From assembly GCA_900319485.1 (NCBI GenBank), contig ONOQ01000003.1, positions 1,223-65,222 of the forward strand: DNA of 64,000 nucleotides. The letters are read 5' to 3'. Source of the stretch: an uncultured Bacteroidales bacterium (GTDB lineage: Bacteria; Bacteroidota; Bacteroidia; Bacteroidales; UBA932). Position numbers and translations under genes: made by a program. The notes beneath the pieces are model-generated. The model was given only the letters and a program-made list of their open reading frames with translations. It did not search any database and was not told the DNA's origin. Below, piece after piece: positions 1 to 64,000 of this stretch (position 1 is the stretch's first letter; every line of letters starts with the position of its first letter).

Positions 1-1446
1 AAGCCCATCGTTGTCATCAACAAGGTGGACAAGCCCAACTGCCGCCCGGACGAAGTCCAGGAGGAGGTTTTCGAACTTATGTTCAACCTGGGCGCCAACG
101 AGGACCAGCTTGATTTCAAGACCATCTACGGATCGGCCAAACAGGGCTGGATGTCCCCGGACTGGAAAAAGCCCACCGGTGACATAACCGCCCTCCTTGA
201 CACCATCCTTGAGGAAATCCCCGCCCCGGCCGTGATTGAAGGCACGCCCCAGATGCTTGTCTCTTCCCTGGAGTACAGCCCCTATGTCGGCCGTATTGCA
301 GTTGGACGCATCACACGCGGTACTCTCAAGACCGGAATGCCCGTTAGCCTTTGCAAGCGCTACGACATTGTGGAGAAGTCAAAGATCAAGCAACTTATGG
401 TGTTTGAAGGCCTTGGGAAGGCCAATGTGGACGAGGTCCAGTGCGGAGACATCTGCGCCGTAGTTGGCATCGAAGGCTTTGAGATCGGAGACACCATTGC
501 CGATATCGAGAATCCGGAGGCGCTTCCTCCCATCGCCGTGGACGAGCCCACCATGAGTATGCTGTTTATGATCAACAACAGCCCCTTCTTCGGCAAGGAC
601 GGAAAGTACGTCACTTCCCGCCACCTGAAGGACCGTCTGGAAAAAGAACTGGAGAAAAACCTTGCCCTACGCGTAAAGCCAGGCATCAATGCCGATAGTT
701 TTGTGGTCTACGGCCGCGGCGTCCTGCATCTTTCAGTGCTCATTGAGACTATGCGCCGTGAAGGCTTTGAACTCCAGGTTGGTCAGCCCAAAGTGCTTGA
801 CAAGACCATAAACGGCCAGAGGTGCGAGCCAATCGAGGAACTTTCCATCGAGGTTCCGGAGCAGTTTGTGGGCGCGGCCATCGAACTTTCCACACGCCGT
901 AAGGGCGCGCTCATAAGGATGGAACCCCGCGGAGACCGTACTCTCCTTGAGTTCGAGATTCCTACCCGCGGCCTTATGGGCCTCAGGAGCAACCTTCTCA
1001 CCGCCACCCAGGGTGAGGCCGTGGTAGCCCACCGCTTCAAGGATTACCAGCCTTACAAGGGAGACATCGAGATGCGTTCAAACGGTTCCCTGGTTTCCCT
1101 TGAAACCGGAGAGGCCATTGCATACTCTATGAACAAACTCCTTGACAGGGGCCGATTCTTCGTGGAGCCCGGTGAGGAGATCTACGGCGGTCAGGTAGTG
1201 GGGGAGCACACCCGCGAGAGGGACCTCAACATCAACATCTGCAAAACCAAGAAGCTCACCAACGTGCGTGCTTCCGGCAGTGATGAGAAGGTTGTCCTCC
1301 CTCCCGCAATCAAGTTCTCATTGGAGGAGGCCCTGGAATATATCCAGGAAGATGAGCTTGTGGAGATTACTCCAAACCATATGAGAATGCGCAAGATTCA
1401 GCTTGATCCTCTGGACAGGAAAAGAAATTCCGTCTCAGAAGATTGA
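1..1446 (+). CDS. typA: Translational GTPase TypA/BipA, C-terminal ~480 aa (5' end outside window)
   Basis: The frame is open from base 1 (KPIVVINKVDKPNCRPDEV...), giving the NKxD GTPase motif followed by EF-G-like domains. The listed ORF 25..1446 starts only at the first internal Met. Stop at 1444-1446. Confidence 0.9.
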   Translation, partial: KPIVVINKVDKPNCRPDEVQEEVFELMFNLGANEDQLDFKTIYGSAKQGWMSPDWKKPTGDITALLDTILEEIPAPAVIEGTPQMLVSSLEYSPYVGRIAVGRITRGTLKTGMPVSLCKRYDIVEKSKIKQLMVFEGLGKANVDEVQCGDICAVVGIEGFEIGDTIADIENPEALPPIAVDEPTMSMLFMINNSPFFGKDGKYVTSRHLKDRLEKELEKNLALRVKPGINADSFVVYGRGVLHLSVLIETMRREGFELQVGQPKVLDKTINGQRCEPIEELSIEVPEQFVGAAIELSTRRKGALIRMEPRGDRTLLEFEIPTRGLMGLRSNLLTATQGEAVVAHRFKDYQPYKGDIEMRSNGSLVSLETGEAIAYSMNKLLDRGRFFVEPGEEIYGGQVVGEHTRERDLNINICKTKKLTNVRASGSDEKVVLPPAIKFSLEEALEYIQEDELVEITPNHMRMRKIQLDPLDRKRNSVSED

Positions 1447-1497
1447 TAATTGGAAAATTATTGCTATCTTTGCACCCCTTAATCAGTTTTTGAGGTA

Positions 1498-1968
1498 ATG
1501 TGTAAAATCATAATACCCTTGAACGGTTGGGCTGCCGGTGAGCGGAAATTCCGCTTTACGGCAGGCACAGAGTTCTTTCAAATGTTTGGCAATCAGGAAA
1601 TCCTGGACGCAAACGTTGACGTGGAAGTGAGAGTGACAAAGGAGGGTTCGCAAAAAGTAGAGGCGGACGTCACACTTAAAGGAAGCGTTACAGTCCAGTG
1701 TGACCGCTGCCTGGAACCGCTTCAGATTCCGGTGGATGAGAATCCACAGGAGGTTTTCAAACCGGGAACGGTGGAAATCGAATGGGATCTGAGCCAGGAG
1801 GTGTATGATTACATCTGTCTGGCAATGCCCCTGCAAAGGGTGCATCCGGAAGGGCAGTGCAACCCGGACACCGTCCGGTTCCTGGGCCGGAGTGGGCAGG
1901 TGAACGAGGAGGCTGGCACCAAGAACAGCCCGTTTGCAGCTCTGAAAGGACTTTTTAAAGACAAATAA
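1498..1968 (+). CDS. DUF177/YceD-family protein (large-subunit rRNA accumulation protein-like)
   Basis: 156 aa with CDRC...C motifs, directly upstream of rpmF. This is the conserved yceD-rpmF pairing. Confidence 0.75.
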   Translation: MCKIIIPLNGWAAGERKFRFTAGTEFFQMFGNQEILDANVDVEVRVTKEGSQKVEADVTLKGSVTVQCDRCLEPLQIPVDENPQEVFKPGTVEIEWDLSQEVYDYICLAMPLQRVHPEGQCNPDTVRFLGRSGQVNEEAGTKNSPFAALKGLFKDK

Positions 1969-1987
1969 ACAATTAAAATTATAAACA

Positions 1988-2170
1988 ATGGCACATCCTA
2001 AACACAAAATCTCAAAGCAGAGAAGAGATAAGCGTCGTACCCACGACTTCGCTCCCGTTCCCACTCTGAGCGTTTGCCCCAACTGCGGAGCCACAGTGAT
2101 GTATCACCGTGTTTGCCCTGAGTGCGGCTACTATCGTGGTCGTCAGATCATCGAAAAGAGCGCTGAGTAA
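1988..2170 (+). CDS. rpmF: 50S ribosomal protein L32
   Basis: 60 aa beginning MAHPKHKISKQRRDKRR, with a CPNCG...CPECG zinc ribbon. This is a typical L32. Confidence 0.95.
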   Translation: MAHPKHKISKQRRDKRRTHDFAPVPTLSVCPNCGATVMYHRVCPECGYYRGRQIIEKSAE

Positions 2171-2189
2171 GAGCTCTTTTTTACGTGAT

Positions 2190-2261
2190 GGCCTCATAGT
2201 TCAACGGATAGAACGGAAGTTTCCTAAACTTTAAATCGAGGTTCGATTCCTCGTGGGGCTA
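2190..2261 (+). tRNA. tRNA-Arg (anticodon CCT)
   Basis: Hand-folded cloverleaf. The acceptor stem GGCCTCA/TGGGGCT has 7 bp including 2 G-U pairs. The D arm is GTTC-AACGGATA-GAAC. The anticodon arm GAAGT-TTCCTAA-ACTTT carries anticodon CCT. The T arm is CGAGG-TTCGATT-CCTCG and the discriminator is A. No CCA is encoded. Confidence 0.85.
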
Positions 2262-2268
2262 CAAAGAA

Positions 2269-2296
2269 AGCATCGCCATCAGGCGGTGCTTTTTTT
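2269..2296 (+). terminator. Rho-independent terminator after rpmF/tRNA-Arg
   Basis: Stem AGCATCGCC, loop atca, stem GGCGGTGCT (9 bp with one G-U), followed by T7. Confidence 0.75.
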
Positions 2297-2432
2297 GTAG
2301 TCCATTGTCTTCGACTTACTGGGGGCCTTATCCCCCAGACCCCCTGTGTCGCTTCGCTCCGACTCTTGTTTGTGTCTCTTCCATCCAGAATTATAGCCCT
2401 TTTCCCGGACGTGAAGGGAAGGGATTAAAGGA

Positions 2433-2467
2433 AAAACGGATGACCTGTGTTTGAGGACATCCGTTTT
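2433..2467 (-). terminator. Putative intrinsic terminator of pilus operon 1
   Basis: AAAACGGATG (2433-2442) pairs with CATCCGTTTT (2458-2467), 26 nt after the stop at 2493. On the minus strand the stem runs into TTTTTCCTTTAAT. Confidence 0.5.
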
Positions 2468-2492
2468 CCGTTATAGGGAGATTACCGGGAGG

Positions 2493-5400
2493 TTAATTCC
2501 ACTGGTAATCTGTGTAGGTTACGGTGAAGGATGACAACCTGAAGGTGGTGTAGCCACTCCTTGTCATTGTAATGTCAAGAGACTTCACAGGATTGGTGCC
2601 GCCCTTGGTCCAGGTGGTGGTTGTTCCCCACTCCATAGTACCGTTTGATGCAGAACCACCATTAGGTCGATAACCATTACCTGTAAACTCAAATGATGCA
2701 TTAGTTATTTCATAAACCTTCGTGCCGTCAGTGGTGAAATGCAACTGTGTACCACTGCCAAAACGGATATGGTTCGTGCTGCTGGTAGAGTTCAGGGTTC
2801 CTTCAAAGGTTGCAGTGATACCGTTTCTTGTATCAGTCAAGGTGCTACCTGAGTACACGCGTCCACTGCCGCAAGGGAACGTTACCGTCTGGCCGGTGCG
2901 CAGGGTAGCCTTACGGTGGGTAATGGCCACGGACTCATCGGCATAACTGGTCCTGGAGGCCTTCACGGTAAACAGCACGTCAGAGGTGGTGTAGTTGACG
3001 GGCATCGTGAGCGTGATGGTGGTTCCGGCGGTATCGGTTGCAACTCCGGTGGTTCCGAGAGGCGTGGAAATGCTTGCGCCATCGCCCTCCACGGTAAGGT
3101 CGCAAGGGAGTTCGGAAACCAGTTGGATTGTTGTAGTGGTTGCATTACCTATTACCGAGGTTGATGCTGCGGTAAGTGAGAACGCCGGTGTTCCTGCCTG
3201 AACTATGTTACCGGTAGCCACAACTATTCCGTCCTCATTGCAAAGGTCAACCCTGATGGTGCGGTTGGCGCCGGTAGTGTTGGCCGGCAGGGTGAGGGCT
3301 TCATTATGGACTGCGGCTGCTGCCACGTCCTTTGTGAACACAGGACTGGAATCACCGGGAACGTAAACCTTCAGGACGGTAGGGAAACTGGAGGATACGT
3401 TCGCATTTGCAGATGTAGCGCTCATCCAGATATTGCTGTCCACAATATTCAGTGTAGCAGTACCGGCAGCCTGGGTAACGGTGACGGAGTTGCTGTGAAA
3501 GCCGTTGTCACCCGTGACGGTATAGGTTTGAGGCTGCAGCCTGTTATTCACGGGAACAGTGAGGGTAACAGCATTGGCTGAACCGGCAGGGCCGCTTGAA
3601 GGAGACACGCTGGCGCCGCTGAGAGTACCGTTCACAGTCAATGTCCACGCTGCCTCGGAATCTACATTGATAGATGCCGAAGTGGTAGTGTTGCCAATAT
3701 TGGCATTGGCGGTGGTGAGTTTGATGTACGATGTTCCCAGTTGCGTCAATGTCTTGGATGCAAGGACATCTCCGGTAGAAGTGTCGCACAGATTCACGAT
3801 GATGTGACGGTCAGAGCCTGTACCATTGACCGGAATGCCGGTAATTGTTTCATCGTGTCCTGCCGTTGCGGCAATAGCAGCAGTGTAGATGGGTGTGTCA
3901 TTACCCTGAACGTAGGCCTTAAGGTTGGTGGCAAAACTGCTGACCAGATGTACGCTTGCCGATGTATCGGACTTACGGAGTTCATCGTTGGCGGCAGATA
4001 CGCTTACCACACCGGGCTCCTGGGTGATGATTATATCTTCCCAAACAGTACTGCTAAGGTTACGTGCACGCACCGTGAACCTACGCTCGTGGATTGTAGT
4101 GTTCTGAGGTATGTTTACATTATAATTAGTAGGACCTGTTGTAGGCGTTTGATCTGCGGATGTACTGAGAACATTTCCGCCTTCATCAATGAGTTCAATG
4201 ACATAAGTTGTGCCGGACTCAACGGTGACGGTCACCGAGTTGTCGCCGTTATCAACTGTAGTTGTTGCCGATGTCAGCTTCATCATAATGCCTTCCTGTG
4301 TAATGTAGGCAGTACGGACAAGGCTGGATGAAGTGTTGGTGAGGGTGACCAGATAACGTATTGCATTCTCCGTCACGTTCTCAGGCAGGGTAACGCTAAC
4401 ATCCTGTCCTGCGGTTGAACTGCCGCTGGAAGGACTGAGGGATGCGCCGGCAGCCACGCCGCCATTTGCCATAGAGATATTGAGCACCCAGTTTCCGGTA
4501 GATTTTACCCTGACGGTGGCAGCAGTGCCGGAGACAGTCTGACGGTTAGGCGTGATATTGTTGTTGGCGTCACCAGTCAGGGTTGTCTGGGCGGTGGTTA
4601 CACCGTAAGCATCGGTTTTGAAATACTTGTTATAGACATACACCGTAGAAGTGGAGAAAGACTTGGTGGTCTCAAAATCACAAGTGAGGATTATGTCGTC
4701 ACTGCCGGAAAGTTCTGCGTTGTTCTTCAGGCGCTGGTATTCAGACCAGTTGAGGGTGCGGACAAAGCAGTATGAAGACTCGTCGTTTCCGGAAAGCGAC
4801 TTGAAGGGCTCTTCCAGATTCTCTATACCTGTGGTTTTCACGGGCATATTTTCATTGGAAGCAGGATTCAATGCCTTGGCGCTGTCCTCAATCAGGATTT
4901 CCATAGGGAACATGGAAGCCTGAAGGTCCCAGGGAAGTGGAATACTCAGGGTTGTGAGTTGCCCTTTTTCATCTGCAACAGTAGTGGGCGAGAGAGAGGG
5001 AGATATGTCCTTGGCGTTGAACACGCGGATTGTAACCATACGGACAAGCCTGTAGGTGTCTCCGCCGTCGTTATACGTTCCTACCAACTGCAGGGTGGAA
5101 GAAAGTGTGGACGTACCATTGGGCTCATTTAGCGTATAGTTAACATAACGCTGGTCGTTTGCGCTGTCGCTGCCGTCTACGTCCAGCGTTTTAATGGCAT
5201 TGCCTTCTTTCTCGGTAACCGTAACGTTCCCGTTAAGGTTGCCGCTGGCGGCACCGTTCAGCAGGAACTTGTACCAGAATTTCTGGCTGTCAGCAGTGTA
5301 TACCCAGTCGAAGTTGGGCTTCTCTACATAAAGACGGACAACACCGTTGGAAACGTCGGGAAGGGTGCGGGTATCAAGGGAAACGGAGAAGTTGCTTCCG

Positions 5401-6521
5401 CTGTTATGGCCTGCAGCATCGGAGATATTCTCGTAACCGTCCACCGACACTTCGGAGATTTTGATGCCATAGGTGAAATTCCTGTAGATAGGGAAATATC
5501 CGCTTTCAAGAGCAAGGTCCAGTCGGTAGTAGTGGATAGGTGTTGAGGGTGTGGGCGTGCCGCTTGAAACATAACGTGCCGCCATCAGGATGAAAGGCGG
5601 ATTTTCTGTTGTGACAGCCCTCTCATATACATAGATAGTTTCACCCGCGGCGACAGATACGCCCGGGGCGTTAAATGCATCCACCGTGGTGGGGATATCG
5701 GTATCTATTTCTGGATTTGTGGGGAAGCCCAGATAGTCTTTTCCGTCGTAACTGTAGATGTAATTGGACAGCGTGAGACCGGGGTCGGTGTAGCCAGGCA
5801 CCCAGTCTCCGTGGTTGGTGCTGTACATGGCGATGGCACCGCTCCTGGGCATATTGCAGAGCGCGTAGGAGACAATCTCAAAATTATCCGCTTCTTCGGT
5901 AACGGTGATGCCGGCAAAGTTACGGATGAGGGTGAGGTTGCTAAGGGCTGTTACGGTTGCGTCGGTAGGGATATACTCTCCTTCGGGAGTTTGCTCGGGG
6001 TTTCCGTCAACTTCCTTGATTTGGATTCCGTTGGGGAGGACGATACGCTGCCAATATGCGCCGTTGCCGTCTGTGACCGTCATACTCTGCATAATGTCGT
6101 TCTCGTAGGCATTGAAAGGGAGTGATGACGGGCCGTTGGCGATGATATGGAGTGCGCGCTCCTTGGAAGAGATGGGAAGACGCGCAAGGAAGTAGGCCGA
6201 TGTCGCGTTCTGCGATGCAAAGCCTCCGCCTAGGGGATTGCCCTGCGCATCGCAAGGATAGGCGCTCACGTAGTCTTTAAGGTAGCGGTCTGAACCGAAA
6301 ATGGCAACGTTGATGCTGCTGATGGCAGGCTCTACCCCCATTTCCATTCCTGGCTCGGCCTTGGTAGAGGCCTGAAGAACCAATGGCTCCTGGAAAGAGA
6401 TGACAACTGGAACTGTTGCGCCCTGTTTTTCAAAATTGGCTATGGATGCCGGCTCCTCCCGTGTACAGGACACGGAAGCAAGCACAAGAAAGACAGAAAA
6501 TATAGCGTAAATCTTTTTCAT
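2493..6521 (-). CDS. Giant pilus-associated surface lipoprotein: pilin-like N-terminal region, six tandem Ig/BACON-like modules and a beta-rich C-terminal domain
   Basis: 1342 aa with lipobox LASVSC. An ASTKAEP motif lies about 38 aa after the Cys, like the other pilin-like genes here. Six ~90-aa repeats each end in ..ITQEG/..ITQEPG/..LTQLGT/..VTQAAG/..IVQAGT. It is the last gene of the operon. Confidence 0.7.
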   Translation of the reverse strand: MKKIYAIFSVFLVLASVSCTREEPASIANFEKQGATVPVVISFQEPLVLQASTKAEPGMEMGVEPAISSINVAIFGSDRYLKDYVSAYPCDAQGNPLGGGFASQNATSAYFLARLPISSKERALHIIANGPSSLPFNAYENDIMQSMTVTDGNGAYWQRIVLPNGIQIKEVDGNPEQTPEGEYIPTDATVTALSNLTLIRNFAGITVTEEADNFEIVSYALCNMPRSGAIAMYSTNHGDWVPGYTDPGLTLSNYIYSYDGKDYLGFPTNPEIDTDIPTTVDAFNAPGVSVAAGETIYVYERAVTTENPPFILMAARYVSSGTPTPSTPIHYYRLDLALESGYFPIYRNFTYGIKISEVSVDGYENISDAAGHNSGSNFSVSLDTRTLPDVSNGVVRLYVEKPNFDWVYTADSQKFWYKFLLNGAASGNLNGNVTVTEKEGNAIKTLDVDGSDSANDQRYVNYTLNEPNGTSTLSSTLQLVGTYNDGGDTYRLVRMVTIRVFNAKDISPSLSPTTVADEKGQLTTLSIPLPWDLQASMFPMEILIEDSAKALNPASNENMPVKTTGIENLEEPFKSLSGNDESSYCFVRTLNWSEYQRLKNNAELSGSDDIILTCDFETTKSFSTSTVYVYNKYFKTDAYGVTTAQTTLTGDANNNITPNRQTVSGTAATVRVKSTGNWVLNISMANGGVAAGASLSPSSGSSTAGQDVSVTLPENVTENAIRYLVTLTNTSSSLVRTAYITQEGIMMKLTSATTTVDNGDNSVTVTVESGTTYVIELIDEGGNVLSTSADQTPTTGPTNYNVNIPQNTTIHERRFTVRARNLSSTVWEDIIITQEPGVVSVSAANDELRKSDTSASVHLVSSFATNLKAYVQGNDTPIYTAAIAATAGHDETITGIPVNGTGSDRHIIVNLCDTSTGDVLASKTLTQLGTSYIKLTTANANIGNTTTSASINVDSEAAWTLTVNGTLSGASVSPSSGPAGSANAVTLTVPVNNRLQPQTYTVTGDNGFHSNSVTVTQAAGTATLNIVDSNIWMSATSANANVSSSFPTVLKVYVPGDSSPVFTKDVAAAAVHNEALTLPANTTGANRTIRVDLCNEDGIVVATGNIVQAGTPAFSLTAASTSVIGNATTTTIQLVSELPCDLTVEGDGASISTPLGTTGVATDTAGTTITLTMPVNYTTSDVLFTVKASRTSYADESVAITHRKATLRTGQTVTFPCGSGRVYSGSTLTDTRNGITATFEGTLNSTSSTNHIRFGSGTQLHFTTDGTKVYEITNASFEFTGNGYRPNGGSASNGTMEWGTTTTWTKGGTNPVKSLDITMTRSGYTTFRLSSFTVTYTDYQWN
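2907..4559 (-). repeat. Coding tandem array of six ~90-94-aa Ig/BACON-like modules (residues ~655-1205 of the 1342-aa protein)
   Basis: Hand alignment. Modules 1 and 4 share ..SLSPSSGSSTAGQDVSVTLP / ..SVSPSSGPAGSANAVTLTVP. Modules 3 and 5 share SSFATNLKAYVQGNDTPIYT.. / SSFPTVLKVYVPGDSSPVFT.. and ..VNLCDTSTGDV / ..VDLCNEDGIV. Confidence 0.7.
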
Positions 6522-6527
6522 ATCTCA

Positions 6528-8840
6528 TCAAAATGTGTCATTGAGGCCGGTCTTGTATCCAAGCCATCTGCTATTAGTATAGGTGGAATGAGTGTCTCCC
6601 CAATACCAGGTATCGTAGACGCAACGGACATAACTGGTATACGTATTTGATCCAACGGTATAACCAACAGAACCGGTATTAGCTGTAACTCCTGAAAGGT
6701 CTACGAATAAGTCGTTACCAGAGCCATCCTTTACATAAAGAAGTGCCCCTGCTGCCCAATATCCGTTTGTGGTGCTTGGGTTGAAAAGCGAAGGGATTTT
6801 ACTGTCGGTATTCAACTTCTGCAGGAAAAGAATCTCTGCTTCTGTGGGGATGCGCCATCGTCCGGCGGGATATCCATACTCCTGATAAGCGGCGCATCTC
6901 TTCTTTGCTCCCTCGTAAGTCACAGGAAGAGTTTTTCCGTAAGAGGAGGCAGAGATGAATTTGGGCGAAATTACGTTCTGAGTATTTTCTGCCGCAGGAC
7001 GGTATTGGGTCAGTGGATCACCTGCATCACCCCCGTTCAAAACGGAACTGTATTCATCGGTGGCGGGGCCGCGGGGATCTCCAAGCACAGTGGGAAATTC
7101 CACGCCGTTTGCCAAAGGCGTGAATTTAAGAATAGTGGTGGTAACGGAATAGATGTTAGGGTTCTGATTATTGGCATTCAGATCTACAGGTGTACCTACA
7201 GCCGTATTATTAGGGCTTATAGAGCCTAAATAATGAGGTTGATAAGTAGATGTAATGTTTCCGGTAGTAGATTGACCGGAATTGTCCCAAACATTTATTC
7301 TGCTAGTTGTGGTTGATCTTCCATTAATATACACGTTGGGCTTGCTGTCGTCGTCGTTTACCGTATTGATATTTGTAATATACAGCGGCGGATACTGCGT
7401 AACCTTCAAGGTTTTGTCGTACTGCCCAATGGCATCATTTGAAAGTTGCAGGACTATGGTATATGTGTAAGGCGACACGTCATAGGTTGTTCCTGTGAAA
7501 TCGTAGTCCAGCGCATGGCTGATATGGATATAATCGCCCTCGGCTGCTTTGGCAACGTCTGTGCCCGGATCCAAGGTCATGTGTGCGCCGGAACTGTAAT
7601 CCTCATAATCCAGTTGTTTGCTGCGGATAGAAACGGCTCCGCTTGCAAAATAAGGTATATCAAGCGTATTTCCGTAGAACTTGATATCCATGGGATCCGG
7701 TACATTCACGTCAAGATAATAACCGGGAGACATGGAGGAGGTAATATTGCTTCCTGTTCTCCAGTCCAGTACCTGATAACCGCAGGGGACGTTCACTGCA
7801 TCGTCATCGGCATCACCGCCCAGCTGGGTGACGTCAAGGACAAGGTGATACCAGTTATTGCTTGCAAAGGCGTTGGTGGGGAGCATTACCTTATAATAAT
7901 ACTCCTTCTGGGATTGCTGCACTATTCCGGAAGTGCTTCGGGAAAGTTTCCAGGGAACTATGAGTTTAAGGTAAGGCTCCGTGGCCGAACCGTAAGACCA
8001 AGTTTCCGGATAGGTATAGAACGACGCACTTGAAAAAGCAGTAGAGAAATCGGCTTTTCCAGATATGGCTGTATTGTTAATATTTGGATAATATTCAAAT
8101 AAGGTATGGTTTGCGTCAACACCGCCCACGAGGGCTTCCGTGGTACCGTTGCAAAGGTACACGCGAATATTGCTGCCTTCGGTGAGAGGGGTCCAGACTT
8201 CGGTGACGTGCCCTTTGTCGTGATGGACCTCATCCTTCAGGTAAAAATCCATTGTAACCTTGGCAGGGAGACGCTTAAGTTCAACCTGAGCTTCACCTAC
8301 CAGATTCTGACCGAGAACAGGAGCCACATGGATGTTTTCTGCCAGGCCTGTCATAACAAGGCAAAGGTCCTCATCTTCGGCCGGCATTATGTTGCCGCCG
8401 GCTTCTTGGGTGAAAGTGCGGTGGGAACCCTCGCTTAGCGCAAGTGCCTGCAAAAATGCCATAGTGGTTGGGTTGCCACTGTCATAGAAGTCGGATTCCG
8501 GACCGGGATAGTTTGCGATAGAGAATACCTTATATTCACCGTCCGCTATAGCCGAGGCTTGAATGAAGCAGGTAAAATAGGATTCAATCTCCGGAGAGAA
8601 GCGCGAATGGTGCCTGAATTCAGAGTAGTGATTGCTAAACAGGAAAACGTCCAGCGTTTTGATAAGGTTTTCGTTGCCAACGCCGGGTTTACCCGTCTTG
8701 GTGTTGATGTCCCCGCAGGTAAAAGTGAGGCGGATTCCGTTTTCACTTGAAACGTCCTGCCCGGGCTCCGCTACCTGCTGGCACGCGGCGATTGAAAGAA
8801 GCGCTGCAAAAACTGCTATTATACTGATTGACTTTTTCAT
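6528..8840 (-). CDS. Type V pilin-like lipoprotein with C-terminal DUF1566/FISUMP-like (lectin-like) domain; candidate tip adhesin
   Basis: 770 aa with lipobox LSIAAC and an INTKTG motif. The C-terminal 145 aa read ..KKRCAAYQEYGYPAGRWRIPTEAEILFL...NGYWAAG...YVRCVYD. This matches the WR(L/I)PT...YW...RCV(x)D pattern of DUF1566 and the Fibrobacter major-paralogous domain. Confidence 0.65.
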   Translation of the reverse strand: MKKSISIIAVFAALLSIAACQQVAEPGQDVSSENGIRLTFTCGDINTKTGKPGVGNENLIKTLDVFLFSNHYSEFRHHSRFSPEIESYFTCFIQASAIADGEYKVFSIANYPGPESDFYDSGNPTTMAFLQALALSEGSHRTFTQEAGGNIMPAEDEDLCLVMTGLAENIHVAPVLGQNLVGEAQVELKRLPAKVTMDFYLKDEVHHDKGHVTEVWTPLTEGSNIRVYLCNGTTEALVGGVDANHTLFEYYPNINNTAISGKADFSTAFSSASFYTYPETWSYGSATEPYLKLIVPWKLSRSTSGIVQQSQKEYYYKVMLPTNAFASNNWYHLVLDVTQLGGDADDDAVNVPCGYQVLDWRTGSNITSSMSPGYYLDVNVPDPMDIKFYGNTLDIPYFASGAVSIRSKQLDYEDYSSGAHMTLDPGTDVAKAAEGDYIHISHALDYDFTGTTYDVSPYTYTIVLQLSNDAIGQYDKTLKVTQYPPLYITNINTVNDDDSKPNVYINGRSTTTSRINVWDNSGQSTTGNITSTYQPHYLGSISPNNTAVGTPVDLNANNQNPNIYSVTTTILKFTPLANGVEFPTVLGDPRGPATDEYSSVLNGGDAGDPLTQYRPAAENTQNVISPKFISASSYGKTLPVTYEGAKKRCAAYQEYGYPAGRWRIPTEAEILFLQKLNTDSKIPSLFNPSTTNGYWAAGALLYVKDGSGNDLFVDLSGVTANTGSVGYTVGSNTYTSYVRCVYDTWYWGDTHSTYTNSRWLGYKTGLNDTF

Positions 8841-8846
8841 ATCACA

Positions 8847-10316
8847 CTACATGCTGGGGATTATTATTGTATAGGCGCCATCCCTCTGGAGTTCGGAGTC
8901 CAGGGAGAATTCACGGCCGCCGGATGCCTGTACGGAGAAACTCAGGTCTGCCGTAATGTCAGGCTGTCCCGCTGCCGGACGGTCATCGTCATCGGCATAA
9001 ATATAGAAATCTATGGTGGTGCCGGGATGGATATCGCCGGTTGAAGTTCCAATTGAGCCTGTACTTGTGTCAACAATGCCGCTTCCGAAATCGTGATTGA
9101 AGGAGTAGTAAGACGCGTTCTGTGACAGGTTGATGTGGTATGTGCACTGGGTGGGAGAGAAAATCTTGAACATTCCGTGGATGGGCATAAGCCTTCCCTG
9201 AGTGTCTGTCTTGAAAGTGATATTCCTGCCGCTGATAGTGCAGGAGGAGGAATCCCAGTCAACCCAGGTGGCCATAGCCGACTGATTCTCTACAGAGGCT
9301 GCTTGTTCTGTGTAGTCCCAGTCCAGGACGGTTTCTTCAACTTTGAAAATAGCGCCCATATAGGTGACGGTATAGGAATACTTGTGACCGCCTTTCCAGG
9401 TAGTGCCATTTGGGAAAGAAAGTTTGGAAGTTCGGATGTACGGGTTTCCTGTGACGGGATCCGTCTCTCCGTCTATCTGGTAAACAACGGTGATAACTTC
9501 AGATAGTTCGGCTTCTTCCGCCGGCCAGAAATAGTAGAAATCCTTGGTGATTGACTGCTGCTGTGAGAGGACATCCACTGGGGTTGCGCCTTTACCGTAA
9601 CTCATACCGCCAAAATCTGTCCTATCGGAAAAAGCGCCGGCCTTCGATGCATTGTTGAAAGCAACATCGGCCGTTCCGTCATCGTTGAAAGTGATAACGG
9701 TTTGCTTGCTGTTTATGAAATCATCGTTCAGATACACTCCGTGAAGGAAGATAGGCTGTTCTCCGTCCGGAGTCTGGTTGGAAATCTGGAATGATATTGC
9801 AACCTGAGCAAAAAGGTGGTTGAACACCAGTGGAACATCCGAGTAGTCGTTGGCGGAAGTGTTGCGACTTACCGGATTGGAGTACATGAAGTCGTACTGC
9901 TGGGTGGATGTGGTCAGAGCCTTTGCCGGAATAGTGAGCGTATTGCCGCTGGCACTCAGGCCGATGCCGAAGAAAGCGGAGGTACTGTAGTTTTCATTGT
10001 GCTCCAGCCAACTGAAGAACAGGTGGTTTCCGCCTGTCCATACATAATTTGCCGCGGTACCATAGACCCACCGGGACTCGGTTGCATTCCACCTGAGGGT
10101 GTTGTTGATGTGGTATTGGGTGTCATTGTACCAGTCTCTGACCTGGAAAACGCTGGTGGTGTTCACGGCATCGGTAGCCTTGGTCTGAAGAGGAGCGGCA
10201 AAACGGATTCCCTCTTTCTCTGCCGTTTTGGGGGTATTCTCAATGCGGCTGCAGGCGGGAACTGCCAGAAGGGCCATCAGGGCCGGAATAAGTATTGTAT
10301 TGAGCTTATTTGTCAT
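8847..10316 (-). CDS. Fimbrillin (type V pilin)-like lipoprotein
   Basis: 489 aa with lipobox AVPAC and LQTKATD about 22 aa after the Cys. Composition is beta-rich with abundant Thr/Asn/Ser, and the gene sits in the pilus operon. Confidence 0.65.
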   Translation of the reverse strand: MTNKLNTILIPALMALLAVPACSRIENTPKTAEKEGIRFAAPLQTKATDAVNTTSVFQVRDWYNDTQYHINNTLRWNATESRWVYGTAANYVWTGGNHLFFSWLEHNENYSTSAFFGIGLSASGNTLTIPAKALTTSTQQYDFMYSNPVSRNTSANDYSDVPLVFNHLFAQVAISFQISNQTPDGEQPIFLHGVYLNDDFINSKQTVITFNDDGTADVAFNNASKAGAFSDRTDFGGMSYGKGATPVDVLSQQQSITKDFYYFWPAEEAELSEVITVVYQIDGETDPVTGNPYIRTSKLSFPNGTTWKGGHKYSYTVTYMGAIFKVEETVLDWDYTEQAASVENQSAMATWVDWDSSSCTISGRNITFKTDTQGRLMPIHGMFKIFSPTQCTYHINLSQNASYYSFNHDFGSGIVDTSTGSIGTSTGDIHPGTTIDFYIYADDDDRPAAGQPDITADLSFSVQASGGREFSLDSELQRDGAYTIIIPSM

Positions 10317-10335
10317 CTTTGTCTTCTCCTTTCTG

Positions 10336-11406
10336 TTATTCTACGCCGATTTCAATGTCCGGGTGGATAATCCACTGTTCCTTGCGGGGATAATCGAAAT
10401 TGATGAACCAGACGGCTCCGGGAACCGCAAGCCCGGAAATCTGAATTTTTGTAGCAGCGGGGAAAGTAATCCAGGCATCATTCTGCTTGAGGCGCAGGGA
10501 CTTGCTGGTGCCGTTGCTCATATTGAAGGTGATCTTCACTCCGGTAATGTCCAAAGGCAGGGCGAACACCTTGAAATTGATTGAAGTTGTGGTGGAAATA
10601 ATGGGATTGTAGGGCTCATCATGGTCGTCGTGGAATACAACCCCTATGGTACTGCTTGTGGAACCGGTGCCTGTGTATGTGCAGGACATACCGCTGCCGG
10701 CATCGAACGTTGCCGTTGAAACACCTGCAATGGGCTGGAAAATTGCCGTTTCAGTCTCATAGGTACTGGTTTCCATCTCAAAACTTGTGATGGTGGTGTT
10801 GTCGTTGGCGCCCACTGTGAACTCGAAGCAGGTAAAGGCGGGGTAGAAATCCAGGTTGATGCCATTGGCGTCCTGAGGACTCTGGAGGCCGGCCACCATA
10901 AAGGCATCGGACATATCAGGGTTGAAAATGAGAGTATTGTTGGCCTTCTTGCTGTAGGTTACAACCTGGGAAGAAGGAATTGTGGCCGACATCCTGTGGT
11001 TTCCAACCGTAACCTTTGAAGCGGGATACCCGGCCCAGAAATCGTGGGTGCCGGTGCCCCACTCAAGGCCGTTCTCTGCGCCGTAAGGCATAAGGTCTGT
11101 CTTGCTGTTCACTCCCGCTACGGAGATAGTGTTCACGGAATATTCCTGAGAGGCCATTCCTACTTCATCGTTTTTCATGGCAAGGACTATTCTGTCCCCG
11201 TTTGACCAGTCAATACGTTCGTAGGTTTTGCTTCCGGCGCCGTCATAGGTGGATCCGCTGTATACCGTCTTGGTGACAGGGGCCTCAGGGCGTGTGCTGG
11301 CGCGGAAACGGATTCTCATGCCGGATAAATCTTTGGTGCAACCGGCAAGCCCCAGCAGACATACTGCCGCGGCTGTGATGCTGATGATTACTCTGCTTTT
11401 TCTCAT
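10336..11406 (-). CDS. Fimbrillin (type V pilin)-like lipoprotein
   Basis: 356 aa with lipobox LGLAGC and a PVTKTVY motif. It is the first large gene of the operon. Confidence 0.65.
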   Translation of the reverse strand: MRKSRVIISITAAAVCLLGLAGCTKDLSGMRIRFRASTRPEAPVTKTVYSGSTYDGAGSKTYERIDWSNGDRIVLAMKNDEVGMASQEYSVNTISVAGVNSKTDLMPYGAENGLEWGTGTHDFWAGYPASKVTVGNHRMSATIPSSQVVTYSKKANNTLIFNPDMSDAFMVAGLQSPQDANGINLDFYPAFTCFEFTVGANDNTTITSFEMETSTYETETAIFQPIAGVSTATFDAGSGMSCTYTGTGSTSSTIGVVFHDDHDEPYNPIISTTTSINFKVFALPLDITGVKITFNMSNGTSKSLRLKQNDAWITFPAATKIQISGLAVPGAVWFINFDYPRKEQWIIHPDIEIGVE

Positions 11407-11421
11407 TGCTCTTCCTCTCTA

Positions 11422-11604
11422 TTACTCCCACACCTGGTTGAAGGAGGTTTCTGAAAAATCCATAGTGACAACTTCCTGACCCATTGTTTTCACTTCGGAA
11501 CTCTTTTGGATGGTGGAAGCGGCAAGAATCTCGGTTTCCAGTTCTACGGAAACCGTTCTGATTATGTCTGGAGCAATGTATCTTTTACAAGATTCCATAT
11601 ACAC
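11422..11604 (-). CDS. Small hypothetical protein (60 aa), possible leader gene of pilus operon 1
   Basis: The ORF ends 15 nt before the first pilin gene and lies downstream of a TATTTTTG box. It has no signal peptide and no recognisable motif, so coding status is unproven. Confidence 0.3.
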   Translation of the reverse strand: MYMESCKRYIAPDIIRTVSVELETEILAASTIQKSSEVKTMGQEVVTMDFSETSFNQVWE

Positions 11605-11692
11605 TAACTTTAACTAAAATCCTCTGTCGAAAAACCCCGCGAAAGCACTAATTCATAGCCTCTCCTGAGGGGGGCGTTTATATAATAACTAA

Positions 11693-11700
11693 CAAAAATA
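11693..11700 (-). promoter_or_regulatory. Bacteroidetes -7 promoter box (TATTTTTG) for pilus operon 1
   Basis: The plus strand reads CAAAAATA, so the minus strand reads TAnnTTTG. It lies about 90 nt upstream of the ATG at 11604 and overlaps the T-tract of the upstream terminator, so the assignment is ambiguous. Confidence 0.4.
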
Positions 11701-11703
11701 AAC

Positions 11704-11728
11704 AAACCTTGACAAAGAATCAAGGTTT
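11704..11728 (-). terminator. Putative terminator of the AraC-family gene
   Basis: Perfect 9-bp hairpin AAACCTTGA-caaagaa-TCAAGGTTT. On the minus strand it is followed by GTTTATTTTTGTT. Confidence 0.55.
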
Positions 11729-11802
11729 AAAAAAGTTCAGGTTGCATTTTTGCAAATTCTGAAACTATATTTGTGAATTCTGAAAGGAAAGGAGAGGAAA
11801 AG

Positions 11803-12900
11803 TTACTCCTTTGCGTCAGTCATCCACGCCGTGACGGTCTTTCCCATCTTCTGTTTGAAAGCGGCGCTGAATGTGCTGTAACTGTGGAATCCGCTTTCTG
11901 CGGAGAGTTGATTTGCCGTAAAGGCACGGTGGCAGGCAACGGCACGGTGATACAGGCGGATGAAGTGTTCTACGCGCAGGCCGTTGATGTAGGCATTATA
12001 GGTGAGCCCCTGTCTGGAGAAGTATTGGCTCAGATAGTAACGGTTTGTGCCGATGGCCTGGGCTAGTTGGGCAAGGGTTAGGTCGTACTGCAGGAAGAGC
12101 AGCGTGTCTTCGCAGTACTTTTTCAGTTGCGGGCCTATTGTGTCGGGAACGGCGGAGTTTGACGAAGGAGTCTCCTTGTCATTTTTCGGAGGCTCCTCCG
12201 CTACGGTGTCGCTGCTGTCCAGACACCTAAGCGTTTCCACGCGCCACATCAGCAGTCCAACAACCAGGATATTGACTACCTGAATGGCATAGAGGTAAAT
12301 TTTGTTGCTACTGGTAGAGCCATAAAACAACAGAGTGAGCAGGAGAACGGCCAGCACCAGGATGCTTTGCCAGAACTCCTTATGCTCCAGGTCGGCAAAA
12401 TTGTCCCTGAGCCAGCGCCCATAGTTACGGATGGCAAATACCATATTCACCGTAATCAGTCCAACCAGAAGAATTAAATAAATGCGTGCCGGGCGTAACA
12501 GGCCGATGTCTTCACGGACTATGCCAATGACCGACCATACGATAACCGGGACCAATAAAACCAGAACTGGCCATATATGCCGTTCCCGGTCTTGTAACAT
12601 GGCCAGCATAATGCCTACCACCGAAATGATTATAAACAGTACATCCAGAAGGCAGGCGGTTATATATGTGGCTGCAGAAGGGTGCAAAGCGTAATACATC
12701 CAATACAGATGGCCCAGGGCTAAAGTGGCCAGGAAGAAAGCAGTCCATCGGCGCAGCCGTACGGGAGGTTCTATGCCGCTGACAAATGCATTGCCATTGC
12801 GCAGCAATACATATAGTGCTGCCAGCAGTTCTAATGCCAGTACACCTCCATAGAGAAGGATGAAGAATATGTCTTGGGTTATAGATGATATATCCATCAT
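11803..12900 (-). CDS. Polytopic membrane protein with C-terminal AraC/XylS-type HTH domain
   Basis: 365 aa. The N-terminal ~220 aa form about 6-7 hydrophobic helices. The C-terminus reads LAQLAQAIGTNRYYLSQYF...NQLSAESGFHSYSTFSAAFKQKMGKT, which is the AraC double-HTH signature. Confidence 0.85.
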   Translation of the reverse strand: MMDISSITQDIFFILLYGGVLALELLAALYVLLRNGNAFVSGIEPPVRLRRWTAFFLATLALGHLYWMYYALHPSAATYITACLLDVLFIIISVVGIMLAMLQDRERHIWPVLVLLVPVIVWSVIGIVREDIGLLRPARIYLILLVGLITVNMVFAIRNYGRWLRDNFADLEHKEFWQSILVLAVLLLTLLFYGSTSSNKIYLYAIQVVNILVVGLLMWRVETLRCLDSSDTVAEEPPKNDKETPSSNSAVPDTIGPQLKKYCEDTLLFLQYDLTLAQLAQAIGTNRYYLSQYFSRQGLTYNAYINGLRVEHFIRLYHRAVACHRAFTANQLSAESGFHSYSTFSAAFKQKMGKTVTAWMTDAKE

Positions 12901-12928
12901 AAGGCCAATGGGTTACATACCGGATATG

Positions 12929-12936
12929 CAAATATA
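12929..12936 (-). promoter_or_regulatory. -7 promoter box (TATATTTG) for the AraC-family gene
   Basis: The plus strand reads CAAATATA, 29 nt upstream of the ATG at 12900. Confidence 0.45.
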
Positions 12937-12971
12937 GTCATTAATTTTGAAAAAAGGCGCTTAAACCGCAT

Positions 12972-13958
12972 TTAATGCAGGTTTTCCTGAAAAAGTCCGG
13001 CTATAAACGGAAAGACTTCCCGTGGCGCATATCTCAGTGAAAAATGAAGATTTGACAGGATTCGCATCAAGGTGTCCATTTTCCTCCCGAATGTTCCGTG
13101 CTTTTGGATTGAGTCAAGCCGGCTGTCTCTGAAATGGCCAAAATTCCCTCCTCTTGCAACAATCCGGAAAAGATCCGCGGAATCTACCTTTTCCGGAACT
13201 ACTGTCCCGGGGTCTATGAAGTCTTTAACAAATGATACCAAAAGGGCATCCCAGCGGGACAGGCCGCATTGTCTGAATAACTCATGAAGCCGCTGATAAT
13301 CACCCGGGTAGGCCTTATACGCAAAGGCAAAATCAATAATCTGCCGGAGCCCCACCCCAACCCCGCAGGCGTGCTTGAGGATGTGGGAGGAGAGCATCAG
13401 AAGTTCGGCTTCCGGAGTCCCTATGGGAGGAAGTAGAGCCTTCCGCACGTGAAGGTCAAAGTACCTTCTGTGCAGTTCCACTTCGCAGCCACTCAGCATG
13501 AAAGCCACGCTGGTGTCCGGCTTTGGAGAACATTCTATTCCGGAGGCCCGGAGCAATTCCAGGGCCCTCTCAAAATCCGTTTCTCTGATGTAAAGGTCTA
13601 TATCCCCGCCGGTCCGGAGTTCTGGAGAAGGGTATCTGGCGGCGCAGGTGCTGCCTTTCATTACAATGGGGTCAAGCCCTCCGGAGCGGAGTATCTCCAG
13701 GACTTCCTTCTGGGCCTGGGATAGTTCCTGATTCCGCCGTACCGTCTTTCTGACCTTAGCCAAAAGGGTGAAAAGTACGCGGTCCGGTAGGCGGAAGCCT
13801 TCAGGAAAACCCTCTGCAGTCTTGTACAGCAGGCCGATCACCGTCTGGTGACCGGCTGTGCGGAGGAGTTCCATCCAGTCTTCCTCGTCAAGGTCCGGCG
13901 GGGGTAATTCGCCTCTCAGGATCTGGAGGAGGAGCCGAAGGCTTTGCTCACCTGTCAT
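12972..13958 (-). CDS. Nucleotidyltransferase-family protein (uncharacterised NTP_transf_5-like), last gene of the capsule operon
   Basis: 328 aa with GGDIDLYI, a nucleotidyltransferase-fold GxDxD-type motif. It has an ATGA start/stop overlap with the upstream gene. Confidence 0.6.
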   Translation of the reverse strand: MTGEQSLRLLLQILRGELPPPDLDEEDWMELLRTAGHQTVIGLLYKTAEGFPEGFRLPDRVLFTLLAKVRKTVRRNQELSQAQKEVLEILRSGGLDPIVMKGSTCAARYPSPELRTGGDIDLYIRETDFERALELLRASGIECSPKPDTSVAFMLSGCEVELHRRYFDLHVRKALLPPIGTPEAELLMLSSHILKHACGVGVGLRQIIDFAFAYKAYPGDYQRLHELFRQCGLSRWDALLVSFVKDFIDPGTVVPEKVDSADLFRIVARGGNFGHFRDSRLDSIQKHGTFGRKMDTLMRILSNLHFSLRYAPREVFPFIAGLFQENLH

Positions 13959-14365
13959 CGGCCGAAAAGTTTGCGAAGGAATGAGCGTTTGTGGTGATGC
14001 TTATGGTGGGATTGGCGCCTTGCGCCGTTCACTATTCCGTAGATTTCCCCCCAGTCCGGCAGGCCTCCAAGGTTCCTGTCGTCAATGTAGACATCGGCAA
14101 CAAGTTTTGTGGAGGTTGTCTTGTCGGAAAAGGTGAGACTTCCCATGGGGATGTCGCTGTTCACGGAATAAAACGTGAGGCCGCGCTCCTTGCAGAAGCG
14201 TATGGCATCTTCCAGAAGGTCTCCCTCGCGGGAGGTCCATAGGATAATCTTATGCCCTTCGGAAGCAAGCCTTCTGAGGGTATCTATGGCAAAGGGCTTT
14301 TCCCTGCCAATCTTTGGGTACTTGTGTTCTACAATGGTCCCGTCAAAATCTACTGCTATAATCAT
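13955..14365 (-). CDS. Small HAD-superfamily phosphatase-like protein
   Basis: 136 aa. The N-terminal IIAVDFDGTI is HAD motif I (DxDxT). The tail is His/Lys-rich (HHKHHHKR). Its start overlaps the upstream stop by 4 nt (14362-14365). Confidence 0.65.
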   Translation of the reverse strand: MIIAVDFDGTIVEHKYPKIGREKPFAIDTLRRLASEGHKIILWTSREGDLLEDAIRFCKERGLTFYSVNSDIPMGSLTFSDKTTSTKLVADVYIDDRNLGGLPDWGEIYGIVNGARRQSHHKHHHKRSFLRKLFGR

Positions 14366-16731
14366 TTGTCGTCTTTTTCTCCATATCCGTAACCATAGCC
14401 ATATCCGTAGCCATAGCCATATCCGTAACCATAACCATAACCGTAGCCGTAACCGTATCCGTAGCCGTATGAGGCGCGTATATCACCGCCGTTGAGGATG
14501 ATGCTGGGATGGTTCAGGCGGCCGCTCTGGTAAACCGTCTCCAGTTCGGAAAGCGCCCTGCGATCCACCTTTCCGCTTCTCAGGATGAACAGGTTCATAT
14601 CCACCAGCCTCTGGACCACCATCATATCGGCCACGGCATTCACCGGAACGCCGTCCAGAAGGATAAAATCGTATTCTTTCCTTAGTTCCTGTATGAGAGT
14701 GTCAAAGCGGGCACGGCCAAGAAGTTCTGCGGGGTTTGGCGGTATGTGTCCTCCGGGGATGAAGTCCACTCCGGGGAGGACGTCCTTGTGAAGGATTTCC
14801 GCCAGCCGCACGGAGTCGTCGAAAATGTAATTGGACAGCCCCGGGACGCCGTGCTTGAGGGAGAAGAAATTGGACGCGGTCCTCTTTCTAAGGTCCATAT
14901 CCACCAGTACAACTTTCTTCCTGGCATCGGCAAGGCAGGCAGCCATATTGGTGGTAAGGAAGGTCTTACCGGCGGCAACGGAGAACGATGTTGAGGCAAT
15001 CACCGGGTGCTCGCAGCCTTCCGGACGCATATAATCCAGATTCGTGCACAGCAGGCGCATAGCCTCGGTGAAAACCTTCGACCTGGAGTTCTTGTAGGCC
15101 GTGGTGAGCGTCGTGTCGCCTTTCTCGCGCTTCTTTTCCCTGGCGTATGGAACATCGGCAAGGAAAGGCATCGTGGTACCTTCCTCGATATCCTTTCTGG
15201 TATGGACGCGGTTGTCTATGACTATTCGAAGGATGAGCACCAGAGCAGGAGCCAGCAGGCCGATGAGGAATGCTACCATGAGCATCTTGTTGCGGGAAGG
15301 ATAGACGGGAGTCCTGCTGGAGGTGGCCGAATCTATCATCCGGGCATTGTTGTCGGCCATAGCCTGGGTGAGGGAGTTCTCCTCGCGCTTGTTGAGGAGG
15401 AACATATACAGGGTTTCCTTGATTTTCTGCTGCCTCTCTATGGACAGGAAGCGGCGGGCCTTGGTAGGCATGGAGGTAAATTTCCTGAGGGAACTCTGCT
15501 CCTGCTCGGCAAGCGCCTGACGCTCTGAGATGAGCAGGGATATACGGCTGTCTATGAAGCCGAATATATCGGCCTTAAGGTCCTTGATGTCGTTTTCCAG
15601 TCCGCTTACGGCAAGGCTGTACTCGCCGCCGCCCTTGAGGTAGTGCTCCCTCTTGCGTACTGCGGCGTTGTACTTCAGAATGGCGTCTTCAATGTAACTG
15701 TCTTCCGTAACAAGGTTGGCGGGAATCACTTCATAACTCTGGAACGCAGACCTTACGTAGTCCTTCAGATAGCGCATAGTGCTCAGTTTGGTCTCAATCT
15801 CCACTATCTGCTTGTTCAGGGCGTTGTTCTGGTTCAGGTAATCGGCGGCCGTAGCCTCCACGTTCAGGATGCGCTCGTTGGTCTTGAGCCTTGAAAGGTC
15901 CTCTTCCACGGATCCCAGTTCGTCCTGTATGATGGCAAGACGCTCGTTGATGAAAGCGGCCGTATTTACTGCAATGCGGTTCTTTTCCCTCACAGCGTCC
16001 TCATTATACTTCTGGACCAGCATATTCAGCACGTCATCGGCCCTGACGTGGGAATAATCCATCATAGAGAGTTGAAGGATGGAGCCGTCGGTCTCGGCCT
16101 GGACAACCTTGAGGCGGGCGACAAACTGCGACGCCCTGTTTGGAACGGGTATCTTTATCACCTTGATTTCCTTCCCCATATAGGAGGAGAAACTGGAATT
16201 GGGGGAGAATATCACCCTGTGTCCGTCCACGCGGAGCGTATCGCCTAGTTGGACAGTCTGTTTTGCAAGGCCTGAGCCTTCTACGGTAATCTGCATCTCT
16301 CCGGAAGGGATCACTTTCAACTGGCACTGGAAATCTCCGTCATCCCTTACCACAAACATCCTTACCGGGGCATTCCGGTAAAGTTCCACGTTACGCAGCC
16401 TGTCCTTCTCGATATAGTCGATATCGGTATCGAGGGTTGTGACAACCATCTGCATCAGTTCTCGGGACTGGAGTTGGAGTATCTCGTTGGACATACTCAC
16501 GTGATTGATGAGGCTGCTGTATGCGCCCATCTGCACGGTACTCTGTGTGTTGGAAGGGTCCTTGATGATGATGGTTGCATCGCTCCTGTATACGTGCTGC
16601 ATCTTGGAATATCGGTAATACGCAAATCCCACGCATACGGCAATGCAGATTACAAACAGGTACCAGTGGCTGAGCAGGTAGAAGAACAGGTCCACCAGGT
16701 TGATGGTGCTGTTGTTGTTTTTCTCGTTCAT
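14362..16731 (-). CDS. Wzc-like polysaccharide co-polymerase / BY-tyrosine autokinase fusion
   Basis: 789 aa. It has an N-terminal Wzz-like region with 2 TM helices and a coiled coil. Walker A-like motif VAAGKT, Walker B FILLDGVP, and a C-terminal tyrosine cluster S(YG)15EKDDK. Confidence 0.9.
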   Translation of the reverse strand: MNEKNNNSTINLVDLFFYLLSHWYLFVICIAVCVGFAYYRYSKMQHVYRSDATIIIKDPSNTQSTVQMGAYSSLINHVSMSNEILQLQSRELMQMVVTTLDTDIDYIEKDRLRNVELYRNAPVRMFVVRDDGDFQCQLKVIPSGEMQITVEGSGLAKQTVQLGDTLRVDGHRVIFSPNSSFSSYMGKEIKVIKIPVPNRASQFVARLKVVQAETDGSILQLSMMDYSHVRADDVLNMLVQKYNEDAVREKNRIAVNTAAFINERLAIIQDELGSVEEDLSRLKTNERILNVEATAADYLNQNNALNKQIVEIETKLSTMRYLKDYVRSAFQSYEVIPANLVTEDSYIEDAILKYNAAVRKREHYLKGGGEYSLAVSGLENDIKDLKADIFGFIDSRISLLISERQALAEQEQSSLRKFTSMPTKARRFLSIERQQKIKETLYMFLLNKREENSLTQAMADNNARMIDSATSSRTPVYPSRNKMLMVAFLIGLLAPALVLILRIVIDNRVHTRKDIEEGTTMPFLADVPYAREKKREKGDTTLTTAYKNSRSKVFTEAMRLLCTNLDYMRPEGCEHPVIASTSFSVAAGKTFLTTNMAACLADARKKVVLVDMDLRKRTASNFFSLKHGVPGLSNYIFDDSVRLAEILHKDVLPGVDFIPGGHIPPNPAELLGRARFDTLIQELRKEYDFILLDGVPVNAVADMMVVQRLVDMNLFILRSGKVDRRALSELETVYQSGRLNHPSIILNGGDIRASYGYGYGYGYGYGYGYGYGYGYGYGYGYGYGEKDDK
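14380..14469 (-). repeat. Imperfect hexanucleotide repeat encoding (Tyr-Gly)x15
   Basis: Codon-by-codon reading of 14380-14469 gives 15 Gly codons (tcc/acc/gcc on the plus strand) strictly alternating with 15 Tyr codons (ata/gta on the plus strand). Confidence 0.95.
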
Positions 16732-16734
16732 AAC

Positions 16735-17490
16735 TTATTTGGTTCTGCTGGTCCAAAGAAGGGCATTTACTATGATTGAAATAAGCGACAGGCCTGCGGT
16801 TACGAATGTCATCGTGGTCTGGCCGCTGGCGCTGAGGCTCACTCCCTTGGGTTTGATATATACTACATCATTCTGCTTCAGGTAGAATACCGGAGAGTCA
16901 AAGAGGTCCTTGCTCTGAAGGTCAACCGAATAGGAGCGTCGCACACCGTTCTCCGTCCTTATGACCATCACGTCACGTATGTCAGACTTGTTGGTTACGC
17001 TCTTGTTGGTTGCCAGCACCTGAAGGATGTTGATACTGTTTCCCTTGACTGGAATCATTGAATTTCCCGCACTGCCAATAACCGTGACGCTGAAATTCTC
17101 CAGGGTTACGTTTACTATGGGGTCCTTGATGAACCCGTTGGCCCTGATACCGTCGGCAATGCCGTTACGGATCTGGGTGAGGGTGGCGCCCCAGACGTTT
17201 ATGGTTCCCAGTACAGGGAATTCTATGTTTCCGTTACGGTCCACTACGTATTCGTGGGTGGATTTCCCGTCGCTGAAAAGATTGAACGGTGCGGCCAGTT
17301 CGGGGGTGGAACTGGTAACTGTGATGCCAAGAAGGTCGTCGGGCTGGACCACAAGTTCCGGAGCCGGCTTGACCGGATAATCCTTATTGTACTCCATATC
17401 CGTGAGGTAACTCATCTGCCGGGCCGTGGTACAGGATACCAGGGCAAGAATGGCTATCCACGCCGGGAAAGAATTAAACAAGCGCTTCAT
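16735..17490 (-). CDS. Wza-like outer-membrane polysaccharide export lipoprotein
   Basis: 251 aa with lipobox ALVSC. It has a Poly_export-like segment (VQPDDLLGITVTSS..) and an SLBB-like region, and lies directly upstream of the Wzc-like gene. Confidence 0.85.
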   Translation of the reverse strand: MKRLFNSFPAWIAILALVSCTTARQMSYLTDMEYNKDYPVKPAPELVVQPDDLLGITVTSSTPELAAPFNLFSDGKSTHEYVVDRNGNIEFPVLGTINVWGATLTQIRNGIADGIRANGFIKDPIVNVTLENFSVTVIGSAGNSMIPVKGNSINILQVLATNKSVTNKSDIRDVMVIRTENGVRRSYSVDLQSKDLFDSPVFYLKQNDVVYIKPKGVSLSASGQTTMTFVTAGLSLISIIVNALLWTSRTK

Positions 17491-18610
17491 ATATTATAAT
17501 AATTGAATTAATCATTTTCTCTTCGCGGAACATCTCGTCAAAGCGGGAACGCGCCCCCTCGGAAAAGTTCCGGTAATCGGCCATAACATCTTCTATGGCC
17601 CCTGCCATAAGTGCGGGATCTCCGGGAGTGACGTTCCTTCCGGAAACGCCGTCTTCATTTACCCAGGACACCCCCGAGCCGGGAATGGTGGTGGCTACAA
17701 CAGGTTTTCCGCAGGACATCGCCTCTATCTGAACAATTCCGAAGGCCTCCGTCTTCATAATGCTGGGAAGGACATAGATGTCGCAGGCCCCGTAGTTGGC
17801 AGTGAGGGCCTCATCGGAAAGATAGCCTTCCAGGCACACTCTTCCCCGGAGGTTTTCAGAGTCAATGAGTTCCTCAAGTTCAGTTCGCAGCGGACCTGAA
17901 CCGCCTAGGACAAGCTGATACTTTTCAGGCAGGTACTTCATTGCCCGGATGAGGACGGAAAAGCCTTTGTAGGGCACAAGACGTCCAACGGAAAAGAGGA
18001 TTGTCTTTCCCGGAAAACGGTCCCTGACCGTCGCAGAGGCTGTCTTATCGGTAGTTATGGGCTCTATGCCGATAGGAACATAGGTGCACTTTTGCTGAAC
18101 GTCCCCAAGCCAGGGGGAAGACTTGACGTAAACAGGGGTTGTGCCAACTATTATATCGGCCCGCCTGATGAGCCAACTCTGCAGGGGCCTGTAAAGCGAG
18201 AGCAGAAATTTCTGAGAGAGAATGTCGCTGTGCCAGTGGAGCACCACTTTTCCACGGAATCCGCTGAGGCGCAGCGCAAGGGCGGCCATAGGGTCCGGAT
18301 GGTGGACGTGGATGATATCGTAATCGGCCTTGTGGCGGCGAAGCCAGGAAACCATTGCCGGGGATATCATTGTGGCTGCTTTCTTTGACATGGCCTTCAC
18401 GCGGATGACGCGGCCGTGGGCATTGAACCGAAGGCTGCCGTCCGGCTGCTCCAGTTCCAGGTCCTTGAGGTCTATGCCGTCAGAGGGAAGGGTAGCGCAA
18501 AGCATGTCGCAGTCCACTCCACGGGCCGATATTCCCCGGGTGAGGTCCCACATAACCTTTTCCACGCCCCCGCGTATGGGGTAGAATTTACCTAACTGAA
18601 GTATTCTCAT
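17474..18610 (-). CDS. Glycosyltransferase family 4 (GT-B)
   Basis: N-terminus MRILQLGKFYPIRGGVE, with an EX7E motif in EAFGIVQIEAMSCGKPVV. The start was moved to 18610, which gives an ATGA overlap with the upstream stop. The ORF track starts at 18634. Confidence 0.85.
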   Translation of the reverse strand: MRILQLGKFYPIRGGVEKVMWDLTRGISARGVDCDMLCATLPSDGIDLKDLELEQPDGSLRFNAHGRVIRVKAMSKKAATMISPAMVSWLRRHKADYDIIHVHHPDPMAALALRLSGFRGKVVLHWHSDILSQKFLLSLYRPLQSWLIRRADIIVGTTPVYVKSSPWLGDVQQKCTYVPIGIEPITTDKTASATVRDRFPGKTILFSVGRLVPYKGFSVLIRAMKYLPEKYQLVLGGSGPLRTELEELIDSENLRGRVCLEGYLSDEALTANYGACDIYVLPSIMKTEAFGIVQIEAMSCGKPVVATTIPGSGVSWVNEDGVSGRNVTPGDPALMAGAIEDVMADYRNFSEGARSRFDEMFREEKMINSIIIIYEALV

Positions 18611-19737
18611 ACGGACTTGAACAGTTGGTCCCACTTATTCATTATGGCTTCAAATTCAAAGCGTACGGCCATCCTGGCTGCTTCTTCCCCCATTTGCCTG
18701 CGGCGTTCAGGATTCCGGATAAGTTCCAGAAGTGCCAGGGCAAGCGCCTGGACATCTCCTTCAGGAACCAGCAGTCCTGTCCGGCCATCCACAATAACCT
18801 CCCGGGGACCGCACTTACAGTCAAAACTCACGGCGGGAAGGCCGTAAGCCTGAGCCTCTATAAGGGCCATCGGCAGGCCTTCGTAATGTGACGACAGGGC
18901 AAGGATGGCAGCATTCCGGTACTCTGAAGGCATATCTTTCACGGTTCCGCAGAGATGAACCGTGCGGGAGAGTCCAAGCCTGTCTGTCTGCTCCTGTAGC
19001 AGGGGGCGGAGTTCACCGTCGCCAAGAAGGCGTAGTTCCCACCTGTTATCGGCCCCAAGCGCATCCTGCACTATTTTCCAGGCGTCAATAAGCCGGTCCA
19101 GGCCTTTCTGGTACATATACCTTCCCACCGCGATTACGGTATTGCCCCCGTGCCCGCCAGGGGCAATGCCTTTGAGGGAGATGCCGTTTGGGATGGAACA
19201 GATACCGGGGATGTCTCCCCACATTGAAAGGTCTTCCCGGGTAAGGGTTACAAAGCGGTCAAAGCGTCTTACCTGGCGCACTTCATTGGCGCTCCGTAGT
19301 CTATCCACAAGCCCCCAGAGGCCCTTACGCCCATACTGCAGGCGCTTAAGGCGGGAGAAATGAAGTTCCAGGACCTTATGGCTTCCATCCTTTATGGCGG
19401 GAAGAAAACTCTGCTCGTTGCAGAACATCGAGACGGTTATGTCCGGGCGGATCTCCATCAGGGCCTTGGTGAGCCGCTTCCGGTGCCGATACTGCTTGAG
19501 CGGGTAATGGATGAGTTTGTTCCAAAGGCTTGCGCCGTTATTGTCTTCGTAGCCTATGCCAAGGTCACGCCTTTCAATCCGGCTGTCCAGCGGGAATGCG
19601 TCCGGACGGCCTTTCTGCTCGGTGGTTATGATGGTAACGTCATATCCGTGCCCTGAGAGCCAGTTGGCTTTGTCTGTCAGAATCTTCTCCATCCCAGAAG
19701 GACGGTAAAGGCCGGCTATGTTATAGACTATGCGCAT
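18607..19737 (-). CDS. Glycosyltransferase family 4 (GT-B)
   Basis: 376 aa with an EX7E motif in EGLPMALIEAQAYGLPAVSF. Confidence 0.85.
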   Translation of the reverse strand: MRIVYNIAGLYRPSGMEKILTDKANWLSGHGYDVTIITTEQKGRPDAFPLDSRIERRDLGIGYEDNNGASLWNKLIHYPLKQYRHRKRLTKALMEIRPDITVSMFCNEQSFLPAIKDGSHKVLELHFSRLKRLQYGRKGLWGLVDRLRSANEVRQVRRFDRFVTLTREDLSMWGDIPGICSIPNGISLKGIAPGGHGGNTVIAVGRYMYQKGLDRLIDAWKIVQDALGADNRWELRLLGDGELRPLLQEQTDRLGLSRTVHLCGTVKDMPSEYRNAAILALSSHYEGLPMALIEAQAYGLPAVSFDCKCGPREVIVDGRTGLLVPEGDVQALALALLELIRNPERRRQMGEEAARMAVRFEFEAIMNKWDQLFKSV

Positions 19738-20663
19738 ATCTTTTTGGAGATAAGGGTACTCGCCTTATGGACGGTGAATGCAAGGACAATCGTAAGGGCA
19801 TATACTGCCAGGATGAAAAGAAGCGGGGACTCAATAGGGAGCCTGTCCCGGAACAGTTCCATAGGGATTCCGTGGCAGAGGTAGATCTCGTAGGAAATTC
19901 CGGCTATGAACAAAATTACAGGGCCGTGCAGCCGGCCGATAGGCAGACGCGCCACAATCAGCGCTACAATGGTTGGAATAAGGATGTAGCAAAGGGTCCA
20001 CACGTAGGGATTTCTGGGAAGATACAGGGCTACAAACAGTATGGATAAAACGCCAAGAAGTGCATAGTACCTGTAAGGCCTGGCTTCACAGAACGTATAT
20101 ATTTCTTTTTCCTTGTATGCGAAGAAGGCGCCGCTGGGAAAAGACAGGGAACATATCCACCAGCACCAGTCGTATCCGGCAAGGATGGTAACGGCCATCC
20201 ACACAAGAGTACCAGCCAGTAGACCCGCCGCCTTCCATTTTCCATTAAGGAACCTGAATGAAAAGTAATATATAAGGTAGAAGAAGACGATGGCCTCGGC
20301 AAACCAGGAAAAAGGCAGGATGGGCGTGCCATACAGCACCAGGTTTTTCCAGTCGTCCAGGTAGTTCCGTTCCGGATTCCAAAGGAGTAGATAATAGCAG
20401 ATTAAAGCAAGCACTGCCGGCAGTACGATGCGCAGGAACTTCCGTCCAGGGAACGAAGTCAGGTATGCGGAGCCCTTGGACTGGTACGACCGTACGAGTC
20501 CGAAACCCGATATGAAGAAAAACACCGACACGATGGGGGCACCCAGTTCGCGGGCAGGCTTCAGCCAGGGCAGGTCCAGGAAGAAATTCAGGTGGTCTGC
20601 CACGATCAGAAGCGCCATCAGCGCCTTCACGAGTATGAGCTTGTCTTTATCGAACGACATCAT
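19728..20663 (-). CDS. Acyltransferase-3 family membrane O-acyltransferase
   Basis: 311 aa with about 10 TM helices. The N-terminus reads LVKALMALLIVADH, and the gene is embedded in the capsule operon. Confidence 0.75.
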   Translation of the reverse strand: MMSFDKDKLILVKALMALLIVADHLNFFLDLPWLKPARELGAPIVSVFFFISGFGLVRSYQSKGSAYLTSFPGRKFLRIVLPAVLALICYYLLLWNPERNYLDDWKNLVLYGTPILPFSWFAEAIVFFYLIYYFSFRFLNGKWKAAGLLAGTLVWMAVTILAGYDWCWWICSLSFPSGAFFAYKEKEIYTFCEARPYRYYALLGVLSILFVALYLPRNPYVWTLCYILIPTIVALIVARLPIGRLHGPVILFIAGISYEIYLCHGIPMELFRDRLPIESPLLFILAVYALTIVLAFTVHKASTLISKKICA

Positions 20664-21859
20664 GACAGACTTTCATAGAGTTTGAGGTATCCGTCCAGTG
20701 CGGCGCGCTTGTCAAAATGCCGGAGCGCATACGCGCGGCAGCTGCGGCGCCAGGTTTCCCGGTCCTGTTTCCGTATTTCCTGCAGGCAGCCGTAAAGGCC
20801 TTTTACATCGCCCTGCTCCACAATATATCCGGTTTCGGGGACCACCGATTCCACGCTGCCGCCGGTCCTGTATGTCACCACCGGCGTTCCGCAGGAGATG
20901 GACTCGAGGTTTACGGTGGGGTAGTTGTCCTGCCAGGTGGGGTTCACAAGGGCCGTGGCCCCGCTGTAGAGCCTGACGAGCGTTTCCACGTCAGAAGTCC
21001 GCTCTATGTATGCCACTCCTTCCGGAAGCGCGCGCTTCTGGCTTTCCGTCATCTTGCCGACGATGACCAGCTGCTCGTCGGGGGCGAGCAGGCCGGAGAG
21101 CGATACCAGGTCCGGCAGCCCTTTTTCCGGCAGCCAGATGGAGGCTACGGCCAGATAATACACGGAGGCTTCCATTTCTTCCACCGGAGCAAAAACCCCG
21201 GTGTCTATCCCGTTGTGGATGCACAGGCAAGGGACCTCAGAGAGAAAAGATTTTGAGAGTTCCTTCTTCATCCACTCCGACACGACAACCAGCGTAAAGT
21301 TCGGAATCGACGTGAACAAACGCTTTTTAAGCCGGTAATTGCGGCGGGACCGGTCCAGTCCATAACTGGCGGGGAAGCGTGTCTTGCAGGGACAGTCGTG
21401 GCATTCCGTCTGCCAGCGGCTGCATCCTGCCGAAGCATAGTGATAGCAGTGGCCCGTATACAGCCAGCAGTCGTGGACCGTCCAGATGACGGCTTTCCCG
21501 GAATCGGCCAGATAGGCGCAAAGTTCCGGATAGTTGAGGAAATAGCCGTGGATGTTGTGGATGTGGATGATATCCGGATCGATTTCCCTGATGCGCTTGA
21601 TGAGCTTCCGGGTAGCCCTCCGGGAAAGCAGGCCGTGGGCGTCGAATAGACGGGTGGCCAGCCAGTGGCAGAACAGGTCCAGCCGGTTGCCCACAGGGAC
21701 CAGCTTCGAGGAATGCGGCATCATCCCGTCCCGCGCCCCGCTGTAGGCGATATAGCTCTCCCATCCTGCCGAAATGGCCATTTCGCCTATCTCACGCATG
21801 ATTTTTCCCGTGGAGGTGTTTTCCCGGATGGTCGGGTTTATCTGCAGGAGCTTTTTCAT
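20660..21859 (-). CDS. Glycosyltransferase (GT4-like, GT-B)
   Basis: The start is set at MKKLLQINP (21859), giving an ATGA overlap with the Wzy stop. The track's 21943 start adds 28 unlikely residues. C-terminal motif NYPTVNLESISCGTPVV. Confidence 0.8.
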   Translation of the reverse strand: MKKLLQINPTIRENTSTGKIMREIGEMAISAGWESYIAYSGARDGMMPHSSKLVPVGNRLDLFCHWLATRLFDAHGLLSRRATRKLIKRIREIDPDIIHIHNIHGYFLNYPELCAYLADSGKAVIWTVHDCWLYTGHCYHYASAGCSRWQTECHDCPCKTRFPASYGLDRSRRNYRLKKRLFTSIPNFTLVVVSEWMKKELSKSFLSEVPCLCIHNGIDTGVFAPVEEMEASVYYLAVASIWLPEKGLPDLVSLSGLLAPDEQLVIVGKMTESQKRALPEGVAYIERTSDVETLVRLYSGATALVNPTWQDNYPTVNLESISCGTPVVTYRTGGSVESVVPETGYIVEQGDVKGLYGCLQEIRKQDRETWRRSCRAYALRHFDKRAALDGYLKLYESLS

Positions 21860-23133
21860 TCCGTCTGTTCTTTTTCGGCGAGACAGGCAAGTATGAAGAA
21901 GGGGGCGAACATCATGATGATGTCGCTCGATACTTTTACCCATCCCACCATATTCACCAGCAGGATCAGGAGGAACAGTATAGTGTGTTTTCCTCCAAGC
22001 ATCCTGCAGCAGGTGGATGTAATATGTACAAAAACAGCCGTCAGGAGCAGGAGGCCGATGCTTCCGAAATAAAAGATATAACGCAGGTAGCCGATATCCG
22101 TATCCATATAGAAGCCGGTCTCAAGTTGTCCGAACCTGTCCGGCGTGCCCTCGGAGTTGAAGAAGAGTCCGTCTCCTATGGCCCAGGTCTTGAGGGATTC
22201 CGGCCATACCACCATACTCTTCAGGATGTTGGTTGAGTTTGTTTCCCAATAACCTTTCTCTACCAGGGAGAAAAAGCCTTCAAAACCAAAGCGGAGGTTG
22301 TTCCGGAAAGCGTAATTGCTCTGGTACAGCATCACGATAAGACCTAAACTGACAAAGGCGCAGATGACCGCAGTTACCCAGAATCCGCTTAAATATCGCT
22401 GCCTCTTCTCGATAAAGAGCAGTAGTATCCAGTAAAACAGCGCAATGCCCACACCGATAATGGTTGTGCGGGATATCATATTGCCGATGATGCTGATAAT
22501 GACAAAGGCAAAGATATAAAACGCCTCATAGCCCCGGTTGGTGTAGGAATTGGTTTCGTGAATCAGATGGGCCAGGATAACCAGTACTGCGGCAAAACGC
22601 AGTCCGGAAGGATCCAGGGCGGCCCCCAGGCCATATATACGACCTTCTGCCGGGCCCATAAAATCGGCGGCGTTACCCATCAGGCTGTCCACAAAGTTTT
22701 TGAGAGAAGGGGACAGTGTCATAGCGTATGCAAGGATGCACTGGGCAGTACATATGAAGACAAAGTACTGGCCTATCAGTTCCACGCTCGCTTTGCCGTG
22801 AACGGCCCTGATCAGCCACACCACGGTATAGGCTCCTCCCATCCATACCCAGGCGGAAATGACGTACTGGGCATATGACATATCAACGGTATTGTTGATG
22901 GTAATGATAAGGTACGTCCAAACGCTCACAAGGATGCAGATCAAACTGAATATCAGGAAATCCTTGGAGATTGCGAATTCCCGTTTATTGAGCATATCAA
23001 GGCCGAATAGGAGAAGGCCGGCAGCGGCAATCACCATCTTGGTATTGACGTCGGAGAGGAACGGCAGGTTGAAAGGGAAGATGAACAGGCTTGTTATGAT
23101 TCCCGTCAGTATGACCAGAATAAACTTTTTCAT
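21856..23133 (-). CDS. O-antigen/capsule repeat-unit polymerase (Wzy / O-antigen ligase-like membrane protein)
   Basis: 425 aa with about 10-12 TM helices and a larger loop. It lies in the operon alongside Wzx, Wza and Wzc. Confidence 0.7.
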   Translation of the reverse strand: MKKFILVILTGIITSLFIFPFNLPFLSDVNTKMVIAAAGLLLFGLDMLNKREFAISKDFLIFSLICILVSVWTYLIITINNTVDMSYAQYVISAWVWMGGAYTVVWLIRAVHGKASVELIGQYFVFICTAQCILAYAMTLSPSLKNFVDSLMGNAADFMGPAEGRIYGLGAALDPSGLRFAAVLVILAHLIHETNSYTNRGYEAFYIFAFVIISIIGNMISRTTIIGVGIALFYWILLLFIEKRQRYLSGFWVTAVICAFVSLGLIVMLYQSNYAFRNNLRFGFEGFFSLVEKGYWETNSTNILKSMVVWPESLKTWAIGDGLFFNSEGTPDRFGQLETGFYMDTDIGYLRYIFYFGSIGLLLLTAVFVHITSTCCRMLGGKHTILFLLILLVNMVGWVKVSSDIIMMFAPFFILACLAEKEQTE

Positions 23134-23142
23134 CGTCCGTGC

Positions 23143-24108
23143 CTATTTGAATAACCTGTGAAAGCCATAGAACACCTTATCCACGGTAAAGCAGTAGAGC
23201 CTTACCAGGAAAAAGAGATTGTGCGCGGCTGCCTCCTGGACCATACGGGTGCGAAGCGGGAGAAAATGATTCTCCTTAATGTACCTGTTGGCTTCCGGGA
23301 ACCACTCCTTCCAAAGCCGGAACTGCTCACTGCTGCCAGACATAAGGAAGGGAAGTTTTGTGTTAAGTTTGAAAAAGGCTATATCCTTCTGAGTAAACGG
23401 ATAATCCCTTATGCTCTCCAAAGTGCGGTTCACATTGAAAAGGACATCCTCCAGGTTCTTTTCCGAGAATGAATTGGAATATGCTCCGGGATTCAATTTG
23501 AAATAGTGGTACAGCGCTTCCTGGACATATACAACCTTTGAGGCCCTTGCCGTGACTGGTATCATCGTCATATCTTCACCCATGGAGTGGCCCTCCGGGA
23601 AAGAGATGCCCTCAAAAAGCCTTGCCCTTACCAGTTTGTTCCATACATTGTATTTTGCCGTTCCTCCAAAATAGCCTTCACGGACCATAGTCTCGCCGTT
23701 CTGGAAGGAGGGGTTGCCAAGACGCCTTCTGGAACCGCCGAAATCCAGATAATAGTCACAGTACGCGATATCGACATCGGCCTTTACTGCTGCGTTCAGG
23801 AGGTGCTCCACCATCGTGGGCTCCAGCCAGTCGTCGGAATCCACGTTGAGGATCCACTCTCCGCTACAGGCCTGAAGGCCGGTATTCCTGGCGGCGGGAA
23901 GGCCCTTGTTTTTTTGGTGCACAAGCATACGGACATCCCTCTTGTATTCAGAACATACACGCCGGATTATGTCCATACTCCCGTCAGGAGAGCCGTCATC
24001 CACAAAGATAAACTGGATATCGGAGAAGGTCTGCTCCATAAGGGACCTCGCGCAGCGCTCTGCATAGGCCTCTACCTTATAAATGGGTATGATGATGGAA
24101 ACCGTCAT
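23143..24108 (-). CDS. Glycosyltransferase family 2
   Basis: N-terminus VSIIIPIYKVEAY...FIFVDDGSPDGS, with a DxD motif in VDSDD. Confidence 0.9.
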   Translation of the reverse strand: MTVSIIIPIYKVEAYAERCARSLMEQTFSDIQFIFVDDGSPDGSMDIIRRVCSEYKRDVRMLVHQKNKGLPAARNTGLQACSGEWILNVDSDDWLEPTMVEHLLNAAVKADVDIAYCDYYLDFGGSRRRLGNPSFQNGETMVREGYFGGTAKYNVWNKLVRARLFEGISFPEGHSMGEDMTMIPVTARASKVVYVQEALYHYFKLNPGAYSNSFSEKNLEDVLFNVNRTLESIRDYPFTQKDIAFFKLNTKLPFLMSGSSEQFRLWKEWFPEANRYIKENHFLPLRTRMVQEAAAHNLFFLVRLYCFTVDKVFYGFHRLFK

Positions 24109-25205
24109 AGATTGTCTTTCAGGTATTTGACGCTTCCACTTACCAGATTGTCAAGCGCGTCCCTGTTCCCCTTGAGGCTGAGGAGGGCCGATGCATCAAG
24201 GTCATCCGGCGTATCCCTGTAATCATAGATGGACGCCTGGGCCGATACCGACTTCAAAAGAGACTGTATACGGCTGTCAGAGGCCGATTTGGAATCTACC
24301 ACGCCTATAAGCGGCTTGTCGTTTATAAGGGCAAACGTAGCCCCGTGGAAAGACGTGGTGATAACGAAAGAGGCGTGCTTGAAAAGGTATGCGAAATCGG
24401 CCGGACCTGCCGATTTTATGAGTTTTGACTCCGGGCGGACCACATCCTTTGCTCGCCCCTGGAGGAACACCACTTTCATCCCAAGCGTCTTCTGCACCTT
24501 ATCTACTATCCCGTAAATCTGAGGGAAAGGATCGAACATATATGAAAGCGCATATACAAGGATATACTGCTCATTTATCCTGTATTTTGACTGCAATGCC
24601 AGTTCATCCCATACATCCTGCCCCAGAAGCAGGGTAGGGTCACAGCATACGGCGGCATCCCTGCCCGTGAGGTCTTTTATTATTTCCACTCCAGAGCGTT
24701 CCCTAACGGAAATGGCCCGGAAGCGGGACAGGTGCTTTGAGTATACTTCCTTCAGGCCCCCTTCAATTGCGCTGGCTGCAATGCTTGAGGCGTAGGATAT
24801 CCTCCTGGCGTCCGGTGCGGCAAAGGCAAGCAGGAAGTTCACGTCGTCTCCTATGAAACGGGGGTTCCATATCTGGTCGCTCCCCGCAATGTAAAGGTCG
24901 TACAGCGGAGGATTCTTCACTATGCTCCTTTTGTCGTAAGTCTTTTTTGAAAGGACCAGATTACGCCTGCGGAAAGCCTTGAACTTACATTTCATCCGCT
25001 CTACCGGGAAGCCAAACAGGGCTTCCCGTAAAAAGGATATGACCCTTGCCTTCAGCGAAGGCGTGGAGCCGCTTTTATCCAGGTACTTGTAATCGATAAT
25101 CTCACTGTCATAACCCATTTCACGCAGTTTCCGCTGCAGGGCATAGGCCTGCAGGGCACTCCCGCAGTTGAGCACTTTGTGCATGGTTATGATCCCTATT
25201 CTCAT
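24105..25205 (-). CDS. Polysaccharide pyruvyl transferase family protein
   Basis: 366 aa with N-terminus MRIGIITMHKVLNCGSALQAYAL and a GSDQIWNP motif. Confidence 0.8.
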   Translation of the reverse strand: MRIGIITMHKVLNCGSALQAYALQRKLREMGYDSEIIDYKYLDKSGSTPSLKARVISFLREALFGFPVERMKCKFKAFRRRNLVLSKKTYDKRSIVKNPPLYDLYIAGSDQIWNPRFIGDDVNFLLAFAAPDARRISYASSIAASAIEGGLKEVYSKHLSRFRAISVRERSGVEIIKDLTGRDAAVCCDPTLLLGQDVWDELALQSKYRINEQYILVYALSYMFDPFPQIYGIVDKVQKTLGMKVVFLQGRAKDVVRPESKLIKSAGPADFAYLFKHASFVITTSFHGATFALINDKPLIGVVDSKSASDSRIQSLLKSVSAQASIYDYRDTPDDLDASALLSLKGNRDALDNLVSGSVKYLKDNL

Positions 25206-26134
25206 TTCTGACGGCGGTCAAGGGGATACCTCAGAAGCAGTTTGATGCGCTTAGTCAGAGGCAGGTTCTGAAGGCTGTCACGCTGCGCTGTCCAGAAGTC
25301 CCGTGTGAATTTTTCATCAAAGAAAATGGACCTTCTGTAGCAGTCCCACCATATGTCCATATTGGGGCAGGCTCCTTTCCAGGGTTTCTCTCCGTTGTAA
25401 TGGACAATACCGCAACTCAGCGCCCGCTCCACTTCATCGGCCCCGTATATTTCCTCCATTTCCTTACGCCGGTCCACAATAAGGTCGTAAAGTTGGACGG
25501 TCATACAGTAGGAGGGCCCAAGGGGAAGGATGCGGCCGTTACAGGAGATGTTGATTATGTCCATATCCTGATAAAGGTAGTTGTTCTTTCCAAGTTCACG
25601 GAACTCATTGAGTTTGCCGTCGGCAAGAAGGAGGGCGGAATTGATAATCAGGTTTCCGGAATAATAAAAGCCTTTCTGCCAGTCAAGGCCCAAATCCTCT
25701 ATATATTTCCTGAAGGAAGGACGTAGGCGGGAGCAGTTGTCCACACCGGCAAAATAGTTCTGCCCAAGGTCAAGGTCGTAGTACTTACTCAGATCCTCGC
25801 GTATGATTACGTCCACGTCAGAGTACAGCAGTTTGTCATACTCCGGTATCAGTTCAGGGGACAGAAGCCTGTAATATGCTGTCTCCGGTATGCCGCGGAC
25901 CTCATAACTCCCAACGAACTCGCCTTCAACCTTCCTGAATGTAAGGCGGCAGTTTCCATAACGCCCGGGAAGAGAGTTAAGGCGGCTTCCCGTGAAATCG
26001 CAGGCAGGGGAGTGGAGGACAAAGATATCATAGAAGGTGGTTGGAGCGGCACTTTCCAGAAGGGAAGTCAGGCACACTCCGGCAGCCAGTTCCAGGGAGG
26101 AGTCAAAAGTAAAAAGTATGGGAACCGTTTTCAT
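25202..26134 (-). CDS. Glycosyltransferase family 8
   Basis: 310 aa with YRLLSPELIPEYDKLLYSDVDVII (DxD) and HYNGEKPW, both typical of GT8. Confidence 0.8.
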   Translation of the reverse strand: MKTVPILFTFDSSLELAAGVCLTSLLESAAPTTFYDIFVLHSPACDFTGSRLNSLPGRYGNCRLTFRKVEGEFVGSYEVRGIPETAYYRLLSPELIPEYDKLLYSDVDVIIREDLSKYYDLDLGQNYFAGVDNCSRLRPSFRKYIEDLGLDWQKGFYYSGNLIINSALLLADGKLNEFRELGKNNYLYQDMDIINISCNGRILPLGPSYCMTVQLYDLIVDRRKEMEEIYGADEVERALSCGIVHYNGEKPWKGACPNMDIWWDCYRRSIFFDEKFTRDFWTAQRDSLQNLPLTKRIKLLLRYPLDRRQK

Positions 26135-26135
26135 A

Positions 26136-27074
26136 TTATGAACGGATTTGTCTGAGAAGCCTTACAATCCAGCCCAGTCCTGCATATTGCATATTGCAGA
26201 TCATCTTCTGTTTAAGGGGCAGGGAAGAGCGGTCAAGGCGGCTTTTGTAGCGGGAGTAGATGTACCTGTAATCGGCCTTCTCGCCTTTACCGGCATAGGT
26301 TGAATCATAGATTCTTCTTGCCGCATATAAGTCAAAGGCTTTCTGATGGCAGGCCTCCTGCATATAGGGCTCTAGCGCTTCAAGAAGAAGTGTCCACTCT
26401 TTTACCGGGCGGGAATGCCACTGATTGGTGATGGAGCCGGTATTGATGGATTTGTCATAGTGGTAATACGCTTTCCCGACGTAAGCCAACTTCAGCGGGT
26501 GGGACAGAAGCCTAACCAGAAGGAGTTGGTCCTCGCAGCAGTTGACCCCGCTCAAAAAGCCGATATTGAACTGCCGGTACAGGCTGTGCCGGATAAGTTT
26601 ATTGGCCATTCCGGCGTGAAGCTCATTCAGCATTTTCCACTGTACGACCTGCGGGTCCTCTGAACCCGGAGCCTGCATTTTGTATACGTTATAGTTGCCG
26701 AACTCTTCAATGATATCGCAGATGACCATATCGGCGTGGGTTTCCTGCTGTTTCCCATACATCCCCTCAAGCATATCGGCATCAATCCAGTCGTCGGAAT
26801 CCACAAAGATTGAGAATCGGCCCCTGGCCATCTCCAGGCCTTTCTGGCGAGTATAGGCTACTCCGTGATTCTGCTGGCAGATGGTCCTGATGCGCTCGTC
26901 CTTATACAGGCCGATGACATCCCGGGTGGAGTCCGTGCTGCCGTCGTCCAGAATCAGCAGTTCGAAATCACGGAAGGACTGGGCCAGGATGCTCTCAATG
27001 CACCGGCCTATGGAGTTTCCGGCATTGAAGGCGGCAACGATTACCGATATTTCAGGGGACGTTACTCCTGCCAT
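26136..27074 (-). CDS. Glycosyltransferase family 2
   Basis: N-terminus ISVIVAAFNAGNSIGRCIESILAQSF..LLILDDGSTDST, with a DxD motif in VDSDD. Confidence 0.9.
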   Translation of the reverse strand: MAGVTSPEISVIVAAFNAGNSIGRCIESILAQSFRDFELLILDDGSTDSTRDVIGLYKDERIRTICQQNHGVAYTRQKGLEMARGRFSIFVDSDDWIDADMLEGMYGKQQETHADMVICDIIEEFGNYNVYKMQAPGSEDPQVVQWKMLNELHAGMANKLIRHSLYRQFNIGFLSGVNCCEDQLLLVRLLSHPLKLAYVGKAYYHYDKSINTGSITNQWHSRPVKEWTLLLEALEPYMQEACHQKAFDLYAARRIYDSTYAGKGEKADYRYIYSRYKSRLDRSSLPLKQKMICNMQYAGLGWIVRLLRQIRS

Positions 27075-27955
27075 TTTTTTAAATGATCCTTGAAAGGACA
27101 GGCGTCCATTATGGCCTCGAAATCTATATCCCCGGCCACGCCAAACAGCGCATCGTCATTAAGAATTGCATCAAGGTCTTCACTGCTGCCGATACGCACC
27201 GGCGCAGGGACGTCCCTTCCCACGGAAGCAAAATAGTCCAGGTACTTGAAACTGCCCCCGGCAATGTTGTCCGAAAAACGGACCCACGTGTTGGGGATAC
27301 CATAACTGTCGGCCACAATCAGGCCGTGAAGGGAACTTGATATAATCTTCTCACAGGAGCAGACAGCATCCGGGATATCGTGCCAGTGCTTATAATCGGC
27401 CATACTTATCACCAGTACATCCGGCCTTGATATGATGGATCTCACCAGCGGATTCTTTTCGTCTACGTAGTGGGGGATGATGCCGTATTTGAATATTTTC
27501 CGGGGCTTGGGATGGTAGTATCTGGATACCAGAAGCGCCGGGTCTCCGTAAACCTCCGGGCAGTCGAATCCCTGCTGGAGCAGTGCCTGGCGGGTAAGCG
27601 GGCCGCGGACGGAGTGAATCTTCTTTGGCATAACGTGGAGGCGGCTCTTGTCCGATCTGAAACCGCTGCCCCATATTTCCAGGTTCTTTCCGTAGCACTC
27701 ACCCAGAATGGAGCCTATGCAGCAGAAGGATCTTACTGGAAGATGGGGGAATATCCTGGAGCGGTTCAGTATCAGTACCTTCAGGTCGGATATTTCCTCC
27801 AGCATCTCAATATTTATGTCGTCTCCCCAGTTGTTCTTTGCATAACCCAGTCCTTGCCTTCGGACATATGCATAGACAAAGATCTTTCTGGGCTTGAAAA
27901 GAGACGCGGCGTCATATATCAGGCGTCTCAGGGTAAGTATGGTATGCTTTCCCAT
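27062..27955 (-). CDS. Polysaccharide pyruvyl transferase family protein (second copy, CsaB/WcaK-like)
   Basis: 297 aa with NNWGDDINIEMLE and SSSLHGLIVADSYGIP motifs. Confidence 0.75.
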   Translation of the reverse strand: MGKHTILTLRRLIYDAASLFKPRKIFVYAYVRRQGLGYAKNNWGDDINIEMLEEISDLKVLILNRSRIFPHLPVRSFCCIGSILGECYGKNLEIWGSGFRSDKSRLHVMPKKIHSVRGPLTRQALLQQGFDCPEVYGDPALLVSRYYHPKPRKIFKYGIIPHYVDEKNPLVRSIISRPDVLVISMADYKHWHDIPDAVCSCEKIISSSLHGLIVADSYGIPNTWVRFSDNIAGGSFKYLDYFASVGRDVPAPVRIGSSEDLDAILNDDALFGVAGDIDFEAIMDACPFKDHLKKWQE

Positions 27956-27957
27956 AA

Positions 27958-29493
27958 TTATTTGCGGGATAAGATTTTAATGCGGGCAAACTGTTCCAGC
28001 AAAAAGGCCTTTTCACCTTCCTCCAGCAGTAGCAGGTATACACTGAGCGCACTCGCGGCAAACGAGATTCCGGAGAAAAGAAACAATCTCACCCATACCG
28101 AGCCAACGGGTATCATCTGCACAAGGAATGAGACGCCAACGGGTATGGCCATCACAAGAAGCGGCTTTACAATTACCTTTTTCACCCATTCCAGAATGGG
28201 GAAATCATACCATTGACGGCGCATCAGGAGAAGCCTGGAGACGATGAGTACCATATCTATAGCCAGCCGCACCGCAATGACAAGGTACGGTACGGCGTTT
28301 TCCCACAATACAATCCAGCAGAAGATGAGATTGGTGGCATAGATCAGTGATACCGTAATCTGGTACTTCCTAATGTCCTTGTCTGATGTTATCAGGGTAA
28401 TCAGCGGATTGCAGATACTTTCAAAATAGATACAAAAGAGCGTGAGAAGGCAGAATTCCACGGCATACTGCGGGTAGTCGCCAAGCCATAACCCCAGGAA
28501 ATCCCTGATTTCAAAGCAAATGGGTACAAGAAGGACCAGGATCAGATAGGCCGACAGCCGTGAAGCGCGTATGGTAAGTTTTGACAGTTCAAAGGAATCC
28601 TTTGTAACATAGTACTTCACTATCTGCGGCCTGAAGGCGGCCTGGAAGTTGGACACAAACTGGCTGACCACGGATACTATCTGGTTGCTGACGCCCATCG
28701 CTGCGTTTACCAGAACACCGTTGTAATAGTTTACGAGCATCGTCACGCCCTGGTTTGTGCCCACATAGGTGGCGGTCCCGAACAGGGCCCAGCCAGTATA
28801 GGAGAACAGTCCCTTGAAGGTGCTGCGGTTGGTGGGCTTTCTGAATCGGCACATCCCGAACGTGCGATAGCAGTATATGCGGTAGATAAGGATGTTTAAA
28901 ACTCCCACGGCGGCTATGAGGATGGCATAGACAATGAGTTTGTCTCCGCTTATAGCCCGGATAAGGAACGCCACCGCCAGTTTGAACATCACGTCGAAGA
29001 TGGAGAAGTAGGCATACACGGACATCTTCTCGTGGGCGATGATAGTTGCGTTGAAAGGTGCCTGAAGGATGGAAAGGAAAGTGGAAAAGATGGATAACTG
29101 GTACACCACATTGGCCGCTCCCATCCTTTCCTCAGGGATATTCATCACGGAATTAAGGAACCACAGGCCGATTGTTTCCCCCAGGAAGACTATCAGGAGG
29201 CCTATCAGCAGGTGCGACACTATGGCTGTAGAGAAAACCTCCCTCTGCGAGTCAAGGTTACCCTCAGCAAGTTCTGCCGTTATATAGCGCTGGGTGGCTC
29301 CGGTAAGGCTGCTGTTGATGAAGGTAAAGAAAACTATTATGCCGCCAACGACGTTGTAGATGCCGTAATCCTGAACCCCAAGGACGTTGAAAACTATCCT
29401 CGTGGTATACAGTGATACCAGGAGGATGACAAACATCCTGAGGTACATATACATCGTGTTCTTTGCGATGCGTATGTTGTTGGCGGTGGGCAT
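27958..29493 (-). CDS. Wzx-type oligosaccharide flippase (polysaccharide biosynthesis protein family)
   Basis: About 12-14 TM helices. The start is set at MPTANNIRIAKN (29493), 5 nt after the upstream stop. The track's 29535 start would overlap the upstream gene by 37 nt. Confidence 0.85.
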   Translation of the reverse strand: MPTANNIRIAKNTMYMYLRMFVILLVSLYTTRIVFNVLGVQDYGIYNVVGGIIVFFTFINSSLTGATQRYITAELAEGNLDSQREVFSTAIVSHLLIGLLIVFLGETIGLWFLNSVMNIPEERMGAANVVYQLSIFSTFLSILQAPFNATIIAHEKMSVYAYFSIFDVMFKLAVAFLIRAISGDKLIVYAILIAAVGVLNILIYRIYCYRTFGMCRFRKPTNRSTFKGLFSYTGWALFGTATYVGTNQGVTMLVNYYNGVLVNAAMGVSNQIVSVVSQFVSNFQAAFRPQIVKYYVTKDSFELSKLTIRASRLSAYLILVLLVPICFEIRDFLGLWLGDYPQYAVEFCLLTLFCIYFESICNPLITLITSDKDIRKYQITVSLIYATNLIFCWIVLWENAVPYLVIAVRLAIDMVLIVSRLLLMRRQWYDFPILEWVKKVIVKPLLVMAIPVGVSFLVQMIPVGSVWVRLFLFSGISFAASALSVYLLLLEEGEKAFLLEQFARIKILSRK

Positions 29494-29498
29494 AATGC

Positions 29499-30407
29499 CT
29501 AAATAAAGCGAAGAAGGTACAGGAGCCTTATGCACTTGTGTCCAAGTTCATAAACCGGCCTCAAGAGTGCCGGGCTGTCGGCCTGTTTTTCCTGCATAAG
29601 GCGTATCCTTGAATAGTGCCTTATTTTCTTTACCAGTTTCTTAAAGAGTTCCTGCGATATTGAATCCTTTACGGCGGCAAGATCGGCCATATACTGGGCG
29701 GCAATCTTACGGGTATTGAAATTACGGATGTCCCGGCTTATGTTGCTGTCGTGGATCCTGTATTTCAGCAGCAGTCCGGAACTTCTGAGTACGGGCCCCA
29801 GAAGAAGGGAGCGGAAGCGAAGGACACTGTCTTCGGTCTGGCAGTCATCGGCCAGCCTTCCGAACTTTTCAAGCACCGTTTTCCTGAATCCAAGGGCTAC
29901 TCCGCCTGTCATAAAGGTATCGGACTTCAGGTATTTCTTGTCATCGACACAAAGGAGAGTATCCTTTTCCAGGATTCCGTTTCCCGTTTCATTTCCGTCT
30001 CGGTCTATGGTTATGTAAGATCCGGTTACGGCTGTGACCGAAGGGTATGACTGGAAATAATCCATCTGGATGGATACTCTTTCAGGCAGGGAGACATCGT
30101 CGCCGCCGTTGAGGAATATGTATTCTCCGTGCGAGAGTTCAAACAGGAGTTTGTTCACGTGGGGGACAAGCCCCAGGTTCCGCTCATTCCTGTTCAGGAT
30201 AACCTTGTGCGGCCCCTTATAGCCTTCAACCGCCTTTTTCAGGATGTCAAACGTCCCGTCCGGGGAGTTGTCGTCGGAAAAGATTATCTCCAGGTTGGGA
30301 TAAGTCTGGGACAACGCTCCGGCAACGGTATCTTCCACAAACTTCTGATGTTTGTAAAAGAGTACAAGGAGAGTTGCAAGGGGGTATTCCTCTGCTTGGA
30401 CGTGCAT
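29499..30407 (-). CDS. Glycosyltransferase family 2
   Basis: N-terminus LATLLVLFYKHQKF...IIFSDDNSPDGT, with NGGDD acting as the DxD motif. Confidence 0.85.
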   Translation of the reverse strand: MHVQAEEYPLATLLVLFYKHQKFVEDTVAGALSQTYPNLEIIFSDDNSPDGTFDILKKAVEGYKGPHKVILNRNERNLGLVPHVNKLLFELSHGEYIFLNGGDDVSLPERVSIQMDYFQSYPSVTAVTGSYITIDRDGNETGNGILEKDTLLCVDDKKYLKSDTFMTGGVALGFRKTVLEKFGRLADDCQTEDSVLRFRSLLLGPVLRSSGLLLKYRIHDSNISRDIRNFNTRKIAAQYMADLAAVKDSISQELFKKLVKKIRHYSRIRLMQEKQADSPALLRPVYELGHKCIRLLYLLRFI

Positions 30408-30414
30408 GTTCCTT

Positions 30415-31521
30415 CTAACGGGAAAAATTGTTTATAATGGATACCACCTGCGCTGCTTCTTCTTTTTTTATGCAGGGGCCGATAGGGATGCTCAATTCTT
30501 CCGAGGCAATCTTTTCCGTAATGGGGAGGCTGTAGTGGGCATACTCCTTATAGCACTCCTGTTTATGCGGGGGGATGGGGTAGTGAATGAGCGTACCTAC
30601 GCCATTGTCTTTGAGCCAGGCCTGCAGCGCATCCCTTTCAGGACTGAACACTGGGAAAAGATGGTACACGTTCTGTGCATCAGGGAGCCTTTCAGGGAGA
30701 TACACCAGCGGGTTGTGTATGTTATCGTAATAGTATGCGGCGATTGCCCTTCGGTGGGTGTTATCGGCCTCAAGGTATTTCAGTTTTACGTCCAGGACGG
30801 CTGCCTGGATTTCGTCCAGGCGGCTGTTGCGGCCGGTATATTTGAATACGTATTTCTTCTGGCTGCCGTAGTTGGCAAGGGCCCTCACGGCTTCTGCCAG
30901 AGCCGGATCATTGGTGGTTACGGCTCCTCCATCGCCAAGGGCACCCAGGTTCTTGCCGGGGTAGAAACTGTGCCCGGCGGCATCACCGATGGAGCCGGTG
31001 CGGCGTCCGTCCGCTGTACGGCATCCGTGCGCCTGGGCATTGTCTTCAATGTGTTTCAGACCGTACTTGTGGCAGAGTTCGCCGATCTTTTCCGTATAGG
31101 CGTTTCGGCCGTAAAGGTGAACGATGGCAATTGCCCTGGTCCTGTCCGTAATGGCTTTTTCGATTAGTTTGTCGTCAATTTCAAGCGTACCCAGGCGAGG
31201 CTCCACCAGAATCGGTTTCAGTCCGTTTTCCGTAATGGCCAGGATAGTGGCGATGTATGTGTTTGCAGGCACAATAACTTCATCGCCCGGCTTCATTACA
31301 CCAAGTTCAATGTAGCCACGGAATATCCAGATGAGGGCATCCAGGCCATTGGCGCAGCCAACGCAGTGTGTAGTCCCTATATAATCGGCATAGTGCCGCT
31401 CAAAAAGGGCATTCTGTTCTCCCTGGAGATACCTGCCGCCGACAACTACTTTGGCTACAGCCTCCTGGATTTCTTCTCCGTGGAGATCCGTAACATCCTT
31501 TAGTGATAAAAAAGGAATCAT
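30415..31521 (-). CDS. DegT/DnrJ/EryC1-family PLP aminotransferase (nucleotide-sugar 3- or 4-aminotransferase)
   Basis: 368 aa with [21 protein letters not shown], the PLP-lysine region. It neighbours the WxcM/FdtA-like and formyltransferase genes. Confidence 0.9.
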
Positions 31522-32357
31522 TTGTTTACAAATTGTCCAATCTTGAAAGCGGAGAAATTGGCCCTGGCACCATTTGCATCCACAAGTTCCCTTACAATCA
31601 TATAACCATCCCGGACTTTAATCCAAAGACCATCCTCATCTATATTGAGGATTCTGCCTGTATGAGTGACAACATCAGAAGGGAAAAAAGCCACATCCGT
31701 GACGTGGTATCTCACTCCGGCGGCGTCAAAAAAGGGCAGTGGATAAGGTGGAACAAGCGCCCTGAAAAACGCTTTCAAATATTTGATGGACTGGTCAAAA
31801 TCTATACGGCAATCTTCCAGATTTCTCTTTCCCACCCAGGAGGCCTTTGTTTTGTCTTGAACTCTGGGAGTAATTTTACCATCTATAAACTCTTTCACGA
31901 TAATGCCAAGCTCGCTGGCTATATAGGCATTAAACTCCTGCATATACATGGTGGAAGTATCAGAATGATTGTTCTCCACCTTGAACTGAGCAATGATTGG
32001 TCCGTTGTCTATGTATTCATCCATCAGATGCACAGTAAGTCCCAACTCCGGCTCATCATTAAGAATAGCCCAAACTGTTGAGTGAAATCCCCTGTATTTT
32101 GGGAGAAGGGAATAATGCACGTTGATGCAGGTATTCTTTTCAAGGACGGAGGATGGAACAATTGTCTTGTATCCTGCAAAAACCATCAGGGTGCCATCCA
32201 AAGCATCCATGCCGGTTTCTGAATAGCGGGCGCCTAACGCTTCCAGTTCAGCATCCTGCTCCAGTATAAACACCTCAAAAGAAGCCTTGAGCAGTCCGTT
32301 ACAAGCCGCAACTGCTCCCCAGCCATTTCCAAAGAGGTACACACGATAATTATTCAT
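31518..32357 (-). CDS. Formyltransferase-domain protein (probable sugar N-formyltransferase)
   Basis: 279 aa with [20 protein letters not shown], matching the H-x-S-L-L-P-x-x-R-G formyl-transferase core. It overlaps both neighbouring genes. Confidence 0.75.
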
Positions 32358-33289
32358 AGACGAATGGTAAACTCTTCGTAGACAACGCCCCTGGCTCCAA
32401 ACTCTTGTTTTTGCACTGCAAGACCTTCATTCAGGTAATGTCCTCCATCTTCCGTGGAAATCCCGAAATCGAGATATCGTTTATCCTTGTAAATGTCGGA
32501 AACAAGCCTGTCTATTACAAAATCCAAAGCACCACACTTTCTCCCTTCTTCCGAATTGGCGAGATACTGCGTGTGAACTACCAGAGGAGTTACATAAACT
32601 ACCGTTCCTGCAATGATATGGTTTTCCTTAAGAGCCACATAAAGCTTTATGTTCTCCGGAAAAGAAGACTGGAGAAGTCTCAATTCCCGAGCAGAATGTA
32701 CCGGAGAAACGCCGTGTCTTTGAGAAAGAATCTCCGAAAGAACATCTATGAAACCCTCAAAGTCTGTACTTTCCGTGAAGGTGAGGCAAGATCGCTTTGC
32801 TTTGTTTATTTCGCGGTGCCTGCGCTTACTGAACTGTATTCTTTCAGGCAGATATATAGCACTGGAGATGCCGCATTTGGAAAGTACCGCATCGCTACGG
32901 AAAAGAGCATAAAGATCCTCATCTGATGGATAGGAACAGTAAATGGAAGGGATACGCTTGTAGGCAACTTCTTCCATTCCTTGACCTTTGAAGAAGGTCA
33001 GAAGAGTGTCCATTACTTCCAGCATCGTGCTCACGGTCATGGAACGGTCAACGATGAGACCGCCGTAGGTGAGCCCCCCGTGGGAGACTACACGTTTTCC
33101 GTGAAGGGATGCCGGAAATAGGGCTTTCAAGTTCCCCCCTTCATAAAACATGAGTGAGCAGTCCGTGAACCTGTCGGAATGATACTCCATATAATCCCTC
33201 CTGAGAAGAAAAGTCCCATTCTTGGACTCTTCTACAAAAGTGTCCCAGGACGTTTTGAGGGATGGCAGGTATCTAACCGCTTGTATCAT
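32354..33289 (-). CDS. FemAB/BioF2-like GNAT-fold acyltransferase (putative)
   Basis: 311 aa with an apparent two-lobed GNAT-like pattern (..HGGLTYGGLIV.., ..VVHTQYLANSEEGRKCGALDF..). The call is weak and made without an HMM. Confidence 0.45.
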   Translation of the reverse strand: MIQAVRYLPSLKTSWDTFVEESKNGTFLLRRDYMEYHSDRFTDCSLMFYEGGNLKALFPASLHGKRVVSHGGLTYGGLIVDRSMTVSTMLEVMDTLLTFFKGQGMEEVAYKRIPSIYCSYPSDEDLYALFRSDAVLSKCGISSAIYLPERIQFSKRRHREINKAKRSCLTFTESTDFEGFIDVLSEILSQRHGVSPVHSARELRLLQSSFPENIKLYVALKENHIIAGTVVYVTPLVVHTQYLANSEEGRKCGALDFVIDRLVSDIYKDKRYLDFGISTEDGGHYLNEGLAVQKQEFGARGVVYEEFTIRL

Positions 33290-33291
33290 CT

Positions 33292-33714
33292 TTAAAAGCC
33301 CTTCCGGTATTCCAGGAATTCCTGATAATCACGGATGTAATCCTCTTTGATATATACATCGGAAGCCAGCACCATACATACGGCGCCTGAGGAAAAATCG
33401 TCCAGGTCTCTCCAGATGCCCTGGCGGACAAGAAGTCCCTGATATGGACGGTTCAGGAAGAAAGTCCGTTTCAGGCGGCCGTCGTCCAGTGTAACCTGGA
33501 AAGAGCCGCTGGCCGCTATAATCAGCTGCGACAAATCCCTGTGTGCGTGTGCGCCGCGGGAAGATCCTCCAGGAACGTCGTAAAGGTAATAAACCCTCTT
33601 AACGTCAAAGGGGAGCGTGCCGTCGTTCTCCACAACGGTGATGCTGCCCCGGCGCTCACCCTGGATCTTGCCAAGGTCGATTATGGGGCAGTCGTTTACA
33701 CTAAATTTTGCCAT
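33292..33714 (-). CDS. WxcM/FdtA-like cupin (sugar 3,4-ketoisomerase-like)
   Basis: 140 aa with RGAHAHRDLSQLIIAASGSFQV, the FdtA/WxcM His motif. Confidence 0.8.
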   Translation of the reverse strand: MAKFSVNDCPIIDLGKIQGERRGSITVVENDGTLPFDVKRVYYLYDVPGGSSRGAHAHRDLSQLIIAASGSFQVTLDDGRLKRTFFLNRPYQGLLVRQGIWRDLDDFSSGAVCMVLASDVYIKEDYIRDYQEFLEYRKGF

Positions 33715-34117
33715 CGGCCTTAAGAGATTTCAACTCATCTATGCCTCGCACATACTGGGCGGCATCGTAATGCTCCGACGACAGTACCATGGCAAGGGAA
33801 TTGGTGGAGAAATTCCGGAACTCGCGCCATACTCCACGGGGTATGTAAAGGCCCTCGTATGAGCGGTTCAGATGGATGGTCTTTTCCCCGGCTCCGTCTT
33901 TCAGAAGGACATCGAAACTGCCGGACATCGCTACCACAAAGTCATCAGTTGCCCGTAGGGCGTAACCTGCACGGCGTTCTCCTCCGGGGACGTCATATAA
34001 CCAGTATGTCCGCTTAATCCGGAAAGGGATGTGATTGCACTCTTCTATGAATGACAGGTTTCCCCTTTCATCCGGAATGATGGGTAACTGGACAGTCTTA
34101 CAATCCTGAAGATTCAT
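33701..34117 (-). CDS. WxcM/FdtA-like cupin, second paralogue
   Basis: 138 aa with the same fold pattern (ERGNLSFIE...KRTYWLYDVPGGERRAGYALR). The first His of the HxH motif is replaced (GYALR). Confidence 0.75.
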   Translation of the reverse strand: MNLQDCKTVQLPIIPDERGNLSFIEECNHIPFRIKRTYWLYDVPGGERRAGYALRATDDFVVAMSGSFDVLLKDGAGEKTIHLNRSYEGLYIPRGVWREFRNFSTNSLAMVLSSEHYDAAQYVRGIDELKSLKADGKI

Positions 34118-34123
34118 TCTCTC

Positions 34124-35188
34124 TTACCACTGTCTCACCTCCACACGGCGGTTGCGCTGGCGTCCTTCCTCGGTGTTGTTTGAGGCCACTGGACGGGAAT
34201 AGCCATACCCGTCAATGCTGATGAGCGAAGCGCGGGCGCCATTGCGCACCAGGAAGTTTTTCACGCTCTGGGCACGGCGCAGAGACAGATTCATGTTGAA
34301 TTCCCTGCCGCCCACGCTGTCGGTGTGACCTTCCACTATGATACCGCTTTCGGGGTGATCCTTCATCCAGTCCACAACGTCCATAAGCGTATCCCTGGCA
34401 TCGGCACGGATAATATCGCTGTTGCTGTCAAAGAGGGCTTCGGCGCTGATGGTGGTAATGACGGGATGGTCGGTGTCGTGATCACCGGTCAGGGACTTGG
34501 ATGAAGAGGAATTGTCGGAATAAGGATTACGGTTAATCTTATCCACAACTACAGTGTCGCGGACAAGAGTAGGACGTACTTCGGGAACAATCACCGTTAT
34601 GGGCTGGGGCTGTACGGTTATGGTAGTGGGCCTTCTATGCGGCTTGCCAAGATTGATGCTCAGGCCAAGAGTTGCGCTCAAAGAAACGGCGGGGAAACTC
34701 TTGGAATTCTCATAGATGCGGCTGCTGTAAGCTGTGGCCTTGATATCCGGGACAATTGCTATCCTCTTGGTGATATACAAGGGGAATGCGATACCTGCAC
34801 CGCCGCCCAGGGCGCTGTTGTCTATCCTTGCCCAGCCAATGTGGAGGTAGGGGATAATGTTGCGATGGGCGCGGATGAGCATATCACCGTGGAGATACTC
34901 ATATCTCTTATAGCCGAAGTCCGTGAATTTGTCGGAAATGGAAAGGCCCTGGAGACCTGCGCGGAAACCTCCCCAGTTACTGAACCAGTAGCCGAAGTAG
35001 ATGTCATCGGCAATACCGGCGCCATTGTGCGAAGTCTCGCGGTCTGTATTGCGCTGGCCGTCAAAGCCGAAATTCATTCCCAGTCCGGCTCCAACGAACC
35101 AACTGCTGTTGTCTTTGGGTTCTTCCTGGGCGCGTGCCGCTATTGAAAGCGATAAAAGGGCGGCAGCTATGAGTGCAATCTTTTTCAT
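34124..35188 (-). CDS. OmpA-family outer membrane protein (beta-barrel plus OmpA_C domain)
   Basis: 354 aa with signal peptide ..SIAARAQ. The C-terminus reads EGHTDSVGGREFNMNLSLRRAQSV. It lies 6 nt from the next gene. Confidence 0.9.
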   Translation of the reverse strand: MKKIALIAAALLSLSIAARAQEEPKDNSSWFVGAGLGMNFGFDGQRNTDRETSHNGAGIADDIYFGYWFSNWGGFRAGLQGLSISDKFTDFGYKRYEYLHGDMLIRAHRNIIPYLHIGWARIDNSALGGGAGIAFPLYITKRIAIVPDIKATAYSSRIYENSKSFPAVSLSATLGLSINLGKPHRRPTTITVQPQPITVIVPEVRPTLVRDTVVVDKINRNPYSDNSSSSKSLTGDHDTDHPVITTISAEALFDSNSDIIRADARDTLMDVVDWMKDHPESGIIVEGHTDSVGGREFNMNLSLRRAQSVKNFLVRNGARASLISIDGYGYSRPVASNNTEEGRQRNRRVEVRQW

Positions 35189-35193
35189 CTATT

Positions 35194-35883
35194 TTAAAAC
35201 CTGTATAATACTCCAAATGATATCAGTCCGCGAAGATCCAGCGGGAAACCGCCATAACCTTCGAAATCGCTGGCCTGTTCTTCTGCGCTTGGCATAAGGC
35301 CGTTGTATTTATCCGTATATGCTTCTCCGCAGAGATCTCCGAATATTCCAAAATGGTGGTTGAAATTATACTCCACAATTCCTCCGAAGCGGAAGCCGAA
35401 TACCGTATTGGGGTCCGATACATCCTGCCAGGGATGGTGGGAATCAGTCATATTGAAGGAATGTCCCAGACCCATACCGCCGTACAGTTTTATCCGTAGG
35501 GGAGTGAGTAGGTCGGAGAGGCCGTGAAGGTCCAGGATGGCATCCACGAAGACGTTGATGCTGCTGAATGTGTATGGATAGAAGCCATGGGCCGATGTGT
35601 TCCTGGTATTGCAGGCGCTGGCGTTCTTGGCATAAGATGCGCTGAGGCGCAGGCCGAAGATGTCATTTACGTCGTACCCTCCGACAAGGCCGGCCTGGTA
35701 GGTGATAAGGCCAAGAGCCTTCCCGTTTTCCTTGTAGGAGAAATGGTTCTCGTTGATATTGAGCATAGGCCCTGTCTGCAGCCCCACATAAAAGCGGCCT
35801 TCGTGGCTGAACTTCACGGGCTGTGCGGAAGCAAAGGAACAGGACAGTAAGATGGCAAGTGCTACGCCGAATAGTTTTTTCAT
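35194..35883 (-). CDS. Small outer-membrane beta-barrel protein (OmpW/Opa-like porin family)
   Basis: 229 aa with signal peptide ..SFASAQ. It shows an alternating amphipathic beta pattern and a C-terminal ..GVLYRF aromatic beta-signal. It is the first gene of the 23-gene operon. Confidence 0.75.
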   Translation of the reverse strand: MKKLFGVALAILLSCSFASAQPVKFSHEGRFYVGLQTGPMLNINENHFSYKENGKALGLITYQAGLVGGYDVNDIFGLRLSASYAKNASACNTRNTSAHGFYPYTFSSINVFVDAILDLHGLSDLLTPLRIKLYGGMGLGHSFNMTDSHHPWQDVSDPNTVFGFRFGGIVEYNFNHHFGIFGDLCGEAYTDKYNGLMPSAEEQASDFEGYGGFPLDLRGLISFGVLYRF

Positions 35884-35984
35884 TATGTTGTGTTCTTTTA
35901 TAATTCAAATACGGCTCCGCCGCTGGGACTGCCAAGCAAGCATCCCAGAACCAGCGCTTATGGAAATGTTTTCCATATAATCCA

Positions 35985-35992
35985 CAAAAATA
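35985..35992 (-). promoter_or_regulatory. -7 promoter box (TATTTTTG), candidate promoter of the capsule operon
   Basis: The plus strand reads CAAAAATA, about 100 nt upstream of the ATG at 35883. The palindrome TATGGAAAtgTTTTCCATA (35959-35977) lies between the box and the gene. Confidence 0.4.
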
Positions 35993-36107
35993 CAGCATCT
36001 TCGGAAAAAATGCAAGTAATAATCCTCAAAAACGCCAATTAAACGTGTCGGAGGGCTTTTTTTTGATTATTTGGCCAGTCAAACAGCCAAAAAATGCCAA
36101 AAAATGT

Positions 36108-36115
36108 TATATTTG
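36108..36115 (+). promoter_or_regulatory. -7 promoter box (TATATTTG) for the sugar-transferase/UpxY pair
   Basis: Exact TAnnTTTG, 10 nt before the ATG at 36126. This implies a very short or absent leader. Confidence 0.45.
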
Positions 36116-36125
36116 CAAGATATTT

Positions 36126-37454
36126 ATGAAGAGACGTCTTTTAATATCTTTTTCGCTTTCTCAGGACATTCTGCTGTCACTGATTGCATCCCTGGTTTCC
36201 ATCCTCATAATCAGATGGACTTCTGATCCTATACCCGGATTTACTATCTTGGTTTTCAAGTGGTTAGTTGCTGCAGCTGTGGGCACTGTTCCCGGAGTCC
36301 TCATTTCCAAGTGTAGCCTGGATGTGAAAAAATATGCAACCGTTAGGTCCATTGCCAGGGTCATGACGGCCATACTAATCAAGGAAGCCGTGATGATGGT
36401 GGCACTGGTAGTTAGGCTGGTGGTTCTTCCGCAGATGCTTCAGTACGTGCTCATCCTGCTCCTGGACTTCATCCTCACAGGTGGCGCCCTTTCATATTTG
36501 AGGGTGGCTTCAAGGCTCCTGTCCGGTCATGGCCCCAACCCCTCGCAGATGGCGTCGCGCAAAACTGCGCTTGTGGCCGGAACTGACGATGCTTCGCTGA
36601 ATCTGGCCTCGGAACTGGAAAAGGAGGGCTATGACGTTATCGGCCTGCTTACAAGGAGGCCGGAGATGAACGGCCGCGTGATAATGGATTATGTGGTGTA
36701 TGCCTGCAAAACGGATGAGGATCTTGAGAATCTTCAGTGGCGGTTTGGCGGCGTTGATGGAGTTTTCTTTCCCCGTACCGTAATGGAGAGAAATGACTCC
36801 GCTTCAGATTCTGGTGATAAAAAGGAAGAAAGTGACGGTGTTCAGCAGCGGGACAGGATGTCCCTTCTGGGTCATATGGTCAAACGAGGCTTCGATATCG
36901 GCCTGTCAAGTCTTTTGCTGCTTGTTTTCTCCCCGGTAATAGCAGTTTGCGCCTATTTCATAAAACGGGAAGACGGCGGCCCGGTGCTTTTTGTGCAGGA
37001 ACGTATCGGCCGTGGCGGCAAGCCGTTCAATATCTATAAGTTCCGTTCAATGCGCACGGACGCCGAGGCTTCGGGTACTCCTGCACTTTATTCCGGAGAA
37101 GAGGATCCCCGCCTCACGCGGGTTGGAAGTTTTCTGAGAGCGCATCATCTTGACGAACTTCCCCAGCTTTGGAATGTTCTGAAGGGGGATATGTCGTTCA
37201 TAGGATACAGGCCGGAGAGGCAGTTTTATATCAACCAGATAAAGCACTATAATCCCAGGTATGACTACCTGTTCCAGATTCGCCCCGGTGTTACCAGTTA
37301 CGCCACATTGTACAACGGCTACACGGACACTATGGACAAAATGCTCACCAGGCTGGACCTGGATTTGTACTATCTTAGGAACCATACCGTCTGGTTTGAC
37401 ATTAAGGTACTTGGGCTCACTTTCCTGAGCATCGTAACGGGCAAGAAGTTTTAA
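36126..37454 (+). CDS. Initiating polyprenyl-phosphate sugar-1-phosphate transferase (WbaP/CpsE-like 'bacterial sugar transferase')
   Basis: The C-terminal domain reads KRGFDIGLSSLLLLVFSPV...YKFRSMRTDAE...PQLWNVLKGDMSFIGYRP, and the N-terminus has TM helices. The start is set at MKRRLL (36126). The track's GTG at 36045 lies in promoter-like sequence. Confidence 0.9.
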   Translation: MKRRLLISFSLSQDILLSLIASLVSILIIRWTSDPIPGFTILVFKWLVAAAVGTVPGVLISKCSLDVKKYATVRSIARVMTAILIKEAVMMVALVVRLVVLPQMLQYVLILLLDFILTGGALSYLRVASRLLSGHGPNPSQMASRKTALVAGTDDASLNLASELEKEGYDVIGLLTRRPEMNGRVIMDYVVYACKTDEDLENLQWRFGGVDGVFFPRTVMERNDSASDSGDKKEESDGVQQRDRMSLLGHMVKRGFDIGLSSLLLLVFSPVIAVCAYFIKREDGGPVLFVQERIGRGGKPFNIYKFRSMRTDAEASGTPALYSGEEDPRLTRVGSFLRAHHLDELPQLWNVLKGDMSFIGYRPERQFYINQIKHYNPRYDYLFQIRPGVTSYATLYNGYTDTMDKMLTRLDLDLYYLRNHTVWFDIKVLGLTFLSIVTGKKF

Positions 37455-37463
37455 CGGGAGCCA

Positions 37464-37970
37464 ATGGCGGAACAGAAAGCATATTGGTTTGTGGCAAAGA
37501 CGCATCACGGAGCGGAGCTGGGAGTAAGGAACCGGCTCACGCAACTTGGCGTGGAGAATTTTGTCCCAACCAGGGAAAGACGTTCCACCCGCGGCAACAG
37601 AGTGGTTGAAGAGCCTCTTCTTACCAGCTTCGTATTTCTGCGCGCAACTAAACTTGAAGCACTGAATCTTGTCCATTCATGCGGAGTAAAAGCTGTTCTT
37701 GTGAACGACTGCGCTACGAATCAGCTAATGTTTGTGGCCGATAAATGCATGGAAGATTTCCGCCGTGTACTGGAAGCGTCCATTGAAGAAGGCGGTCTCA
37801 TGGATAAGCCACTTACCGTAGGAGAGAAGGTGCGTGTAACCAAGGGCGTACTCAAAGGCGTGGAAGGATACGTCCTAGAACTGCAGGGTAGAATCTACGT
37901 TGTGGTGGGGCTTCTGAATTGCCTCTTTGCCCGGGCAAGAGTCCCCAGGGCCTGGCTGGAGAAAATCTAG
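37464..37970 (+). CDS. UpxY-family (NusG-like) transcription antiterminator
   Basis: 168 aa. The NGN-like N-terminus reads AYWFVAKTHHGAELGVRNRL..VENFVP, and the KOW motif reads GEKVRVTKGVLKGVEGYV. Confidence 0.85.
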   Translation: MAEQKAYWFVAKTHHGAELGVRNRLTQLGVENFVPTRERRSTRGNRVVEEPLLTSFVFLRATKLEALNLVHSCGVKAVLVNDCATNQLMFVADKCMEDFRRVLEASIEEGGLMDKPLTVGEKVRVTKGVLKGVEGYVLELQGRIYVVVGLLNCLFARARVPRAWLEKI

Positions 37971-37995
37971 CGCTGTTTCAAAATCTAAATAACAT

Positions 37996-39303
37996 CTAAG
38001 CCCTTGAATTGGCTAAATGACGCTCAATTCTAGCCCTTAAATTTGGTTCCAGCGTGTTCAGAAAGGCTAATCCCTTTTGTGTAAGGAGATACTTCTGGCG
38101 TGGGTGACGAGGTGAATTAGGATACAATAACGAAACCATTCCGCTATCCACTGCAGGTGTAAGGTACAGTTTAAGGAAGTTATCCCGTCCTTTAAGATGG
38201 AGGCGCTCCATTATATCTTTTACGGACAAAAATTCCTCCCCAATTGCTACTGTAATGAAAAGAAGGTTGGGATTATCCAAGTTGTTCTCTTCCTGATGGG
38301 GCTGAATTTCTTCTTTTTCCTCCGGTTCTTCAATAATATCTACAAATTCAGGTAGGAAATTTGGCGAAATTGCAATTTCTGGCTGTTTTGTTTCTATTAT
38401 TGCATCCGCTTCACTTGATTTTTTCTCGTCCTTATCTTCAACTTTTCTTTCCTCTTTCTTTACCTGAACTTGTCCTGTACTTGTATTATTGTTAACCTTT
38501 GTTTGAGTGCTCCACTCTGCAGCCGGACGGACGTGAACGAATCTGTTCCTAAGATCCCATTGTTCAGATAGCAGCAGGTTCCTGAAAAAGCGCTCCAAAT
38601 ATATGGGTTCATAGCCTATATTCTTCTCAATATTCCTATAATTTGCCCTTACAAGTGCGTTGTGGAAGTACCACGAATCATTTTCAAAAGTATTAATTTT
38701 GTAACTAATGCCTAAATGACGTAGGTATAGAAGGGTGAAAACAGCCGTGAATCTAGTATTTCCTTGTTCAAATGGACATATATGCCAGAGCTTTGCTATG
38801 AATGCAGCAATGTGCGATATTAGAGTATCTGTTGAAGAAGAATTGTATCTAAATCCTTTCTCTTCTTCAAGGCATTCTTCCAGAGCATCCTGCAGTGATT
38901 CCGGGTTAGTGAAGCTGACTATATCACCGCCAAGTACCCATTCTCTTTTTGAAACATCTATTTCCCTTTGCTCTCCGGCGTTTTCAAATACTCCGTGAAA
39001 AATGTTTCTATGTAGTGTTGCAAGCCCAACTGCGCTAAAATCAAATGTTTCTGAGAGTAAAATCCTTACTGTGTTTATTGCTACTTTATCGGCCTCCTCC
39101 TTTTCAGGATCTCCAATATCGTTTGCATTCCTTTCAAAATAGTAACTTGTTACCTGCTCCTCTACTTCATTGAGGTCTATCTTGCCACTTATGTTCTTCT
39201 TGGAGAGCTGCCAAAGATATTCCGATGTCCTTAATCCATCGGCGGCTTGTATTCCTATTGCTGTCTGCCAGGCTGTCTCTATTTTGTTTACCGTTTTAGT
39301 CAT
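37996..39303 (-). CDS. Fic/Fido-fold protein with degenerate active-site motif, acidic linker and C-terminal winged-helix-like domain
   Basis: 435 aa. The core LWHICPFEQGNTRFTAVF compares with canonical HxFx(D/E)GNGRxxR. The linker is Glu/Lys-rich (KKEERKVEDKDEKK...EEPEEKEE). The C-terminus ..SPRHPRQKYLLTQKG.. resembles wHTH tails of Fic and RecG-like regulators. The gene is AT-rich. Confidence 0.75.
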   Translation of the reverse strand: MTKTVNKIETAWQTAIGIQAADGLRTSEYLWQLSKKNISGKIDLNEVEEQVTSYYFERNANDIGDPEKEEADKVAINTVRILLSETFDFSAVGLATLHRNIFHGVFENAGEQREIDVSKREWVLGGDIVSFTNPESLQDALEECLEEEKGFRYNSSSTDTLISHIAAFIAKLWHICPFEQGNTRFTAVFTLLYLRHLGISYKINTFENDSWYFHNALVRANYRNIEKNIGYEPIYLERFFRNLLLSEQWDLRNRFVHVRPAAEWSTQTKVNNNTSTGQVQVKKEERKVEDKDEKKSSEADAIIETKQPEIAISPNFLPEFVDIIEEPEEKEEIQPHQEENNLDNPNLLFITVAIGEEFLSVKDIMERLHLKGRDNFLKLYLTPAVDSGMVSLLYPNSPRHPRQKYLLTQKGLAFLNTLEPNLRARIERHLANSRA

Positions 39304-39353
39304 TTTCCTAATCAGAGGTAATTTCCTGATACGAAGATAATAATATTTTTCAG

Positions 39354-39361
39354 TAAATTTG
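39354..39361 (+). promoter_or_regulatory. -7 promoter box (TAAATTTG)
   Basis: Exact TAnnTTTG, 6 nt upstream of the ATG at 39368. Confidence 0.45.
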
Positions 39362-39367
39362 CATATT

Positions 39368-40321
39368 ATGAATTTAAGAGAACTCGTTTTAGCCTTTGTT
39401 GCGGTGCTGTCTGTGGCCTGTGGGACAAAGAAAGTTCAGGCTCCGGTGAGCCAGACCCGTGCGTTTCCAGCCGCTGAAGTGCCCATGATGATAACCGAGC
39501 CCTCAGAGCGCATTGCGTGGCTGGGGGAGCATTTCTGGGACCGCTATACCGCTACGGACCACCTCTATTACTCCGATTCCGTCACCGTGAACGGAGTGTC
39601 GCTTGACGATCTTGAGAAGCAGGTGGGCATCTTCGCCACCTTGATCCAGCAAGGTGCTCCGGAGGACGGAGAAAAGGCAATGACGGCTCTCTACACCCGT
39701 ATGGAGGCATTCCAAACGGCATTTATGGGGGCCAATCTCCTGCCGCAACTCACCGGCCTCATCACCCGGTACTTCTATGACCCCAACTCGCCGTTAAGGA
39801 GTGAGGAACTGTACCTGCCTTTTGCAAAGGCCATGGCCGATTGCCCCCTCATCGAGTCCCTGGACCGTCAGCGCTATGCCCGCGAGGCCAGGCTGTGCGC
39901 CCTGAATCGGCCCGGAACGCGCGCGGCAGACTTCCGTTTCATTGACTCGGCCGGTCGCTCCCGAACGCTGTACGGGATCAAGGCCGATCTTCTGCTTCTG
40001 GTTTTCGGAAACCCAGACTGCCACGCCTGCAAGGAGTTGCAGGCTGCCCTGGAGGCCTCTGAAGACCTTTCTGCGACTATTGCCTCCGGGGAACTGAAGG
40101 TGGTGGATATCTATATAGACGAGGACATCGACGCCTGGAAGGAGCACATCCCCCAGTACCCCGCCTCCTGGATCAACGGCTATGATCCGGACTTCGTGAT
40201 CCGCACGGACCTTGTGTACGACGTCCGCGCCGTGCCCTCGCTTTATCTACTCTCGGCCGATAAAACCGTCCTCCTCAAGGACGCCACCCCGGAGCAGTTC
40301 TTTGCCGCCATGGGGATGTAG
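39368..40321 (+). CDS. DUF5106-like / thioredoxin-fold (TlpA-like) lipoprotein
   Basis: Lipobox LSVAC, with a C-terminal thioredoxin-like LLLVFGNPDCHACKELQ (CxxC). The start is set at ATG 39368 (MNLREL). The track uses TTG at 39359. Confidence 0.75.
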   Translation: MNLRELVLAFVAVLSVACGTKKVQAPVSQTRAFPAAEVPMMITEPSERIAWLGEHFWDRYTATDHLYYSDSVTVNGVSLDDLEKQVGIFATLIQQGAPEDGEKAMTALYTRMEAFQTAFMGANLLPQLTGLITRYFYDPNSPLRSEELYLPFAKAMADCPLIESLDRQRYAREARLCALNRPGTRAADFRFIDSAGRSRTLYGIKADLLLLVFGNPDCHACKELQAALEASEDLSATIASGELKVVDIYIDEDIDAWKEHIPQYPASWINGYDPDFVIRTDLVYDVRAVPSLYLLSADKTVLLKDATPEQFFAAMGM

Positions 40322-40363
40322 GGGATAGTGCTTTGCGCTGCTCCTGTTCCGTCCCTTGGCCTG

Positions 40364-40500
40364 GCCGTGTTGACAGTTAAAACACGTATAAGGCCGATTT
40401 CACTGCCCACACGGCAAGGAAATCGGCCTTTTCCCGTCAAAACGCTGCCGTGTCGGTCCCCAAAACACCGTTATACGCGTTCTGCGTGTCGACACGGCAA
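40364..40500. repeat. 137-bp structured repeat, copy A
   Basis: It begins GCCGTGTTGAC and ends GTCGACACGGCAA, forming terminal inverted repeats. It contains the perfect 12-bp hairpin AAGGCCGATTTC...GAAATCGGCCTT. By hand alignment there are about 11 mismatches in 137 nt versus copy B. Confidence 0.9.
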
Positions 40501-40536
40501 TTGTATTATCTACTTGTTTTAGTAATATTTAATTAT

Positions 40537-40544
40537 TACATTTG
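40537..40544 (+). promoter_or_regulatory. -7 promoter box (TACATTTG) for the HTH gene
   Basis: Exact TAnnTTTG, 16 nt before the ATG at 40561 and in AT-rich sequence. Confidence 0.5.
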
Positions 40545-40560
40545 CAAAAAAATAGATATT

Positions 40561-41250
40561 ATGAATCAGATATACTTTGAAGCAAGGGGAGAAGAACTGC
40601 TAGGGAGAATAGGAATGACCAAGAGCGAGTTTGCACGTAGAATGGGAATAAGGAAACAGAATGTGAAGGCTCTGTTCAAATCCAAAAACCTGGATACTAT
40701 CTACAAGGCAGCAGGGGTACTGGGCGTACCATTTGAGATGTTAATAGGATATGTGGTAGAGCCGGATTTGATTAAGCACCCGCTTGAACAGTTTGAGGAA
40801 AGGGAAATAATCTCAGAGGATGATATTCCAAGGGGGAATACTCCAGAAGAGAGGCGTAACCGTCACGATATCATCTTCAATTTTTACCAAGACTGGAAGC
40901 GCCATAATCCTGATCAAAAGAAATACAATATTTGCCTGAAAGAGGACATTAATATCAGGTCTGTTTCCATTGATGAGACCGCGGCGCAGGCATCAATCTC
41001 TTACCTATCTACGCTAGCAGTCCTTCAGTTGGATGCAGTATTGACCAATGCGTGGCTGTTAAAAAGTGTTCCTTCAAAAGCAGATAGTAAGAATCAACGT
41101 CGCTTCGAAAGTATGTTGATAATGGAATATGTTTGCCAGGGAGTCGGTCGAGTTAAAATGACTGTTGGGGTCAAGCGCAGTGACAAATCAAAGGTTCAGT
41201 ATTGCATCACGGCAATAGACACAGACAAAATAAAACAGGAGGCTGAATGA
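40561..41250 (+). CDS. XRE-family HTH protein fused to an uncharacterised ~150-aa C-terminal domain
   Basis: The start is set at MNQIYFEARGEELLGRIGMTKSEFARRMGIRKQNVKALF, a Cro/C1-type HTH. The track ORF from 40450 runs through repeat A and the promoter. The gene is AT-rich relative to its flanks. Confidence 0.8.
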   Translation: MNQIYFEARGEELLGRIGMTKSEFARRMGIRKQNVKALFKSKNLDTIYKAAGVLGVPFEMLIGYVVEPDLIKHPLEQFEEREIISEDDIPRGNTPEERRNRHDIIFNFYQDWKRHNPDQKKYNICLKEDINIRSVSIDETAAQASISYLSTLAVLQLDAVLTNAWLLKSVPSKADSKNQRRFESMLIMEYVCQGVGRVKMTVGVKRSDKSKVQYCITAIDTDKIKQEAE

Positions 41251-41407
41251 CCTCCTGTTATCTTTGCCCCAAGACTACGTGGCGGAATTACTTCTTGAGC
41301 GAGGGCCTCGCGGGCGGGGACTTTTGCGCGACTCGATTACCCATCCGTAACACGTTTTATTATCTCGCTGCAAAGATAGCAATTATTCCTTGAATCTCAA
41401 AGGGATT

Positions 41408-41544
41408 GCCGTGTTGACGGTTAGAATGCGTATAAGGCCGATTTCACTGCCCACACGGCAAGGAAATCGGCCCTTTTCCGTCAAAACGCTGCCGTGTGGG
41501 TCCCCAAAACCCCGCTGTACGCGTTCTGGGTGTCGACACGGCAA
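41408..41544. repeat. 137-bp structured repeat, copy B
   Basis: It has the same orientation and length as copy A. It starts 13 nt beyond the stop (41557) of the convergent pilus operon 2. Confidence 0.9.
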
Positions 41545-41556
41545 AGAGGACGCAGT

Positions 41557-44500
41557 CTACAAATCCCTGACGCAGCGGGGCTTTTTAAACTTCTGGCCCA
41601 GAGCCATAAGAAGGTGCCTGGAACTCATTCCCCAGCCATAATAGGTTGGCGCTTTTTGGGAACCTAATGCGCCAAAAGACCAGTAGGTACGGCTGAAGGT
41701 GCCGTCAGAGTCGCTGGAATTGCCCAGATATACCGAATCTCCAGTTGTCAATGCCGAAAGGACCGTCCACATCAAAGATACTTCCCTGGCATTCGGCAGA
41801 CGGTACCCTTCAGGGCAGATTCTGAATTCGCTATCCAGATCAGGGAAGCAGGCATTGAGGTAACTGTTGATGCCGCTGAACGTTTTCAAATCATAAGTGG
41901 TACCATTGAATATGCGCGTATCCACGGTTTTCAGGTCTATTACCGGTGCCGTTCCGAATTTACTGGACAGGCAGGCCATCTTGCTATGTTCGTCGTGACC
42001 TACGAGTTCGTGGTCCACTGGTTCGCGAAGTGATGTCAGATTGATGTGAGAACAGTCGAATTCAAAGAAGGTCCGGTCGTCGTAGGCTCCGGTATAGGGG
42101 CTGGTTACCGTCCCATCTTCATTCCGGTGCTTGCGTGTCAAGAGCACGTAGGGGTCCGTCTCGACAGTGGGCTCGGACAGGGTAATGTCTTTCCGCTGTC
42201 CTCCATCCAGATAATAACCAAGATTACGGACGCAGCGTGTGCTGAACTTGGAGGTCTGATCGGACCCAGTGTAATCCATATTACTGCCGTTTACTCCCTC
42301 TTCTGCCCAGACAATACGGGGATACTTGTTGCTATTGTTCCAGTCGGCCTTCTCTTGAGGAGTGTAAATATAGCGGTTACTGGCTATAATGTGCTGACGC
42401 CATTTATCCTTATTGGACTCGGCTTGATCTGACGCATTACGCTGATAAAGCCTGGCGTCACCCTCAATCCCATAGGACCCCAGAAACACGCCAATCAGTT
42501 GGACGTCGGATGCCATATACCACCGTATCTCTTCCGGATCTATAAAACCATCTCCATCGTTGTCCCTGTTTCGGGACAGGCAACTGTAGCGGAGGTAGTC
42601 ATAATCAGAAAGCAGGTGCGGCGTTTCATTGGTTCCGGTGAGATCGAGATAATCGTCCCAGCGGGGCAGGGATCCCGGCTTTTCCGTTCCGTCCGGATTC
42701 AGGATGCCCCAGAGTTTCAGGGAGTTGATTCTTCCGTTGGTCGCACTGGTATTGCCGCAATCTTCAAGATTCTTATTCTTCCAATAATAGGAAGCCCCGG
42801 TCTCATTATCGTCGTCCGTAAACTCCATTCCCCAGGCGGACTGGAGGGTGGCAACCTCGTGAACGGCATAGATGCTCTGGATGGAACGCTGCTGAAGGGT
42901 AAATGATGCACCGATCATATTGCTTTCCCCGTCAGGAGATTTGGCCGATGATGCCAGAATGTGCATACGCCGCATCGGGTGGTTCACCACCAGTTTCCAT
43001 AGCGTTGGATCATATCCGCCCTTAATGGGGTGTTCCTCGTAGTAATACTCGTTGACAAAGGCTGTGACCGAAATCTTAGGGTCGGTATCGTTGTCAAAAT
43101 CGCTCTTGGGGAGGGACGGATCGGCCAGATGGAGGTCGTACTGGCTCTTCTGGTGCTTGATGTACTCCACAAGTTCGTTGACGTACATTGTATGGCCTTT
43201 GGTACCGGGGGCTATTCCAAGTTCGTCATATTTCTCCCAATCGTGAGGTTCGTAGAGAACACGATTGGGAGAGTACTTCCCGTCTCCTCCAAGGGAATTT
43301 ACGTGGAACTCAACCCATTTGTAGTCTATGTCGCTGAGTTCAAGACCATCGTTCGGGCCGGCGCCTTCAGGGTTGAAAGGCGTCTCCACGTACCAACTGA
43401 TCTGGCTGGGGTCTATAAGGTTGGCGTGGAAGGAAATCACCTGGGTGCTGTAGTGGCAGTCACTGTCGAATACCTCCTCTTCAGCCACGACGACGCGTCC
43501 CGTTGCGCCCGGCTCATTCTCTGTGCCAGTTTCAACTTCTGTCTTGATATCGTCAGACCCATTAATGTAAATCTTATAGGTGTAGTTGTGGTTGCGGAGT
43601 ATGTTGAAGTCGGCATTGTCACTGGCGAAATTGCCCAGATGGATCTTGTACTTCACATTGGCATCCAGAGTGGCATTGGCATTGGAACCGGATGTGACGC
43701 CCATTACTATTTTCCCGGTCATCACTATGTATGTAGAATACTCACTAGCATACCGCCAGCCCTGGTTGAGTCCTGTCCCATCCTTTATCTCCAGTTCCCT
43801 GTGGGAATAGTTAAAAGGAGAGGGGAGGGGATCTCCAGAACGGCCATAGGGTGCTTTGCGGTTCTCCATCATATAGAAAGCAAATCCGTAGCAGGAGGCC
43901 TTGGTGACACCATCGTGATAAAAAACGAAGTTGGAAGGATTTTCAGGGTCCTTTGCCAGTTCTTCTGTCTCAAATCCAAGTTCCGGAGTAGAAAAGAACT
44001 GGCTGGCATCTGTGGCTGCATCAACGTATGGGGTTGAGGTCCGTTCCATCAAGTACGAGCAAGTGGGGACGTTTACTACATACCATTTGTCCGGAACAAA
44101 CTTGCGTATGCCAGCGGCCGCCCCAGCTGTTCCTACCTGTACTTTGAATGAAACTTTTGCATAGAGCCGCTTAAGGTGAAGTGTGTTTTGGCTGATGTCA
44201 TTTGGATCCGACGTATTGCCCAGAATATCTACTCCGGTAAGTTGCCCCGTCATAAGGAAATACCCGGAATTGGCGGCTATCTCACTTCTGACCTGTGTGG
44301 CAACAACGCTATTGAGTTCTCCATAAGTCTTTATGGTGGAGAGGATACCGGGAGAAACGTCAAGGTCGTCAGGGTTCATATTTGCTACGGCAACTACGGT
44401 ACATCCACCCTTCTTTGATGTCCTGATATGCAGGGTGCCGGTAGTTGTTGTGGTTTCAGGATTGTCAGACGAGGTCAAATTGTTAACTGTCCACCAGTTA

Positions 44501-44796
44501 TTCTCAGTGCTCGTTCCCAGGTTGCTTCCGTCGAAATAGTGGCCGTATATCTTTTTCCCATCACTGCCGAATATGAGAAGATACATATTGAACACGTGGC
44601 TCTCATCTACCAGGGAAAGATGCGCTTTTGTGGAAACGGTGACACCTGTCCCCTGCGGCGCTCCAAAGGGAATTACAAGGTCTATCATCTCTCCTTCCCC
44701 TTGGTAAGAATAATGTTCATACTCGCGGACGCAGCCCTGGAAAAGGACGGCTGACGTTATGATGAGAAGGATTCTATGGAGAATATACCGTTTCAT
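41557..44796 (-). CDS. Giant type V pilus-associated lipoprotein with C-terminal DUF1566/FISUMP-like lectin-like domain; candidate tip adhesin
   Basis: The start is set at MKRYILHRILLIITSAVLFQGC (lipobox), 7 nt after the upstream stop. The track adds 22 aa. It has a VSTKAHL motif and a DNDGDGFIDPEE calcium-binding-like loop. The C-terminus reads ICPEGYRLPNAREV...TYWSFG...KKPRCVRDL. Confidence 0.65.
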   Translation of the reverse strand: MKRYILHRILLIITSAVLFQGCVREYEHYSYQGEGEMIDLVIPFGAPQGTGVTVSTKAHLSLVDESHVFNMYLLIFGSDGKKIYGHYFDGSNLGTSTENNWWTVNNLTSSDNPETTTTTGTLHIRTSKKGGCTVVAVANMNPDDLDVSPGILSTIKTYGELNSVVATQVRSEIAANSGYFLMTGQLTGVDILGNTSDPNDISQNTLHLKRLYAKVSFKVQVGTAGAAAGIRKFVPDKWYVVNVPTCSYLMERTSTPYVDAATDASQFFSTPELGFETEELAKDPENPSNFVFYHDGVTKASCYGFAFYMMENRKAPYGRSGDPLPSPFNYSHRELEIKDGTGLNQGWRYASEYSTYIVMTGKIVMGVTSGSNANATLDANVKYKIHLGNFASDNADFNILRNHNYTYKIYINGSDDIKTEVETGTENEPGATGRVVVAEEEVFDSDCHYSTQVISFHANLIDPSQISWYVETPFNPEGAGPNDGLELSDIDYKWVEFHVNSLGGDGKYSPNRVLYEPHDWEKYDELGIAPGTKGHTMYVNELVEYIKHQKSQYDLHLADPSLPKSDFDNDTDPKISVTAFVNEYYYEEHPIKGGYDPTLWKLVVNHPMRRMHILASSAKSPDGESNMIGASFTLQQRSIQSIYAVHEVATLQSAWGMEFTDDDNETGASYYWKNKNLEDCGNTSATNGRINSLKLWGILNPDGTEKPGSLPRWDDYLDLTGTNETPHLLSDYDYLRYSCLSRNRDNDGDGFIDPEEIRWYMASDVQLIGVFLGSYGIEGDARLYQRNASDQAESNKDKWRQHIIASNRYIYTPQEKADWNNSNKYPRIVWAEEGVNGSNMDYTGSDQTSKFSTRCVRNLGYYLDGGQRKDITLSEPTVETDPYVLLTRKHRNEDGTVTSPYTGAYDDRTFFEFDCSHINLTSLREPVDHELVGHDEHSKMACLSSKFGTAPVIDLKTVDTRIFNGTTYDLKTFSGINSYLNACFPDLDSEFRICPEGYRLPNAREVSLMWTVLSALTTGDSVYLGNSSDSDGTFSRTYWSFGALGSQKAPTYYGWGMSSRHLLMALGQKFKKPRCVRDL

Positions 44797-44803
44797 AAAT
44801 GAA

Positions 44804-46606
44804 TCATTTGAATGTGTGGGACGATTCGGAAGGAGTGGCCCAAGTGCTGTTATCCACATCAAAATTCAGTGTAGCTTCCTGGTCAGCGTAGAAGACATTG
44901 ATGACAAGTTTAATGTCCTCGTTGCGGGTCATATAGGTTAGGGGTACTTCCTTGTGGTTTTCTTTGAGGATTCGCCGCAGGGGAGCGCCGAAACGATATC
45001 CAAACAAAGCAAATTGAGCATCCTGCCGAGTTGCGTTGTTGGAAGGCAATTTCAGGTTTGATTCCTTCTGAGGGTTACTATCCCATCTTGCGTCAGCCTG
45101 AACATAAGAATTACTACCAATCTTGAATCGAACAAGTTTCCCTGCAAAATCTGCCGGGTTCTTATCCTTGACTACAGCACCATCTTCCACCGTTATTCCA
45201 GTAATAGAAGTTCCGCTACAGACTCCGTTTGCATTATTTGGTTGTAAAGCTAATCCCTCTATAGTGAACAGCCCTCCGGATTTTGATATACGATGGAAAT
45301 ACGTGTTTTTAACTCCAGTATAGGAAAAAGTGGCGTCTTGTTTTGCGGCAACGGCCGTGAGCCCGGACCAACCAGAATAGCCGTTCGCCTTAGAATAACT
45401 ATATCTGGAAGAATAATCGTATGAACTCTCTTCATCATAAATGGCTTTGGCCCGGTTAAAATAATCATTGTAATTCGTGTAGCCGGCACTTTCCCACGCC
45501 ATATAATTATTCTCGCTTATGTGTGTAAATATACGTCCGGAGCGTACATTAATTTGCGGATTCATTACCAAAACAAACATATCTTCCCCGTCGTCCATAG
45601 CCGAAAGGGTCGCATAAGTGACCAAATCGAACTTGGTTTGGAGCGACATCTGTTGCTCCTTGGAGCCTGTGGGGTCAAGAGTTAGTGTTGCAAAAACCTT
45701 ATACGAATCAGGGTATGCGTTCTCATAGAGGAGCGTCTCATACACCAGGTATTCTTCCTCATAGCCGGAAGCCCCGAATTCGGGGGCTGTTTCAAGAGAA
45801 GAAGACAGAATCGGGTATGCCGGCAGTGGTCCGTAAGTTACCCCTGAAGGAACCGATGGAACGCCGTTCTCATCGCTCCGGCCGATTAAATATGCCCTGT
45901 CTGCGTTGAATTCGCTGAACTGGAGGTCATCCAGACGGACCGGGTAGGGAGTGGTGTTGTTGATGTAAACGCGTAAACGGACCACGGGCCGTTTAAGATA
46001 GATGGTGTGGGTCTCCACGGACAGTCCCACAAGGACTTCGGTCTGTCCGGTAAGCAGCATGGCACTTTCTCCGGCATCAGCAGGTTTAACGGGATTATCG
46101 GCCTTAAGTTCCCGTTCAAGGAATGCGGAGAAATCTCCGGAAACCATTTCCTTTTCCTGACCAGAAGCGGAAATTTCCTCCCCGCTCTTCTGCCAGGCCT
46201 CGGCATCTATATTCGCATAGGCATAAGCGGTGTAGTTGCCCGGATTCAGATGTTCGAAGTGTATAACGTCATCAGTCAGGGAAGTCCCGGTCACTTCCTC
46301 CTGATTTGGATCATTGCCGGAGGCATCAGGATCATAAGGGTATTTCTTGTAAACATTTCCCACCACATTGTTGGAATGGTCCACCAGAATTACAAGGACG
46401 TTTTTGAAGCGGAGACCGTCCAGAAGGTCATCGGCATCGGTCTTGGTCTGAAGGGATATTGCGTCACGGCTTGAAAGCCTGAACACGGCACTGCATTCTC
46501 CTGCAATGCCATCAACAGGTTCCTGTTCCTTCCTGCAGGCAAAAGCAGCAGAGAGGAGTACTATCAAAGCCAGTATGAATCTTACCTTTCTCATTCTATC
46601 CTTCAA
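44804..46606 (-). CDS. Pilin-like accessory lipoprotein (600 aa)
   Basis: Lipobox SAAFAC with an LQTKTDAD motif and beta-rich composition. It overlaps the upstream gene by 11 nt. Confidence 0.55.
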   Translation of the reverse strand: MKDRMRKVRFILALIVLLSAAFACRKEQEPVDGIAGECSAVFRLSSRDAISLQTKTDADDLLDGLRFKNVLVILVDHSNNVVGNVYKKYPYDPDASGNDPNQEEVTGTSLTDDVIHFEHLNPGNYTAYAYANIDAEAWQKSGEEISASGQEKEMVSGDFSAFLERELKADNPVKPADAGESAMLLTGQTEVLVGLSVETHTIYLKRPVVRLRVYINNTTPYPVRLDDLQFSEFNADRAYLIGRSDENGVPSVPSGVTYGPLPAYPILSSSLETAPEFGASGYEEEYLVYETLLYENAYPDSYKVFATLTLDPTGSKEQQMSLQTKFDLVTYATLSAMDDGEDMFVLVMNPQINVRSGRIFTHISENNYMAWESAGYTNYNDYFNRAKAIYDEESSYDYSSRYSYSKANGYSGWSGLTAVAAKQDATFSYTGVKNTYFHRISKSGGLFTIEGLALQPNNANGVCSGTSITGITVEDGAVVKDKNPADFAGKLVRFKIGSNSYVQADARWDSNPQKESNLKLPSNNATRQDAQFALFGYRFGAPLRRILKENHKEVPLTYMTRNEDIKLVINVFYADQEATLNFDVDNSTWATPSESSHTFK

Positions 46607-47741
46607 ATATTACCGGATCCGTAGTAATGCTCACTTCGTCCCACGGCGTAGCCACCACCTCTATGTCGGCGCCGCTTTGGCTGACCGTGATAAAGTAGTT
46701 GTAAACGTGATTGGGCTGCCAGGTGTCGGCACCGGCGGGAAGTTCAAGGTCAGAGATATTGATAGTCGTCTCCACCGGCGTTTGCCCGTCGTAGGAGACT
46801 GAGAAAATCACCGAAGCACCGGCATCCAGCGTATGGGGAACCATATAGTACCAGCCCATCTGGGCATAGTTGTCAGGGTTATCGGAGTCTGTGGGGTAAG
46901 GAACGGTCTTTTCCGGATCAGAGGCATCGGCAGTCCAGTCAAAAAGGGTTCCAAGGACACCAATTGCACCCGCGTTCCATCTCAACGGATAATCTGGTCC
47001 TGCTGGATTAACACCATCGGAGGGCTCGAAGTTAAATTGAGCTGACAAGCGGCTATCGATTGTAAGCGTACCACGTGGAGACAGGTTCTCCAGACGGAAG
47101 GCCGTAAGTTTGTATTTGTCACCCTGGTCCGAAGCCGTTTTAAATAGGAAGCGTACGGCAGAGGTTACGTGCTTGAAGGCCAGTTCCACACGGTCTTTCC
47201 CGCCCGCAGGTTCTGCCCTGTAAGCCCTTGCAACCATTAGGTCGTGATTGGATCCCACACGGTATGAAATCTTCAGTTCATAAGCGCTGTTGATGGAGGC
47301 GTCGCCCGTTGTATAAGGGGAAACTGCCGTAAAGCAATAGTCTCCGGTGTTCTTCCAGTACTCCAGAGGGTCATAATCCCATACGCTGCTGTCCAGATTT
47401 TCGGGATTAAATGACAGAGGGTCGGAAGGGTCTGAAAGGATTACGCTGTTGCAACGGAGGCGCCTGTTGTTGAAGAGCGTCTCGAAAACAGAGTCGTTCC
47501 CGATGGTTGCCCTCCAAACGCCAAAGACACTGATAGCATTCCCAACATTGATGAGAGTCCGGGGATCATTGGGACGTGTATTGTCGGAAGGGTCGAAGGC
47601 CTTGGTCTCTACTCCGTTATAGGCCGATGCACCGAAGAGAATAGGCTCCCTGCCTCTGTCGACTACGGACGTGCTTTCTTTCGCGCACCCGGAAAGGAGC
47701 GTGAGGAAAATAACGGCCGATATGGACAGACGCAGTTTCAT
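46596..47741 (-). CDS. Fimbrillin (type V pilin)-like lipoprotein
   Basis: 381 aa with lipobox LLSGC and a VETKAFD motif. Confidence 0.65.
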   Translation of the reverse strand: MKLRLSISAVIFLTLLSGCAKESTSVVDRGREPILFGASAYNGVETKAFDPSDNTRPNDPRTLINVGNAISVFGVWRATIGNDSVFETLFNNRRLRCNSVILSDPSDPLSFNPENLDSSVWDYDPLEYWKNTGDYCFTAVSPYTTGDASINSAYELKISYRVGSNHDLMVARAYRAEPAGGKDRVELAFKHVTSAVRFLFKTASDQGDKYKLTAFRLENLSPRGTLTIDSRLSAQFNFEPSDGVNPAGPDYPLRWNAGAIGVLGTLFDWTADASDPEKTVPYPTDSDNPDNYAQMGWYYMVPHTLDAGASVIFSVSYDGQTPVETTINISDLELPAGADTWQPNHVYNYFITVSQSGADIEVVATPWDEVSITTDPVIFEG

Positions 47742-47742
47742 C

Positions 47743-48816
47743 TTAGCAATTTATGTTATGTACAGTGCCCCAGTTGGACCAGGTTACGGAGAACTCTATA
47801 GGATCGTCGGGGGTAATGCTTATGTTAACTCTATATTCTTTGCCTTTAAGCCATTCAGCCGATGCATCCTCAAAGACGGTGCTCAGAGGAATGTTGCTGA
47901 TCATCGTTCTGGTGTTTAGAAGGCCTTCAAAGTCAATAGTGTATTCTATGTGCAGCATGGCATATTCGTAGGAAAGGTCCTGAGGAATGGCCATGGAGAC
48001 TGCCTGTGGAGATCCGTCGGCGGGGTAACTTGTGGTAAGCGTCAGATACTCGGAAGAGGTTGCGGGGGTAAAGGTAGGGATGTTTCCACGAGTAGCCCAA
48101 CTGTACCATACGGTGGGGTTTGCGGTGCTTTTATGGATGGCAGTAAGGTAGATTCCGTCAAGGCGGATGCTCTTCAGTTTTACCGTGTATTTTTCCGGAA
48201 CGGCCGTGTCCACTTTTTTCACGTAGAAAGAAATTCTGGAGAGAGCGTGATTGAACGTCAGTTCTACTGGCGTATCCAGGGCCGGTTTAGTCTTGTCGGA
48301 CGCTACATTGGAAACCATAAAGTCCGTCTGGCCATCGGTTACCGTAAAGCGGATGTCGGGAAGATTCTTGGTGGTATTGTTATAGAGGGTGCTTGAATTA
48401 TTGGCTTTGTAGAGCACAACGCTTGCCGAATACGGGTAGTATGCCCAGAAGGATACCTTTTCGTTGGGGGTGTTGGGCCAGTACTTGAGAGGGGAGTATG
48501 TGTACGAAGTTCCGTCAAATGTGACGTCTTCATTGTACATAAAGTTGGGCACTGTTGACCCTCTGGCGTTGGTCCATTTGGTGGTCTTGGTATAGTAAGC
48601 AAAGACGCCAAAAGTGGAGTTTGCGGGGAGTGTACCCTTAGTTGCCGGAACGTCAAGTGAGGAACTGAAACTGATTGGCAAATCGCCGCCCACATTGGTC
48701 CAGCCGTCGTCCTCATCCTCAGTATCGGGGCCGATGGCTTTGCTGCATGCTCCCGCCAGCAGCGCGGTTAGCGCCGCTGCTACAGCAAGGATCCATATGT
48801 TACGTCTTACAGTCAT
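47743..48816 (-). CDS. Fimbrillin (type V pilin)-like lipoprotein
   Basis: 357 aa with lipobox LLAGAC and a PATKGTL motif. Confidence 0.65.
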   Translation of the reverse strand: MTVRRNIWILAVAAALTALLAGACSKAIGPDTEDEDDGWTNVGGDLPISFSSSLDVPATKGTLPANSTFGVFAYYTKTTKWTNARGSTVPNFMYNEDVTFDGTSYTYSPLKYWPNTPNEKVSFWAYYPYSASVVLYKANNSSTLYNNTTKNLPDIRFTVTDGQTDFMVSNVASDKTKPALDTPVELTFNHALSRISFYVKKVDTAVPEKYTVKLKSIRLDGIYLTAIHKSTANPTVWYSWATRGNIPTFTPATSSEYLTLTTSYPADGSPQAVSMAIPQDLSYEYAMLHIEYTIDFEGLLNTRTMISNIPLSTVFEDASAEWLKGKEYRVNISITPDDPIEFSVTWSNWGTVHNINC

Positions 48817-48864
48817 TTCTGGTACCCAGGCGGGCGGTCAGGCCCGCCTGAATAAAAAGAGTGA

Positions 48865-50163
48865 TTAACTGTTGATAGGAAGGAATACGGTTTTCTCTTC
48901 TCCATCTTCCCAGTTTGCAACCTCGGCCTCAAGTTTAACAGATGTAAGGCCAAGACCAATCTTGAGAATATTCTTGGTGCCCTGATTGAAAGCTGTAGTA
49001 GGGAATTCAACATCTTTGGTAATGTGATTCTTAATACGGCTTTCTCCAGCATCAAGATTTCCATCCTTAGTAATGACGTAGTAAGTGATTTCCACTGTCA
49101 GAGTTGTGGCGCTTCCAGTCTTTGGAAGGATGGTAATGGCGCCAGGAGCAGGAGTCTGAACAAATGCAGGGGTAAGTGAAGCTGCTACAACACCGTCGGG
49201 CTGATCGTCGAATGTTTTTGTATTATCATCCTTAATGGCAGCGTTGATATTGTCTCCGGAAATAGTGATTACCTTGTTGGCAGAACTAGCGCCAGTGAAG
49301 TCCCAGACTCCCGTACGAAGATTAAGTTTGCCGCTATTATACTGACCAGGGATAGTAATCTTTATTTCTTCAACAGTTACTTTAGTTTCAGCAGTGTTGA
49401 ATGTACCACCAAGCGTAGTCTGATCTACGGAAAGTTGGGTCTGAACATCAAGAAGGGCAAGTGCGTGCTTGAAAAGGAACTTAATCTTGGTGGGATTTGT
49501 AGCATCCGGTTTTGTAAGATTAAGGACAGGATCTCCGTCAGTAATGGCAACGGAATTACCTGCAACATCGGTATAAGTAATGTCTTTACCAACGGCATAA
49601 GTGAGGTCTACACTTGTGAGGGGATCAAAAGCGTTAGGCACTGTATAAGTTACCAAAGCATCTCCAGTATCGGTGTTTTTAGAGACTGCGGTAATGCCGA
49701 CATCATTGGCGGTCTCACCAGTGGCGGGGTTAGAGACACCTGTGCTAGGAGTGACCTGTGCATAAGGAGCATAGGCGAGGAAAGAGAGCATAGGCGCGTT
49801 GTCGTCAGAAGATGCAGGAGTATCACTGTCGCCATTGGTCATATTAGGCCAATACTTGACAGGAGTGTAAGTCCAGGATGCTCCGCTAACTTTCTGGTTG
49901 TACATAAAGTTGATTGCATCGCCCTGACCGGCAACATCGTAAGCGTTAGCGCCTGTGTAGTAAGCAAATACACCAAAGCCCTTGGTCTGTAGAGTGGTGG
50001 TGGTTAACTCACCTCCAATACCACCTTTGGTGATGGTCTTGGGAATGTAAACACCGAAGGAGACTGCATCTCCCTGGCCGGTGTTCCTTGTGTGGTCAAT
50101 CGTCTTGGCGCAGGAGGCGAAGACGGCGACTGCCGTAGCAGTCAGGAATAAAAACTTTTTCAT
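48865..50163 (-). CDS. Fimbrillin-like lipoprotein, candidate major stalk pilin
   Basis: 432 aa with lipobox VFASC and a TITKGGIG motif. It occupies the position after the anchor-like gene. Composition is Thr/Gly/Val-rich and beta-type. Confidence 0.6.
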   Translation of the reverse strand: MKKFLFLTATAVAVFASCAKTIDHTRNTGQGDAVSFGVYIPKTITKGGIGGELTTTTLQTKGFGVFAYYTGANAYDVAGQGDAINFMYNQKVSGASWTYTPVKYWPNMTNGDSDTPASSDDNAPMLSFLAYAPYAQVTPSTGVSNPATGETANDVGITAVSKNTDTGDALVTYTVPNAFDPLTSVDLTYAVGKDITYTDVAGNSVAITDGDPVLNLTKPDATNPTKIKFLFKHALALLDVQTQLSVDQTTLGGTFNTAETKVTVEEIKITIPGQYNSGKLNLRTGVWDFTGASSANKVITISGDNINAAIKDDNTKTFDDQPDGVVAASLTPAFVQTPAPGAITILPKTGSATTLTVEITYYVITKDGNLDAGESRIKNHITKDVEFPTTAFNQGTKNILKIGLGLTSVKLEAEVANWEDGEEKTVFLPINS

Positions 50164-50223
50164 AATAATGAAAATTTAAGAAGTTAATGATAAATTGTTT
50201 ATATGTTGTTGCTAATTAATTGT

Positions 50224-51351
50224 TTACATATCAACTTCAACCTCTTCTCCACTATCCCATTCATTCACCAGGGCATCCAGTCCCTGGGCATCTTCCGGCT
50301 TCTCAATATCAGGCGGATGGATCACCGGGGCGGCTTCGCTGCCCAAAATGAGCCTGTAAAGCGCCCTGTAGCCGTCAGGGGCTTCCTCCGCCGTAATCAG
50401 ATTACCAACCTTGAACACATAGTCCTGCACGGTTTTGTTGTCTATCAGCAGCGTGGAGACATTCAGCGTGGGATCACGGTCCGGGCCCGGCATTTCTCCA
50501 TTGGGGAATCCGAACGTGGTAACCTTGCCGTCAATGTGCCCGACGCGTGACACGTTGTCGTCCATAGTAAGTTTCCACTCGGTCACAAACTGCGTGCCCT
50601 CATCCGGACCGGTGATATCCTGCGTGAGGTAGAAACTCCTTGCCATACCCGTTGTGCTGCAGCGCACTGACTGAAGGACATCGGCATACTCGGAATAAAT
50701 TGTAACCCAGTACTGTGATACGATATTCCTGGGATAAATGGGGATACGTATGGTGTAGTACGTCACCCAGGTGTCCTCGTCAATTTGTTCAGAGTCGGTT
50801 ATTGTATCGGCCTTTGTGTCCGGCTTTATATCGGGCTTTGTCACCCACGATTTCCATCCTCCCTCTTCGCTGCTGTAGTAGCGGTACTGCTCCACCATCT
50901 CCGCCGTAATCTCGAACTCGTCCGATACGCCCACGGTCATCTGCTCCGGGTTGTTTATCAGGAACTCGTCATCGGCTCTTGTGTACCATTTGCTCTTGGT
51001 TTCCATCACGCTTACGGACGCTAGGTCGAAGTTCTCCATATCGTGGAAGTCCATATACGCAAATTCGTCGGGACTATGGGAAATCATAAAGATGCGGTAT
51101 TTCCCGGGCTCAAGGTGTACGGCGCAGGAATCCACCTGGGACGTTGTCTGGCTGTTGTAGTACTCCCCGTTACGGAAGAAATACAGCGTGACGCCGCTGG
51201 GCTTGATGCCGTCCGGATAGATCTCCGCCCTCCAGAGCACCTTCACAACCACCTTAACGGCCTGCTTCAGATGCAGCGGCGGCTCAATTCGGCACCCTGC
51301 CGCAAGCGCTGCGGCAAGCATAAGCATCAATATGAGCCCCTTCCTTCTCAT
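50224..51351 (-). CDS. Lipoprotein, possibly FimB/Mfa2-like anchor subunit (DUF5119-like)
   Basis: 375 aa with lipobox LAAGC and no TK(A/G/T) motif. The ..VTLYFFRNGEYY...LEPGKYRIFMIS.. pattern recalls Mfa2/FimB-type anchors. It is the second gene of the operon. Confidence 0.45.
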   Translation of the reverse strand: MRRKGLILMLMLAAALAAGCRIEPPLHLKQAVKVVVKVLWRAEIYPDGIKPSGVTLYFFRNGEYYNSQTTSQVDSCAVHLEPGKYRIFMISHSPDEFAYMDFHDMENFDLASVSVMETKSKWYTRADDEFLINNPEQMTVGVSDEFEITAEMVEQYRYYSSEEGGWKSWVTKPDIKPDTKADTITDSEQIDEDTWVTYYTIRIPIYPRNIVSQYWVTIYSEYADVLQSVRCSTTGMARSFYLTQDITGPDEGTQFVTEWKLTMDDNVSRVGHIDGKVTTFGFPNGEMPGPDRDPTLNVSTLLIDNKTVQDYVFKVGNLITAEEAPDGYRALYRLILGSEAAPVIHPPDIEKPEDAQGLDALVNEWDSGEEVEVDM

Positions 51352-52688
51352 CTGCGTCTGTTAAAGAGGTCAAGGCCGATAGAAATATACGCCCTGGTGG
51401 GCCCGAACCACTGGAAACCCTTCTGGCGAGGGGCAAACTGCGCGGGATCGCCCACGTAGTCGTAGTAATACCACCCGGTTGCGTCGTCTCCCCACACATA
51501 GGGGTCATTCCTGGAGTAGAAGTAGCCCACATCCAGGCCCATGTCTATGAAGAAGCGTCCGAAATTAATCTTGTAGCCGGCTCCGATGTTAGCGCCAAGA
51601 AGTTCTCCTTCCCAGCCGTGGGCGTCCCAGCCAAGGCCGTACTCCGCGGCGTTCAGCGCGCCCTGCAGATACAGGCCCTTGAAGCCGTTCTCCCCGCTCC
51701 TGAAGTACCTTCGGGTATGGAGCGATATATTGTGGATCTGGTTGAACCTGTGGGTGTCGTAGTGCAGCCAGTGGGACCAGTCTACATCGGCCCCGAAAGT
51801 CCAGTGACCGCGGGCGGGGTAGTACTCCAGGCTGAAACTTGGCACGGACGTAAATCCGTAATTGGGGATATACGTTGCGTCAAAAAGGAGGTTTGTACTG
51901 ATGCCGATGACAGGGGAGAACCTGCGTTTTGCGGTGTTGTCAGAGGCAGGGGACACCAGTTCCAGGCTGGGGACAAAGGCCTCTGAAGGTGCTACGGCCG
52001 TTGTATCAGGCTGCGCGGCGGGCTCCTCAGGGACGATTGCTGGCTCCTCTTTGACCTCCTCCACCGGCTCTTCCAGGCTGTACGGCACTGCGTCGTGATA
52101 ATAGATATTGATGTCCAGGCAGCGGAGATACACATAGTGGTTCAGGAGGAGCCAGTGGTACACATCTCCTTCCTGGCGGGTTTCGCCAAGATAGAAGTGC
52201 ATCATACGCCATTTCTTGGTGTCGCGGGGGACGGAATCGTCGTCCAGGAGGGCCAGGGTGCGCTGCTTTGCCGTGGCCGATATCACAGTGTCGGCCGCCA
52301 CGCGGGCCCTTAACTGCTCCCAGGCCTCGCCGCCGGGAAGGACGGAGATGGGGATATCGGCCCCCACAAGACCCATCTTTTCCTTGACGGCCCTGTCAAA
52401 CTCCATTGCGCGGCGGCGGCTCAGGTCCATATTGTGCCCGTAGGCGCCCTCCGGGGAGGCATAGGCTTTCACAATGACGGAATCCACGCGCTCCGTGCCG
52501 ATCTCCTTTATCAGGTTGTAGACCTTGTTGGCAGCCTGTGCATTGGATTGGTAATTGTCCTCATAGTTGCTCTTGTCCCAGCGGAAATACACCTGGCTCT
52601 CGTGCACGTTCCCGTGCACGCGCGATGAGGTTTCCGGCCTTTCGGGGCCGGAGAAAAGGATCATCGATATGATTCCCACAATGAGCAT
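51348..52688 (-). CDS. DUF3575-like outer-membrane beta-barrel protein with N-terminal OmpA-like segment
   Basis: 446 aa. An OmpA-like segment (YASPEGAYGHNMDLSRRRA) is followed by a Pro/Glu linker and then a beta-barrel-like C-terminal region ending ..IGLDLFNRRR. DUF3575 genes classically head Bacteroidales pilus operons. Confidence 0.6.
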   Translation of the reverse strand: MLIVGIISMILFSGPERPETSSRVHGNVHESQVYFRWDKSNYEDNYQSNAQAANKVYNLIKEIGTERVDSVIVKAYASPEGAYGHNMDLSRRRAMEFDRAVKEKMGLVGADIPISVLPGGEAWEQLRARVAADTVISATAKQRTLALLDDDSVPRDTKKWRMMHFYLGETRQEGDVYHWLLLNHYVYLRCLDINIYYHDAVPYSLEEPVEEVKEEPAIVPEEPAAQPDTTAVAPSEAFVPSLELVSPASDNTAKRRFSPVIGISTNLLFDATYIPNYGFTSVPSFSLEYYPARGHWTFGADVDWSHWLHYDTHRFNQIHNISLHTRRYFRSGENGFKGLYLQGALNAAEYGLGWDAHGWEGELLGANIGAGYKINFGRFFIDMGLDVGYFYSRNDPYVWGDDATGWYYYDYVGDPAQFAPRQKGFQWFGPTRAYISIGLDLFNRRR

Positions 52689-52726
52689 TTCAGACGTTTT
52701 GTATACTGCCGTCTATGTATAGATGC

Positions 52727-52734
52727 CAAAAATA
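52727..52734 (-). promoter_or_regulatory. -7 promoter box (TATTTTTG) for pilus operon 2
   Basis: The plus strand reads CAAAAATA, 39 nt upstream of the ATG at 52688. Confidence 0.45.
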
Positions 52735-52967
52735 TAAAAAAGTTTCAAAAAGACAAATTGAAACAAAAGACGCCTTTCTTTTTTCAATTTGAAAGTAAGT
52801 AGTAATGCAATTTAACAAATGCCGTAGTAAAACGCGCAAAATATACTAAAAAGTGAAAGAAGAATGGGTAAAATAGCGGATGGTTTCCGCGTTGCTTATT
52901 TGTCTATGTCAGTTGATTATTTGTCGAAAAGTTTTTCCGAAACGGCAATTTTTGCTAACTTCGTACT

Positions 52968-54713
52968 ATGTTTAAGTCAAAACTCCATATAATCGGCCTG
53001 GCCCTTATAATGGCCTCCTGTTCGCATTCCGCCCAGTCTCCGGCACGCCAGGATAATCCTCATGTTGTGAGAGATTCCGTCCTTCAGTCCATATCTGCAA
53101 TGATGCTGGGAGAAGTTGATACGGAAGAAGTCATATCCGTAATTGATTCCGCAGAAACTGCCGGTGTCATTGACAATCTGCACGCTCAACTTATTCGCGC
53201 AAAGGCTTACGGAAGGACTGAGTCCGGTTCCCTTCAGGCGCGCTCAATATGTGAAGATCTCTTCAAGACCCCTCACCTGAGTCCGGAGAATGAGGCCGAT
53301 ATCCTGGAGTATCTGTGCTGTCTGTGCCGGATAAGGACCGATGACCTTGGGGAAGTGGAGTACGGGCTCAGGTTCGTGGAGGTTTGCGAATCCCTGGGTG
53401 ACCCAATGAGGGCCGTGCCTGTCCAGGCCGATATGGGATCCTCCCTTGTCCGTATCGGCCGTGATGAAGACGGCCTTCTGAAGATAAACGATGCAATCGG
53501 CAAACTGGACCGTCAGAAGGGCTTCTTTTATATGGATGCCGGCATTAAGACCAGGAAGAGCCTTATCCGCACATATATAGACCTTGAACGTTATCTGGAT
53601 GTTGTCCCGGTGGCGGAGGAGATAATCTCCAGGCTGGAGGATTATGCTGCGGGCCCTGAGGCTTATGCCGATTCCTCTCCCAACCTTCCCGGTGACCATA
53701 ACCGCCCGGGTTATGTGGACTTCTACACCGCCCAGGCCCTTGCCTTCATCACGTACGCATATGCGGCGGAAGGTATGAGGAAGGAGGCGCAGGAGTACAA
53801 TGCCCGTTTTGAGAAGACCAGATACAGCAAAACGTTCGGTGGCCGTAAGATGATATCCAGTGCGTGGCCGCTTCTTGGAGAGTATGACAGGATGCTGTCC
53901 TTCTATGATGAGCTTCAGCGCCGCTGGGGGGCCGATACCCTTCATGCCGATTATGCCATTATGCTTCAGAACAGGGCGCTGGCGGCAAAGGCCAAGGGCA
54001 GGTACAGGGAAGCGCTTGGCTATATGCAGCGTTATTCCTCGCTTGCCGATAAACTCAACGATTCCCAGAACAAGGCCATGATTCAGGATTACGTGTCCAA
54101 GTATCAGACTCGGGAACAGCAGATAGCCCTGGAGCGTGAGATGGTAGCTGCAAGGCGTTCAAGGAGCATTGCCCTTGGGTCGTCGATAGGCGCTCTGGTA
54201 TGCCTTATACTCCTTGGAATCATCCTTCAGTATGTTATCCTGGTGCGCCGGAAAAACAAGGCGCTGGTATCCCAAATATCGGAAAACGTTATCCTGCAGA
54301 GAGAGAAGGTGGATTCATCGGCCTTGAACGGCAATCCGGAACTGTCTTCCCTCAGCGATGCGCAACTGTTCGAATATCTCCGTTACGAGATAGTTACCAA
54401 CCGTCTTTATGCAGACCCCCGTCTTGACAGGCAGTTCCTTATGGACAGGTACCACCTTTCAAAGGAGCGCATAGGATCGGCCTTCTCTCACGGAAGCCCC
54501 TATCAGTCACTGGCGGCATTCCTCAATGTAGTGCGCCTCAAGAACGCTGCAAAGATGCTGTCGTCCTCTCCGGATATGTCCATCTCAGACGTTGCATCGG
54601 CCTGCGGATTCTCATCCGGCAGCCTTTTCGCGCGCAACTTCAAGCAGTATTTTGCACTTACCCCCACTGAATTCCGTCAAAATCCTTCCTCATTAAAGGA
54701 TATGGTGAAATAG
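52968..54713 (+). CDS. Transmembrane one-component regulator: lipoprotein-type signal, TPR-like extracytoplasmic region, 1 TM helix and AraC-type HTH
   Basis: 581 aa with N-terminus LALIMASC. The TM helix reads IALGSSIGALVCLILLGIILQYVILV. The C-terminus reads ..MSISDVASACGFSSGSLFARNFKQYFALTPTEFRQ. Confidence 0.8.
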   Translation: MFKSKLHIIGLALIMASCSHSAQSPARQDNPHVVRDSVLQSISAMMLGEVDTEEVISVIDSAETAGVIDNLHAQLIRAKAYGRTESGSLQARSICEDLFKTPHLSPENEADILEYLCCLCRIRTDDLGEVEYGLRFVEVCESLGDPMRAVPVQADMGSSLVRIGRDEDGLLKINDAIGKLDRQKGFFYMDAGIKTRKSLIRTYIDLERYLDVVPVAEEIISRLEDYAAGPEAYADSSPNLPGDHNRPGYVDFYTAQALAFITYAYAAEGMRKEAQEYNARFEKTRYSKTFGGRKMISSAWPLLGEYDRMLSFYDELQRRWGADTLHADYAIMLQNRALAAKAKGRYREALGYMQRYSSLADKLNDSQNKAMIQDYVSKYQTREQQIALEREMVAARRSRSIALGSSIGALVCLILLGIILQYVILVRRKNKALVSQISENVILQREKVDSSALNGNPELSSLSDAQLFEYLRYEIVTNRLYADPRLDRQFLMDRYHLSKERIGSAFSHGSPYQSLAAFLNVVRLKNAAKMLSSSPDMSISDVASACGFSSGSLFARNFKQYFALTPTEFRQNPSSLKDMVK

Positions 54714-54750
54714 CGGATATTTTTGTAAATTTGCAAAAACACTCTTTGCT

Positions 54751-55617
54751 ATGAGAATGGACGGCAGGCGTGAAAGCCAGAACGTAGAAGACCGCCGCGG
54801 TATCAGCGGCGGCGCAAAAGCCGGTATGGGAATCGGCGGAATTGCAATTGTAGCCATACTTACCCTGCTTATGGGCGGTGACCTTGGGGATGTCTTCAGG
54901 GCCGTCCAGGGGGCGGGCGGCGTGGCCACTATGACGGAGGAATCATATCAGCCCACGGAAGAGAACGAGGCCCTTGCCAAGTTCTCCCGCCAGATCCTGG
55001 CATCCACTGAGGATGTCTGGAGCGCCTACTTCCGCAAAAACGGGTTAGGGGAGTACCGTAACCCCATTCTGGTGCTATACACCGGCAGCACTTCCACCAG
55101 TTGCGGGCAGGGCCAGGCGGCAATGGGCCCCTTCTACTGCAGCGCCGACGAAAAACTGTACATAGACCTCAGTTTCTTCTCCAGCATGAAGTCCCAACTT
55201 GGCGCTGACGGTGATTTCGCCTACGCCTATGTCATCGCCCACGAGGTAGGTCATCACGTCCAGAACCTTGTTGGAACCCTTGGCCAGGCCCATCAGCAGA
55301 TGGCCCGCATGTCAAAGACTGACTCCAACCGAATGAGCGTGCGCATAGAACTTCAGGCCGATTTCTACGCCGGTGTCTGGGCCCACTATGAGAACTCCAT
55401 GTTCACCTCCATCGAGGACGGAGACCTTGAGGAAGCCATCCGCTGCGCCTCCGTGATAGGTGACGACTACCTCCAGAAAAAGGCCCAGGGCTATGCCGTA
55501 GAGGAATCCTTCACCCACGGCACCGCCGCCCAGCGTATGCGCTGGCTCAAAAAGGGTATGCAAACCGGAGACCTCCGCCAGGGAGACACCTTCTCCCTCA
55601 AGGACAGCCAACTCTAG
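54751..55617 (+). CDS. YpfJ-like putative neutral zinc metallopeptidase
   Basis: 288 aa with N-terminus MRMDGRRESQNVEDRRG, one TM helix and the HExxH motif HEVGHHVQ. Confidence 0.85.
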   Translation: MRMDGRRESQNVEDRRGISGGAKAGMGIGGIAIVAILTLLMGGDLGDVFRAVQGAGGVATMTEESYQPTEENEALAKFSRQILASTEDVWSAYFRKNGLGEYRNPILVLYTGSTSTSCGQGQAAMGPFYCSADEKLYIDLSFFSSMKSQLGADGDFAYAYVIAHEVGHHVQNLVGTLGQAHQQMARMSKTDSNRMSVRIELQADFYAGVWAHYENSMFTSIEDGDLEEAIRCASVIGDDYLQKKAQGYAVEESFTHGTAAQRMRWLKKGMQTGDLRQGDTFSLKDSQL

Positions 55618-55630
55618 ACAGGTATCCTAT

Positions 55631-57703
55631 ATGAAAAAAGTCATCCTCCTAGCACTTGCCGTGGCGGTTATGGCCGCATGCCAAAGCCCGCAGCAGAAGG
55701 CCGAAAAACGGGCCAAAGATATCCTGAAACAACTTACCCTTGAAGAAAAGGCTTCACTTATGGTGTACAATTCACCGGCGGTGGAGCGCCTTGGGATCAG
55801 GAGTTACAACTGGTGGAACGAGGCCCTTCACGGGGTGGCGCGTAACGGTGCGGCAACGGTGTTCCCCATGCCCATCGCTATGGCCGCATCCTTTGACGAG
55901 CCCCTTCTGGAGGAGGTTTTCACTGTAGTGAGCGACGAAGCCCGCATAAAGCACAAAATGGCCGCCGAAAGCGGCTGGTATCAGGGACTTACGTTCTGGA
56001 CGCCCAATATCAATATCTTCCGTGACCCCCGCTGGGGCCGCGGTATGGAGACATACGGAGAGGACCCTTATCTCACAGGTGTGATGGGTATGGCGGTGGT
56101 ACGCGGCCTGCAGGGAGACCCCAAGGCCCCGGTGAAGAAACTCCACGCCTGCGCAAAGCACCTTGCAGTGCATTCCGGAACGGAGAAAAACCGCCACCAT
56201 TTTGATGCAGTGGTATCTGAGCGTGACCTCCGTGAAACCTATCTTCCCGCCTTCAGGGACCTTGTGACAAAGGCCGGCGTAGAGGAGGTTATGACCGCCT
56301 ACAACCGCTTCAGGGGCGTTCCCTGCGGCGCAAACAGTTACCTTGTGAATGACATACTCCGTGGAGAGTGGGGCTACAAGGGGATGGTAGTTTCCGACTG
56401 CTGGGCCCTTGACGATTTCTACAGGGAAGGCCGCCACGGTTACGTGAAAACAGGGGCGGAAACTGCTGCGGCAGCCGTGAAAAACGGAATAGACGTAGAG
56501 TGCGGCGAAGCCTATAAATACATTCCCGATGCCGTCGCAGAGGGCCTTCTTGAGCCGGAAGACCTTGACCGCGCCGTGCTGAAGATCCTCACTGAGCGCA
56601 TCCTCCTTGGAGAGATGGACGGGGTTTCCCCCTGGGACGGCCTGGATAGCACTATGGTTGAAAGCCCTGAGCACAGGGCCCTTTCCCGCAGGATGGCGTC
56701 TGAAACTATGGTGCTTTTGCAAAACGACGGAATCCTTCCCCTGAAGGGCACTGAAAGCATTGCGGTGGTGGGCCCCAATGCCGATGACAAGGAGATGATG
56801 TGGGGTAACTACAACCCCGTTCCAAACCACACTACAACCCTTCTGGAGGCCCTTCAGGAGCGCATCCCCGGCATCAGATACGTCAAGGGCTGCAACATTG
56901 TGGACGGTCTTGAAGGGGATGTCATCGGCCAGATTGGTGATGCCGATATAGTCATCTTCGCAGGCGGCATCTCCCCCCGTTTCGAGGGCGAAGAAATGCC
57001 TGTGGAAGTGCCCGGCTTCGAGGGCGGAGACCGCACGGACATTGAACTTCCGGCCGTTCAGCGTGAACTTCTGAAGGCCCTCAAAGCCGACGGAAAGAAG
57101 GTTGTCCTTGTTAATTTCTCAGGAAGCGCGATGGGCCTTGTTCCGGAAACTGAAACCTGCAGCGCCATCCTCCAGGCCTGGTATCCCGGACAGGAAGGCG
57201 GCCCCGCCATTGCCGATGTACTCTTCGGTGACGTTAATCCATCGGCCAAACTGCCGGTAACCTTCTACAGGAGCGTTGAAGACCTCCCGGAGGTGGAGGA
57301 TTACAATATGGAAGGCCACACCTACCGCTACTTCCGCGGTGAGCCCCTGTTCCCGTTCGGATACGGCCTCAGTTACACCACGTTTGAATATGGGGATGCA
57401 GCCGTGAAGCGTGGCTCGCTGGTGATTCCTCTCACAAATGCAGGCGCCGTAGACGGCACGGAGGTGGTTCAGTTATACATCTCCCGCCCGGCCGATAAAG
57501 AAGGTCCCGTGAAGACTCTCCGCGGCTTTAAGCGTGTGGCTCTCAAGGCAGGTGAAACCGTGAATGTGAGCATCCCGCTCACGGATGAAACCTTCCTGTG
57601 GTGGGATGAATCGGCCCAAAATATGGTGCCCCTCCGCGGGGAATACAGCCTCCTTTACGGCGGCTCCAGCGCCTCCCTCAAGTCTCTTAATTACAAGTTC
57701 TGA
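55631..57703 (+). CDS. Glycoside hydrolase family 3 (beta-glucosidase/beta-xylosidase-like) lipoprotein
   Basis: 690 aa with lipobox VMAAC. It has the YNWWNEALHGVAR motif and the nucleophile region GMVVSDCWAL, plus an Fn3-like C-terminus. Confidence 0.9.
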   Translation: MKKVILLALAVAVMAACQSPQQKAEKRAKDILKQLTLEEKASLMVYNSPAVERLGIRSYNWWNEALHGVARNGAATVFPMPIAMAASFDEPLLEEVFTVVSDEARIKHKMAAESGWYQGLTFWTPNINIFRDPRWGRGMETYGEDPYLTGVMGMAVVRGLQGDPKAPVKKLHACAKHLAVHSGTEKNRHHFDAVVSERDLRETYLPAFRDLVTKAGVEEVMTAYNRFRGVPCGANSYLVNDILRGEWGYKGMVVSDCWALDDFYREGRHGYVKTGAETAAAAVKNGIDVECGEAYKYIPDAVAEGLLEPEDLDRAVLKILTERILLGEMDGVSPWDGLDSTMVESPEHRALSRRMASETMVLLQNDGILPLKGTESIAVVGPNADDKEMMWGNYNPVPNHTTTLLEALQERIPGIRYVKGCNIVDGLEGDVIGQIGDADIVIFAGGISPRFEGEEMPVEVPGFEGGDRTDIELPAVQRELLKALKADGKKVVLVNFSGSAMGLVPETETCSAILQAWYPGQEGGPAIADVLFGDVNPSAKLPVTFYRSVEDLPEVEDYNMEGHTYRYFRGEPLFPFGYGLSYTTFEYGDAAVKRGSLVIPLTNAGAVDGTEVVQLYISRPADKEGPVKTLRGFKRVALKAGETVNVSIPLTDETFLWWDESAQNMVPLRGEYSLLYGGSSASLKSLNYKF

Positions 57704-60235
57704 TTACCGGGCCCAGACCTCGTCTGTAAAGATGAAGCCAGGCGCGCCTGCACCGGGGTGCCAGGAAGGTATTGTGCCAATGTTTTTGGCGAAGATTTTG
57801 ACATACCTCGCCGGGCAGTTGACGGGAAGTTCAGCGTCCCATACCTGAATGGTCATATCTTCCTCGTCAACCGTGTTGTTCAGGCGTCCCGCCGGGGTAA
57901 AGTTGATACCATCGGAAGATACGCTGAATTCCACGTACCGCGGCATCCATATCCAGGATCTTGCATCCTGGCAAAAACCTGCCCCCAATATACTCAGAGG
58001 CCTTTCCTCAAGGAGGTCCAGCACGGCCGTGAAGTCAGTGTCCTGATACCCCTGCCAGCCTCCCGTGCGCCAGTTGAGGCTGCCGCGGGTACCGTCAATG
58101 AGGCCTGTGTCGCCGCCTGCATTGTACTGGCGGCTGTAGCGGGAAAGGATTGTGATTGCGCGGTCCTTCTGAACCTGCCTCACGCGGCTTCTTGTGACAA
58201 AACTCCGTCGGCCGTCACGTATTGACCAGGCCTCCAGGGCGCAGGGTTCCGACACCGTGAAAGGACCGGTGTAAAGGGTCTCTGCGCCGCCTGCGATGCG
58301 GTAGAAGATGGTTCCTTCGCCCTTGATGGCAACTTCCAGAGAGTCCGTAAAGATGTCGTTTTGCATCACGAATGCCGGGTTTGTGACAATATCCGTCATT
58401 CCCGGCTCTGACCGGGAATCCATAACCGGGCAAACGGGGTACTTCCCGATCGAGGACAGCACATACCAGGCGCTCATCTGGCCGCAGTCGTCGTTGCCGC
58501 AAAGGCCGTCAGGGGCGCTTGAGTACAGGTTTTCAAGGATCTCATTCACGCGGGCCTGCCGCTTTTCCGGCCTGCCGACAGCATCGTACAGATACGCCAC
58601 GTGGTGGCTGGGTTCGTTGCCGTGGGCATATTGGCCGATAAGCCCCGTTATATCGGCCTGGGTGCGTCCCGTGGTCTTCTGGGGGGCGGTGAAAAGGGCG
58701 TCCAGGCGTGTCTCAAAGGCTTCCGGGCCGCCAAGGGCCTCTATGAGTCCCGGGATGTCCTGGGGCACAAAGAAACTGTACTGCCAGGAGTTGGCCTCAG
58801 TGTAGTTGTTGTTAACCTCACGGGGGTCGAAGGGAGAGAACCATCGGCCATTTAAACGGGCCCTCATAAATCCCGTTTCAGGATCCAGGACGTTTTTCCA
58901 GTACTGGGAACTTTTCATAAACTCATCATACTCAGCCATATGACCAAGCCTCAGGGCCACCTGCGCAACGCACCAGTCGTCAAAGGCGTACTCAAGGGTC
59001 TTGGACACGGATTCGTGCTCGTCATCGGCCAGGACAAGGCCGCTCCGGCGGAAACTGTCAAGCCCGAATTCCCCGTTTCTGGCGCTTGTCAGCATAGCCT
59101 GGAAGGCGTGTTCATAGTCAAAGCCGGGGAGGCCACGAAGGATGGCATCGGCCACCACGGGGGCGGCGTTATAGCCTATCATACAGTTGGTTTCGTAGCC
59201 GGAGAGTTCCCAGACGGGGAGTTTGCCGGCTTCGTCGTAGATGGAGAGCATTGACCGGATGAAATCCACCGTGCGCTCCGGCTCAATCTCGGTGAGAAGC
59301 GGATGAAGGCCCCTGAAGGTATCCCAGAGGGAGAAAACGGTGTAGCGGTCCCAGCCATCGGCCTTATGTACCAGGCCGTCCATGCCGCGATACTCTCCGT
59401 TTATGTCGGAGTAAAGCGTAGGGTGGATGCCGGTGTGGTAAAGGGCTGTGTAGAAGCGGGTTCTGTGCTCCTTATCCTTATAGGGGCAGGGCACTTTCTT
59501 CAGATACGCCTCCCAGGCCTTTCCGGTGCCCTTTTTCTGGGCGGCAAGCGACTTGGGGTAATCGGCCTTGAGATTGGCCCTTGCGTTCTGCCAGGAGACG
59601 GAGGAAATGCCCACACGTACAGTAAGTTTCTTTCCGGGGAAAAGGATGGTTGCAGTAGGGCCGATAATCCCCGGCTCAATGGCCTTCTCCGAGAACTCCA
59701 TATAGAAATACACCCTCTGTCCGCGGGCCCAACTGCTGGATATGCGATAGCCGTAGCAGGTGTTGCCGCTCACGTTCAGGCTGAAATCGTCCAGATGGTC
59801 CCTGTGCCTTAAGTCCACCGTGATGCTGGCCGGGCCGGAAAAAGAGTATTCGTGGATGGCGGAGCGCTTCCCGGCGGCTACTTTCGCCAGCACCTCTGTG
59901 TCCTCCAGATATACCTCATAATACCCTGGAGAGGCCTTTTCACGGCTGTGGGAAAAGCGCGAAGGCTTGCCGCCGGGGGTGATAAGGATGTCGCACCAGT
60001 CGTCACAGCCCGTGCCGCTGAGGTGGGTGTGAGAAAAGCCGTAGATAACGGAGTCGGAGTAGTGGTAGCCGCTGCAGCCGTCCCAGTCACCGGCATTTGG
60101 CCTTGTGTCCGGGCTCAACTGGATCATACCAAAGGGGTACACAGCCCCGGGAAACGTGTGGCCGTGCGCATCTGTACCCACAAACGGGTTCACAAACGGC
60201 AGCAGTGAGATGAGGATGGTGGTTATCAGTGTCAT
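57704..60235 (-). CDS. Glycoside hydrolase family 92 (alpha-mannosidase) with C-terminal discoidin/F5-8-type-C-like domain
   Basis: The start is set at MTLITTILISLLPFVNPFVGTDAHGHTFPGAVYPFGMIQLSPDT, the GH92 N-terminal signature. The track ORF's extra 66 aa read through the intergenic tandem repeat. Confidence 0.9.
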   Translation of the reverse strand: MTLITTILISLLPFVNPFVGTDAHGHTFPGAVYPFGMIQLSPDTRPNAGDWDGCSGYHYSDSVIYGFSHTHLSGTGCDDWCDILITPGGKPSRFSHSREKASPGYYEVYLEDTEVLAKVAAGKRSAIHEYSFSGPASITVDLRHRDHLDDFSLNVSGNTCYGYRISSSWARGQRVYFYMEFSEKAIEPGIIGPTATILFPGKKLTVRVGISSVSWQNARANLKADYPKSLAAQKKGTGKAWEAYLKKVPCPYKDKEHRTRFYTALYHTGIHPTLYSDINGEYRGMDGLVHKADGWDRYTVFSLWDTFRGLHPLLTEIEPERTVDFIRSMLSIYDEAGKLPVWELSGYETNCMIGYNAAPVVADAILRGLPGFDYEHAFQAMLTSARNGEFGLDSFRRSGLVLADDEHESVSKTLEYAFDDWCVAQVALRLGHMAEYDEFMKSSQYWKNVLDPETGFMRARLNGRWFSPFDPREVNNNYTEANSWQYSFFVPQDIPGLIEALGGPEAFETRLDALFTAPQKTTGRTQADITGLIGQYAHGNEPSHHVAYLYDAVGRPEKRQARVNEILENLYSSAPDGLCGNDDCGQMSAWYVLSSIGKYPVCPVMDSRSEPGMTDIVTNPAFVMQNDIFTDSLEVAIKGEGTIFYRIAGGAETLYTGPFTVSEPCALEAWSIRDGRRSFVTRSRVRQVQKDRAITILSRYSRQYNAGGDTGLIDGTRGSLNWRTGGWQGYQDTDFTAVLDLLEERPLSILGAGFCQDARSWIWMPRYVEFSVSSDGINFTPAGRLNNTVDEEDMTIQVWDAELPVNCPARYVKIFAKNIGTIPSWHPGAGAPGFIFTDEVWAR

Positions 60236-60242
60236 AGCAATG

Positions 60243-60250
60243 CAAAAATA
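60243..60250 (-). promoter_or_regulatory. -7 promoter box (TATTTTTG) for GH92
   Basis: The plus strand reads CAAAAATA, 7 nt upstream of the ATG at 60235. Confidence 0.4.
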
Positions 60251-60293
60251 GCAAAATTTTGCTTCCGCCCACCCCGCCCCGTCCGGGATTTGG

Positions 60294-60436
60294 GCCCAAA
60301 ATCCATTTGGCGCCGTGCCGGAGCACGCCGCCAAACGAGAAAACAGCCCAAAATCCACTTGGCGCCGTGCCGGAGCACGCCGCGAAACGAAAAAATGGCC
60401 CCAAATCCATTTGGCGCCGTGCCGGAGCAGCAAAGC
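60294..60436. repeat. Intergenic tandem repeat, 52-bp unit x ~2.75, each unit carrying a GC-rich hairpin
   Basis: Units start at 60294, 60346 and 60398. The core TTTGGCGCCGTGC-CGGA-GCACGCCGCCAAA folds as 7 bp, a C.C mismatch and 5 bp. Units 1 and 2 differ at 5 of 52 positions by hand count. Confidence 0.9.
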
Positions 60437-60469
60437 ATTGACATAGTTGCAGGATTATCAAATTTATGC

Positions 60470-60477
60470 TAACTTTG
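60470..60477 (+). promoter_or_regulatory. -7 promoter box (TAACTTTG)
   Basis: Exact TAnnTTTG, 6 nt before the ATG at 60484. Confidence 0.45.
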
Positions 60478-60483
60478 CAAGAT

Positions 60484-62598
60484 ATGGGAAAAAGGTTTAC
60501 CATAGTGGCCGTAACGGCCGTGGCCATTCTTCTTGCGGGCATAGCGTTCGCCGTGTCAAGGCTTTACGCCCCGGGGAAGGGCGAATCCCGTTCACAGTTG
60601 CCCCAGGGCTGGAGCGTCCTTAATGCCATTCCCTCGGACGCAGTGGCGGTGTTTGTCTTTGACGGCTCCTCAAAGGCCGTAAAAGTGCTGGCCGATTCAA
60701 CGGGCCTTCTGGGGGCGGCCATTGCCCCCGACAGCCCCGCCCTTATGGATTTCATAAGGAGTATCGGCAAAAACCGGATGGTCATTTCCCTTCACAACAG
60801 CGGCTCGCTTGTGCCACTTGTGGCCGCGGAGATCCCGCTTCCGGATTCCCTCACAAGGGTAATGGCCCTGAACACCGGCCTAAAAATCCAGGAAAAGGAC
60901 GGTTTCCTCATCGCATCAAGGTCTGAGACATTTGTGAAGGCATCGGCCAGGAATCTTCAGGAGGGGACGTCAATTATGGGTTCAAAGAGCCTTCAGGGCC
61001 TTCTTCCCAAGGTGTCGGCCCCGGCGGTGCTCCTTGTAAACCATTCCCACGCCCCAAAGATCACGGACGTCTACGGCTCCTCCAAAATGCGGAAGCAGGC
61101 AGGGTTCCTGAAAAACCTCGCGCCATGGAGCGCCTGGACTCTCCAGGTCCCGGAAAAAGATAATATCACCCTCAAAGGCATAAGCGCCAGCGGAGACGCC
61201 ACCGGCAGTTGGTTTGCGGCATTCAAGGGCAAAGGTTCCCAGGAAGCCCTTTTCCCTGAGGCGCTTCCGTATTTTGCCGGCACGGCCATAAGCCTTCCCA
61301 TAGAAGACCTTGACGCCGTAATTGCCTCCCGAAGGGCATATGAGGACGGAAACGGCCGCCTCAATGCCTTCACGAAGGCCCTAAAGGCCCGCCCCACCAA
61401 AGATATTACCGTAGAGGAATGGATAAAGAGCCTTCAGCCAAGGGAACTTGTGAAGGCTTCCTTCAGGGCCGATGACGGAGTCCTTCACCAGATCCTGCTC
61501 CTTCGTTCCGGAAAGGACCTCAAGTTTGGAAAGGAGCAGTCAAACGCCTTCAGGGGCTGCCTGGCTGATGTTTTTGGAGAAGATTTCAAGATTGTGGACA
61601 CCACCTGTGCCTCCATAAATGCCAAGTGGGCCGTCTTCGGGGACGCTCCGTCCATAGAGGCATTCCAGGACAAGGAATTCCTTGGCTATACCCTCAAGGA
61701 CAGGATGACAGACGCGTCAATCCCGGCTCCAAAAGGCTTTGTGGCCTATGCATCCCTCTCTGATGAGCCTCAGGTCATCCAGGATATCCTGGGCGCAAGG
61801 CTCGCCGCCCCCGTGGAGGCCTTCGCAAAGGGCGCCGGCTATGCTCCGGCATTAATATCGGCCGATATTTCAGGAGAACTTCCTTCAATAAACATACGCC
61901 TTGACAAGCGCGCCCTCAAGGGCACGAAGGTCCAGGTGCTAGAACGAGATACCACAGTGGTGGTTCCTACCGGCTATTTCCCCGTGAAGAACTACACCAC
62001 CGGAAAAACCAACCAACTGTACCAGAACAGCCACGGCGCCATCTGCCTCAACGATGAAAACGGCAAGGGCGTATGGGGCATCCCCTTCAAGGGAAGCCTC
62101 TGCGGCAGGGTACAGAACGTGGACTACTTTGCAAACGGCAAAATCCAGTTCCTGTTTGCCTCCGGAAGCAAACTCTACCTCCTTGACCGCCTTGGCCACT
62201 GGGTGAACGGCTTCCCCGTGGAACTTGGAAAGCCCATCCTGCTTGGCCCCGACGTATACGATTTCACGGGCGCCGGGGGCTACACCGTAATGGTGCTCCA
62301 CAAGGACAACACCCTTGAGCGCTATAACCTCCACGGTAAAAAGCCTGAAGGCTGGAAGGGGATTGCCGCCCCTGAAACCGTCAAGAACCTCCCGGAACTC
62401 ATAGAGTTCAAGGAAAAGAGGTACTGGGCCGTACGTACATCTGTCCGCACCCTCATCTATCCTTTTGAAGGCGGAGACCCTCTCTTCAAGGACGAAGGCG
62501 GAAAGATGATAAAGCCGGATTCCAAACTTACCCTAACCTCAAAGGGGGTAAGCGCAGAATGCTACGACGGAAAGGAACGTGACTTTAAATTGAACTAA
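60484..62598 (+). CDS. Hypothetical N-terminally membrane-anchored protein (704 aa) with beta-propeller-like C-terminal region
   Basis: The start is set at MGKRFTIVAVTAVAILLAGIAFAV (TM anchor) after the -7 box. The C-terminal ~230 aa show repeated G..W/F..hydrophobic strands. No family was recognised with confidence. Confidence 0.7.
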   Translation: MGKRFTIVAVTAVAILLAGIAFAVSRLYAPGKGESRSQLPQGWSVLNAIPSDAVAVFVFDGSSKAVKVLADSTGLLGAAIAPDSPALMDFIRSIGKNRMVISLHNSGSLVPLVAAEIPLPDSLTRVMALNTGLKIQEKDGFLIASRSETFVKASARNLQEGTSIMGSKSLQGLLPKVSAPAVLLVNHSHAPKITDVYGSSKMRKQAGFLKNLAPWSAWTLQVPEKDNITLKGISASGDATGSWFAAFKGKGSQEALFPEALPYFAGTAISLPIEDLDAVIASRRAYEDGNGRLNAFTKALKARPTKDITVEEWIKSLQPRELVKASFRADDGVLHQILLLRSGKDLKFGKEQSNAFRGCLADVFGEDFKIVDTTCASINAKWAVFGDAPSIEAFQDKEFLGYTLKDRMTDASIPAPKGFVAYASLSDEPQVIQDILGARLAAPVEAFAKGAGYAPALISADISGELPSINIRLDKRALKGTKVQVLERDTTVVVPTGYFPVKNYTTGKTNQLYQNSHGAICLNDENGKGVWGIPFKGSLCGRVQNVDYFANGKIQFLFASGSKLYLLDRLGHWVNGFPVELGKPILLGPDVYDFTGAGGYTVMVLHKDNTLERYNLHGKKPEGWKGIAAPETVKNLPELIEFKEKRYWAVRTSVRTLIYPFEGGDPLFKDEGGKMIKPDSKLTLTSKGVSAECYDGKERDFKLN

Positions 62599-62613
62599 AA
62601 CCTACACCATACA

Positions 62614-64000
62614 ATGGAATTCAAATCAGTAAACAAGACATTGCAGGAGAGTTTCATCCGCAACTGGGACCGTCCGGCCCTCACCAACTACCAGGGTATG
62701 ACGCTTGCATACCGTGAAGTGGCCCTGAGGATTGCCAAACTTCACATTGCCTTTGAGCAGTGCGGCCTGAAAAAGGGCGACAAAGTTGCAATCTGCTCCC
62801 GCAACCAGGCCAACTGGGGCGTCAGTTTCCTCGCCGCCATCACCTATGGCGCAGTGGCCGTTCCCATCCTCCACGAATTCAAACCCGGAAACATACACTA
62901 TCTGGTAAACCACTCGGATTCCCGTGTCCTGTTTGTAGATGACGTTATCTGGGAAGGCCTCCAAGCGGAGGAAATGCCTGATCTCCAGGTTGTAGTCCAG
63001 ATCAATACATTCAAGTTCCTGTATGTTGCCTCCGAGGAACTCTCCTATGTCCGCGAGCACCTCAACGAGGAATTCGGCAAGCGCTATCCCAACACTTTCG
63101 GCCAGGAAGACCTCAATTATTATGAGGATTCCGCGGAGGAACTTGCCATCATCAACTATACTTCCGGCACTTCCGGCTTCTCAAAGGGCGTAATGCTGCC
63201 CTACAGGGCCCTCTATTCCAATATTGAGTTTGCCGCAAAGGACGCCTGCCCTATGCTTAAGGCCGGTATGAACGTAGTGAGTATGCTGCCGTCGGCCCAT
63301 ATGTACGGAATGATGTTCGAGTTCCTCTTTGAGATGACCATCGGCATGCACGTGCACTTCCTCAGCCGCGTTCCCAGCCCCAAGATCATTATGCAGGCCT
63401 TCCAGGAAATCCACCCGGATATCATCATCGCCGTGCCTCTTGTGATGGAGAAAGTGTACAAGAGCAAACTCAAGCCGCTCATCGACAAGACAAAACTCTA
63501 CAGGCGCATCCCCATCCTGGGCCCCACCATTGAGAAAAAGTTCTGCACGGAACTCACCAACTCCTTCGGCGGCCAGTTTGAGGAGGTAATCCTTGGCGGC
63601 GCCGCCTTCAACCCTGAGGTTGAGAAATTCCTCCACAAGATTGGCTTCCACTATACCGTGGGCTACGGTATGACGGAATGCGCCCCCATCATCGGCTATG
63701 CCCACTGGGACAAGGTGAAGGTTGGAAGCGCCGGCCGCGCAGCCCTCAATATGGAAATCCGCATTGACTCCGACGACCCCCGTAACATCCCCGGAGAAGT
63801 CCAGGTGAAGGGCCCCAACGTGTGCCTGGGCTATTACAGGAACGAGGAAGCCACCAGGGAATCTTTCACCGACGACGGCTGGTTCCGCACCGGAGATATG
63901 GGTATAATTGACGAAGACGGCTACCTCTTCCTGAAGGGCCGCTCAAAGTGTATGGTGCTTGGACCTTCCGGCCAGAACATCTATCCTGAAGAAGTTGAGG
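62614..64000 (+). CDS. AMP-dependent synthetase/ligase (long-chain fatty-acid-CoA ligase-like), 3' end outside window
   Basis: It is absent from the ORF track because no stop lies within the window. Hand translation from ATG 62614 is open to 64000 and contains the motifs YTSGTSGFSKGVMLPY, GYGMTEC and GWFRTGDMG. Confidence 0.9.
   Translation, partial: MEFKSVNKTLQESFIRNWDRPALTNYQGMTLAYREVALRIAKLHIAFEQCGLKKGDKVAICSRNQANWGVSFLAAITYGAVAVPILHEFKPGNIHYLVNHSDSRVLFVDDVIWEGLQAEEMPDLQVVVQINTFKFLYVASEELSYVREHLNEEFGKRYPNTFGQEDLNYYEDSAEELAIINYTSGTSGFSKGVMLPYRALYSNIEFAAKDACPMLKAGMNVVSMLPSAHMYGMMFEFLFEMTIGMHVHFLSRVPSPKIIMQAFQEIHPDIIIAVPLVMEKVYKSKLKPLIDKTKLYRRIPILGPTIEKKFCTELTNSFGGQFEEVILGGAAFNPEVEKFLHKIGFHYTVGYGMTECAPIIGYAHWDKVKVGSAGRAALNMEIRIDSDDPRNIPGEVQVKGPNVCLGYYRNEEATRESFTDDGWFRTGDMGIIDEDGYLFLKGRSKCMVLGPSGQNIYPEEVE

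Follow-up and report, generated by a model that had tools for sequence, protein, structure and literature searches.

The window, that is, the whole 64-kb stretch of DNA that was analyzed, harbors two copies of a 137-nt repeat, U1 (40364-40500, plus strand) and its sister U2 (41408-41544, plus strand), which bracket a 907-bp module, M (40501-41407), and are themselves enclosed by two convergent protein-coding genes. The left flank gene (39368-40321, plus strand) encodes a lipoprotein with DUF5106 (Pfam E = 7e-26) and Thioredoxin_8 domains, and its stop codon lies 42 nt before U1. The right flank gene (41557-44862, minus strand), the last of a minus-strand fimbrial operon, encodes a large Mfa/FimA-like fimbrial (tip) protein with weak matches to P_gingi_FimA and DUF4906, and its stop codon lies 13 nt past U2. 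Neither a recombinase nor a transposase gene was found in the window, in agreement with the preliminary description of the locus, and no RAYT-like gene was found there either; the only match at the Rfam gathering score (Rfam 15) in the window is a tRNA at 2190-2261.

A repeat search of the window aligned U1 and U2 over 137 nt each, in direct orientation and without gaps, at 92% identity (126 of 137 positions; blastn E = 2e-53), which reproduced the coordinates, orientation, length and 11 mismatches given before, and scans with the family HMM and with motifs found no further copy of the 137-nt unit in the 64 kb. The unit is a REP doublet (REPIN-like), composed of two hairpin modules of ~52 nt whose starts are 82 nt apart (in U1, module A at 40364-40416 and module B at 40446-40498) and whose outer feet, GCCGTGTTGAC and GTCGACACGGC in U1, pair together. 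Both copies are strong imperfect palindromes, with plus-strand RNA minimum free energies of -61 kcal/mol for U1 and -75 kcal/mol for U2 (z-scores of -7.0 and -8.9 relative to dinucleotide-shuffled sequences); folding of the minus strand is similar. About 8 substitutions are private to U2, three of which mend mismatches of the long hairpin, against about 2 private to U1; the asymmetry is not significant (binomial p ~0.11), and the excess could reflect another source of U2. Nothing credible in Rfam matched the repeat, either at the gathering score or at E up to 10, the best scores being at chance level (mir-1421, 26 bits against 45; DUF2693-FD, 17 against 44.5). Covariation is almost absent as well, with one of 23 pairs compensatory, and the repeat as a conserved structured RNA was rejected for want of support in the alignment; similarity of the copies through a conserved non-coding RNA unrelated to the gene between them, which the preliminary description had considered, does not apply here.

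The bracketed segment is AT-richer than its surroundings, as had been noted, with GC values in 200-nt windows of 0.33-0.47 against 0.56-0.63 in the left and 0.49-0.56 in the right neighborhood, and the GC of module M as a whole is 0.42 against 0.49 in the 5-kb flanks. Low GC marks the cargo family in all of its hosts and gives no evidence of recent arrival. The single real ORF of the segment is the cargo gene (40561-41250, plus strand), which is preceded by a predicted promoter (40514-40544, plus strand), read from the sequence according to the established Bacteroidetes-type consensus, with a -33 TTG at 40514-40516 and a -7 box TACATTTG (TAnnTTTG) at 40537-40544; the TTATTACCTTTG box is kept in homologous loci. 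The encoded protein of 229 aa contains a putative N-terminal Cro/C1 (XRE) HTH and a C-terminal domain of ~140 aa. The Pfam matches to the HTH are below threshold (HTH_3, 20.7 bits with a cut-off of 23; HTH_26, 20.9 bits with a cut-off of 22; E ~4e-4), as is that of LPD3 to residues 111-188 in the C-terminal domain, and transcriptional regulators of PHROG match at E = 2e-5. Foldseek matched Cro/C1/SinR domains to the HTH with probability 1.0 in an AF2 model of only 60 overall pLDDT, and the C-terminal domain of this weak model gave no fold match. A PDB profile search with the protein was empty. A total of 1376 homologues were observed, the best 120 of which share 72-81% identity. A viral origin of the cargo was rejected, with no relative in IMG/VR and only generic HTH matches in PHROGs and PADLOC.

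Convergent with the cargo gene lies a structured sRNA gene (~41228-41366, minus strand, with predicted ends), which the preliminary description missed; the promoter box and the one gene named there are both present. Its predicted promoter (41371-41401, minus strand) has a -7 box TATCTTTG, the reverse complement of 41371-41378, and a -33 TTTG, the reverse complement of 41398-41401, and both boxes are kept in nearly all of 63 aligned loci, even amid unrelated flanks. The sRNA adjoins the gene in about 80 of 84 module loci at 73-96% identity, above that of the ORF, and no variant of it matched Rfam. Its covariation is extensive, with 97.5% of cells paired and 12 pairs showing compensatory changes, whereas slid controls reached 38-49% and none of 500 shuffles was as good. 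Helix 5 of the sRNA alignment, with compensatory changes in six of nine pairs, is the hairpin CAGGAGG-N8-CCTCCTG (41236-41257), which spans the cargo stop codon, is followed on the minus strand by a T-run (41227-41235), and is predicted to act as the terminator of both the sRNA and the cargo gene. A small ORF of 48 aa (41247-41393), predicted by gene callers, was discarded, as a stop codon breaks its frame in one homologous locus (L105) and conservation of the region is at the RNA level.

The module was also found at 84 other loci, all of them without the 137-nt unit, and no unit lies beside the module in these loci or in the closest homologues. The stretch conserved in other genomes is ~40511-41404, with homology to the 84 loci extending from ~40513 to ~41394, and the module boundaries are sharp and constant across dozens of contexts. 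The cargo is a self-contained unit of a putative XRE-HTH gene and a convergent sRNA, each with its own predicted promoter.

The left-gene orthologues precede a single repeat in three related loci (L084, L035 and L101), and the right-gene orthologue abuts the single unit in two of them, L101 (96% aa identity) and L035 (67% aa identity). These two relatives, at ~90-93% identity, therefore present empty sites, with the left flank, one unit and the same right flank AGAGGACGCAGTC, from which module M is missing in the alignment. On their outer sides, U1 and U2 join the flanks at the same positions as the single unit does, and the duplicated stretch is exactly the repeat, without an additional nucleotide at either end. 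Since relatives hold one unit between the same convergent genes, the module is a gain of the window lineage, which came with an exact duplication of the repeat. The preliminary description had listed insertion into, or duplication of, a pre-existing element among its explanations and had proposed a search for a single repeat without the module; the two empty sites supply the latter and support the former.

All same-species contigs spanning the site are occupied and 99.7-100% identical, with both repeat copies unchanged, and no empty/occupied polymorphism was seen among them; the arrangement is fixed in the species. One contig (L011) follows the window arrangement only as far as the sRNA, within which it diverges toward an ADP-ribosylglycohydrolase gene; it was considered as an alternative or empty allele, and a join via a second sRNA copy is judged more likely, because one contig of the same study (L013) and contigs of close homologues (L189-L191) end inside or just short of the sRNA. 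The repeat pair is now an old fixed arrangement and no active cassette, and excision by recombination between the repeats, proposed earlier, is possible in principle but has found no support.

A genome scan with the terminal feet placed the 137-nt repeat in a multi-copy, non-coding intergenic family of uncultured gut and rumen Bacteroidales, present in at least 9 MAGs with several copies in each; 57 copies, ascertained by their exact terminal pattern, were examined in 48 loci of 10 MAGs, all of them intergenic. The family counts come from these relatives, the window itself having two unit copies in 64 kb, and such a survey of copies and cargo, also proposed before, revealed a unit that is not specific to the cassette. 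For 31 of the 57 copies, an ORF of 200 aa or more has its 3' end no farther than 50 nt away. The doublet length varies from 133 to 137 nt; the feet read GCCGTGTTGAC / GTCAACACGGC, with terminal inverted repeats of 11-13 bp and no GTAG or CGTC head, and no direct duplication was visible in the 5-nt flanks of 37 aligned copies. The single hairpin also occurs in head-to-tail tandem arrays with periods of 82, 83 and 93 nt. Neighboring full-length pairs in other genomes, which are direct or inverted and bracket housekeeping genes, were mutually closest among the sampled copies of their own genome in eight of nine cases; units 1.2-3.2 kb apart share identities of 0.89-0.96 against at most 0.84 for other copies, in within-genome comparisons that rest on few copies per MAG. 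One RGIG7961 contig carries three sister units in series, and the serial gene-plus-unit modules differ between relatives, a 3.2-kb block being present in RGIG7961 only and not in RUG722. The findings suggest that the repeats mark small-scale rearrangements in uncultured gut and rumen Bacteroidales, among them insertions, inversions and breaks of synteny located precisely at the ends of units. Metagenome assemblies, too, are broken by these repeats.

An ORF of 304 aa adjoins the units in relatives; its gene is bracketed by hairpins, in a REPtron geometry, in L099, L194 and L196 and abuts the unit in L103/L061, and it was observed in relatives only, including a MAG with an empty site. The protein has no sequence match in Pfam, NCBIfam or PDB, and a call as Y1 transposase failed by sequence and succeeded by fold comparison alone. 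The best fold match of its AF2 model (pLDDT 86) is 4ER8 (E = 4e-4, probability 1.0), the structure of the REP-associated tyrosine transposase (RAYT) of E. coli with a bound REP hairpin, and IS200/IS605 TnpA structures are the next matches. The protein shows T-HVH and YILRNG motifs and a C-terminal extension of ~170 aa, and the candidate HUH histidines (H50 and H52) and tyrosine (Y107) are invariant. On the modeled fold, the protein is a divergent RAYT-like HUH tyrosine transposase, putatively cognate to the repeat family. Indirect signs that the enzyme acts on the hairpin and that units are mobilized may be read in L194, where both feet have changed together and co-vary with the enzyme, in the sister pairs and in the arrays. 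Because hairpins flank a RAYT-fold protein in relatives, the family is regarded as a REP/REPIN-RAYT-like system.

U1 shares 94-95% identity with the single orthologous unit of the relatives, and U2 89-91%; together with the three orthologous units, U1 and U2 make up a clade of 98% bootstrap support, all other sampled members being at or below 84%. This places U2 as a local sister of U1 and not as a foreign family member. The MITE idea of the preliminary description holds in so far as non-coding multi-copy REP doublets occur with a RAYT-like gene in relatives, and is not supported as an account of how this site arose. That two independent MITE insertions formed a composite, or that unrelated terminator or ncRNA copies surround a resident gene, is very improbable. 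A MITE-like unit could in principle mobilize the DNA between two copies, as the bracketed RAYT-like gene illustrates, and the position directly after stop codons would suit a terminator; but the empty site already holds one unit with identical outer junctions, so that no unit-module-unit block was inserted whole, the gene is absent from relatives and hence not resident, U2 is a local sister, and the unit has no Rfam family and almost no covariation.

We regard insertion of the module at a REP-doublet site, with duplication of the unit in place, as the best explanation as a whole, tentatively and at slightly less than an even chance. The ancestral state would have been one unit between the convergent DUF5106 and fimbrial genes, probably as the 3'-end hairpin of both. 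A self-contained module of 0.9 kb would then have entered the window lineage precisely at this unit, which was duplicated in full and in place, each flank gene keeping its own copy at the original distance. The duplication, we infer, came about by cutting and filling: the unit would be cut at its two ends on opposite strands, either by the RAYT-like nuclease, with the hairpin feet as its recognition sites, or by a structure-specific nuclease acting on the base of the extruded hairpin, and the 137-nt overhangs would then be filled in around the captured DNA.

The sister relation of neighboring units also accords with two separate events, in which the module landed at the precise end of a resident unit and RAYT-driven short-range copying, of the sort that the family seems to perform around ordinary genes in other places, later carried a unit past the new gene; this is possible, though we consider it rather unlikely. 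Neighboring units are the closest copies in their genomes, in direct or inverted orientation around housekeeping genes, and may stand three in series, as on the RGIG7961 contig; moreover, IS200/IS605-type enzymes work on single strands at replication forks, an activity that favors local reinsertion. However, two events would be required, both nucleotide-exact at their junctions, and the outer junctions of U1 and U2 match those of the single unit. U1, and not U2, is nearest to the orthologues, neither copy resembles a fresh derivative of the other, and the pattern of sister pairs could also come from gene conversion between neighbors.

Improbable, in our estimate, is a Campbell-type event, in which a circle carrying the module and a unit recombined with the resident unit, by a RecA-dependent or a site-specific route, and could be excised again, a reading likened to IS26 translocatable units, pdif modules and integron cassettes. 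The direct repeats, the exact junctions and the single-unit empty site fit its geometry, the serial gene-plus-unit modules vary between relatives (the 3.2-kb block of RGIG7961 against RUG722), and 137 bp suffices for homologous recombination. However, a unit from another locus would be expected at 84-85% identity at most (closest relative RUG784), whereas U2 is at 92% and in the local clade; none of the 84 other module loci carries a unit, which leaves no known donor configuration; the same-species contigs show neither empty/occupied polymorphism nor altered repeats; and the substitution pattern of U1 and U2, compared with the orthologues, is unlike that of a single-crossover chimera, which was rejected.

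In unrelated contexts, too, the module stands between direct repeats of target DNA, 13-59 nt long, and the duplication may therefore stem from insertion of the module and not from the repeat. A small element mobilized in trans, making long target duplications of variable length, for which the repeat was merely the target here, would build on this, yet we give it a slim chance. Flanking direct repeats were observed in L162 (56-59 nt), L165 (30 nt), L167 (20 nt), L166 (13 nt, the 3' end of tRNA-Ala) and L153 (~110 nt, diverged), with strong direct matches at six loci in five contexts against one strong inverted match, and the sharp boundaries are unchanged over dozens of contexts. However, a duplication of exactly the size of the repeat is unexpected from a stagger blind to target structure, a flanking repeat is missing at most module loci, the L162 repeat sits in a pre-existing tandem gene array, and no enzyme is known or proposed.

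The locus is a natural example of gene insertion at REP-like repeats and not a new kind of mobile element. A Bacteroidales repeat family is now defined by its unit, its arrays and an enzyme undetected by profile libraries, and a matched pair of empty and occupied sites shows gene insertion at a unit, all 137 nt of which were duplicated exactly. The cargo, a widespread putative HTH protein with more than 1300 homologues and a structured sRNA outside Rfam, is a candidate new RNA-protein module. It is a speculative and improbable extension that REP doublets and the RAYT-like enzyme serve as a gene-capture and shuffling system in these Bacteroidales; if so, genes would be inserted precisely at units with unit duplication, giving series of gene-plus-unit modules that could later be inverted, lost or moved, the window would record one capture against the empty site, and the whole would amount to an integron- or pdif-like cassette system on HUH chemistry. 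To our knowledge, almost all work on REP/REPIN-RAYT systems has concerned Proteobacteria. The Bacteroidetes literature that was found describes only Y1 genes 'flanked by atypical secondary structures' (PMC6006769).

Among known systems, integron attC cassettes, Acinetobacter pdif modules and IS26 translocatable units resemble the locus in having a single gene within structured direct repeats, an empty site with one repeat, and serial gene-plus-repeat modules that vary between genomes. They differ in that the second repeat here arose by local duplication instead of being imported, with no mobility seen and no integrase, Xer-type 11-6-11 site or IS26-like transposase. The R''/R' cores of attC are RYYYAAC / GTTRRRY and integron cargo is promoterless, whereas the unit ends lack these cores, the cargo has two predicted promoters of its own, and the window has no integrase. 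A DDE MITE bounded by terminal inverted repeats shares such termini (11-13 bp) with the unit, which, however, shows no target-site duplication in the 5-nt flanks of the 37 aligned copies. With bacterial interspersed mosaic elements (BIMEs) and the IS200/IS605-derived PATEs, the family has in common arrays and mosaics in which hairpin units are set apart by spacers of fixed length, and non-autonomous derivatives made from the hairpins of transposon ends. In BIMEs, which bind IHF and gyrase, the REPs alternate in orientation, whereas the arrays here run head-to-tail at periods of 82-93 nt.

TnpA-Y1 subclass 2.6 (Bertels group 5) of Bacteroidetes is also 'flanked by atypical secondary structures' (Quentin et al. 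2018, PMC6006769), and it shares with the present family the phylum, a Y1 HUH gene amid unusual hairpins and further hairpin copies elsewhere in the genome. Its proteins have ~179 aa and NH[LIV]H and YIH[QN]NP motifs and are detected by profiles, whereas the 304-aa protein is much longer and fails those profiles.

Also among the closest known systems are REP/REPIN elements with their RAYTs, as in E. coli and Pseudomonas (Bertels & Rainey 2011, PMC3116915). The hairpin here is ~52 nt and the doublet 133-137 nt, compared with 20-40 nt for REP; a conserved GTAG (or CGTC) tetranucleotide is the criterion for a REP head (PMC3733652), and these units have neither. The enzyme of 304 aa, with its ~170-aa C-terminal extension and its T-HVH and YILRNG motifs, is missed by Pfam Y1_Tnp, the host belongs to Bacteroidales, and neighboring copies are sisters that bracket genes. 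REP elements with RAYT were reportedly treated by Nunvar in 2010. What the two systems share is short extragenic palindromes, multi-copy here in the relatives surveyed, whose doublet forms one long hairpin, which lie near the 3' ends of genes, can cluster and persist as orthologous copies across related species, and repeats that bracket a cognate HUH Y1 gene, with hairpin and enzyme changing together (L194).

A repeat search recovered two 137-nt copies of a hairpin-forming unit exactly where the preliminary description had placed them, U1 at 40364-40500 and U2 at 41408-41544, which are in direct orientation and align without gaps at 92% identity (blastn E = 2e-53), and no third copy was found in the 64-kb window by the family HMM and motif scans. 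Both copies are imperfect palindromes, with plus-strand folding z values of -7.0 and -8.9 relative to shuffled sequence and similar values on the minus strand, and the unit consists of two hairpin modules of ~52 nt whose starts are 82 nt apart, with the GCCGTGT/ACACGGC motif occurring four times per unit. The AT-richer character described for the segment between the copies was borne out by measurement; in nearly all hosts the cargo module (40501-41407 here) is AT-richer than its flanks, with a mean GC across hosts of 0.44 vs 0.52, indicating that the contrast is a family trait.

Among the hits of the repeat family, the orthologous locus was recognised in three relatives, each with a single unit. 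The order in L101 (SRR873595_bin.33, ~93% identical) is the end of the thioredoxin-like gene, one unit and the fimbrial gene, and L035 (90% identical on the left and 70% on the right) has the same order; L084 (RUG784, 94%) carries the Fic gene, the DUF5106 gene and one unit, its homology to the window ending exactly at the unit end. L101 and L035 are therefore empty sites, holding one repeat and lacking the 40501-41407 segment, and the suggestion of an insertion into, or duplication of, a pre-existing element was right. The outer junctions of the single units equal those of U1 and U2, and the right flank AGAGGACGCAGTC is identical in the alignment, which indicates that the window lineage gained 40501-41407 with the complete unit duplicated, nothing more or less. 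U1 shows 94-95% identity to the orthologous units and U2 89-91%, and these five copies form a clade with 98% bootstrap, while all other sampled copies, including further copies in RUG784, the closest relative, are at most 84-85% identical, so that U2 represents a local copy rather than an imported family member. U2 has ~8 private changes and U1 ~2, an inequality that is not significant, and the 8% divergence between them is close to the flank divergence of 6-7%, indicating an old event. At the left junction of U1 (40354-40368), TGGCC is present in tandem and is single in both empty sites; the doubling may be a footprint, or slippage may simply have produced it.

The same-species contigs spanning the site are all occupied and 99.7-100% identical, with no mobility of the present pair seen among them; the insertion of this regulator-plus-sRNA module is old and fixed. 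The exception is L011 (10795-11997, ERZ28613025), which follows the window as far as the sRNA, diverges there at about 41355 and continues into an unrelated ADP-ribosylglycohydrolase gene with no second repeat; it is probably a join through another copy of the sRNA at a second locus, a strain variant being the other reading. A contig from the same study, L013, ends inside the sRNA. Of the neighbouring genes, the Fic-domain gene (37996-39303, minus strand) is AT-rich (GC 0.35-0.44), conserved in RUG784 and hits PDC-S72, a candidate defence family of PADLOC (E = 3e-88), and the gene of the 1101-aa fimbrial tip protein shows small indels among same-species contigs (42236-42285, 42557-42640 and ~44770) that alter called gene sizes, ~50 nt of the window being missing from L010 and ~84 nt from L002, with a small indel in L004 near 44770.

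The module contains a single real ORF (40561-41250, plus strand) behind a TAnnTTTG box, as had been described. Of the XRE-HTH fusion ascribed to it, the HTH appeared as a weak Cro/C1 match, alongside a sub-threshold hit to LPD3, whose function is unknown and which was described from polyvalent proteins encoded by phages and conjugative elements (PMC5512222). Homologues of the protein number 1376, the best 120 listed being 72-81% identical, and in 84 other loci the gene stands alone among unrelated neighbours, with no 137-nt unit found next to it. The ~140-nt stretch past its stop codon is conserved above the ORF itself, and conservation and covariation predict a structured sRNA there (41228-41366, minus strand), convergent with the HTH gene and with a predicted promoter at 41371-41401 (minus strand). 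In the sRNA structure 97.5% of cells are paired, with many G-U pairs and compensatory changes at 12 pairs; none of 500 shuffles was as good, and slid controls gave 38-49%. Its predicted 3' end is a hairpin with a T-run over the HTH stop codon, a putative terminator hairpin common to both genes, and no variant tested matched Rfam. Conservation of the module extends from the -33 box of the gene promoter to that of the minus-strand promoter, both predicted. Extra sRNA copies occur in some genomes, some promoter-less and directly after tRNA-Ala, such as L166 (247-461) and L176 (3743-3917), where a second copy lies 1-2 nt after tRNA-Ala(GGC), next to tmRNA; the last 13 nt of the tRNA are repeated past the module in L166, resembling an att pair. 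Another module locus, L144, has a DUF3800-VIII RNA (4101-4167; Rfam RF03075, 48.5 bits) near a tandem sRNA pair.

As the origin of the arrangement, we favour a one-step insertion of the module, in which cuts at the two unit ends, on opposite strands, would leave the unit duplicated in situ, because this best fits a duplication equal to the unit exactly and U2 being of local origin. In other genomes, units that neighbour each other at 1.2-3.2 kb were mutually closest in 8 of 9 full-length pairs, among the copies sampled per genome, and such sister units bracket ordinary genes; a two-step local hop, which this pairing would favour, fits the exact duplication less well and seems less likely. Units also mark places where related MAGs differ by an inversion or indel (L050 vs L103 plus L061; L073 vs L092; L084 at 7874-8000). 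Breakpoint cases comprised an inverted 3.2-kb segment, a 3.2-kb block in one genome only (RAYT-like gene, nitroreductase, oxidoreductase and two units) and a unit-HAD-MFS-unit segment inverted relative to both its flanks. In at least four other contexts, unrelated target DNA of 13-59 nt is repeated directly on both sides of the module, as in L162 (56-59 nt), L165 (30 nt) and L167 (20 nt); L175 also has such a repeat and L153 a diverged one of ~110 nt, and direct repeats around the module are far commoner than inverted ones. Such repeats would suit a mechanism of the module's own, though this appears improbable, as does, to a slightly lesser degree, a Campbell-type integration; one-step insertion is the better fit to the unit-exact duplication.

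The unit is multi-copy in related Bacteroidales, 57 copies having been catalogued by the family HMM, all intergenic; 31 of them have an ORF (at least 200 aa) ending within 50 nt, and 25 within 20 nt. When one genome per species was searched for the two outer ends (feet) of the unit, it turned up in MAGs of uncultured rumen and gut Bacteroidales, namely RUG722, RUG784, RGIG9187, RGIG3360, RGIG7961, Tb.RUG.384, RUG11406, two SRR bins and a Muribaculaceae bin from chicken; the other matches, in GC-rich phyla, were taken as chance. Single hairpins are arrayed head-to-tail with periods of 82, 83 and 93 nt, the 37 aligned full-length copies are conserved in sequence with compensatory change nearly absent, and no Rfam match was obtained. 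With these features and the position near 3' ends, the unit has the profile of a DNA repeat of the REP/BIME type, a conserved structured RNA being unsupported.

One RGIG7961 contig has a unit 3 nt from the end of a 304-aa ORF, which had no match in Pfam, NCBIfam or PDB sequence searches. Most of its 395 homologues come from contigs of 1-2 kb, the length to be expected when repeats lie on both sides of a gene. The AlphaFold model, built from 35 homologues, was confident (pLDDT 86, pTM 0.85), and its top structural match was 4ER8 (E = 4e-4, probability 1.0, TM 0.64 on the target), the E. coli REP-associated tyrosine transposase (RAYT) with bound REP hairpin, followed by IS200/IS605 TnpA structures. 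H50 and H52 (an H-V-H motif) and Y107 are invariant, and the family carries a C-terminal extension of ~170 aa. The modelled RAYT/IS200-like fold identifies the protein as the putative cognate RAYT-like enzyme of the unit family. Its gene was found at L103 7475-8000 continued in L061 1-389, L099 5837-6736, L194 3001-3915 and L196 3001-3915. In L099, from a MAG shared with one empty site, arrays of 5.5 and 6.5 hairpins enclose it; a pair of near-identical ~140-nt doublets encloses it in L194, their feet changed together to GCCGCGTTTACAC / GTGTAAACGCGGC, and in L196 the enclosing doublets have standard feet. In L181 (425-1012), a distant relative of the RAYT-like protein (23% identical across ~200 aa) is encoded directly upstream of an HTH-sRNA module copy. 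The RAYT-like gene amid its hairpins, in the loci examined in relatives, is a REPtron arrangement, and the 137-nt repeat is of the REP/REPIN-RAYT-like kind, in Bacteroidales. Bacteroidetes Y1 genes "flanked by atypical secondary structures" were already known as subclass 2.6 (PMC6006769), whereas the 304-aa protein exceeds them in length, differs in its motifs and is missed by the profiles.
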